Source: the human T2T-CHM13v2.0 reference genome, Homo sapiens. From it: a DNA stretch of 64,000 nt. The stretch is from assembly GCF_009914755.1 (NCBI RefSeq), contig NC_060926.1; one strand, written 5' to 3'. Shown one piece after another: positions 1-64,000 of this stretch; within the stretch, counting starts at the first letter, position 1; each line of letters opens with the position of its first letter. Under the pieces are notes generated by a model. The model was not told the DNA's origin and did not search any database. It saw only the letters and a list, made by a program, of their open reading frames with translations. The position numbers and the translations under genes are program-made.

Positions 1-228
1 AGCTCACTGTAGCCTCGACCTTCCGGGATCAAGCAATCCCACTTCAGCCTCTTGAATAGCTGGGACTAGAAGCATGCACCACCATGCCCATCTAATATTT
101 GTATTTTTAGTAGAGACAGGATCTCCCTATGTTGTCCAGCCTAGTCTCAAACTCCTGGGTTCAAGCAATCCTCCCACCTCGGCCTCCCAAAGTGCTGGGA
201 TTGCAGGCATGAGCCACCGTGCCCAGCC
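1..228 (-). mobile_element. Alu (AluJ-like), cut by window start
   Basis: Ends ...CCTCCCAAAGTGCTGGGATTGCAGGCATGAGCCACCGTGCCCAGCC, the reverse complement of the Alu 5' end. Confidence 0.95.
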
Positions 229-1320
229 TCAAAAATATTTTTTAAAAGAAAAGAGAAAATAATTCTTCTGTCAAAGGAGGTTAAATTTTAGTTGATAGAG
301 TACTTAAATGCATTACTTTATTAGGTTATGTAAGTGGTCAGTGCATTCCAGTATGTGTCACAACAGTGTAGTTCATATTCATGATAAAAATGAAACTGTG
401 ATAAGACATGAAAATTATATTATTAAAATGTTCAATTGTAATGGTAATCATGAGTATACTTAATTTTATTTATGTATAGAATATTTGTATTTATTTTTTG
501 GACATATATTTATCACTTTGTCATTTTTTTTAACCAATTTGAGAAATGTTAGCTGCTGAATTAATTTGTTGCCCGAGCCTTCATATTTTCTTCTTTGCTG
601 CCTTCTCCCTGTGGCAATGTACTGTTCTCACATTAAGCCTTTTAAAAATGTTCCATACTGTATTAGCATCCTTAGAAGGGACAGAACTAAGAAATACATT
701 GCTCAAATAATATTTTACTTTATTGATAATGACAAAAAGAATATTTTTTAAACCCCATCAAAATAGATTTCAATTGACTGTTTCCCCTACATCTTTTGAG
801 CCACAGTCGCCCATCGAATAAGCAAATTTGTTTTTGAGAATAAACTGGTAACCAGTTTGTGATGACTCTCAGAAGCCTTTTGGCTGGGTTACAGAAGAGT
901 TTCTAAGTTCCTAGAGAGCCATTTAATAATTAGTTGGTGAGCCAGAGGCTTGACAGAGCTGTTACTTATGTGTGAGGGCTTTATTCTCAGGCAGTAGTTT
1001 ATTCATCATTTGGTAAGCCCCTCCCCACACTCCTCTAATTTAAACAAGTAGTGAAGGCTTATCTTAAACTGTGTAGTACCTTAGACTTGGCATTTATTTT
1101 TGATAGAGCAGAGATAAAATATTTTGATGGAAGGAAATCAATTTTCTGTAACTGATGATGTGAAAATTTTATTTTCTGGGAAATTATATAGCCATTCAAA
1201 AATTCAAAGTATGTTATTATGATTGGTTACAAGAGAATAATGTTACATGTTTAATTGTAATATTTGTCTCCTATCATTTTCTTCCCTTTCAGTCATAATA
1301 AATGATTTACAAAACCCATT
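1..1320 (+). other. PLEKHH2: Probable distal 3' UTR of the upstream gene PLEKHH2, ending near poly(A) signal AATAAA at 1297-1302
   Basis: AU-rich non-coding sequence with AATAAA. Identity is inferred from known synteny (PLEKHH2 lies just upstream of DYNC2LI1 on the same strand); no PLEKHH2 coding sequence is in the window. Confidence 0.55.
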
Positions 1321-2166
1321 TTGAGCATTATCTTTTGAATAATCTTCAAGAAATACCTAATGTTTTCATTGTCAAAGCTGAGGTGTAGTACCAGTGAAAA
1401 TGGTAGTTATTACCTCCTTCTCTTGCATTCATGCTTTGTCTTCAGTGTTGCTTTGTTTTATCCATATAAAAGGGAGCTGTTTTGGAGAATTGTAATTTTA
1501 ATCCATATGTGTGCATATTGACACACAATATGTAAATAGGTAAATAGATAGAAATATTGGTTCTCCCATGATTTCATATTTCATATAGGTGAGTTGAATG
1601 GATTGTGTTCCAAAAATTTGTCTTAAATGTTCTGGATTGTGTGTGTGTGCCCTTAAAATCAAATACTATCACAGCTTAGAAATGACTTTAACTCTCAATT
1701 TACAAGAGAAGTTAGTCACAACTTATAAAGACTCTTTGTTTAAAAATGTGTTTAGTAGTTTGTTGTTTGGATTTTTTTTTCATTAAAAAGAAATACATGT
1801 GCTTACATCTACCTGCCAATTAAAAAAAATACACAGTGATCAAGTTCCTAGAACAATACATTTAACCTTTAATTGTGCGTGAAGCATGATCCTGAAGAAG
1901 TAACCACCATGGATAACCATATTTCTCTAGAAAAAGGCTTTACCTGTTGGTGGGATGCCAAGAACATATTTCCCCCACCCACTCATCCCCCCTGCAGCTG
2001 ATTTCTAGGGAGGGACAGCTCCAGTAATTTGAAAATTGAGGAAGAGAAGTGACAAGCAAGAAGAAGTGGACACAGCAGTTTCCCTGCTGCCCACCTGATT
2101 TATGCAGAAATGACATCTCCTCTCACATTTCCCCCCATTCTCTTTTCCCTAAAAGAAGAAAGGGAT

Positions 2167-2470
2167 GGCTGGGCATGGTGGCTCACGCCTGTAATTCCAG
2201 CATTTTGGGAGGCCGAGGCGAGTGGATCATGAGGTCAGGAGTTCAAGACCAACCTGGCCAAGATGGTGAAACCCCGTCTCTACTAGAAATACAAAAATTA
2301 GCCGAGTGTGATGGTGGGCGCCTGTAATCCCAGCTACTTGGGAGGCCGAGGCAGAGAAGTGCTTGAACCCGGGATGCAGAGGATGCAGACAGCTGAGATC
2401 ACGCCACTGCACTCCAGCCTGGGTGACAGAGTGAGACTCTGTCTCAAAAAAAAAAAAAGAAGAAGAAGAA
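2167..2470 (+). mobile_element. Full-length Alu (AluS-like)
   Basis: GGCTGGGCATGGTGGCTCACGCC start, central A-linker, poly(A) tail. Confidence 0.95.
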
Positions 2471-2768
2471 AGGGATTTAACTGCAACAAAAAGAACTTTT
2501 TCTCCTTTAAATTCCAAATTAAGATAAGTCCGCATGTAGATGTTCAGGGTGAAGCAAGATTTATCTATATTTCAGTGGGACCAACATACAGGCTTTTCTT
2601 GGGTGTTTTTTTTTTCTTCAATATCTTTATGACACTCAATTATTGGGGATTTAAGTGGGAAGATCAGTCCTACAAAGAAGAGTTGGTGGGTCTGGGCAGA
2701 GGCTGTGGGGAGGAGACAAGGTAAGCATTTACTTTATATTGTGATTTTATTTGTTGGATTTAATTTGA

Positions 2769-3755
<987 letters not shown>

Positions 3756-4400
3756 TAATAAACAGAGTGGGGGTGGGAGGGGAAGGGCCGCTCTTTCTGA
3801 ACGTGCTGCTAGGTTATACTGTGGTTTTATGAAAATCAAACAACTCTTCTTTAGCAGTGGCAGTGGCAAAAGAAGGCTAATTCCCTCTCTCACTATGTGG
3901 CTCTAATGAATTCCCAGGAGCTCCTAGGAACTGAATATTGGGTGATACCAGAGGAAATGGCTTAGATGTTATTAACTTCTTGAGTTTCTGGAAAATGCTA
4001 TCAAACCCAATAAGAGTTGCCTTTTATGAGAGAAAAGTTTACAGAAAGTGTAACCTTAGGAAAGCTTGTGGAGAGTTCTTGGGTTTTGGATCATGTACAG
4101 ATTATAAGATGTTCCACTCAGGGATAGGGTATCATCAACACTGCTTTCATGTACTGACTATTCTATCGAAACATCTTCACATGAGGTTATCACTGACCAC
4201 TTAACTGCCAAGTCCAGCAGACCCCAAATGGTCCAACTGTCTGCTGGACGATATCTCAAACTCACCATGTCCTCTAAACCTGCTTCTCCTGCTCTGTGCC
4301 CCTTAAAATTGGTTAAGAGGATCACCAGTTCATCCATCAAGAAGGAAACATTGACTTTTCTCCCTTTTACCAACGTCTTACTTTCTACTGTCTAGTAATT

Positions 4401-4780
4401 GTATTAGATAGAACTCTTTTTGCTGTAAATTCCAAAATTCAACTTGAACTAGCTTAGACAAAAATGAGAAATTGTATTACAAGGATATTAGGATGTCTCA
4501 TATAATCAAAGAGCAAGCTGAACAACCAAGCCATAAGAAAGGTGAGGACACAGGCAAGCCTTAGGGACAATTAGAACCATGAGACATATGCCAGCACTTT
4601 CCCTTCATATTGATGTGTGTCTGATGTGTGCTCACTAACTACAAAATAATTCATTTAGCATAAAATATGCTAATTTCCTCTAGAGGTAGAGTGACTTACT
4701 TTTCCCAATTCTAGTTTGAAAAATTTCAGGGAAGGACTGTGATTAACCCAGCTCATGTTAGGTGTTCACTCTGAACCACC
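4401..4780. mobile_element. Old MaLR LTR (MLT1-like) fragment
   Basis: TGTATTAGATAGAACTCTTTTTGCTG...AACTTGAACTAGCTTAGACAAAAATGAGAAATT resembles an MLT1J/K terminus. Confidence 0.45.
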
Positions 4781-5504
4781 CCAAATGTACTCAACATTAG
4801 GAGAATGCTTAAGTACATTACGAAAAATCTATGCAGTGAAATATTCTGCAACCATCAAAGTTATGTTTATGATGCAGTTTTAAAATTTGATATGGTGCAT
4901 TTTTAAAATTTGATATGGGGAAATACATGTTAAAATCAGGACATTAATTAACTTTACAATTAATCTCAACTTTGTAAGAAAAAAGATTAGAATGAAACAT
5001 ATCAAATGTATTTCCAAAATACCTAATAGTTACTACTTCTGGCTTATGCTTATTTTACCCTCTTAATTTTCTGTGCATACGTTTTTTCCCCTACAATTAG
5101 CTTATATAACTTTGAAAACAAGGGAAAAAATTTTAAAACTCTGCCTGTCACTTTCCTAGCTATTGTTAATAGCCTCCGCATGGTCTTCTAGATGCCAAAC
5201 CACCCTTCACACAACTGCAAAAAATTATCTCACTGAAATTCATGTCTAATCATGGCACACTCCTATTTTTAAACCCTATTTGGTTTCTCATAACCAACAC
5301 AGTAAAGTCTAGACTACAGCATCCTTCACAGTAGCCCCATCTACCTGCCCAGTTTGCTCTTCCACTGTAGCTCCACCAGGCACTTTATATGATCGCAACC
5401 CAAACTATTCAGTTTCCCAAATACATCCTGCACACGCCTTTACCCTTCTGCACTGTTGCTCATTCCATCCAGAAAGCAGCATAAAATTGTCTCCTTCTCC
5501 TTCC

Positions 5505-5681
5505 ATTCTTACCTTAAGAACAATCTTCATCTACCCAGGAAAGTCACTTTCTTTGCCCAAGTATGAAGGCCTCAAGAGGAATGAGGGAAGAAAGGGGAAC
5601 TCACCTGCTCAGTCAGATCAACTGAATCAACCCTGAATCAATGCTGCTGATCAGGGCCCAGCCGGATCACCTTCACTTTCC
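5505..5681 (-). pseudogene. 7SK snRNA retropseudogene, 5' half only (probably RN7SKP66; number from memory)
   Basis: Reverse complement GGAAAGTGAAGGTGATCCGGCTG...CATTGATTCAGGGTTGATTCAGTTGATCTGACTGAGCAGGTGAGTTCCCCTTTCTTCCCTCA aligns with 7SK GGATGTGAGGGCGATCTGGCTG...CATTGATCGCCAGGGTTGATTCGGCTGATCTGGCTGGCTAGGCGGGTGTCCCCTTCCTCCCTCA; similarity continues through the GAAGAGGACGACC...GTCTTCGGTCAAG region. Confidence 0.88.
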
Positions 5682-6204
5682 TGGTTACCAAGCTCCCTCC
5701 TTCAAACACCTCTCCCCGTTATTCAAACAAGTGTACTTTTGAAGTACTCGTACTGAGTATTGTGCCCAGTACATAGCAAGCACTTGGCAAAAATGTTAGC
5801 TGTCGTTATTGCTATCAATATCAACAGGCCTTCCTAACTAGCATGCAAAAGTATTCTGAAGTTCTAGAACCCAAATCATTACAATTCATTACAATCTGTC
5901 CCATATCAGTTTGTGAGCTTAAAGTCTGGCTTAGCACCAGGCTATAGCTGTTGATTCAATGACAGATGTATAAGCCTCCTTTGAAAAATCATCCTTTCTT
6001 CGGTGAGCTCTACTCCCATTAATTCCCTTCCTATGTGCAGCTTAGTGTTCTTTACGTCTCCAAAATATACCTAGGTGTTGGGAGGATTTTGTTCCCAATG
6101 ACTTTATTTGAAATAAACACCCTTTTATCAACCATCAGCCTTGTTTCCAGGAATGTGTTCCTTGTGTTTCTTTGTTCGAAGTTGCTGACCAGCAGCTTAT
6201 CACA

Positions 6205-6430
6205 CAATAATAACAAGCATTAAGCAGTTATAATGTGTCAGACACCCACGTAAGTTATGTTTTACCTACATTTATCTCATTTAAGATTCACAATCTTTCC
6301 CGCTTTACAGGATCAGAAATTCAGTGATTTACCCGATGTGGCAATGTGACAACTTAGCCAGCGTGGCCAAGTCAGAACTTGAACCTAGGTCCATCTCACG
6401 CCAAAGCCCATGTCCTTGAACATCGCACCA
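6205..6430 (-). mobile_element. MIR SINE
   Basis: Core-like ATTTATCTCATTTAAGATTCACAA and AGAACTTGAACCTAGGTC...CCAAAGCCCATGT. Confidence 0.65.
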
Positions 6431-7301
6431 TAGAAATCAAGCCGAATAGTAGAGGACTGGAGGGAGGGTATCTCCTTCAAATATTCAGGGCATCTTAGGC
6501 TAGAAAGCCTGAGTCTACTCAGCATTCAATACAGACCAAATACTATCAGTGCCATGGTTTCACCATCTCCTTCAGGCATAATTGGTCACTTGCCCTCATG
6601 CAATTTTTGTACCTCTATACAATAGTTTAGATCACTCACTTCCTTAGGTGCTTATAATTAGCTGAGTGTGTGTCTTTCTTAAGGGCAGCGATCTTTTCTT
6701 ACTCATCTCTTTATTCCTTATTCTGTGTAGCATAGGGCCTTGCATATTCAATGATTGTTATTTATTTCAATGCTCGTTATTTATTTGGACACTCCTGCAG
6801 ATCTATAAAGAGACCACAAAGTTCCAAAAGAAAATAATCTACATTCACAAAGTAAATGAAGTATGTAGGAGATGCACTTGCTTCATTAATTTATTAATAA
6901 ATACACAATGTGCTATTGAATAAAACTTGAAACAACTAAACATCTAGAAAGTTGGAAAATATTAAAATTACGTGCCTTATTTTAAATTTTAAAGTCCGAA
7001 TATTCCTTGCTTCTAGTAAATTAGCAGAAAACAGCTCAAGAGATTGTTACACCCTCTATTCCTAAATCATGGCGATTGGGAAGAAAAAAGTGAAAGATGA
7101 GAGAGAGAGAGAGCAGAGACCCTTGGCATATAGTTGACACCCAGTAAAAAAATTTTAAAATAAAAGAAAATTGCTTTTAGATCCCAGGTTTGTAACCCCT
7201 TATCATCTCGTTCTAGGAGGTAACAAGGAGTTACTAACTTGGGATCTAAAAGCAATCCTAAGGCTTGAGGCCGAGAATGAGATGTAAAAGGACTCCTGAA
7301 A

Positions 7302-7320
7302 ACTACATTTCCCATGATGC
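7302..7320 (+). promoter_or_regulatory. ZNF143/THAP11 (SBS) promoter motif
   Basis: ACTACATTTCCCATGATGC matches the ACTACAnnTCCCAnnATGC consensus, about 150 bp upstream of the DYNC2LI1 ATG. Confidence 0.8.
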
Positions 7321-7322
7321 CC

Positions 7323-7366
7323 GTCTCCCCACGCAACCGCGGCCGCGACGTCGCTCCCATGGCAAC
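7323..7366 (+). promoter_or_regulatory. Two RFX X-box motifs in the DYNC2LI1 promoter
   Basis: GTCTCCCCACGCAAC (7323-7337) and GCTCCCATGGCAAC (7353-7366) versus consensus GTTGCCATGGCAAC. DYNC2LI1 (C. elegans xbx-1) is an established RFX/DAF-19 target. Confidence 0.78.
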
Positions 7367-7468
7367 CCAGAAGGCCTCACTCCCAGACTCCTTGCGGAGC
7401 TCGCCGCCTGATTCTAGGCTGGTCACTACTCCGAGCCTGTGACGTTTGCGGCAGCCAGGCCGTCGACG

Positions 7469-7476
7469 ATGCCCAG
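7469..7476 (+). CDS. DYNC2LI1: DYNC2LI1 coding exon 1 (M-P-S, split codon)
   Basis: gacgATG CCC AG|gtattc; joins exon 2 to give [11 protein letters not shown]. Confidence 0.93.
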
Positions 7477-8835
7477 GTATTCCCTGAACCCGGCTTGCGT
7501 GGGAAAGGCTACTGAGAGTATTCCTGGAGAGAGGAAGCCCAGGCGGGACCAGCTGTTGGAAGATTGTGGGGGTGGCTACTTGCCACCAGGATATGCAGGG
7601 TCGGGGACCTAGGAATCAGCCTTGAGCATAAAGATTCTGCCGCAAACAGGAAAGAAAAGAAAGTTCCCTAGGTAGAAAAGTGAGAGATTTGGAAAGATCA
7701 GCAACTCCACCCATTCAATGATTGAATAAAAGTTTCTTGCAGGCCAGAGACTACTTCCGGAGCAGGACATTCGGCGATGAGCTAGACCACAAAGCCTCCT
7801 CTCCCCAGGGGCCTCCCCTCCTGGTGCGGGGGTTCGCAGTAATAAGCGAGGGGAAACTTGGAAGGCACTGTGGAAAGTATAACATCACTTTTAAGGGGGG
7901 AAACGGGAGAGGGTTTGTAAACTATATTCTAGCTGTTCAATTCTATGATATTCATTTTAATTACCTGTTCACAAGATATTCCTAAACCTTTTCTCAACAA
8001 TTTATGCTTAAGCACGTCGGGGAGAGGGGTCAGGGAGTGCATCACAGAGCAGGATAAATCTTTTTCTCTCCTTGGGATAGTGTGGAGAATTGTCAGCTTT
8101 CCATCAAGGGATAATTGGTTAGTTATAAAGCTATGGTTATACTTCCCGATTTCCGCAGGTGTCGTGGCTGACTGCAGCACCTCCGTCTTTCCTCTCTGCT
8201 AGGTATTTGGAAAGCAGATCCTCATATTTTGAAAGAATGTTGTGTAAATGAAGAGCAAACAGCCCGAAACTGAGTTCTGAAGGCTCACCTGTGAAATAAA
8301 TGCATGAATTTTAGTGCAAACATTTAAGGACTCCTGTTTTGACCCTTTTTCTTATTCCTGGTTCTTGAATAGTATAATTACAAGCCCTCAATAATTTTTG
8401 TAATTGTATAGGCCATGCCCTAAACTACATATATATTTTAACAATTATGACAATCCTATAAAGCTGATACTCTTTTTTATTGGCTTTTTAGAGATAGAGA
8501 AACAATTGAGCCTGGGGAATAGCACAGAGGATTGCATATATTAGGTGCTCAATAAATATTTGTTTAATTAATAAAGGAATGAAGGATTTAAAGAGGTTAG
8601 GTAGTTTTCCCAAGTTCACATACATAGGAAGTAGCAGAATCAGGCTAGGACCTATCAGGTCTTGCCCATGGTTAGTTTTTAGTTTAATATTCCATTTTCA
8701 CTTAGGCTTTAATTAATATATATATGATTTTATCGTGTAAAGTTATATATCTGTGTAAAGAAATCAATGAAAGGATTGTTTTCAAAATGTTTGTGGTTTT
8801 AGGGTTTTTTTTTCTTTCTTTCTTTATGGTTTTTT

Positions 8836-9181
8836 TTTGGCGGGGGGAGACAAGGTCTTGCTGTGTCACCCAGGCTGGAGTGCAGTGATGTCAACATGCT
8901 TACTGCAGCCTCGACCTCCAGGGCTCAGGCAATCCTCCTGCCTCAGCCTCCCTAGTAGCTGGGACCACGAGTGCATGTCACCACACCCAGCTAATTTCTT
9001 TTCTTTTTCTTTTTTTATTTTCTTTTTTTTTTTTTTAGACAGAGTCTCGCTCTGTTGCCCAGGCTGGAGTGCAGTGGCACGATCTTGGCTCAATACAACA
9101 TCCACCTCCTGAGTTCAGGTGATTCTCATGCCTCAGCCTCCTGAGTAGCTGGAGTTACAGACACCCGCCACCACACCTGGC

Positions 9182-9218
<37 letters not shown>

Positions 9219-9620
9219 TAGAGATGGGGTTTTACCATGTTGGCCAGGCTGGTCTTGAACTCCTGACCTCAAGTGATCCACCCACCTTGGCCTCCTAAAG
9301 TGCTGGGATTACAGGTGTGAACCACCACTCCCAGCCTCAGCCAATTTTTTTTGTTTGTTTTCTTTTCTTCTTCTTCTTTTTTTATACTTTAAGTTCTAGG
9401 ATACATGTGCACAACGTGCAGGTTTGTTACATATGTATACATGTGCCATGTTGGTTTGCTGCACCCATTAATTCATCATTTACATTAGGTATTTCTCCTA
9501 ATGCTATCCCTCCCCCATGCTAATTTATTAGTAGTAGTAGTAGTAGTAGCAGTAGTAGAGATGGGATCTTCCTGTATTGCCTAGGCTGATCTCAAGTGAT
9601 CCTCCTGCCTCAGCCTCCCA
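8836..9620 (-). mobile_element. AluJ-like element split at its linker by an AluS (~9001-9336) and an L1PA 3' fragment (~9361-9517)
   Basis: Right arm 8836-8997; full Alu; L1PA end TTATACTTTAAGTTCTAGGATACATGTGCACAACGTGCAGG; (TAG)n; left arm to 9620. Confidence 0.85.
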
Positions 9621-10054
9621 TATACTTTTATATTAAACAAAATTTTTTTTTACCTAAAAACATAATCTAAAACACAAAAAAGAAATGTTTCAGGGAGGAA
9701 AGATTATTTGATACACTGGTTTTGTACTTTTCCCATCTTCCTAGGTGACTTAAATGTTTGTGGTTTTCAAGTTGTACATTCCCAAAGTCATTGTACCTCC
9801 ATATGTGTCTGAGAAGCTGACATACACAGCTATGAACCGTAGGGGAAGACCCAAATGTGACAGCCTCAAATCCTGGCAATAAAGGCTCTGCTTATCAATT
9901 TCAGTATTCTTCAGAGAACTAGTTCAAAGCAACAAAAGAAAAATAAAATCATAGAATGACTAATCCTCAGATGTTTTACCAGATTATTGTTCCTCAGAAA
10001 ATAATGTTCATTTGTTTCATAAATTATACTGAAATAAAATTTCTCTGAGCTTGA

Positions 10055-10258
<204 letters not shown>

Positions 10259-11501
10259 TGATGATTTAACAACCATTGGTAAAATATCTGTTAATACTTT
10301 GATTAAAATGTAGATACTTCAACACTTTAACCAGATGACCAATCTGGTTTAGCATGAATTAAAAAGTGCTTATTATTAATCTAGGAAAAACTATAATAGT
10401 AAACAAAATTTTAGAAAAATATATTTAAACTATTTTTTATTTCATGATTTGAAAATATTCAGGTCTTCTACCACAATTGAGTGTAAAAGCTAGGATTCAT
10501 GTAAATATCTAAGTCAGTCTCTAAATCAGTAAGTCAGTATCTTAACAATTTTATATTTTAGATTGTTACTTTACTTTTAGAAATCTCATTAAAGGAATAA
10601 TTGAACTGTGTCAATGATATTTGTTACAGGGTTATTAATTATTTTGAAATATCTGGGGAAAATATGGCAGCATTTCCAGTGGACCACTGATTGGTAGGAA
10701 GGGACCCCTCCCCACTTGTTGTAAGTCTCTGTTTTACTTGGCCAAGCATACAGAAAGGCGTGGAAGTGGCCACACAGTGTAGGAACATATGCATCATATC
10801 TTCATGCAACTTTGCCTGGCCCACAAAGTTCCTGCCAGGAAGGCAAAATGACTGGTGACACAAAAAGGTCAAGGCTTGCCAGATGCAAGATGCTGAAATT
10901 CATGTAGTGCCATAGCTCATTTCTGTGTGGGGTTCAAATTCCTGTTCACTTTCTGTGCTCCATGCTTCCACTTAAGCGCATTGACAAATACGAAGCTTTC
11001 AGAAACTACACTCTGCATCAGCAGGGCTACGTGTTCACTGGGCAACGTCAGCGCCCAGGCAGCCTGAGCACCCGTCTTGTCTCCAGATGAGTCCCAGAAG
11101 GCCCTCTCTGCACAACCGGACACCCTCCATTGGGGGTTTTATATACAACATTAAGATTACATATATTGGGAGAAATACCTGTACAACCATGAAAAAGGTT
11201 TTAGTGATGTAAGAATATAATCTGAATTAAAAAAGCAGGACACAAGTGTCATACATGACATGATCCCAATTATACAAATACGTAAATAAAAAATTCTGAT
11301 AAAAATTAGAAATATGGATAGTAAAATTCTAATCACTTAATGTTTTTATTTTGTTTTTAATTTTTTTATTTTCCAGAGTTTTCATATTGGCCCACTTTTT
11401 AAAATTCAAACTTAATTCTTTAAAATAAAATTATCGTAGAGATCATTTATATTTTAAAATTTTAACCCAACTATATAAGTATATATTTTATAAGCATGTT
11501 A

Positions 11502-11785
11502 TTTCTTTTTTTGAGACAGGGTCTCGCTCTGGTTGCCCAGGCTAGAGTGCAGTGGTGCGATCTCAGCACCCTGCAGCCTTGACTTCCCTGGCTCGGGTGA
11601 TTTTACCTCAAGTAGCTGGGATTACAGGCATGCGCCACCACACCCGGCTAATTTTTTGTATTTTTAATAGAGATGGGGTTTCACTGCGTTGCCCAGGCTG
11701 ACCTCAAACTCCTGGACTCAAGCAATCCACCCATCTCAGCCTCCTAGAATGCTGGGATTACAGGCATGAGTCACCGCCCCTGGCT
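11502..11785 (-). mobile_element. Alu (AluJ-like)
   Basis: Alu consensus similarity. Confidence 0.92.
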
Positions 11786-12306
11786 ACGCATTATTTCACG
11801 AGTTTACTATTATGATGCACGTGATTTTCATATTAGGCATAGTACTTAACAGTTTCCTACATTGTATCTTACTGCCATGTAGGTACATACATGGATTTAA
11901 ATAAATGAGTAAATAACTAGTACTAGTCTTATGGTACAAATACATTTCTATTACAGAAAACATTCTGTACACAGAATATTAGATAGAATGGCTTATACTA
12001 ATGGTACTGATTACTGACTCCATCATACAAATGCTTACATACAAAATACCCCTACCAGTATCCTCTTAGCGCTCTCTGTAACAGTTATTCTTGACTCCCT
12101 TGTAGTCATGATACCCTGTTTTGTCTTGTTTTGTTTTGTTTTTTTGTTACTTGTGAAACCACCCCTTTTTCTTGATGGCAATATGTGGCATATACAAACT
12201 GTTTTTTGTTTTTAGTAATAAAAGTAATTTTGTTTCTGATGATTTGGGAACTCCCTTGATATCTAAAACTTTTGAGGGTATTATTCTTTAAAAAGTCTGT
12301 GATTCT

Positions 12307-12615
12307 GCTGAGTGCAGTAGCTCATGCTTGTAATCCCAGGACTTTGGGAGGCTGAGGCAGATGGATTGCTTGAGCCCAGGAGTTCGAGACCAACCTAGGC
12401 AACGTGGCAAAACCCAGTCTCCCCCCAAAAAAATAAAACAATTAGCCGGGTGTGGTGGCACTCACCTGTATGTAGTCCCAGCTACGTGGAAGACTGAGGT
12501 GAGAGGATCACTTGAGCCCAGAAGGTTAAGGCTGCCGTGAGCCATCGTGATTGTGCCACTACACTCTAGCCTGGGCAACAGAGGGAGACCTTGTTTCAAA
12601 AAAGAAAGAAAAAAG
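12307..12615 (+). mobile_element. Alu (AluJ-like)
   Basis: Alu consensus similarity, A tail. Confidence 0.92.
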
Positions 12616-12749
12616 TATCTGATTCTGCTTCATGGAGAACATTATTTTGGAAGATAAAGAGAAGCGATTAATGCTTCTATTGTTCAATTAATAGTAATCA
12701 CCCTTTACCAAAGAAGCCCACTGCCCTGCTGCCTTCTCTTTCTCCTTCC

Positions 12750-14200
12750 AACCATCTGTTCATCCATTCGGTTGACATTGATCGAACATCTTTTATATGC
12801 TAAGCATCCTGCTAGACACTGTGGAAACAGGAATGAAAGGCATTCTCCCTGGGAAGCAACTTGTGTATCAGGACTTGTACACCAACAATGACAATACCAT
12901 GAGACAAATGCTGTGGTGGAAAACAGAGAGGGCACTTAACTCACCCCAGAAAGTTGGGAGACTAGGAAAGCCTCCTGAAGAGAGTGATGGCTAAAGCTTG
13001 AAGGTGAGAAGTAAGGAAAGAGAAGTAATTCAGGTGAAGAGTGTGGAGTATTCTAAGATGATCAAGAAAAATGTATGAAACAGATATTCCAACAAATGGG
13101 AGAAAGATCATACTAGAGGAATGTAATAGGATTTTCAGTCATTGTTGACTGCCATTTTGATGATGGATGTTAGTTTGATACTAATCTGCCCAGAGTACAT
13201 GGTTTTTCTCCACCATCACTCACTTGCATGGGTGCAGGCATGGAGGAGGAAGGTGATTACCTGGGGCAGTCTTTGCTGGTTGGGTACAGTGCAAAGTGAG
13301 GGAGCTCAGGGCATGAATGGTATTTAACAGAGATGATTGTAATGATAAACTATGGGCTCTGAGATGGAAAAGGAGAAAAGTGAAGGTAGGAAGAGGCTGA
13401 TGGAGTAGGAGCGACTGTTAGTGGGGGGAAGAGGGGTGTCAATGGACATTTGAGACCTTTCACTAAGGTCAAAGAGTTATTACTGTGGGGATGCCTGAAG
13501 AAGTGGTTAGAGAATGTGTTGTTTGTACATGTGATTTTGGAAGCAGTGCAGTTTCCAGTGAAACTGGAAAGCTTCAAGATGTAACCTTGGAAGTGACCAT
13601 GGCAGAAGCAGAGTGAGGGAAAAGGCCTCCATTGGGAGGCAAATGCACTGAGAGCTCCGGATGTCAGGTGGATTGCCAAGACCCATGTGGGTGTGAAGAA
13701 GATTCATGACAGTAGCTGAAAAGGTAAGGGAGATTGTGAGCCAGAAGAGATGACAACAACCCTGGTGGTAAACTGATACGAGCCTCTGAGGTTTTTTCAA
13801 GAGGAGGGAGGTAGAGTAGTTGTTTATAGGTGGCACTGGGGAGCAAGGAGGACCCTAATGTATGTAGGGTAGTGAGAATAAATAGCTTCGTTTAACAAGG
13901 CTGCAGAGGAAGGGGTTCAGGGTAAGTCATATTTTAGTTAAGGCCAACATGTGGAGAGAATATTCTGAAAAGGCTGAGATATTGGGGAGTTTGCCAGTCA
14001 TGGAGCTGAAGTCATAGAGTGGAAGGATTTTAGAGGAAGGGAAGACAGAAGGGGATTATTGGGCCAGATTAAGGGATGTTTACAGAGTTAGGAAATTCAG
14101 AGTTCCAGGGATAATGGGTCAGAGGAGAGGGCTGGACATCTGGGGCGATTGAGGCAATGGGAGGGAAGATGGGATTCATTTTGATGGTCTCTAAATGAAC
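12750..14200 (-). mobile_element. Degenerate L2 LINE fragments
   Basis: L2 3'-end-like CATCCATTC...ATGCTAAGCATCCTGCTAGACACTGTGGA followed by a long purine-rich tract. Confidence 0.5.
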
Positions 14201-14415
14201 TTGTACTAGGTCAATGTTTCTTGAATTAGGAAACCCACAAGACTACAGCCACATGCTCAGGGGACCAGAGTGTACTAATGAATTTTTAAATTTTGGATTG
14301 TAATTTTAATGATAATCTAAAACTTGATTTCAGTTCCCAGATTAGTTTATGTTAATTTGGAATTGTTACCATATAGTGCTATACATTTATATGAAATAAT
14401 AATAAAAGTGATTTA

Positions 14416-14717
<302 letters not shown>

Positions 14718-14893
14718 GCGAGGGGGAGTGATTTAAATCAATGAATACTAGTGTACCATGAAAATTTGAGGAAATTGGCTAGATATTATTTAAAATTCCT
14801 TCCAATTCTTATTCTACTTTCTTGCAGAGTACATTACTTTTTGGGTAATGTAGCCCTTATTAATTTAGAACTTTTACAGCATACTACATATGA

Positions 14894-15232
<339 letters not shown>

Positions 15233-15343
15233 AGAAAATCCTGATTTTCTTAAAAACTTTAATTACCTTCAAATCCTTCAGCTAGAAATAATCATTATTA
15301 ACATAGTGATGTCCCCCTACATTTGTGTGTTTGTTTCTGTCTA

Positions 15344-15368
15344 TGTGTGTGTGTGTGTGTGTGTGTGT
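15344..15368. repeat. (TG)n microsatellite
   Basis: About 12 TG units. Confidence 0.9.
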
Positions 15369-16031
15369 ACTTCAAGGAAGCAGGAAAAGTATTTTTTAAT
15401 TGAAAACAGAGACATGCTGATCTATTATGAATGTTTTACTATGTCAGTAAGTATATTTCTACATTGTCATTCATAATAGCTGTATATTATTCTATTATAT
15501 GGTTTACCATAATTAATTTAGCCAGTAGGGGACATGTAGGTTGTTTTTAGTTTTTCAGTTTGATGTAACACTGGCCAATAAACATCCTTCAATAATATAC
15601 ATTTTTATATTGTACAATTCCAGTTATTTTTTAATATATCTCATTACAAAAAATTTACTCAATTTGATCGTATTCCAGATATAATCTGGAGTAATTATCT
15701 TTTTTGTCAAAAACTATAGGTTTTTTTAGTAAAAACAAAAACACATATAATAAGTGTTCTGTGTTTTTGGCAATCCAGAGTTTTCCAAATTATTTTCTTT
15801 AGAGCCTGAAGGTTTCCTCCAGTGGAGCTTGTCCTGCTGTTTCTCTTTTATCTGTTTCCTTGCAAGGGGTCTTTTCTTTAAAAAAAAAAAAAAAAAAAGG
15901 ATTTTACTATTTTTTAAAAATGATATAAACCACTGAGCTAATCCCTGGCTAAGCTGTGAAGTTAAGTTGCCTGACTAGTGGTAGGAATTAGGCCAGAACT
16001 TGTATTTCCTTACTCCTAAAAAGAAACTTGG

Positions 16032-16384
<353 letters not shown>

Positions 16385-16851
16385 TTACTCTAATGCAGTA
16401 TCTGAATTGCTTACTTTGAACATATTTACAATGTGTCCTTTATTTGTATGTTACCTTTTTCTTTATTTCCACTTCAACAATTGGAATTAAAACATTTTAA
16501 AAGACACTAAGCATCGGCTTAACCAGTAATTAACATTGATGAGTAGAGAAAAAATTTAAGACAGCTGCCAAGTTGACCACTTAAGTGAGGTATGATTTGC
16601 TAGTATTTGTCATCTGTGGGACTTTATAATTATAATAATAGCAGTGTAGTTACACTGTGATGGAAAGTTGACAGTTAACTTTTTCCACTTATCAAACTTT
16701 AGAACAATTCCGAAAGTTTCTAGTTTTTAGTTTCCAGGTAATTTATCATTCAATTGATTAAAAATCTATTTTGGGCCACAATTACGAACAATAATACAAT
16801 TTTTACATATGAGTGACATTAACGCAGTGTTCCTTCTTTTTTAATTTCCAG

Positions 16852-16886
16852 GGAAAGACTACTATTATTCTAAGGTGTCTTGACAG
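16852..16886 (+). CDS. DYNC2LI1: DYNC2LI1 exon 3 (GKTTIILRCLDR)
   Basis: ttccag|GGA...AG|gtaagt, 35 nt; completes the P-loop. Confidence 0.96.
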
Positions 16887-17768
16887 GTAAGTGTTATGTT
16901 AACCTTTAAACTATATTTATGCTTATTCTAGTTGTATAGGGCAAGTTAGCTCTAAAAGACATAAGGAAGGGGAACGATTTTGAGACCCAAACAAAATATT
17001 TAATTCTTAGCAAATCCTTAGTATAACCTTTAAGAGCGCCTTTAAATATAAAACTAACAATAAGCCAAAAATTATATGAGACTAATACTGGATTTCCCTA
17101 TTTGAGGGAGAAATGTTACCATAATTACCCAACCTACAATAGTATTTACCTTCTTTTTGGCTATGCTACTCTGATATTTAAATTATTTTTGTTCTACCTA
17201 ATCTACAATTATTTGAACATTCATTGTAAGCTTTAGTTGCTCAGGGGTACATTTTTGAAGCACAGTGTTGGTCCTCAAACTGGATATTTTATCATTTATT
17301 TTATATATTTCCTAACGTATACTGTAGAAGCAGGCCATCAGATTAAGATTTAGCAGTATGATTGGTAGATGTTTCAGGAAGCTGATGAGGAAAGCCTTCA
17401 GTCATTTTTGGAAGATATTTCTCTGTTCCCTTCATTTGAATACATATATCTTATAACTTCTCCAAAATCATCAAAAGAGATGGAATTTGGTGTTAAGGTC
17501 ACATTAAAGAAACATCACTCATTTGAAAAATATTTTTAAAGGATACAAATAATAAATTCCTGCTTTTGTGTAATTCCTTTCACCAACAATATTGTTTCTC
17601 AGAGGAACTATCAACAGTAACACCTGTATTATCTTTCCATATCCAGGAATCATGGGTCTTTTTAGACCACATTTAGACGTTTCCTGTCATAAACAAATCA
17701 TCTAATACAACACCAGCTTAGGATAAAATACTACAAAATAGTACATTGAGTTGAAAAGTATTAATTTC

Positions 17769-18066
<298 letters not shown>

Positions 18067-18334
18067 TGAAAAGTATTAATTTCAATTCCTCAATAGTCTA
18101 CTTAGGAAAAGGTTAATTTTCTAAAATATAGGTTAAATATCAGATCTTATGAATTTTGTCTTAAAAGTGGCATTTGGCTTGATAAAATTTCTATCTTTTG
18201 GGACATATAACCGAATATTACTCTCTATATAACGTATTCAAAAGATGTATGCAGGGGTGATATTCAGAATATTCAATAAACATAATTATGTAAGTCACAA
18301 ATTTAAAAATCATTTCTCTTTCTTCTCCAGTCTA

Positions 18335-19330
<996 letters not shown>

Positions 19331-19492
19331 ATATACACCATAAAACTGCTTACCAGCAATATAAGCTATAGTATAAATAATTCAGCAAATTGTTTTAATA
19401 TTTTCCTAATCATTACTGATTTTAAGGACTTGTTGATATAATTTATTAACTATCATTATCTAAATGATGCCCATGTTTGGGCTGTGATTTAA

Positions 19493-19813
<321 letters not shown>

Positions 19814-19885
19814 AAGTCTTGCATTGATGTTTTAAATTGACAGTCATTAGGTTCCTCACATCAGGGCTGAGTATAAACCCAGTGT

Positions 19886-20295
<410 letters not shown>

Positions 20296-20489
20296 TTAGG
20301 GGCTACCACATGCATGTGCTGTTAAAATCCACTAAGACGGTGTTTTGCAGGTTTATTTCTTTTGTGAATATAATTTATTTCAACGCTATTATACAAGGTA
20401 ACTTCTCTACTAATAAAGTTTTCAAGAGGAAGGAAAAATGAATCAGGTAAGGTGATAGCATAAGAAACTAATACCACCTACAATGATAA

Positions 20490-20594
<105 letters not shown>

Positions 20595-21941
20595 TAAAGT
20601 GACATTGCTATGCCCATAGATGGGAAAGTAATGCTGCTGACTTTGTTTTACATTTTCCATCTCATCTGTAATCAATAAACATACCCAGTTGTACACTTCG
20701 TAGCTGTCTACCATTAAACTTCAAATGCAGTGTGGCAGATAGAAGCCAACCCAAACTGTGAAAACATTTTAGCCTTCTCATTTATTATGTCTTAAAATGC
20801 TAGAATAAGATACCTTTTTAACTTTATTGTACAGTTCATGAGAATAGTGTTGTGAGTTATTTTCTGTCTCTCAAAAAATCTGCTAAAATATAGGTTTGAC
20901 CTGTGGAATATTTATGAAAATATACTGTTTAAAATCTAAATTATTAGCATTTAAAAATGCATCTTGAAGTTGATAGTACTAGTTGAGGTCATATGCCCTG
21001 CTTGATTATAATCCTATTTTCACTTGTTTTAATGTCTCTTTAGAGGAACATGATAAACTCTTCAGGATAGAAGAAGGGTTCATAGTATATGCTGGCAGGG
21101 GGTGGGGTGGGGAATTCCTAAATAGAATCTTTTTGGAGTTGTCACCTGAAAAGAGATCATTTCTTAAAGTTAAGTGTGTAGAAGGACAATCTAGAATGGA
21201 GCATCCCGCTACTCTGCTAACACAGGCACATTTTTATACACTGACTTAGTCCAAATATTTCCTCATTAGACAGTGTATAAAGAGATAAAACTGCCTATTG
21301 TTGCTTCCAGGATTCACCAATGAAAGTGGGTTATTAAAACTGAAATTTAAAGAAAAAAACATAATATATAGAGATACAGGAGAACTTCATTTTTGTGAGT
21401 CACTTGAATTTTGACATGAGTAATAAGCCTAGAAATGTAATTATGCTTTTCATTGGAAACTTTGAGACAGCTCTCATAAGCTTAACTTTTGAGAAGAGCT
21501 CTAAAAGCTTCCCTTTATCAAATTGTGAATGGAGGGAGATTTTCCAGGGAAGAATTGTTTTTCCCACAAAAATTAATGATTCAAATATGAACAGCCAAAC
21601 AATTGTAGAGATTACAGGATGAAATTTTGTCAAAAATCCAAAATAATATATATTCACCTAAAACTTATTTTATTGACAATCTGTCTCTTCCAGGCTCATG
21701 GGAGCAGATACGTAAAAACTTGTGTAATTTTTTTTCTAAACTGTGTACTATCAAGTGGGATATTTCCATATTCATTCTGGAAGCATCATGTCTTTCTCAG
21801 ATTTAATTCCCTAGGAGTCCTAAATAGAAGCACTTTGTCAGCTCCTCACAATTTCAGTGACCTGAAGTGTCTTCAGTGTCAGGACAGAAGCAGAAATGCC
21901 ATTAGCCAACAGTCTAGGAACGTCTTATGGAATCAGTGGTC

Positions 21942-22266
21942 CTTTTTCTTTTCTTTTCTTTTTCTTTCGGAGACAAGGTCTCACTTTGTTTCCCAGGCTG
22001 GAGTACAGTGGCAGGATCATAGCTCATGGCAGCCTCAAACTCCTGGGCTCAAAGAATCCTCCCGCATTAGCCTCCCAAGTAAACTGTCACCACAAATTCA
22101 CTACAAGCATGTACCACCACACTCAGCTAATTTAAAAAAATTGTTTATAGTGATGGAGTCTCACTGTGTTGGCCAGACTGACCTTGAACTCCTGGCTTCA
22201 AGTGATCCTCCAGCCTTGGCCTCCCAAAGTGCTGGGGTTTACAGGTGTGAACCACTGCACCCAACC
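21942..22266 (-). mobile_element. Alu (AluJ-like)
   Basis: Alu consensus similarity. Confidence 0.88.
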
Positions 22267-22862
22267 CTAGATGATCTTATTTCTGAACTTCTTGGCTGCC
22301 TAGCCCTGTCAGTTTCCTATTATTTTGAGGGTCCTATGAAAAGAGAAGCAGTTGTTTGAACTCTTGTTCCCCCACCTACCGTGTATTATTGTCAGTGGTA
22401 GCCTGTCAGATTCTCCACAGGAATCAGGAACAAATCGTCTGCTTATACTTTTGCTCAAGTAATCTTGATCCGCAGCCAGGATTGCCATTTGTTTGTCCCT
22501 TTTCTTCATGCTTTACGTGTGTCTAATTCATTCTGCGAGCTTCTGTCTTCCTAAATAGGAATGTTTTCCTATTCACCTGTTTTATTTCTATCTAGAATTA
22601 TAAATGTTTTCCAAAAGATAATACGAAATTTGTTGAACGGGTTAATTTTTATCTAAAATCTGCATAAGTATATGCTACATATGTTATTTACAAGATTGAC
22701 GCACTGTTGATGTCTTCTGTTTAGGTATTACTAGAATTAGGGCATTTGTGTACACATATAAACAATTCTGAATAGTTCATCATTTTTCTTTAGAGTAGGT
22801 GCTTTGATGCATTTTGAGGGATGGGATAAAGGAAAAAATTTTGACTGCCAAGAAAGGGTTGA

Positions 22863-23054
<192 letters not shown>

Positions 23055-24236
23055 TAAGTGAGCCAGCTCCAGGAAAACCTGTAAGTACACAGGAGTGTCC
23101 CTAGGAGGAATATGAGTTGGCTTTTCTCAGTCAGAATTTTGGGGCACAGTTTTATGTTGCTGAAGGCTTATGCCCACTTCCTTTCTAAATGCCTAACCTG
23201 TAATGCTTTCAAAGAAGTTTTAAAAGAACCAAGATTTTGGCCCGTGCTGAACTGAGATAGCTGACATTCCCCCCAGTAACATATTTTGCAAGCTGAAAAC
23301 AAACAAACAAAAATACATCAAATTACACTTGGGCAGTGAATTCATTTTGTAAAAATAAATTTGAAAAGCCTAATTCTTTCTGTTATCCATCTCAGTATGA
23401 GTTAATTCGGCTCTGAGTTTTTTCTTCAGCTGAGTATTATAAGCTACCTTTGAATTTAGTGCTAATTAATATTCTTGAAGCTTCATTTAAAGGAAGACTA
23501 TATGTCGGAGAAGAGAGAAAGTCTCTCCGTTTGCTGACCTTAGAGAAATAGAACTTAGAGGAAAACCTCAAAACGCTTGAGTGATGTTTTCCTGACAGTA
23601 ACTCCCACATGTTGGCCAAATATGTGGAAAATTGTGACATTTCTTAGTGTTCCTGGGAACTGGTCTTAGCTAAGAAAAACAATTTTTTTTAATCTGAAAT
23701 ATTTTGTTCTTAGAGTTTAACATAAACCATTGCTGCTGCCTGGATCAAATACAAAGGGCTTGACAATTAGTTGTTACATGTTGGTCATTAAGCTCCTTGG
23801 AGGATTGAATTATTTCTTGTTAATGGGACCGTTGTTTTTCTAGAACTGGCTGGATACGGTTGGTTTTATTTGGTCTTTTTTTTTTTCCTTTTAGTGAAAT
23901 ATGATTTACTTTCTTTCACTTATTAGAAAAGTAATATATGCGCTTACAGAAAACTTGTAAAAATACTGAAAGACACAAAGTAAAAGGAACCAGAATCACA
24001 TTAAAAAATAACCACTTTAACATGTTGAGGTATTTCAGCCTTTTCAATGTCTGTAAATAGACTTCGTACAGGTTTGGGATATTTTATATACATATTTAGA
24101 TCTTGCTTTTCCACTTTTGAACACTTTTCTCTATGATTTTATTTTTCAGGAACATGGAATTTTACAGTTATATAGTTTTTCATTTGTCTTTCTTTAATGG
24201 TGACAAATAAGTGAAGCTGCCTGGGAATAGTGCCTA

Positions 24237-24596
<360 letters not shown>

Positions 24597-25834
24597 TTAC
24601 AGTGGCCAGAGGCTGAAAGGGTGAAAATACAGGAGGTGGCTCTTACCTGGGTTGGGAGTCGCCTCCTATTCAACTGACTTGTTTTATTACCTCACTCCCC
24701 TTCTTGAAGCCCAAAAGGTTTTGGCCTGCTGGGGTTGTGGAAATTCTAGGTTCTGCAGGAAGCCAGATCATCCCAAGGGTTAATACCTCATTTGTGAGGT
24801 CTTGGGCTTCCTTTCCCTGGAGCCCCATGACAGCTGGGACCTGCTTTAGGAGAGAGGAAGGGTCAGGGTTATGATCAACAGAGGGAAAGGGAAAGGGAGC
24901 CATAGGCTTGGGTCTAAAGTAGGTTGCTGGGTGGTTAAATAATTCATGGAAAAACATTTCATTCACCATGTCAAAAACACTCAAACTGTTTTTGACTGGA
25001 ATTAGTTTGACACATAATTTCCTTGTGTTGGATGAAGTCTCACAACTTGAGAAAACAATATTGCCAAATACTGTTAGATACTGTTTATCTTTGAAATAAC
25101 TGTTTATAGAATTATAAATGCATTGAACATTTCCACACACTTTAGACAATTTGTAATAGAACATTTCCTGTAGTCTGAATCTCTGTTTTAGGAGTTTATG
25201 TAAAAAAATTTTTTGGCTATCATTTGCTATGAAATAGGTAAAAAGTAACAAAAGTATTTCTAATATACTGTAAACAAAAATTTTAATCTTAGAAAAAATT
25301 TGAGTAATTTATTTTTCTTTTGCTTAGAATAATTTTTCATTTGAAAAAATAATAAATTTTATGTTATATCCATTTCATCACAATGAAAAAATGTTAAATC
25401 ATAGTTGAAACACAACCATACCAAAACCCTGAAAATGAAATTAGTACAATTAAAAATGTATATACTATTTTTACACTTAAGCAAAACTGCTTATGAGCTT
25501 ATTAAAATGACATAAATATAATTGCCTAGACAATGTAATAGCACAATAATTTTTAGAAAATTTGATAATTAATGTGTAAAAGACTACTTTCTGAATTTAG
25601 ACCAACAGAATTGTTACTGTTTTGCTTGAATTATACAAAATAGCCTGTTTACTTGAACTAAACAAAATAATTAAATAACATATTATAATTTTGTGCTATG
25701 TCTTCTAGCAGAATGTTTGCTGTGTTGATCAAGGATATATTGGTTATATTGGATATAATCCTAAACCATCAAGGATTATGGTTCTACATACTTATTATAA
25801 CCATTTTTAAAAATACTCCTAGATTTACAAATGT

Positions 25835-27120
<1,286 letters not shown>

Positions 27121-27756
27121 GGTTTATGTTTGATGGGCATGAACAGAATACAAGTGCATGTGGTGATGGTGGTCATGTATCTGGTGGTCAGGAGTGTGCT
27201 TTCAGAGAGACAGAATGGTATTGCAGAAAAACGTGTAACTTTGGATCTAAATACCAGTTCTACAATTTACTAATTATATAAATCTGTGCCTCAGACTTCT
27301 AATCTATAAAATGGACATTATAACATCTTCTGGAGAGGGTTATTGTGGAGATTAACTAGGTAGTTCCCTAGCAAGGTCCACCCATATATCTATTTTCTTC
27401 TCCTTTACCTGATTATTGTGTTACTGTTTTTGCTTCTTTTATTATTTTTGCTTCCCTTTTTTGGAGCACACAGTAAAACTGGATGTAAACGTGGCATTGT
27501 CGATGCAAATGCTTGGAGCTTCTCTATTTGAACTAAACTACTTTTAATTTTAGTTCAAACAGAAACTTAGTTCCACTATTGTAACACTTAAATATTACTA
27601 GAGGAAAGTATTGGAATAAATAAGGCTATGACTTTGGTTTTTTGTTTTTGGGAGTCTTAGAATAATGCTACGGTTTTTTTTTCCCCTTAAGGTATATTTT
27701 AGTTATTCTTAGATAAATTTCAGTACATTAGGATTTCAAAATGGTAATTATTTTGA

Positions 27757-28071
<315 letters not shown>

Positions 28072-28556
28072 TGAAATTCATTTGATGTAGATGAACCTGT
28101 TCACTGGAAAATTACAGCAATTTATTAAAACCTCAGTAAGAGCAAAACAAGGAAGAAGATTCCTTATATCTTCTTGTTAGACATCTTCTGTGATTGTTAT
28201 GGCATATTACACCAATCAGAGAAATAGAGTTTTAAAGTAGTGGTTTGATATTGATTTTATAATCTCTGTAAAAATGAAGATAAAAAGCCAGATTGTACAA
28301 AAGTCACCTGACAAAGACTAGATGAAGCTACAACTTTAAGCAAGGGGTAGAGTTGTAATAGCCTTCACCATCACTCTGTATTTTACATTCATTTCGTTTC
28401 TGTCACTTATTCAGTATCTTTTTATCATCTGACAGCTAATTAAATTATAAAGTTGCTATGATGGTAACACAAGTTCTTCAAATACAATAATAAATATCAT
28501 CATCTGGAAAACTGAGAGCAGCATTTTATATTATCCAGAGTTTATAAGAAAGTGTA

Positions 28557-28891
<335 letters not shown>

Positions 28892-29218
28892 CTATGCTGG
28901 ATAAATGCTGTTCCAACAGTCAACATAAAATAGAATAAAAAAAAACCAGGAAGGTAATATGTTATATAAGGAAATAAAAGGGTAGAAAAAGGAAAATAAT
29001 AAATATCATAGTAATTTAGGGAATTGCCATTTCTAGTTTTACACTTATGAAATATAGCTTAGGAAGTGAAAGTTAAATATTAGAACAAATTCTATGTCAA
29101 GCAAATTAAGTAAACATCTATGAAGAGACTGAAAATGGAATGTTTTTGGAAGTAAATAGAAATTGCTAAGCACCTAGCAATAAAGAATTACAACAACTCA
29201 AGGAAATATGTTTATTAG

Positions 29219-29311
<93 letters not shown>

Positions 29312-29517
29312 TGAGTTTGTTGTACATATATGGCTGTGCTTTTTATGAGGGAGGTACAAAAATAATATCAAAATAAGAAAAATAATTATTGAAGGAATCG
29401 GTTAAGTCATGCATCTTAAAGATTTTGGAAAAGACATAGTTGGGACAGAAAAAAATAGGTAAAGAAAATAAATGCAGTGATTAGAATGGGGATAAGGCAG
29501 ATTTAGAAAATGAATCT

Positions 29518-29680
29518 TGCCGGGCACAGTGGCTTATGCCAGTAGTCCCAGCACTTTGGGAGGCTGAAGGGGGAGGATCAATTGAGCCCAGGAATTTGAG
29601 GTTACAGTGAGCTGTAATCACACCACTATACTCCAGCCTGGGTTACACAGTGAGACACTTGTCTCAAAAAAAAAAAAAAA
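29518..29680 (+). mobile_element. Alu monomer (FRAM/FAM-like)
   Basis: Single arm with poly(A) tail. Confidence 0.85.
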
Positions 29681-30031
29681 AGTCTTCAACCCAGTCACTG
29701 GGGAATATGACTTACTTCCCAACTTTTAAATGGAAGAAAGTAGAAAATTAGTTCCTTCTTATCTTTGCTTGTCAGAGAATCGTTAGAATTCCACACTATG
29801 AAATGTGTGCTTATATCTAAATTCTATTGAGCTAAGTATTTAAACAAAGAAAGATCTGTTAGCTGTAGTTCTAAGAAGGCTGCAGCTATTGTTCAACTCT
29901 CTATGAAATAAATATCAAGGTAATGGAATCCTATTCCTGAAAGTGAGTTTAAAAAAATAAGAAATAATCTATTCTACATTTAATAATTTGAATCTTCCTG
30001 CTATAGATATTTGGTTATCTTGACTTTTTAA

Positions 30032-30154
<123 letters not shown>

Positions 30155-30519
30155 TGAATGGACAGTACCAAATTTGGGGAAATCAGCAACTTGATGCACA
30201 GCTACGAGGAATAAATGCTTTTGCTAATGCACATGGTCCCGTTGCTTTCCCACTGCTGAAGACCTCTCCTTACAGAGTGTTTGATAATGCATCTGTTGAA
30301 CATGCACTGCTAGATGGTCTCCCCCTTCTTTGGAACAAAAGTTCTAAATTGCTTATATCCATAAATCCCAACCAAGTTTAAAGAGATAAGTTGATGATCT
30401 ATTTATTCATTTTTGGTATCCCCTTAAGAATTAGAATCTATATTCCCCTAAAAGAAAAACAAAAATCAACTCTATCAGTGTGTGTATTGGGGATGGGGGC
30501 TCTTTAAAAAAGTGCTGTT

Positions 30520-30785
30520 TGTTGTAAAAGTTAAAAACATGAAATCTGAAGTCATGCTCCCTGGGTTCGAATCTCAGAGTGACCATTTATTAGACGTGTG
30601 ATCTTCGGCAAGTCACTTAATTTCACTTAAGCCTCATTGTCCTCCAGGGTAAAATGGAGAAAAACAGTACCTTCTTCATAGGGTTGTTGTGAGGATTCAA
30701 AGAGGGAGTACATGTGAAATGCTTAGCACAGGGCCTAGAACAGAATATTACTCAATAAATGTTGGTTATTATATCACTGTTATCA
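30520..30785 (+). mobile_element. MIR SINE
   Basis: CTGGGTTCGAATCTCAG...GGCAAGTCACTTAA...GTAAAATGGAG...CATAGGGTTGTTGTGAGGATT. Confidence 0.8.
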
Positions 30786-30847
30786 TTATCTCCCATAGCA
30801 GGACTAAACTTTACTAAATGTCCTTTAATGCAATAAAATATAACAAC

Positions 30848-31149
30848 TTTTTTTTTTTTTTTTTTTTTTTTGAGACAGTCTCACTCCGTCACCCAGGCTG
30901 GAGTATAATAGCATGGTCTCGGCTCACTGCAACCTCTATCTCCTGGGTTCAAGTGATTCTCCTGCCTCAGCCTCCTGAGTAGCTGGGACTACAGGCACGT
31001 GCCACCACACCTGGCTAATTTTTGTATTTTTAATAGAGATGGGGTTTCACTATGTTGGCCAGGCTGGTCTTGAACTCCTGACCTCATGATCGACCCTCCT
31101 CGGCCTCCCAAACTGCTGGGATTACAAGCGTGAGCCACCATGCCTGGCC
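30848..31149 (-). mobile_element. Alu (AluS-like)
   Basis: Full length, long T tail. Confidence 0.94.
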
Positions 31150-31175
31150 AAAACATTTTTATTTAAAAAATTTCC

Positions 31176-31457
31176 AGCTGGGTGCAGTGGCTCACACCTG
31201 TAGTCCTAACACTTTGGGAGGCTAAGGCGAGAGGATCATTTGAGCTCAGGAGTTTCAGACCAGCCTGGGCAACATGGTGAGAACCTGTCTCTACAAAAAA
31301 TTTTAAAAATTAGCTGGCCATGGTGGCACACACCAGTTGTCTCAGCTACTTGGGAGGCTGAGGTGGGAGGATCACATGAGCTCAGGAGGTCAAGGCTGCA
31401 GTGAACCAAAATCACACCACTGCACTCCAGACTGGGCTTGTCTCAAAAAAAAAAAAA
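31176..31457 (+). mobile_element. Alu (AluJ-like), head-to-head with the previous Alu
   Basis: Alu consensus similarity. Confidence 0.92.
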
Positions 31458-32351
31458 TTTCCTTTACATTTGAATAATTATTTAATGGTCTCTTTTTTCC
31501 TCCAAATTAAAGCACTCAGAGGAACCTAGAGACAACATGGTCTAGCCGCTTGCTTTCATGGCTAGAATATTTTAACTGAAAGTAATATGTACAAAATATG
31601 TATTGTCAGTTTTTATACCTTTCAAAACATTACACATTTCATTATGTATTTTCTTAAAAATGATCACCTTTTATGTTTGAATCGTATTTGCTTACGTATT
31701 AGGTTGACACAGTACTTTGGGAAATGTTCTTTACTATTTTGAGAGGATATGGGGAATTTAAAGTGAATGGCTCATCGAGGGTACAGAGGTAAAGATCTTG
31801 CAGTTACTTATTTTTGCCACTAGAGAGGGTCACACATTTAATTCTGGTTATAAAGTTAGCTGAGGGAAATCCCTGTATTTCTTTAGGAACAGATTACATT
31901 TGATGGAGGGTCCAGTCTGGTCTCATGGGTACAAATTTAGATGAAGTCAGGTCAACGCAGTCCACAGCAAGCCTGGGATTAACCATGGCCCAGGAGATCA
32001 AACAAGATCAGGGACCAGGGAATGACTTTGAGAATGGCTTCATCTCAGCTTTTAATAAGCCTAAAGGAACAGGGTTTGGGTTAGTGGAGTACTTCTGGAC
32101 CACCAAAGGAACCATAAGGCCTTTCAGGAAGAATGTAGCCAAAGTGATCAAAGCCTCATCTTTCAGTTTCACATCTCTTCTTACCCTCTGCCCCATTTAA
32201 GGAAGAAAGTTGGGTACTGCTTTGCAAAATTCCATGAAATTTAGCAGGGTTTTTTTTTTTTCCAACACTATAGTTGATCCTATATAGTGCAGTTGAGAAT
32301 ATTGATTCAATATTATGAACAATCTAATTAAGTTAATAAAAACAAAACACA

Positions 32352-32640
32352 GGCCAGGTGTGGTAGCTCTTGCCTCTAATCTCAACACTTGGAGGGTGAG
32401 GTGGGAAGATCAGTTGAGGCCAGAAGTTCAAGACCAGCCTGGGCAACAAAATGAGACCTTGTCTTGACAAAAAATTTTTTTAATTAGCCAGTCATCATAG
32501 TGCATGCCTGTGATCCTAGCTACTTAGGAGGCTGAGGCAGGGACGATTGCCTGAGCCTGGCAGTTTGAGGCTGCAGTGAGTTATGATCACACTGCTGCAC
32601 TCCAGCCTGGGAAGCAGAGCGAGACCCCATCTCTTAAAAA
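32352..32640 (+). mobile_element. Alu (AluJ-like)
   Basis: Alu consensus similarity. Confidence 0.9.
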
Positions 32641-33409
32641 ACCAATATGCTCCTCGCCCCCCAAAAGAACAGGAGAAGACTGATAAGTAGAACCAGAATC
32701 AGAGAAGAGCCATGAGGATGGCAGGGACTTAAAATTATTATATATGAGGACCAGGAGAATATCACCTAAAATGTGATAACTCTCTAATATAGTTGAAGGA
32801 ATGTTCCATGGAAAAGTGACTAAATTCATTCTTTGCTATTCTAAGGTCCAGAAAAAGGAATCAATAGAGTTTACTCAAAATATGAAAGCACATTCTAATA
32901 CTACCATTATCTGAAAACAATGAATTATTTGGGGAGATGAGTTTCCAGGCATTGAGTTTGTTTAAGCAGAAGGCCTACAGTTCTTTGTGAAGGATGTTTT
33001 AGAAGTGATTGATGCAGCAGATGGAGGAGTTGGGTTAGAAAACATCTAATGTTCTCCCAGCCCTATCTTCTATGAAATATGTTTGTGATTAGGTTTTTCC
33101 TTTCTCATAAAGAAAATAAAATTAAACAGAGCAGTTATATTTCTAAAATTCAGTTAAAGTTTTCTGTATGTATTTTAAAACATGGTCTCAGTAGAAGCAT
33201 TACAATTATTTCAATGCTTTCTTTAATAAATGTGTCAGATCTTACATATACATGAGTATTCTCATTTGAATACTTTCTCTGAGAGCATTAAGAACTTTCT
33301 GTTCTTAATCCAGAATGAGGCTTATCTTGTGGAATTACCATTGGAACCATAACGCTGATACCTTTGCTTCACAATTAGATTTCATTTCAGTTCAAAGTTG
33401 TTTTTCCCA

Positions 33410-33730
33410 CTTCCATACCTCTTAGTCATTTTGACTTGGCTGTGAATGACTTTTGGTATCTACAGAAATCCAATCTAGCTTTTAAAGATCTGTAGGGTAA
33501 CCATATGTCCTGGTATTCATCTGATGTCACAGCTTAATTATTAATAGTACCCAACCCCTTTCATTCTCTGAAATGTTCTGGTTCTGGTTTCCCTAGTTAT
33601 ATACCAGCACTGAAAATATTCAGTAGCTTAGGCACCAAAAGCAATTTAAAAAGAAGTTAAAAAATTACCTTAGTGAGTATCAGCATCATTAGACCAGTCT
33701 GCAGTCCCACAGTGACTCTTTGGAAGGCAG
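33410..33730. mobile_element. Ancient mariner-like (MARNA-like) fragment with an inserted MER94-like hAT element (33493-33595)
   Basis: GACTTGGCTGTGAATGACTTTTGG...CAGCATCATT...GTGACTCTTTTGGAAGG; insert ends TAGGGTAACCATATGTCC...CCCCTTTCATTCTC...TTCCCTA. Confidence 0.5.
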
Positions 33731-34148
33731 CAATACGCCCTTGGATGTGAAAGCTACTTTTGAGGTATACCTCTTATTTTCTAACCAACCCAACTGCATT
33801 TTGGAAAATTTTCTTTTAGACCATAATGAGTATGTTTACACACATACAGCCCATAAACATACATTCATATATATATATTTTAAAGAAATTATTTGACAGT
33901 GATTATGGTCCATTTGTGTGAGTAGCTGAAATGATGAGTACATAAACACAAGTCCTTTCCACATCATGTACTCATTAAGTTTGAAGAACGAGTTAAAGTT
34001 ACCAAGATTTCTTTATTCAGGTTTTGTTTTGTCTACTCAAACAGAAGTATTTGCTGGGCAACAAAACAGTGATTCTCTTTGTAATCTGTATTTGTTCAAA
34101 GCCATATTTATTTTACCTGTTTCTGTGATTGGAAAATAGAGCATGTAA

Positions 34149-34256
<108 letters not shown>

Positions 34257-34395
34257 TAAGATATTTTTTATATCATTTATTGAGTGATTGATTTAGCCAA
34301 TGTTGTCTCATCTGATTATTGTTCTACTCAGTCTCTTGTGTCTTGACCAGGAAAGTGACCCAGATGGCTTTTCTTAAAGGGATAATTTCTTTTTA

Positions 34396-34468
34396 AATTA
34401 TTATTATTTTATTTATTTTATTATTTATTTTATTATTATTTTTAATTATTAATATTATTATTTATTTT
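34396..34468. repeat. AT-rich (TTA/TTTA)n low-complexity tract
   Basis: Direct reading. Confidence 0.8.
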
Positions 34469-34970
34469 GTCAAGACTCAACATAAAGGGGATAATTTCAT
34501 ATTATTTCCTGCTTCTTATATTCTTTAAATATTTCTTAAATTTTACAACCAAAATGTTACATAACATTTAGTTTGAGGCTGGAATAAAATAATGATAATA
34601 TTATACTAGCTCCCTGATTTCTTTTACTTCCTTTCCCACACTTCAGTAGCTTCCCTCTACTATCACTTTCTTTTACTGATTTGAAATGGAATTGAAAATT
34701 TTGGTATGTATCTTCTTAGCCTTGCTACTTCTCTTGGTTTTGATTTAAGGTAATAGGGTCTGTCACTTTTTTTCCTATAAAATGTTTATTTATGCTATAT
34801 GTTAATTTTTGAAATCACTTAAATTGATAGTCACTCATTCATTCGGGGCAATGCTCTCATTAGTGGCTAAATGTAAAACTAGCCGATAATATTGCTGTCA
34901 TATTTACAGGAGAGCGTGGCAGCAAATCTAATTGCTAAACTAATTTAGAATCTTTCTCTTCTCCACGTAG

Positions 34971-35041
34971 CAAATCAATATGTGTGGATCAGAATAAACC
35001 GCTGTTTATCACAGCAGGATTGGATTCTTTCGGTCAAATAG
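34971..35041 (+). CDS. DYNC2LI1: DYNC2LI1 exon 10 ([24 protein letters not shown])
   Basis: cgtag|C...G|gttagt, 71 nt. Confidence 0.96.
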
Positions 35042-36009
35042 GTTAGTGAACTTATTAAGATTGTTCAATCTTTTTTTAATTGCTTATTGATTTTGTCCTA
35101 CTCCATGTTCACTTTGTCTCCAACATACTCCTATTTCTGGTTTCATTATCATTGCTGTTATTTCCTGTGTGTTTGTTTATATGCCCAGTATTAATGTAAC
35201 ATGCATCACATTGACATGTTTGTGATGGAAGTGATGTCACCACATAAGAGACTGATTTTTCATTTCTGATCTCTATTCCACTGAAAAACAAATTGCAAGT
35301 ATTTTCTTTCCCCAACTGATTTCCAGGTACTTTTAAATTTTAGCTCCTTGGCTTTAAAGAAGCTAGGAGCATAGAGTAGTGAGGAAATTCAAAGCTACAT
35401 ATTACAGGCAATTAGCAAGTATATGAGAGACTGAAGTGGTAGAGTAAACCAAAAAGAACACAGTTGTAACAATTAGGTATGATTTGATTTTTTGTTATGA
35501 AATAGCATGCCTCATCTAATGGAATGTATTTCCTAAACTCATAGACTCTATAGGCTTCTGAATCAAAAGGAAGTTTAAGAGTTTATATCTCAAGGCCCTT
35601 ACCTTCCCACAGAAACTGTTTTCATTGTGAAGATCTTTGAGCCTCGCACTTCTTTATCCTCTGCAGGTGGCGTAGTTTGCTTTTAAAACTCTAATGGGCA
35701 GTAGGGTTTTTTTTTTTTTTTTGTATTTCCCATCCTCTGTTAGTCTTACAAGCTAAAGGTGACTTGACTTCAAATATAGAAATCTTTGTAATGAGATTAT
35801 AGATTAATTGGAATGAAAGGAATGGAGGTGATTTTGCTTAGTGAATGGTCATGGAGACTGATGTTTATGATTATAATTAGCACCAACTTAATTCCAGTAG
35901 CAGTGAGAATCACTGTTGTACTGATAGATAATGCTGATGGAATTCTTTTGCTTCTATGAATAGTTGGAGGCCAGAAGAGAGTTCATAATTGCTGAATTTA
36001 AAAATCATG

Positions 36010-37080
36010 GCGCCTAGATCTCATCGGAATTAAAAACTTTTGCTCTATGAAAGCCCATGTGAAGATGAATAGACGTGCCATAGTGTGGGAGAAAAGAATT
36101 TCAAACCACATATATGACAAAGGACTAGTGTTTAGAATATATAAACTCAACAGAAAAATAAATAATCCAATTAGAAAGTGGGCAAAAGACATAAGCAGAC
36201 ATTTCATTTCAGAGAGGACATAAACATAGCAAAGCAGCACATGAAAAGGTGTTTAATATCATTAGTTGTTAGGGAAATGCAAATTGAAACCACAATGAAA
36301 TATCACTATACATTTAACAGGATAGCTAAAATAAAAAATAGTGACACCACCAAATACTGGCAAGGATGCAGAGAAACCAGATCTCTCATACATTGGTGGT
36401 GGGAGTGTAAAATGGTACAGCCACTCTAGAAAACAGTTTAACAGTTTCTTACGAAACTAAACATGCAACTACCATATGACCTAGAAATTGTGCTGTTGGG
36501 CATTTATCCAAGATAAATGAAAACTTAACTCTCACACAAAAAATCTCTAGGCATATGTTCATGGCAGCTTTATGTTTAGTAGTCAAAACCTAGAAACAGC
36601 CCAGAAGTTGTTCAGCAGGTGAGTGACTAAACAACTGTGGTACATCTGTACCAGGAAACACTACTCAGTCATACAAAGGAACAAATAATTGATACACACA
36701 GACTGGATGAATCTCCAGGGAATCATGCTGAGTGAAAAGCAGCCAATTAGAAAAGATTACATACAGTGTGATTCTATTTATAAAAAATTTTGAAATGAAA
36801 AACATTTTAGAAATGGAGGCAGATTAGTGGTGGTCAGAGGGCAGGGATAGAACTATGGATGGGGAGACCAGGGGAGGGGTCGGGAAGGAGGAGGTTATGT
36901 CTATAAAACGGCAACACAGGATCTTTGTGCTAGTGGAATTAAGTTGGTGTCTCGACTGTGGTAGCAAATACATGAACCTATGCAGGTGATAAAATTGTAT
37001 AGAACTTAATATACACACAGACACACAAAGGAATACAAGTAAAACTTGGCAAAGCTGAATAACATCAGTGGAGCGTATCA
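36010..37080 (+). mobile_element. L1M (L1MC/MD-like) 3' fragment, ~1 kb
   Basis: ORF2 C-terminal remnants (HMKRCLISLVVREMQIETTMKYHYT, LIHWWWECKMVQPL) and L1 3' UTR sequence. Confidence 0.88.
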
Positions 37081-37936
37081 ATGGCTTTCGCACCAAAGTG
37101 GTAAGGATGTCCTGGAAGATCACCAGTAAAACAGTTTTGGGGAACAATACAGTTGTTGGAAATAGAAAGATGGGAAATATCCAGTTACAAATTGCAAATG
37201 GCAGCAAAGTTTTAAATTTTTCAAATTAAATTATACAAGTAACACATAAAGATATCTCCTTGTAAAAAGGTAAAAGAGTACATACAAGGAGCAAATTTGT
37301 GTTCTTTCCAATTTCCTATGCCTTTACACACATGTGTATATAGTGTAAAAAAACTATTTGCTTTAATGTAATTATGTGTTCAGTCTATATCATTTTGGAA
37401 TTTCCCCTTTTTATTCAATATACCCTATTATTCAGTACCTTTTAATTCAATATACCAATATACCTTAGTAGTTTTTCCATATTAATGCTGTATGTGGGTC
37501 TATTTCTTATTTTAACTGTTGGATAGTGTTACAGAGCATGGCTATGCATAGTAATTAATGCACTGTTCACCACTGATGAATATTTTGGTTGTAGGTCAAT
37601 TTTTCACTGATAACAAATTATACTGCAGTGTGAAATCCTTAATACAGTACCAGTTTGCAGGTGTTTCTAGGGCAAACACTACCAAAAACTGGAATTACTG
37701 GTTAATAGGATATAGATACAGGTATAGGTATAGGGTGTGGAGAATGAGAGTTACAGTTTACCCATTACTCTTTGCCTCCTCTTCTTTCAGTACTAGAATC
37801 TGTCCCAGTGACCTTGCTATGCTGGGTAGGGTAAATTTTTATGGTGACTATATTAAGGAGAGGGAAAATGAGTGATCCGAGATGTATACCTTTGTTAGTG
37901 TCATTTCTTTTATTGGTGGAGTTTGTAATATTTTAA

Positions 37937-38116
<180 letters not shown>

Positions 38117-38479
38117 TAACAGTTATAGGAAATGTGTCAAAGGGCTTATTATGATAACTTTGTTTTCATCTTTTATGCTCAAAAATCAATTAAACATTTG
38201 CTGAAAATGTAAATAGGCACTGTGGGGGTTAAAAAAAAAAAAAGGTAAGACATGGTTCCTGCTCCACTTTCAAAGAGAGTTATCTGGCTGTTAGAGAAGG
38301 GAGAGACAACTGAAAGGGGACCTGGCAGAATTGGAAGTGGGCCTCAGTGGTGATGAGAAAAGCTAGAAAGATCATAGAGAGCCTTTGTGGCAGGCTGAGG
38401 AATGGGAGCTTGGTTTATTAGGCAGATGGTAGCCATTGAATTTTGGTTTATGGGCGTGAAGTGATTTTGAGATTTGTAA

Positions 38480-38587
<108 letters not shown>

Positions 38588-39206
38588 TAAACATTTACTT
38601 AATTTCATCTGAAATTTTAACACAAAACCTGGGGTGCCTTGGGAATTCCTTACATTTTTCTCTATGTATTTACTTAGAGTATCTTCTTTACTATTAAAAT
38701 TATTTAAGTAGTACATCTATTTAAATAACACACTAATAGTATACTGTAGAAAAAATAAAAATTTGATATGAATAAAGAAAAATTTTTAAATCACCTGTCA
38801 TCCCACCACCCAGACATGACTTAGTGTTCACATAAACCTTTTTGATTTTCCAGTTTTCATTATATTAAAGATGAGTGGTGATTCTTACCTTGCTGCTGGA
38901 GAGACATTTTCTTAATAGTCTTTGGTTTGTGGAATTACATGAAGAGCTTTGTTTTTGATTAGGACATTCAGACATACCTATACTTTCCTTGTACTAGAAA
39001 ACGTATCTTGCCCAGTTAAGGACTGAAAGCACGATCTGAAAGCACACAGACATACCTGACATAACCCAGGTTCTCTCAGGAAAATGCTTAAAAGTGGACA
39101 CCACCATCCCATGTATCACTAGATAGCCCCATTTGAACACACAAGTCTGATGTAAGAATGTTAAGAGTTGGCAAATTCACCATCACTCAAATACTTAGAT
39201 TTTTCT

Positions 39207-39513
39207 TTTCTTTTTCTTTTTCTTTTTTTTTTAAGACGAGTCTCACACTGTCGCCCAGGCTGGAGTGCAGTGGCATGACCTCGGCTCACTACAACCTCCG
39301 CCTCCCGGGTTCAAGCAATTCTCTGCTTCAGCCTCCTGAGTGGCTGGGATTACAGGTGCCTGCCACCACACCTGGCTAATTTTTTTTGCTTTTTTAGTAG
39401 AAACGGGGTTTCACCATCTTGGCCAGGCTGGTCTTGAACTCCTGACCTCGTGATCCATCCGCCTTGGCCTCCCAAAGTGCTGGGATTACAGGCATGAGCC
39501 AGTGCGCCTGGCC
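39207..39513 (-). mobile_element. Alu (AluS-like)
   Basis: TSD TAGATTTTTCT at 39196 and 39514. Confidence 0.94.
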
Positions 39514-40688
39514 TAGATTTTTCTAAAAACAAACAAGCAAACTTAGATTTTAGTTTTATTTGATAAAATGAGACGTTGTACAGAATCTGTCCTTATATGA
39601 GTAAACTTATATATGCTAAGCACTAGATCGAAAGCCCCAGCAACTTCTCAGGTGGCAGTCACGTTGTTGCGAGGGTAACCTGAAAACAGCTGTCAGCTGG
39701 GAGTAGGAGCCAGGGTTTTTTTCTCAGTATTCACCTTCGGGGGCTGTTGGAGAAGTAAGCAAAACATTTTATGTAAACGGTCCAGAAGACTTTTGAAAAA
39801 TATGCCATGAATATTTAGAGGTTTTATAGCTGTAGCAAAGTGAGAGGCATGTTGTAGAAACAGGAAAATGACCTTATGTAACCCTTATTATGTTTGCAGC
39901 CTGGCTATAAGGATTAGTTGGAAGTCATCCCTGATTAATATTTATCTAGGAGTCAATGATTAACTGTTGTTGTTGATAAGAATATCTGTTTATATTGTAT
40001 AATGATCACTTTTATTAAGTTCATATACATCAGTATTATTAAAGGATTAGGGTATTTGTGAGCATCATGAGTTTTCACATTCAAATCTGTCTTCTCTAAA
40101 TGACTTAAAACCATAAGAATTTTGTGTGGAAAAGGAAGGCAGCCCCACAGTACCCATATCACCCTTCATTCATCTCTTGTATCTCACTGCCAGCAGATCA
40201 CCAATTCCTGTCATCTCTTGGTTCGAGATTTTTTTTTAACCTACCTGAAAAGTTATGCTGTCCTAAGTTTGCCTCTAAACCACTTTTATTTGTGTGGTTT
40301 TAGACGAATTGATTCCAGATTGCACACACAGGACCTTAACATAATTTTATGCTTTAGCTGTAAAGATACCCTAACAATTACCAGTGTTGTTGCTGTTATT
40401 TCATTGATAATCCGAATCTAAATTTTGACATTCTACTATATAAAATTTTTAATTTGAATATTATTTCATACTATTTCATGAGTAGTTGTGAGACCTTAAG
40501 TTGTTTCCAATTGTGTGCTGTGAAGTCAGTCCTCAAGGATCTGAGGATTGGTAGGAAGACCCCTTTCATCTTTCCTGCAGACTTAGGGTCTTTCGTGATT
40601 AGCCCTCTTTAATTATTTAAAGTTCTGTCTTTTGCCAGACTTCACATGGGCACCAGAAAATACTTAAGTAGTATTTTCTGTTTTTTAA

Positions 40689-41050
<362 letters not shown>

Positions 41051-41072
41051 TCTTTTCTATTATTTTTGTTAA

Positions 41073-41107
<35 letters not shown>

Positions 41108-42277
41108 TTACAGTTAACATTTATTTTTAAGGTCTTCTTGGCCAACCACAGTTATCTTCGGAAAACTTTACTTGCTATCCCTTTAAAACATCAATGCATT
41201 ATTTTGAGGCCGTATCATTGTCATGTTGAAGATCTAGTGGACTTGGTGGTTTTTGTCTCATATTGGTTATTCCTTTTTCTCCCTCTGGCATGGCCTGTGT
41301 GATAGCCCTAGTTTTCTCACAGTCTGCTGTCTGCAAAAGGGAGATACTACCAGCAAAGAATCTCAAAACAACATTTTCACCTTTGTCATTGGTAAAAATA
41401 ATTTAACTTCCAGTTAAAGACAAAGTTTGCAGTAAACAATTTGTTTATTCTTTATGAGTTAATCTTTAAAACCGCAAGTGGTAGATAACTGGTGAACTGA
41501 ATTAGCTTTATTAGAAAAAAATAAAACAAGCTGTAAAGACTACATATGATTATTACCATGAAAATTCTTCCTAGAATCCAATGAGGAAGTTAAAGGAAAA
41601 AAAAAAACACACAAGGAAAAATTCTTCCTAAGTCTATATACCATTTTGAAACATTTAACATTTAAATTTTAGTAACTTAGGGTATAGGTATGAAAGGTAC
41701 GCTCTGCAATTTTTCTGAAAATTAGAATGGATTTTCTTTTCATAGCAACTGTGAACTTCAGTTATGTTAGCCAAAGGGCATTGATTGCCTCATCTTGCAG
41801 AGTAACCACGTTTTATTTGAAGTAGTGACAACCTTTGTACAGTTATTTAGACATTGAACAACATGTAGGAGGCCAAGAGGCATCCCCTTAGATGGTCCCT
41901 TTTACATGTCAGTTGCCTTGTGCAGGATAGCCACCTCCACTAAAATTTATTTATGAATTGTAAAGGTAAGATATACTCCTTGTGAAAAAATTCAAGAGCT
42001 ATAGATAGATGTATATAAAATAGAAAATGGAAGTATCCTGCCCTCTCCCTATCTGTGTGCTTTTTTCATGTGGCACACATTATGTTTTCATGTGGCCACT
42101 GTTATTTTTGCTGGCTGCCTTGGAAGCCACCTGTGAATGAACGCTAATTATTTAATCAGTCCTTACTGGGGGACATCAAAGTTGTTTCCAGTTGTGCTGA
42201 GACAGAGCAATGGGTTTCCTTCTTTTACATCCTTGTGCATTGCTCTATTGTTATGGATGATAAATTTCTAAAAGTAA

Positions 42278-42640
<363 letters not shown>

Positions 42641-43038
42641 TAAATATTTTGCTAACTTCAACCAAGTTTTTGATTAGAGCTGAACAGCAAACAATTAAAA
42701 TAAGATCACTTTTGAATACTTGAAGGATGACAGATGTCTAGTTCATTAGTTGAAAGACAATTCATATGTATTATGTAGTTTATGTACATAATTTTGTCTG
42801 AAAGTTTAATAAATTCATCTCTGAGTGCTGCTTAGCCACACAGAAACTCTGAAGACAGTATTTCTAGAAAATAAGTCCTAAGCATAATCATTTACAAAAT
42901 AATTGGCAAGAAATATTTAGAATGATAATGCTACTAAGGATTCATTGATATATCTAAAAAATGAGAAGGCAGTTTTAAGGTGCCTCCTTGAATTAGTAAA
43001 GTTGATTTTTCTTAAAGTGATACATATTTTTGTTTTAG

Positions 43039-43101
43039 GAACTGGAACAGTACAAAAGAAGTTCTTCCAAGTCTTGGAAACAAATCGAGCTTGATTCTTG
43101 A
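43039..43101 (+). CDS. DYNC2LI1: DYNC2LI1 exon 13 coding part (ELEQYKRSSSKSWKQIELDS*)
   Basis: tttag|GAA...TGA; summed CDS is 1056 nt = 351 aa + stop. Confidence 0.96.
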   Translation, partial: ELEQYKRSSSKSWKQIELDS

Positions 43102-43313
43102 ACCTATTTCAATTATTGTATATTTATTTCTTCTTTTCCAAATACAAATAAGATTATACTGTGAATTAACTATTGTGGCAATATGTGAAGAAAGTTAAAC
43201 TGTATAATTTGTTAAAGGACAAGCTGGATTTCTTGGACTAGTGCATCTCCCTGTATATCTTGAAGCTTTTTAAAAGGAAAAATTATTGTAGAACCACGTG
43301 TAATTTTTTTTAA

Positions 43314-43319
43314 AATAAA
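43314..43319 (+). terminator. DYNC2LI1: DYNC2LI1 main poly(A) signal
   Basis: AATAAA about 210 nt after the stop codon. Confidence 0.75.
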
Positions 43320-43714
43320 AGAATCTTCTACTACCTACCTCTAACATGTTTAAGTGGTATATACTCAATTCAGCATGTATAAGTTTCTGCTTATATGTTT
43401 TTAGGAATATAAAAGTAAGAGTATTTGGTTACAGTTTTAAATGCAAGGTTAAGTGCCCACGTTAGACACATTCTTTCTAAAAGGCATTCTCAGCTGTAGC
43501 TGGGAGGAAACCGGAATTGGGTTCACAGATGTCAAAATTTTACTCTTAACAGTGAGGCGCAAGAAGCACCTGAAATAGGAGATGCACATTCCCAGGTCCC
43601 CACACCTAGAGTGTCGCCATCAGTGGTCTGGAATGGGGCATTTTTAATCAGCACCAATTTCACCCTGCTGTGAGACTGACACATTTATTTTAAATACCAC
43701 TTTTTGAAGAACAG

Positions 43715-43858
43715 GCACATCTAAGGAGATATCCTATCAAGAAGCAGGACAAAACATCATGTGTTGCGGATAACCAGGATTATTTCCAAGGTGGGATAGC
43801 CTTTAAGAAGCCATTCCAATCTGTAGATGTGTGTACCTGCTAGCCAAGTTCATTTTGA
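43715..43858 (+). CDS. DYNC2LI1: Alternative DYNC2LI1 exon replacing exon 13 (AHLRRYPIKKQDKTSCVADNQDYFQGGIAFKKPFQSVDVCTC*, stop 43841-43843, then 15 nt UTR)
   Basis: aacag|GCA in phase 0 (matches exon 12), open for 42 codons, then TGA|GTAAGT donor at 43859. The acceptor is uncertain: in-frame CAGs also precede 43748 and 43778. Confidence 0.55.
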
Positions 43859-44893
43859 GTAAGTATAATTGCTATGATTAAAAATGATTTATTCTATGTT
43901 CTTCCATGTCCACATACAAAATATATTGACTCCCAGCTTCAGATAAGCACATTTACTACCCCAAGGGAGTACTGTCTGAGCAGATAGCAAGCCATCTGCT
44001 TATTGCAATGAACTAGGACTTCATAAATTATTTGCAGTACGTATGGTTCTGACACCCTTGAGAACAGAATTTTCAGCATGTTTCCAAGGAACCTCAGTCT
44101 TTAGCACACGTTTCTTGCTGAGTGCTATGGAAAAAGAAATCCCTTTAAATTTACAGTGAACATTATGATCTCAGAAACATCACTGACTTGGTGGGAAGAA
44201 ACAGCCTATTCCACAAGAGTAATAGGAATTGTTATTATGTAATTTGATTTTCTTACACATCACTGTCCATTTTTGACTTGAGACACAAACTGTCACATGT
44301 TGAAAGCCATTGTGTTTTTCTAAGGTGCTATCACTAACATTTAATAGCTTGAAGTCACGTGTGATGTCAGTTTTCCAAATGTTTCTGAGCTAGAATGAAA
44401 TTCATCTGCATATGAATAGTAGAAAATGTTTCCACTTATGTTGTACACCCATATCTTTAGTAAGTTGAAATCAGTGATTTCAAAAGAGGTTCCTGTGGGA
44501 CTCTCTTTGAACTACTTTAATAGATTATCATCTCCAGAATTGTCTATAACTGATGTGACATATATAATCTGTAAGACATTGTGTAACTATTACACCATAA
44601 TCATCCATGTCAAAGACCTTTTATAAAAATTGACAATACTAGTCTGATAATTTACCAATGCCTCCACATCCTTAAATACTGTTCTAAGAAATAGAATTTT
44701 ACTGTGGTTTCCTTAATGAAATGATCTTTCCTATTTCAGTGTGAGACATTTCAAATGCTATAATTTATCTTTCTTCACAAGTTAGGTCACAGTCAGTGAA
44801 CAAGTTCATGCGCTCTCTACCATATTCTCACCCAAAGTTACCATAGTAACACTGAGACAGTTTCATTTCAGGTTTGTACATGGAATTACTTGA

Positions 44894-45227
<334 letters not shown>

Positions 45228-45333
45228 AGAACCCATTTTTAATAACCTATTTACATTATTTTATCCTTGAAAATATGTAATACAGGTGTCTGTATTTATA
45301 CATATCAGCACCCTTTACAGTTCAAGAATGTGA

Positions 45334-45588
<255 letters not shown>

Positions 45589-45651
45589 TGATCTCCAGCC
45601 TTAATGGGGTTATTTCTCAGTGCATATACTTTAGTAAAGTTTACTTGTAAT

Positions 45652-45722
45652 TCTTTTTTTTTTTTTCGGTAGGTTTTTTTTTTTTTATACTTTAAGTTTT
45701 AGGGTACATGTGCACAATGTGC
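45652..45722 (-). mobile_element. Very short young L1PA 3' end plus T tail
   Basis: TTATACTTTAAGTTTTAGGGTACATGTGCACAATGTGC. Confidence 0.85.
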
Positions 45723-45831
45723 CTATAAGTAAACTCAGCTGAAAGTGAAAAATAGCAAACGAATCTTTAAAAACATAACCAGAGGTTTGTCTGGTGTGCT
45801 TTGTTCACTGTTGAGCCCATTCCTACGGTTT

Positions 45832-45837
45832 TTTATT
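45832..45837 (-). terminator. ABCG5: ABCG5 poly(A) signal (a second candidate lies at 46071-46076)
   Basis: TTTATT on + = AATAAA on -, about 610 nt downstream of the stop. Confidence 0.65.
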
Positions 45838-46448
45838 TTAATCCTCAGTAAAATCACTGGGTGCTCTGTAGCAGTGGTGCTCACCATCCATCTGCCCAGC
45901 ACTCTCTCGATGTGATCAGGTAACTCCGACCCCTCGTGTGGACATCTGCATTTAACTCTGGGTCTTCCAGGAACAGAAGCATTCTTACCCAATTCTGCAT
46001 GATAACCTTGCTTCATCTAAACCCACAACTCTCTTTCTCTGTCACTTATGGTCAGGAATCCTTGAAACATTTTATTTTTGCCTAATCCTTTATCCAATGT
46101 AAACATATTTTTAAGCTGACCTATTTTTTTCTGTGCCTAGAACAAGGAAAAAAAATAGTCACACGAGTCTCCCATAGGTTTATGAATATTATTTACATTC
46201 TTGGGTCCGCTCAGTCACAATTTCCAAATAACCACATGTCCCTGCAAGTTGTAAGAGCAAGGGACTATAAACCACTTCCATTGCATTCAAGGCCTGCTTG
46301 GATCCAAGAGGCACAAATGGAGTCTTAATGGTTAAAAGACTTGAGATGTCCTGTCAAGAAAGAAATACATGGCACTCTCATTTCAGACGTTCAGAGCAGT
46401 CATGCACAGTCGGCAGCTTCACTTCCATTTTCCCAGCCATGGCTTTCA

Positions 46449-46682
<234 letters not shown>

Positions 46683-46995
46683 TCAGGTAATTTAATCAAC
46701 AAGTATTTACCAAGCGCTTGCTAAGTACCCTTAATGAAAAATACAGGACACTTTAGCAAGCCCAGAGTTTACAATTTGATGAAGCAAGAGTGAGCAGTTC
46801 TGGCCTTTGGCTTCATTTGAAGATGGACATGCTTTTGTTTCTATTTTGGGTATAGATTCATTACCATATTTGTGATAAAAATCATGATCCCTTAGCACAG
46901 ACTATCCTAAAGTTACTGACATTATCACTTAAAATTATTTAAAACACTACTAAATTCAGCCATATTCTTTGGTTGTCTTTGGAGTGGCCCTGAGA

Positions 46996-47347
46996 TTTTT
47001 TTGGTTTTTTTTTTTTGTTTTTTTTGGGGTTTTTTTTTTCGTTTTTTTTTTTTTTTTTTTTTTTTTTGAGACACAGTTTCACTCTGCCGCCCAGGCTGGA
47101 GTGCAGTGGCTCGATCTGGGCTCACTGCAACCTCAGCCTCCCAGATTCAAGTGATTCTCATGCTTCAGCCTCCTGTGTAGCTGGGATTTACAGGCACGCA
47201 CCACCACGCCTGGCTAATTTTTGTATTTTTAGTAGAGACAGGTTTTTGCCACGTCGGCCAGGCTGGTCTCGAACTCTTGACCTCAAGTGATCCAACCTCC
47301 GACTCCCAAAGTGCTGGGATTACAGGCGTGAGCCACTGTGCCCGGCC
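46996..47347 (-). mobile_element. Alu (AluS-like) with a ~70-nt interrupted T tail
   Basis: TSD CCCTGAGATTT at 46988 and 47349. Confidence 0.94.
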
Positions 47348-47767
47348 ACCCTGAGATTTCTAATGGCCATGAGGTCCTTGTCTTGGTTCTACTTCCATCT
47401 GGTGGGATTGAGGAATAGACTTTTGCCAAAAGTAGCTTTATTTAGCTATGTACGATGTACATTTTGGGGAACAAGAAGCCACTTCAGCCTGCTTGAATGT
47501 GTTCAGTAGATACAGGAACTGAGTCTATCCAGAATATTCTGGAGTTTACCTCAGTGTACATAAGGTCTGTCATTTTCTAACAACATCCAAGTGTCCCTTA
47601 CCTGTTGACCTTTGACAGGAGACTAACTTGACTACTGCTTATTTTCTTTCATCTTAAAAATCAGAGAAAATGTTGGACTGTATTTCAAAACAGAGTTTTA
47701 AATTGAATTATTATAAAACACAGTTTTTATTTCAAAAATACATTTCCTCCAAGAAATTGCTTCCTCA

Positions 47768-47971
<204 letters not shown>

Positions 47972-49843
47972 CTACCAAATGAAAAGAAAGGCAATCCTTA
48001 TATTTTCCAACAGGAATATAGTTTTCTATCTCCTTATTATAAAAATGATGCTCACTATAAAAAAACCTTCAAACAACATTGAACAATATAAAGAAATACC
48101 GTTGCCTAGAAATAACTATTGTTAACATTTTGGTAATATATATAACATGTGTGTTTAAAAGTTTTATATAAATGGAATTAAACTCTTCATGCTCTTTCCT
48201 AACTTACTCTTTTTCTGCCAAACATATGTCTCAGACATCCTTCCAAGTCAGTAAGCATAGCACTTTGTCATTTTTAGGCACAGCTTGGTGGCCTGTTATA
48301 GTGAAGACCTTAATTTAACAGTTCTCTCAAGTAGACGATTACTGTCTACTTATTTTGGTAAGCACTACTGATATAAACGTACAAGAAAATACAGACCTAA
48401 CACATACCAATTGGAGGAGGAGATTTGTGATTAAACAGAAAGTTGAAGGTACCAACGTAGAAAGTTAGAACTAACCTAGAATACAAAGGAAAAAGGAAGG
48501 AGAGACCGAACCAACATTCATTGTGAAAATGAAATATGTCTCCTCTCCAATCTATTTCAGGTGAAACTGTGTGCTGACACTGTGGTCTTCTTAGTCCACT
48601 GTATATTTTCTGTCAATCAAAAGGTATAAAATTCTTTCTGTTTGCAAGGCACTAGTTCTAGGAGCTTGAGAACTTCAAAAGATGTATCCTATCCCTAAAG
48701 AACTCATAATGTAGTTGGAGATATAGAATATATCCTTAAAACTATAAAAATATACAGTAGTGAACTATTTGTGCCAAGAAAGTATAAAAAAATGTGTACC
48801 ACACATCCATGATGTTCTTGTATTTAGTATTTATGGTTTCACCTATTTGCAAGGTGTCCTCAACCTTTCAGTTTCCTAAGGCACAACATTGAATTAACCA
48901 CATTGAGAGGTTGCTAATTGAAAAGGATACGTGGGACTCTGGGAAGGAATTAGGGGAAGAGGATGGAAATTCTAGGAAGGCAGAAATGGTATGAGTACAG
49001 GTATGCCAAGGGCTGCATATGGGACTGACTGGACCAGAAACACTGGAAGAGAGGATGTGAAGGAACAGTGGGAGGGGAGCTCGGAACAATAGCCAGCAAC
49101 AGCCATTTCAGGGCCTTGCTGTGAGTTGAGGTTGAATGACCATGAATGAGACAGGTCACGTTGAAATCAGCATTCTGAGAAAATTAACGTGACTCCAGCA
49201 AGAAGGATGGCTAGAATGAGGGCAGAGTAAGAACAGGAAAAGAAAAAAAAAAAAAAAAAGGACCAGACTACAAAAAAAGTTCAACTATGAGATGACAAAG
49301 GCCTGGAGTAGGATGATGGCCATGAGATGGTGGCTGCCTAGTGGCTAGGGTGCTATCTTTCTGAGGTAGGAACTGTGAACCTTTGTTTCTCCCTGTACCA
49401 CACAGAGTCAAACACAAAATGTTCCACATGCACCTATGGTTTGATATCAGAAAAGAAAACCAACATGATTTGGTGAGTGATGCAGTGTGTATACAGTTCA
49501 AAGACAGAGTCATTTACTTATTCACTCAACAAATAATGTTTGCAGGCCTAATTGGTCCAAGGCCTAATTGGGCTGGCTGCTGAGAGGGTCTAAAATGATG
49601 AATGAGACACAGCTGCTGCCTTCAAGGGGTGGATAATCTATTACAGCAAAGGAAGACCGTGACAGGAAGTAGTGTGTGATAGGCTGAGAGAGAAAACAAA
49701 AGGGGCCTTCAAAGAGAGTGCGCCTCTAGCCTTGGGAACAACCAACAGACTTTGTGCAGGTGGCGGAGAGAGAGAAATGGATCAGTGAAAGGCACAGACA
49801 GAAGGAGAAGCAGCGGGAGGAACCATAGATCTGGATGTATTGA

Positions 49844-50043
<200 letters not shown>

Positions 50044-50535
50044 TCATATTATGTTGTTAAATGGGAAAAAAAGTATGCATATTTTATATCTTATACAACA
50101 GGATGATTTCATCTTTGTTAAAAATTATATAAAATTCTAGCAAGAACTACAACAAAATTTAACTCTAGGCTCTGATACTTCAGGTAACTTTTACTTTCTT
50201 CCACATCCACATTTATATTGTGAGCACTTCTTCCCCCAAGAACTTGCATGATTTTGTAAGCAGAAAACACAGCAAAGCTAATTTCCTTTGTGTTTAAAAG
50301 AGAAGGGAGCCAACAGCACAAATGCCTTAGGCAGTTCACCCAGAAAGATGATGACTGGGGAGAAAAATGGGTAAATGGAATGACTAGCAGGTTGATGTGG
50401 CCTTTAAGAGTGGAGTTTTAATTTTCAGCGATGGAAGTGGAATTCATATGAAGCCTTGGGTTGTTAAGATTTTGCAACTAATCTGAGAACATTTAGTATT
50501 CTTTGCAACTGCCTACCTTTTAAGAGCAATTAACC

Positions 50536-50852
<317 letters not shown>

Positions 50853-50880
50853 CTAACCTCCTTTTCCTAAAACCCTAATA

Positions 50881-51858
<978 letters not shown>

Positions 51859-53245
51859 TACATGAAATGGCACCAGATTAACTGAAACAATGATTCAAAT
51901 AATATAAAAGAGGAAATGCTGCCCAAGGTTGGCTCTGTACATTGCTGGCTTGATTCTGTACTCTTGGTGTGATTTGATTTCTGCATTTTTCATAAATATT
52001 AACAATCCACTTAAGCAACACGGACAAATACAATATCATGGTCTTCGTGTGAAAAAATATCCTCCTTGATTTATCAAAGCCTAATTCACTTTGCTTTATA
52101 ATATCTCACTTCGTATAACTCACTGCAATTTATAATGTGTTTTCATATTGATTATTTCCGTTCCTTCTCATGATCCCTTGAGGCAGGTGGGGCTGAAATA
52201 GTGATCTCTTTTTTATAAATGAGGAAACTAATTTAGATAGAAAAGAGACTGGCAAGTGGTAGAGGAAGTTTCTGACTCATAGGTCAGCCTCTCTCCACGA
52301 AGTCACGTGCGTCACAGCCTTCATAGTGGTGTGACTTGAGCAAAGTCAAGTCTGAGCTTCATTTTCTTATCTGAAAATGGATTGCTCTGAGAGTTAAATA
52401 ATTAAACACACACATATACTTTTATATAGTAGATGCTCAGTAATGCTTTTGCTTTTTGACTTGATTTTTACATTTTTAAGTCAAAGAAACAGCCTTCATG
52501 TTTCCTTGGGGACCCAGAGATTACTTACTAGATCCCACTCACACCACCTGCCTGGGATCATTTTTAGCCTTTTAAAATTTTCTGCCCTTTTTGCTGCTGC
52601 TTTTTAAAAATGTGTGTGGATACATTTTTTCCTGGTTATAAAATGATACTTGTCCATTACAGAACATTGATAAAATACAGAAATATGAAGAAAAAAATTA
52701 AAATCAATATCACTATTGATATTGATTTTAGAGATAGAGATAATTACTGCTATCATTTGGTGCATATCCTTTAAGCCTTGATACTCTTTGGAGCAGTCTT
52801 TTATCCTGCAGGCTTTTTTTTTTTTGTCTGACTAGTCTTAATTCCTAAGAATAACTGGGAATTGAGAACTGCAGTTCACACTCAACAGTACCAGGTCAGA
52901 AATGAACTAATGCATGCAATTTATTTAGCCTATCATGTGGGCTGTGAGTTTTTCCTGGAACATCCGGGCTGGTTTTCTTCTCTTGGTATAATGGTTTATT
53001 ACATGTGAATCATATCATAACATAAACTTGTTAGTTCCTGATTCCCGATAAAAAAGACATTTTATTGAACAAATGAACAGTTCAAGGTCTAAGGCAATGA
53101 TTAACGAGCAGTATAAATGCTCTAGACTATAAGGTAATATCCATAACCACTATCAGTTCTCTGGTATTCCTTTACTTCAGTCATTATTAGGTGATCATTA
53201 ATAACAGATTATCCCAATCTAAATTTTTTGAATTATGATATCTTA

Positions 53246-53470
<225 letters not shown>

Positions 53471-53986
53471 CTATCATTTAAGAAAAATACTGCACTTGCC
53501 TCTGTGAATAAATCCTTTGTGGTGAGTGGGTGGGAGAAGTTTGCAGGGCAAGCCACACTCCCCTTTGAAAGGCCGTTTTGGAAAGGAGTCAACATGAGAC
53601 TATTTATTATATCAAATTGTTCCCATTGGCTGCAACTCATTGGGAGCCACCTTTTCCCTTTCACGGCTCCTTCAGCTCTCATAGGAAAACATTAAATTAC
53701 TTAGACAATGGTCACAACTAACCGCAGTAAGCAGGCTTGTTGAACTCTACAGGCATCTTCATAAATAACCATGTTCTGCCTAGCCAACACCACACCTACC
53801 TAATGTTAAAGGGCTCACCCAACCCGCTTCCCAGCACCCCCTTCCCTGAACCTCATCTCTGTTATATGGGATTATTGCCTACGTGAAAATCCCTCACTTC
53901 TTTTGTCCTCGATCAGGTTAGCCCTCCCCAGCCCTACTCCATTCCATTCTTGTCTTTTATTCTACCAACCCCTTCCACTGATTTGA

Positions 53987-54370
<384 letters not shown>

Positions 54371-54649
54371 TGATAGCGTATCTTCAATGACCATTAGGCA
54401 TGGCTGCTCTTTATCCCATTTGTAGAGTAAGCAAAAAATGTTGGCATGTCTTATACTCGCCCCTCCTTACCACTTACTCTTCAAGGCCATCTACTTTTCC
54501 TCTGTACAAATCATGAAGTTTGCTTATGCTATCAATGCCGTTCCTCATTGTTGTCTTCTGTGATGTTTAAAACATCCTCTTGCCTTTGATGATTTTATAG
54601 CATCTGGACCAGAGTCATTCTTTTTGCTCCTCTCCCCTATCATTTTCCT

Positions 54650-55800
54650 CAAGCTCTTTAACCTTCTTGATGAGCCATCCACATCAGTGGTTCCTAATTA
54701 GCGAATCTCAATTCCAATGGCTCCAGCTACCTAATCTGCATCACTCACCATGTCTTGGACTTAAATATTACTCAAAATGGTTTCGCTCCCAGGATTTCAG
54801 AGTCTGAGGACACCCTCTCTGAGCACAGCCTCCTGCCTCTCACTTCCCCAGTGCCCTCACTGCCGCAGATGCTGGACCCCTTCTGCCATTCTTTGCCTTA
54901 TCAGTTCCCACATCTGGGGACCCTATTCTCCCTTAAGCAATGGAAGGTGTGCTGGACAATGCCTATTGCCGCACTAACTGGATCCCCTCTGCCACTTTGC
55001 CTCAGCTGGCCCCTGGACCCCTAAGATTTCCTTGTTGTGTCTTGAATTCTAATAGCATGTCCCATGATGACTGATATAAACCTCTACTTTAAAATTTCCC
55101 CCTTCCCAATTTCAATCTCTCTCCCCAGTGCTCAGCAGCTGAATTCACCTCCCATTTTATGAATTTCTTGATATCTTCATCATCTCTATTTTTCATTCTC
55201 TCTCTCTCCCCCTCTCTTCCCGCACCCCATCTTTGAAAGTGTGACCCTAGCTGCTTGCATCCTTGATCCCATGTTATTCTGATTCCCCTATCCCTACCTT
55301 GGTCTACTCTGGAAACTTCCTCTTTGACTTATCCAAATTTTGGCTGCATTTTCATCTACTCTCAATCTGATGTTTTTTGATGGTCTTATTTACCACATCC
55401 TAAAATAACCATTTTTTGAACTTGATCATCATTTAAGTAACTGCCCCTCTTCATCCTACCCTGTAACACCAAGTTTCTCAAAACAGAATCTGCTTCCTCC
55501 ATCTTACACCTTCCCTTCTTGTAAACCTGACTTGCACCCCCATGACTCTACCGAAGCTCTTTTTTGGGAAATTGCAATGGCCTTCTCCCTTTATGCTTCA
55601 CCTCCTTTAACCCCTGCAATATTGAAGTGTTTATGACACTTCCTTGAAACTCTCTCCTTCCTCATCCTCTCTGATGCTGCCCAATCCTGCTTCTCTTTCT
55701 ACCTCCCTGATCACCCTCTGCCTCCTCTGTTGGTTGCTGTCCTCTTCCCACCCTCTGAATGTGTCTGTTTTAAGGTTTTACATTCAGGCTGCTTTCTCCC
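54650..55800 (+). mobile_element. Degenerate L2 LINE region (pyrimidine-rich)
   Basis: L2-like ACACCCTCTCTGAGCACAGCCTCCTGCC and GACACTTCCTTGAAACTCTCTCCTTCC. Confidence 0.5.
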
Positions 55801-56126
55801 CTCCCCCAGGCCCCCCCCATGCACCTGGGTCCTAGCTACTTCAGAGTCCTCTCTTCTCTGGCCCAGGCCCTGCCGTGAATGTGGGACAGGTCATTCCCAG
55901 GCACATGTCATCTTGTTGGTTTGTTCTCAGGTCTCCTGCAACCCACAGTTGGGCTATTTACAATAAAATTAATGTCCTGGAAGATACGACATTGCACTAG
56001 ACACTGATGGGCAAAGTGTAGATCCTCCAGAGCAGAGAACTTCACCCTGGAGCTCTCCCTGCACGAGTCCCACTAGCTCCATGACTCCATGGGAGCCCGG
56101 CCCTGGGTGAACTGAACAACCCCTCA

Positions 56127-56351
<225 letters not shown>

Positions 56352-57243
56352 TCAGGGCTGGATGGTGAGGACCAGCTAGGGGGGTTCCCTAGTCATAGAA
56401 GGAGGGGACCTGCCATCCACAGGACAATAAATCCCCACCCCGGAAATCTACACTCTACCAGAATTGCAATACAATTGCAAAAGATGTCATTTATTTCCTT
56501 CTCTCTAAAGTGGGGAGTTGTCACCAATTCACGAAAAGTACATGCAAAAGGGGCATGAATAAGTGATTTGAAGCACTTTGTCTTCTTTCTGTGCAGGATT
56601 CCCCCCACCCCACCCCGCCCCCACCACCAGCAGCCTGCATTTTAGACTTGCTCTCGGAAGGCCAGGCAAACCCCACAGATGCAGACACTTAGCATTGCCC
56701 CTCATGTCAAGCTCTAGAGCAACTTCACAATAGCGAAGTCCTTCCCTCTTATTCCCTAACAGTGTTGCCTTTGGGGAATCCCTCTAACACCTGCTTCCTG
56801 CAACGTTAGGCAACCAGGTTTTGTCTCTGGAATTCCACTGAATTTGAAAATTAGGTGCTGGCTGTCCTAAAATCAGCTCCAAAGAGAAGCTAACGGTACA
56901 AAGTTGGCCTGGTCGCTGAGCACCCCATGGGCTGTGCATCTGAGATGGCCAAGATGAGATAGGAGGAATGATCTTTTGAAAAACTCCTCAAACTCTCCCC
57001 ACCAGTACATTGTCACTTCATGTTTCCCTGGATCCTTAGCCCTCAGAGAGATCCACCTGGTGAGCTCATTCATATTAACGTGTTGGTAACTCAATAGTTG
57101 CCTTTCCCCAGAGAGGGAACCTGGAGAGGGCTGGGTTTAGCTCAGAGAAAAACCCTTATAATGGTAGACTTTTGTAAGGTTACAGCTGGAGAAGGGAGGT
57201 ATTTAGGGAGAAAGAGGTGCACCTCCAGCACGTGGGCACTTAC

Positions 57244-57449
57244 ACAGATTCACAGCGTTCAGCATGCCTGTGTACGGGGTGGCGCCCACAAACTGGTAAA
57301 GGAGACCTACGCGGTCCTGGATAGCACCCTTTAGCACATTGCTTCGGACCCGCAGAACGAAGAAAAGGAGGAACAAACCCATGATCAGATTCTGAAGGAG
57401 ACGCGTAATCACTGCCAGCTTATTTCTCACCAAGTTTCTTGTCACTCTC
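57244..57449 (-). CDS. ABCG5: ABCG5 exon 9 ([21 protein letters not shown]...MLNAVNL)
   Basis: ttcag|G...T|gtaagt, 206 nt. Confidence 0.97.
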
Positions 57450-57548
57450 CTGAAAACAAACAACCCTGTTTTAATTCCTTTTCAGAATTGTTATTGGGGG
57501 ATGGCTAAAGACCTCTAACAGGCATTTCTCACATTTGTGAGCCTCTTA

Positions 57549-57800
<252 letters not shown>

Positions 57801-57977
57801 TTAAATGCATGTATGTACATGGATATACAATTGGTACAGGAGTACTGGCCATAATACCTCATCCCATCAAGATAAAATTTGTGGTTAATGCCCACCTATA
57901 AAATCAGAATACTTTAAAGCATCCCAGCAGGGCCTTGAGGATCCCATTGGGATTGTCTGGGAGAATTCAGAAGCTCA

Positions 57978-58370
<393 letters not shown>

Positions 58371-58381
58371 TTAGTGTGTGA

Positions 58382-58566
58382 TCACAAGGGTAGCGATGCA
58401 CTTTGAATGTCTCTGGGAACACTGATGCAGGGCCAAGGTCAGGTATTCCTTATGGTCACCAAGTCCTTATGGGAAATGCATTTCCCATAAGCAGTCAGTC
58501 CTTCGATGACCTTGGCCCTGCATCAGTATTCTTGGAGACATTCGAAATGCATCCCTACCCTTGTGA
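58382..58566. repeat. Long inverted repeat: 60-bp arms (58382-58441 and 58507-58566, 53/60 complementary) enclosing a perfect 26-bp palindrome (58466-58491)
   Basis: Arm TCACAAGGGTAGCGATGCACTTTGAATGTCTCTGGGAACACTGATGCAGGGCCAAGGTCA compared base by base with the reverse complement of the right arm; palindrome CTTATGGGAAATGCATTTCCCATAAG. Confidence 0.95.
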
Positions 58567-58895
58567 GCCTAGGCTACCACTGTGGGTCATGCTGCCTCCC
58601 ATCCTGACGCCCAGCTTCATATCTGGGATAGACAAGCATGACTGGACCTGGGCGTAAGTCCCAGCCAAGCCAAGTGAGTGACCTCGGGCGAGCAGGGGTG
58701 GGTCTTAGTTTGTTTTTTTGTTTTCATTTTAAATCTCAGCTCCTCCTCTGTAAAAAGCAAATAATAGCTAACTAAAGGGATACTGGGCGGAGAAAGTGAG
58801 TTTTTTTGGAAGGAAATCAGTATGATTTCGTGGAAAAACACAGCCTTTGAAGCCAACTTGGCTGTGAAAGGCTAATGCTAGCTTTTTACTATTAA

Positions 58896-59171
<276 letters not shown>

Positions 59172-59305
59172 TAGGAGTGTTGTGCAGATGAAATGAGCTA
59201 TGTACAGAAAGTATTTGGAACATGGTAGGTGCTGAAAGAAGTGAGTTTTCATCCTTTGCTCTTCCCCTCTCAGGAGCTGTTGGCTCCAATTCTCTAGCAC
59301 TAACG

Positions 59306-59877
<572 letters not shown>

Positions 59878-60373
59878 CTAAGGTAGTGCAGAGCCCAGGC
59901 TCTGTGCTTAAAACTCAGAGTTCTGAACTGTTCCTTATTGAGTTTGTACCCCATTCAAACAGTGTGCGGTGGGAAGTAAACATGTAAACTGGCTTTCAGC
60001 CTGAGCTCAGGAGAAAGGACCTGATGTGGAAGGGCCTAGTTCCCAGCTCTGGAGCACATGTGGGCTCAAATCCTCCAGGGCACAGGGAGTAAGGAGATCA
60101 GGCCTCTTACGGGCCATCTGGGCTCTGCTCAGGGCACCCTGTCAGGGAACAAGGGCTGGCAGGCTGGCATCAAGTTGTTTTAAAACAAGACTGAGAGAAG
60201 GCTGGTCAAAAAGACAACCCCATTTCATGTCTGTAACACTTTCCAACACCAGCAGGGTCTTTGCACAGAAAAGAAAAAAATCTGACGAATAAAACAAGGC
60301 CTGAAGTGTGGCAGGCATTTGGGTTCTTTAGAGGGTTTAAAGTAACTTATTTCTTCCTAAAAAGTGACAAGGG

Positions 60374-60712
<339 letters not shown>

Positions 60713-60716
60713 CTAG

Positions 60717-61680
<964 letters not shown>

Positions 61681-61684
61681 CAGA

Positions 61685-62360
<676 letters not shown>

Positions 62361-63639
62361 TTACACTTGCTTCAGGAAAATTAACCAGGAAACAACAGAT
62401 ACTTCATTAAACTCCTATTTGCAGGAGCCATAGTCACTGCAGCCCATACAGAAAAATCCCCCAAATTCATGATTACAATATCGCTTACTTTCATAAGTGT
62501 TTGGGTTTTGAAATTTTATTATCATAAATGCTTTATGTGTTTACAAAAATCCAACCTGATTTGAACTAAACCTGTTTCCCACTGTATAACCCAAATAAGT
62601 GCTGGGGTCCCATGTGGTACAATCTCAGTGTGAGTCCACATCAAAGACATATAATCCAGCCTTCAGAAGTAATTAAAAATAATTCCAATCTTTACTTGAA
62701 TTTCTTTAAGGACTTTAATGGGGACCCAATTTATAACCCCCAGCCACATTTAAAATTCCCTTTCTTCCAATTCTCTTCGCTGTACTTAAAGCCTGTAACT
62801 CCCTGAAACCGTTTTTCCTCCTCATTCTCAACTCTCCCAAAACAATAACGACTAAAAAAAATTCTTTACTGAATTTCTAATCAAGAAGCTTGGCTTTTTT
62901 CCTCCCTCACTGTCTTTCCTTCCTCAGCTTATCTCCTCTCCAGAGACCTGTTCACAAATCTGTTTCTGTCCCCCTGTACTGATTACCTCTAACTGCAGAA
63001 ACCCCAGGGGGAAAGCAGAAAGAGACAGAAGATACTCATATGGTAATAAGTTTTGTTTCCAGACACCCCTAATAAGGCCGTGTTATGAAAATGGAAACAA
63101 AACCATTGCATTAAAAAACAATAAGCTAGATTGCAGAAGAAGAGGGAATGACTTGTGGACCAACATTCAAGAGGAGTCAGGGAGTGGGGTTGACGGCATA
63201 GATGTAGCTTTGACCCACCCAAAGAATGGACATATCTGAAATAGGTACAAAGGAATAATGAGAAGGTAAAAATGCATAAATAAACTAGATATAGATATAT
63301 TCTGGAACAAAAGAAAGCTCTTCTCTTGCCATCAGGGTAGAAGGATCCTAGAATTAAGCTTTGCTTGACACAGTGAGATTTCTGTGCTGACCAGCCAGGG
63401 TAGATTCCCGAGCCTCCTTCTCATCTCTGTAACATCATAAGGAGTAAGCTTGCCCCTCCTGGCTTGGAAGAGATGGACAGAGAAGACATTTACTTAATTT
63501 GTCTCAGAGGTTTCACACCCCAGCAGGAATGCTCTCCCACATTTTGGAAACAAATTTTGGAAATGGAATTCAGAGTCCCTGGAAGGACTATTGGGATGAG
63601 CAAGTCCAACCCTCCATGCTCTGTGCTTTCACGTAATCT

Positions 63640-63775
63640 GATGTATTCTTCACATCAAACCCAGGAGAAATGCATTCTTATTGTATTTTTTATAGAGGAG
63701 AAAACAAAGTTCCATAACTTGCCCAAGATAATGCCATTAGCAAATGGCAGGGCCAGGATTGAGAGGACTCTCTGG
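63640..63775 (-). mobile_element. MIR core fragment
   Basis: TTTTATAGAGGAGAAAAC...TAACTTGCCCAAGAT...AGCAAATGGCAGGGCCAGGATT. Confidence 0.65.
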
Positions 63776-64000
63776 GCTCTCTGAAGTGGTCCAGGAAGCC
63801 TGAGCCTTAGCCAACAGCCCCGCAGACATAGCCTGCTCACATTGGCCTTGCTTTATTTCCAGGTTCTTCCAAGGACAGAAGCAGATCTGCCATGCTATCT
63901 CCTTTATTATCATCAGCACTTCCTTCCCACTGAATTACTTATCAGGATTTTACACGCTGTGGGCTGGATTTGCTCAGAAATGACTCTCAATTGGAGAGAA

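What the first reader, a model, noticed from the sequence alone, without database searches (positions are those of the whole stretch)
58382..58566. 185-bp fold-back with a nested perfect palindrome, directly against the ABCG5 exon 7 branch point
Seen: 60-bp arms pair at 53/60 positions without gaps, and 6 of the 7 differences are transitions. The 65-nt loop contains a perfect 26-bp palindrome (58466-58491) and a duplicated CCTTATGG. On the ABCG5 pre-mRNA the stem ends 5 nt before a consensus branch heptamer CACTAAC (58376-58370) that serves a weak pyrimidine tract (TACGTCTGTTGTCTGGTCAG). Folded on the ABCG5 strand the stem has four A.C mismatches, two U.G pairs and one G.G; on the + strand four of the differences become G.U wobbles. 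Established: A.C mismatches in long dsRNA are favoured ADAR sites, and stems next to branch points can modulate 3' splice-site use. Inference: a non-Alu dsRNA element that may tune exon 7 splicing, be edited, be a Drosha/Dicer substrate, or extrude a DNA cruciform. I cannot match it to any MITE family I know.
Basis: partly seen in the sequence, partly recalled or inferred. Interest (0 to 1): 0.8.

Follow-up and report, generated by a model that had tools for sequence, protein, structure and literature searches.

The report
Single-copy fold-back in ABCG5 intron 6
A real 185-base inverted repeat lies next to the exon 7 branch site of the human sterol-transporter gene ABCG5, and it is most likely a one-off, slowly decaying local inverted duplication with no shown function.

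Summary
The arms are 60 nt and pair at 53/60, and the centre is 65 nt with a perfect 26-bp palindrome. The stem ends 5 nt from a CACTAAC heptamer 21 nt upstream of the exon 7 acceptor. It folds far better than shuffles as RNA on both strands (z -13.4 and -14.7) and as DNA (z -12.1).

No other copy was found in the 3.1-Gb human assembly. Whole-element, arm, centre, pseudo-protein and mismatch-tolerant pattern searches returned only the locus itself. A MIR control query returned 112 candidates.

No target-site duplication flanks the arms. Rfam has no match. A resemblance to MIR that I suspected was tested and failed.

Best reading: an orphan fold-back made by template switching or snap-back synthesis, aged roughly 10-100 Myr from arm divergence. 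It is transcribed passively as an intronic dsRNA stem.

An effect on splicing, editing, small-RNA production or cruciform extrusion remains untested here. Predicted pairing over the branch site and pyrimidine tract is not clearly above chance. Cross-species alignment and Dfam were out of reach.

The parts
58382..58441 (.). Left arm of the fold-back (60 nt). In ABCG5-sense RNA it is the 3' arm, ending 5 nt upstream of the branch heptamer.
   Evidence: (I1)
58507..58566 (.). Right arm of the fold-back (60 nt), complementary to the left arm at 53/60 positions.
   Evidence: (I1); the own-genome search with the left arm finds it at 88%
58442..58506 (.). 65-nt centre. It is a mosaic: a non-palindromic spacer (5 of 15 aligned columns identical in the self-reverse-complement alignment, plus a 9-nt length difference) on either side of the perfect core.
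58466..58491 (.). Perfect 26-bp palindrome (13+13, no spacer) centred on ATGCAT. Its centre (58478.5) lies 4.5 nt from the centre of the outer arms (58474).
   Evidence: I6; the only match in the genome at 3 or fewer mismatches
58437..58470 (+). Tandem direct repeat, 2 x 17 nt at 76% identity, spanning the inner end of the left arm and the left spacer. It carries the duplicated CCTTATGG.
   Evidence: D1
58370..58376 (-). CACTAAC branch-point-like heptamer of ABCG5 intron 6. The candidate branch A at 58371 is 21 nt upstream of the last intron base.
   Evidence: read; exon coordinates from the hub's annotation
58350..58369 (-). Pyrimidine tract plus AG of the exon 7 acceptor (12/20 pyrimidines).
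58433..58441 (+). CCAAGGTCA at the inner end of the left arm. It fits the recalled NR5A2/SF-1-type monomer site YCAAGGYCR. Its twin on the - strand is at 58507-58515.
   Evidence: 4 such sites on both strands of the 64-kb window, 2 of them here; 0.003 expected per arm

Best explanation
The element is an orphan, single-copy fold-back: a local inverted duplication of intron sequence, not a copy of a dispersed transposon family. The likely origin is one replication error. Either the nascent strand snapped back on itself at a short natural palindrome (the ATGCAT now at the centre), or the polymerase switched briefly to the opposite strand and copied roughly 90 nt in reverse complement. That would make a near-complete palindrome in one step. 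Since then the two halves have diverged at about 5-6% per arm. At least one of the seven differences (arm position 23) is a plain CpG-to-TpG change and positions 33-34 may be more. The hairpin tip has been reworked by slippage, seen as the 17-nt tandem repeat and the 9-nt length difference. The arm divergence puts the event at tens of millions of years ago (point estimates 24-53 Myr, range about 10-100 Myr). Today the element is carried passively in ABCG5 intron 6, and on the other strand in an intron of a long DYNC2LI1 isoform. When transcribed it should form a 60-bp imperfect dsRNA stem, which is the kind of duplex ADAR enzymes bind. I think it has no selected function. Shown here: the structure, its stability, its uniqueness in the genome, and the absence of a target-site duplication, an Rfam match or a MIR match. 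Inferred: the mechanism of origin, the age and the neutrality.
For: **Unique in the 3.1-Gb assembly.**
- DNA search with the whole element, the left arm and the centre each gave 1 first-look candidate, the locus itself.
- A full pattern scan with a 21-nt inner-arm stretch at 2 or fewer mismatches gave 7 hits: the 2 arms plus 5 others. None of the 5 extends beyond 32 nt.
- The 26-nt core at 3 or fewer mismatches matched only itself.
- The 32-nt outer arm at 3 or fewer mismatches matched only the two arms.
- Ten-nt termini separated by a 145-175 nt gap matched only itself.
- A 59-codon open frame used as a protein query gave self twice plus 2 hits at E 1.1 and 1.97 with no DNA similarity.

**Sensitivity control.** A 226-nt MIR copy from the window gave 112 candidates, 40 of them scored, and the 39 non-self matches were 70-89% identical.

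**Other points.**
- At 12% arm-to-arm divergence, copies from a family of the same age should have been caught by the mismatch scans.
- No target-site duplication of 2-10 nt flanks the arms. The only exact 5-mer (TGTGA) has its second copy inside the right arm.
- The whole element is organised as one palindrome: arms plus a core whose centre lies 4.5 nt from the arms' centre.
- Template switching is documented to create whole hairpins in one event, with more than 6,000 in primates (PMC10710096, abstract and passages).
- A second, unrelated tight fold-back in the same window (7170-7256) is also single-copy.
- Substitution pattern, core perfection and wobble asymmetry all fit neutral decay.
Against: - No outgroup genome could be consulted. 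The step from absent to present, the source arm and the age are therefore not shown.
- Arms of 60 nt (about 90 nt per half) are longer than the 30-55 nt stems that PMC10710096 used as its criterion.
- The spacer beside the core is not palindromic: 5/15 columns identical plus a 9-nt length difference. One clean snap-back is not enough, and later events must be assumed.
- The own-genome DNA search scores only the best first-look candidates. Its sensitivity for an ancient low-copy family was not established, because the control was a very high-copy family.
- Dfam/RepeatMasker could not be run.
- Neutrality is assumed, not tested. The position 5 nt from a branch heptamer and the twin CCAAGGTCA sites could mean something.
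Confidence: 0.55

Rival explanations
1. It is the relic of a palindromic non-autonomous DNA transposon (MITE). Either it is a solitary or very low-copy insertion, or it belongs to an ancient family whose other copies are too decayed for my searches.
For: Long terminal inverted repeats make up most of a short element of about 185 bp, which is the classic MITE shape. The estimated age range overlaps the last period of DNA-transposon activity in primates (recalled, not checked here). Search sensitivity for low-copy old families is unproven (one search tested only a very high-copy family).
Against: No second copy was found by any of nine searches. No target-site duplication flanks the arms. Arms that still match at 88% imply either a young insertion, whose siblings the mismatch scans should have found, or selection. 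The termini do not resemble any superfamily terminus I can recall, which is recall only.
Confidence: 0.2
2. It is a functional RNA structure in the ABCG5 pre-mRNA. A 60-bp stem starting 5 nt upstream of the branch heptamer would occupy the stretch where U2 snRNP proteins contact the intron. Its closure would draw the flanks into a helix over the branch site and pyrimidine tract. Exon 7 acceptor use would then depend on helicases or on ADAR editing of the four A.C mismatches.
For: The stem ends 5 nt from CACTAAC. In three sequence contexts the ABCG5-sense fold pairs 58356-58374 with 58574-58597 at probabilities mostly 0.74-0.93, lower (0.37-0.48) at the two branch adenines 58371-58372. With the distal arm shuffled, pyrimidine-tract accessibility rises from 0.11 to 0.38. 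Intronic structures that conceal branch sites are a described regulatory kind (PMC11162794, search listing and start of abstract only).
Against: The flank pairing is not above chance. The DNA alignment score was reached by 1488/2000 shuffles and the duplex energy by 318/1000. With the right flank shuffled, the fold was at least as stable in 183/200 trials, and tract accessibility was lower than native in only 8/200. The branch heptamer itself is outside the strong stem. There are no conservation data. The passages I saw of the ABCG5/ABCG8 variant catalogue list no ABCG5 intron 6 variant (PMC13158039).
Confidence: 0.1
3. It acts at the DNA level as an intronic regulatory palindrome. The duplication created two inverted CCAAGGTCA sites 65 bp apart, of the NR5A2/LRH-1 and SF-1/ERR monomer type and also part of a DR1-like AGGGCCAAGGTCA, in a gene known to be driven by LRH-1 and HNF4alpha.
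For: Two of the 4 YCAAGGYCR matches on both strands of the 64-kb window lie at the inner ends of the arms, where 0.003 per arm is expected. LRH-1, HNF4alpha and GATA factors are stated to activate ABCG5/ABCG8 through the intergenic promoter (PMC4133900, introduction read).
Against: The motif was noticed after the fact among many possible factors. The consensus is recalled, not taken from a tool. No binding or chromatin data could be consulted. The LXR-responsive conserved regions mapped in PMC4133900 are described as ABCG8 elements. The same 9-mer is also part of the MIR core consensus, so it is a common word in the genome.
Confidence: 0.07
4. It is a precursor of small RNAs (miRNA or endo-siRNA) cut by Drosha and/or Dicer.
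For: It is a long, stable hairpin in a transcribed intron. Hairpins made by template switching and by MITEs have given rise to human miRNAs (PMC10710096).
Against: No Rfam family matches the hairpin at E up to 10. The only overlapping row is a bacterial sRNA at 14.1 bits against a gathering score of 72. The 60-bp uninterrupted stem with a 65-nt structured centre lacks the roughly 35-bp stem and basal single-stranded junction of pri-miRNAs (criteria quoted in PMC10710096). No paper in the library holds a 15-nt arm stretch on either strand.
Confidence: 0.03

Closest known systems
Hairpins created by template-switching mutations during DNA replication (Monttinen et al. 2023, PMC10710096)
   Same: Single-locus origin with no repeat family. 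A reverse-complement copy of neighbouring sequence gives a near-perfect hairpin in one step, often in introns, followed by point-mutation decay.
   Different: The arms here (60 nt, about 90 nt per half) exceed the 30-55 nt stems that study selected. The event itself is not demonstrated, because no outgroup sequence was available. The non-palindromic spacer needs extra events.
Palindromic MITEs of the human genome, for example the MADE1 type that gave the miR-548 family (recalled)
   Same: A short element that is almost entirely two inverted arms. The transcript folds into a long hairpin.
   Different: Those have thousands of copies and a TA target duplication. This has one copy and no target duplication.
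Inverted Alu pairs, the main intronic dsRNA and ADAR substrates in human
   Same: Intronic inverted repeats predicted to form long imperfect dsRNA. Such pairs also occur in this window, in stretches the hub lists as masked repeats (I1-I7).
   Different: Those arms are 68-155 nt at 71-84% complementarity with 154-335 nt between them and belong to a huge family. This one is tighter, with a 65-nt centre and 88% complementarity, and is unique.
[quoted passage not shown]
   Same: A stable intronic helix at a branch site upstream of an acceptor.
   Different: Here the branch heptamer is 5 nt outside the strong stem. It is covered only by a predicted extension that is no better than shuffled flanks. 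Conservation and alternative splicing are not shown.

Membership tests
MITE / non-autonomous DNA transposon family | Terminal inverted repeats | tested here: met
   60-nt arms, 53/60 complementary
MITE / non-autonomous DNA transposon family | Multiple dispersed copies in the genome | tested here: not met
   Only the locus itself in the 3.1-Gb assembly. The control MIR query gave 112 candidates. Sensitivity for old low-copy families is not established.
MITE / non-autonomous DNA transposon family | Target-site duplication directly flanking the inverted termini | tested here: not met
   Scan of 21 x 21 boundary pairs for lengths 2-10. No duplication lies outside the arms. TGTGA at 58377-58381 recurs only inside the right arm at 58562-58566.
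MITE / non-autonomous DNA transposon family | Significant match to a curated consensus (Dfam/Repbase) | not testable with these tools
   No repeat library is available. The window file carries no soft-masking.
MIR (CORE-SINE) derived sequence | Significant similarity to a MIR profile | tested here: not met
   A profile built from 89 genome copies finds MIR-type copies in the window (E 1e-41 to 3e-4) but nothing on the hairpin, even with filters off. Local alignment to the profile consensus gave z 0.06-1.3 for the arms and whole element against z 8.0 for the positive control.
miRNA precursor | Match to a described miRNA family | tested here: not met
   Rfam 15 scan at E up to 10 over 57900-59100 found no miRNA row on 58382-58566.
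miRNA precursor | Stem of about 35 bp with an unstructured apical loop and single-stranded basal flanks | tested here: not met
   The stem is 60 bp and runs on into paired flanks. The 65-nt centre is itself structured.
miRNA precursor | Discrete small-RNA reads from the arms | not testable with these tools
   No expression data were available here.
Template-switch / snap-back generated hairpin | Single locus without family members | tested here: met
   Same searches as for the MITE copy-number row.
Template-switch / snap-back generated hairpin | Ancestral state without the inverted copy, with the source sequence adjacent (four-point pattern in an outgroup comparison) | not testable with these tools
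   No other vertebrate genome is held.
Branch-site-concealing intronic structure | Branch site inside a stable helix | tested here: inconclusive
   The heptamer is 5 nt outside the 60-bp stem. A predicted extension pairs 5 of its 7 bases: p 0.74-0.87 at 58370, 58373 and 58374, p 0.37-0.48 at the branch adenines 58371-58372, and 58375-58376 stay unpaired. The extension is no better than shuffled flanks in energy.
Branch-site-concealing intronic structure | Evolutionary conservation or covariation of the helix | not testable with these tools
   No orthologous sequences were available.
ADAR dsRNA substrate | Long (over about 30 bp) near-perfect duplex within a transcribed region | tested here: met
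   A 60-bp stem on both strands. It lies in ABCG5 intron 6 and inside the span of a long DYNC2LI1 isoform (hub annotation).
ADAR dsRNA substrate | Observed A-to-I sites | not testable with these tools
   No RNA-seq or editing database was available. A literature search on ABCG5/DYNC2LI1 with ADAR or A-to-I listed nothing relevant among the 12 papers shown.

The most novel reading that the evidence does not exclude
A primate-lineage, single-copy dsRNA clamp born in one replication error now sits against the exon 7 branch site of ABCG5. It would make correct splicing of the sterol exporter depend on dsRNA helicase or ADAR activity, with editing of the four A.C mismatches (A at 58404, 58414, 58532 and 58533 in ABCG5 sense) tightening the stem. 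The same event would have doubled a CCAAGGTCA nuclear-receptor site into an inverted pair inside a gene driven by LRH-1 and HNF4alpha. That would be a de novo structural and regulatory element in a cholesterol-disease gene.
Probability: 0.06. Interest if true: 0.6.

Novelty: new member of a known kind. Interest (0 to 1): 0.3.

Why it matters
If it is just an orphan fold-back, it is one clean, large example of how replication errors create long hairpins de novo in human introns. It is useful as a case study but not surprising. It would matter more if the stem affects exon 7 splicing. Skipping the 130-nt exon 7 would shift the reading frame of ABCG5, the sitosterolemia gene, so variants in either arm could then be overlooked deep-intronic modifiers. 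The element also shows that tight non-Alu dsRNA stems exist in liver- and gut-expressed introns and should be checked in editing and dsRNA-sensing datasets.

Tried and rejected
1. **MIR-derived arms.** By eye the arms resembled a MIR core and tail. I collected 30 loci carrying a recalled 24-nt MIR core motif (418 exact genome hits, 0 for the reversed control). I built and iterated an nhmmer profile to 89 sequences. It finds MIR-type copies across the window (E 1e-41 to 3e-4), including 58645-58802 just beside the hairpin, but gives no hit on the hairpin with filters off. Alignment to the consensus is no better than shuffles. Rejected.
2. **Extended palindrome reaching the branch site and pyrimidine tract.** RNA folds pair 58356-58374 with 58574-58597. 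DNA alignment, duplex energy and whole-construct energy are all within the shuffle range. Not accepted as part of the repeat.
3. **Target-site duplication.** None found.
4. **Covariance-model search of the human genome.** Model R1 was built but the genome tool does not take RNA models. I dropped it.
6. **Positions of human-mouse conserved regions in ABCG5/ABCG8 (PMC4133900, Table S1).** The supplement is not held, so it gives no indirect conservation evidence.
7. **Literature.**
   - Searches on ABCG5 with 'intron 6' or 'hairpin' and on ABCG5/DYNC2LI1 with ADAR or A-to-I listed nothing about this element.
   - No paper holds a 15-nt arm stretch on either strand.
8. **Soft-masking.** The window file is all upper case, so it holds no repeat mask information.

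Full report
**1. The observation**

- The arms are 58382-58441 and 58507-58566. They are 60 nt long and 88% complementary without gaps, with 65 nt between them.
- The centre holds a perfect 13+13 palindrome at 58466-58491. It also holds a 17-nt tandem direct repeat (58437 and 58454, 76%) that carries the duplicated CCTTATGG.
- The seven arm differences are six transitions and one transversion.
- On the + strand they give 4 G.U, 2 C.A and 1 C.C. On the ABCG5 strand they give 4 A.C, 2 G.U and 1 G.G.
- On the ABCG5 strand, CACTAAC lies at 58376-58370, 5 nt from the stem. A 12/20-pyrimidine tract plus AG follows, up to exon 7 (hub annotation).

**2. More than chance**

- As RNA, a 205-nt stretch folds at -121.4 kcal/mol on + and -120.7 on -. 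Shuffles give -59.0 +/- 4.6 and -56.0 +/- 4.4, and 0 of 200 shuffles did as well.
- As DNA it folds at -65.5, against -24.3 +/- 3.4 for shuffles.
- Among the 14 inverted pairs with arms of 25 nt or more within 400 nt in the window, this one has the highest complementarity. The longer pairs lie in stretches the hub lists as masked repeats.
- In 30 other 3-kb human loci I found only two inverted pairs of 35 nt or more. Neither had arms of 40 nt or more with a short spacer.

Some details that looked special are not.
- Given 53/60 arm identity, 13 intact core pairs have probability 0.20.
- Six transitions out of seven differences has P = 0.27.
- The 4-versus-2 wobble asymmetry between the strands has P = 0.34.

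**3. Is it a repeat family?**

In the 3.1-Gb assembly that holds the window, every search returned only the locus itself.
- DNA searches with the whole element, the left arm and the centre each found a single first-look candidate, the locus itself.
- A 21-nt inner-arm stretch at 2 or fewer mismatches gave the two arms plus five other hits. None of the five extends beyond 32 nt, which is about the number expected by chance.
- The 26-nt core at 3 or fewer mismatches matched only itself.
- A 32-nt outer-arm stretch at 3 or fewer mismatches matched only the two arms.
- The 10-nt termini with a 145-175 nt gap matched only itself.
- A 59-codon open frame used as a protein query found self twice, plus two hits at E 1.1 and 1.97 with no DNA similarity.

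As a sensitivity control, a 226-nt MIR copy from the same window gave 112 candidates. Forty were scored, and the 39 non-self matches were 70-89% identical. That control is a very high-copy family, so an old family of a few hundred copies could still escape. Arms that still match at 88% imply siblings of similar age at about 88% identity, and the mismatch scans would have caught those.

No target-site duplication flanks the arms. Rfam has nothing on the hairpin.

**4. A lead that failed**

By eye the arms resembled a MIR SINE: a core with CCAAGGTCA and a similar tail.
- I built a profile from genome copies.
- It detects MIR-type copies across the window, including one at 58645-58802 just beside the hairpin.
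- It gives no hit on the hairpin with all filters off.
- Alignment of the arms to the profile consensus is no better than shuffles: z 0.06-1.3, against z 8.0 for the positive control.

The arms are not demonstrably MIR-derived.

**5. Anatomy and origin**

Aligning the element to its own reverse complement gives 87% mean column identity. There is a 9-nt length difference, and a spacer next to the perfect core is not palindromic, with 5 of 15 columns identical. The core is centred on ATGCAT, 4.5 nt from the centre of the outer arms.

The simplest history is as follows.
- A snap-back or strand switch during replication copied about 90 nt in reverse complement.
- Point decay followed. The difference at arm position 23 is a plain CpG-to-TpG change. 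Positions 33-34 would be further CpG decay if the ancestor had CG there, and position 13 also touches a CpG.
- Slippage at the hairpin tip produced the 17-nt tandem repeat.

Template switching is documented to make whole hairpins in one event, with more than 6,000 in primates. That study considered stems of 30-55 nt, so this one is large for the class (PMC10710096, abstract and passages).

Kimura distance between the arms is 0.105-0.131, or about 5-6% per arm. With assumed rates of 1.0-2.2e-9 per site per year, the point estimates are 24-53 Myr. The Poisson range is about 10-100 Myr. This is inference, because no outgroup was available.

A second, unrelated tight fold-back at 7170-7256 is also single-copy.

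**6. Function**

*Splicing.*
- The stem begins 5 nt upstream of the branch heptamer. By established knowledge (recalled), U2 snRNP proteins contact the intron in that stretch.
- In ABCG5-sense folds of three context sizes, the flanks 58356-58374 and 58574-58597 pair at probabilities mostly 0.74-0.93, dropping to 0.37-0.48 at the branch adenines 58371-58372. This covers the tract and part of the heptamer.
- Shuffling the distal arm raises tract accessibility from 0.11 to 0.38.
- The flank complementarity is nevertheless ordinary. The alignment score was reached by 1488 of 2000 shuffles and the duplex energy by 318 of 1000.
- With the right flank shuffled, the construct is at least as stable in 183 of 200 trials. 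Tract accessibility is lower than native in only 8 of 200.
- So there is a generic, weak prediction of occlusion and no evidence of design.
- Structures that conceal branch sites are a known regulatory kind (PMC11162794, listing and start of abstract).
- The passages I saw of the variant catalogue list no ABCG5 intron 6 variant (PMC13158039).

*Small RNAs.* The shape is not pri-miRNA-like and no family matches.

*Editing.* A 60-bp stem is a plausible ADAR substrate, but no data could be consulted (one search found nothing relevant).

*DNA level.*
- The inner arm ends carry two inverted CCAAGGTCA sites. That is 2 of the 4 matches in the window to a recalled NR5A2-type consensus, where 0.003 per arm is expected.
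- LRH-1 and HNF4alpha are stated activators of ABCG5/ABCG8 (PMC4133900).
- This was noticed after the fact and is untested.

**7. Verdict**

The feature is real and striking, and it is single-copy. It is best explained as an orphan fold-back from a replication error, decaying neutrally in ABCG5 intron 6 (confidence 0.55). The rivals are:
- a solitary or ancient MITE (0.2);
- a splicing or ADAR-relevant RNA structure (0.1);
- a palindromic nuclear-receptor element (0.07);
- a small-RNA precursor (0.03).

The decisive tests are Dfam, a multi-species alignment, editing and small-RNA data, and a minigene.

Noticed in passing
window 7170-7256: A second tight fold-back: 40-nt arms, 85% complementary, 7-nt loop. 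It ends at the start of the RefSeq enhancer 7255-7304 and lies about 110 nt upstream of the DYNC2LI1 first exon. It is also single-copy in the genome (self only, 1 candidate) and unrelated in sequence to the ABCG5 one.
   Followed up: partly
window 58645-58802 (+): A decayed MIR-type SINE copy lies 79 nt to the right of the hairpin (profile positions 36-185, E 3.3e-4 over the whole window). It is not part of the fold-back.
   Followed up: yes
window 58960-59100 (-): An Alu-like element gives sub-threshold Rfam hits: Metazoa_SRP at 57.2 bits against a gathering score of 70, plus mir-3135, mir-1268 and mir-1285-type rows. These are ordinary Alu cross-matches.
   Followed up: no
window 58433-58441 (+) and 58507-58515 (-): Twin inverted CCAAGGTCA sites, also readable as the DR1-like AGGGCCAAGGTCA, sit at the inner ends of the arms. 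They make up 2 of the 4 YCAAGGYCR matches in the 64-kb window. The same 9-mer is in the MIR core consensus.
   Followed up: partly
window 58377-58386: The left junction forms its own perfect 10-bp palindrome (TGTGA|TCACA). This is because the 5 nt before the left arm equal the last 5 nt of the right arm. It could be microhomology at the junction of the duplication, or chance in a TG-rich flank.
   Followed up: partly
window 58394-58570 (+): One reading frame stays open for 59 codons across most of the palindrome. It has no relative in the six-frame genome search. I treat it as an accident of the sequence.
   Followed up: yes
L035:80-167: In an unrelated chromosome 1 locus, a 37-nt, 81% inverted pair with a 14-nt spacer looks by eye like two SINE ends facing each other. 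I used it only as background for how rare tight inverted repeats are.
   Followed up: no
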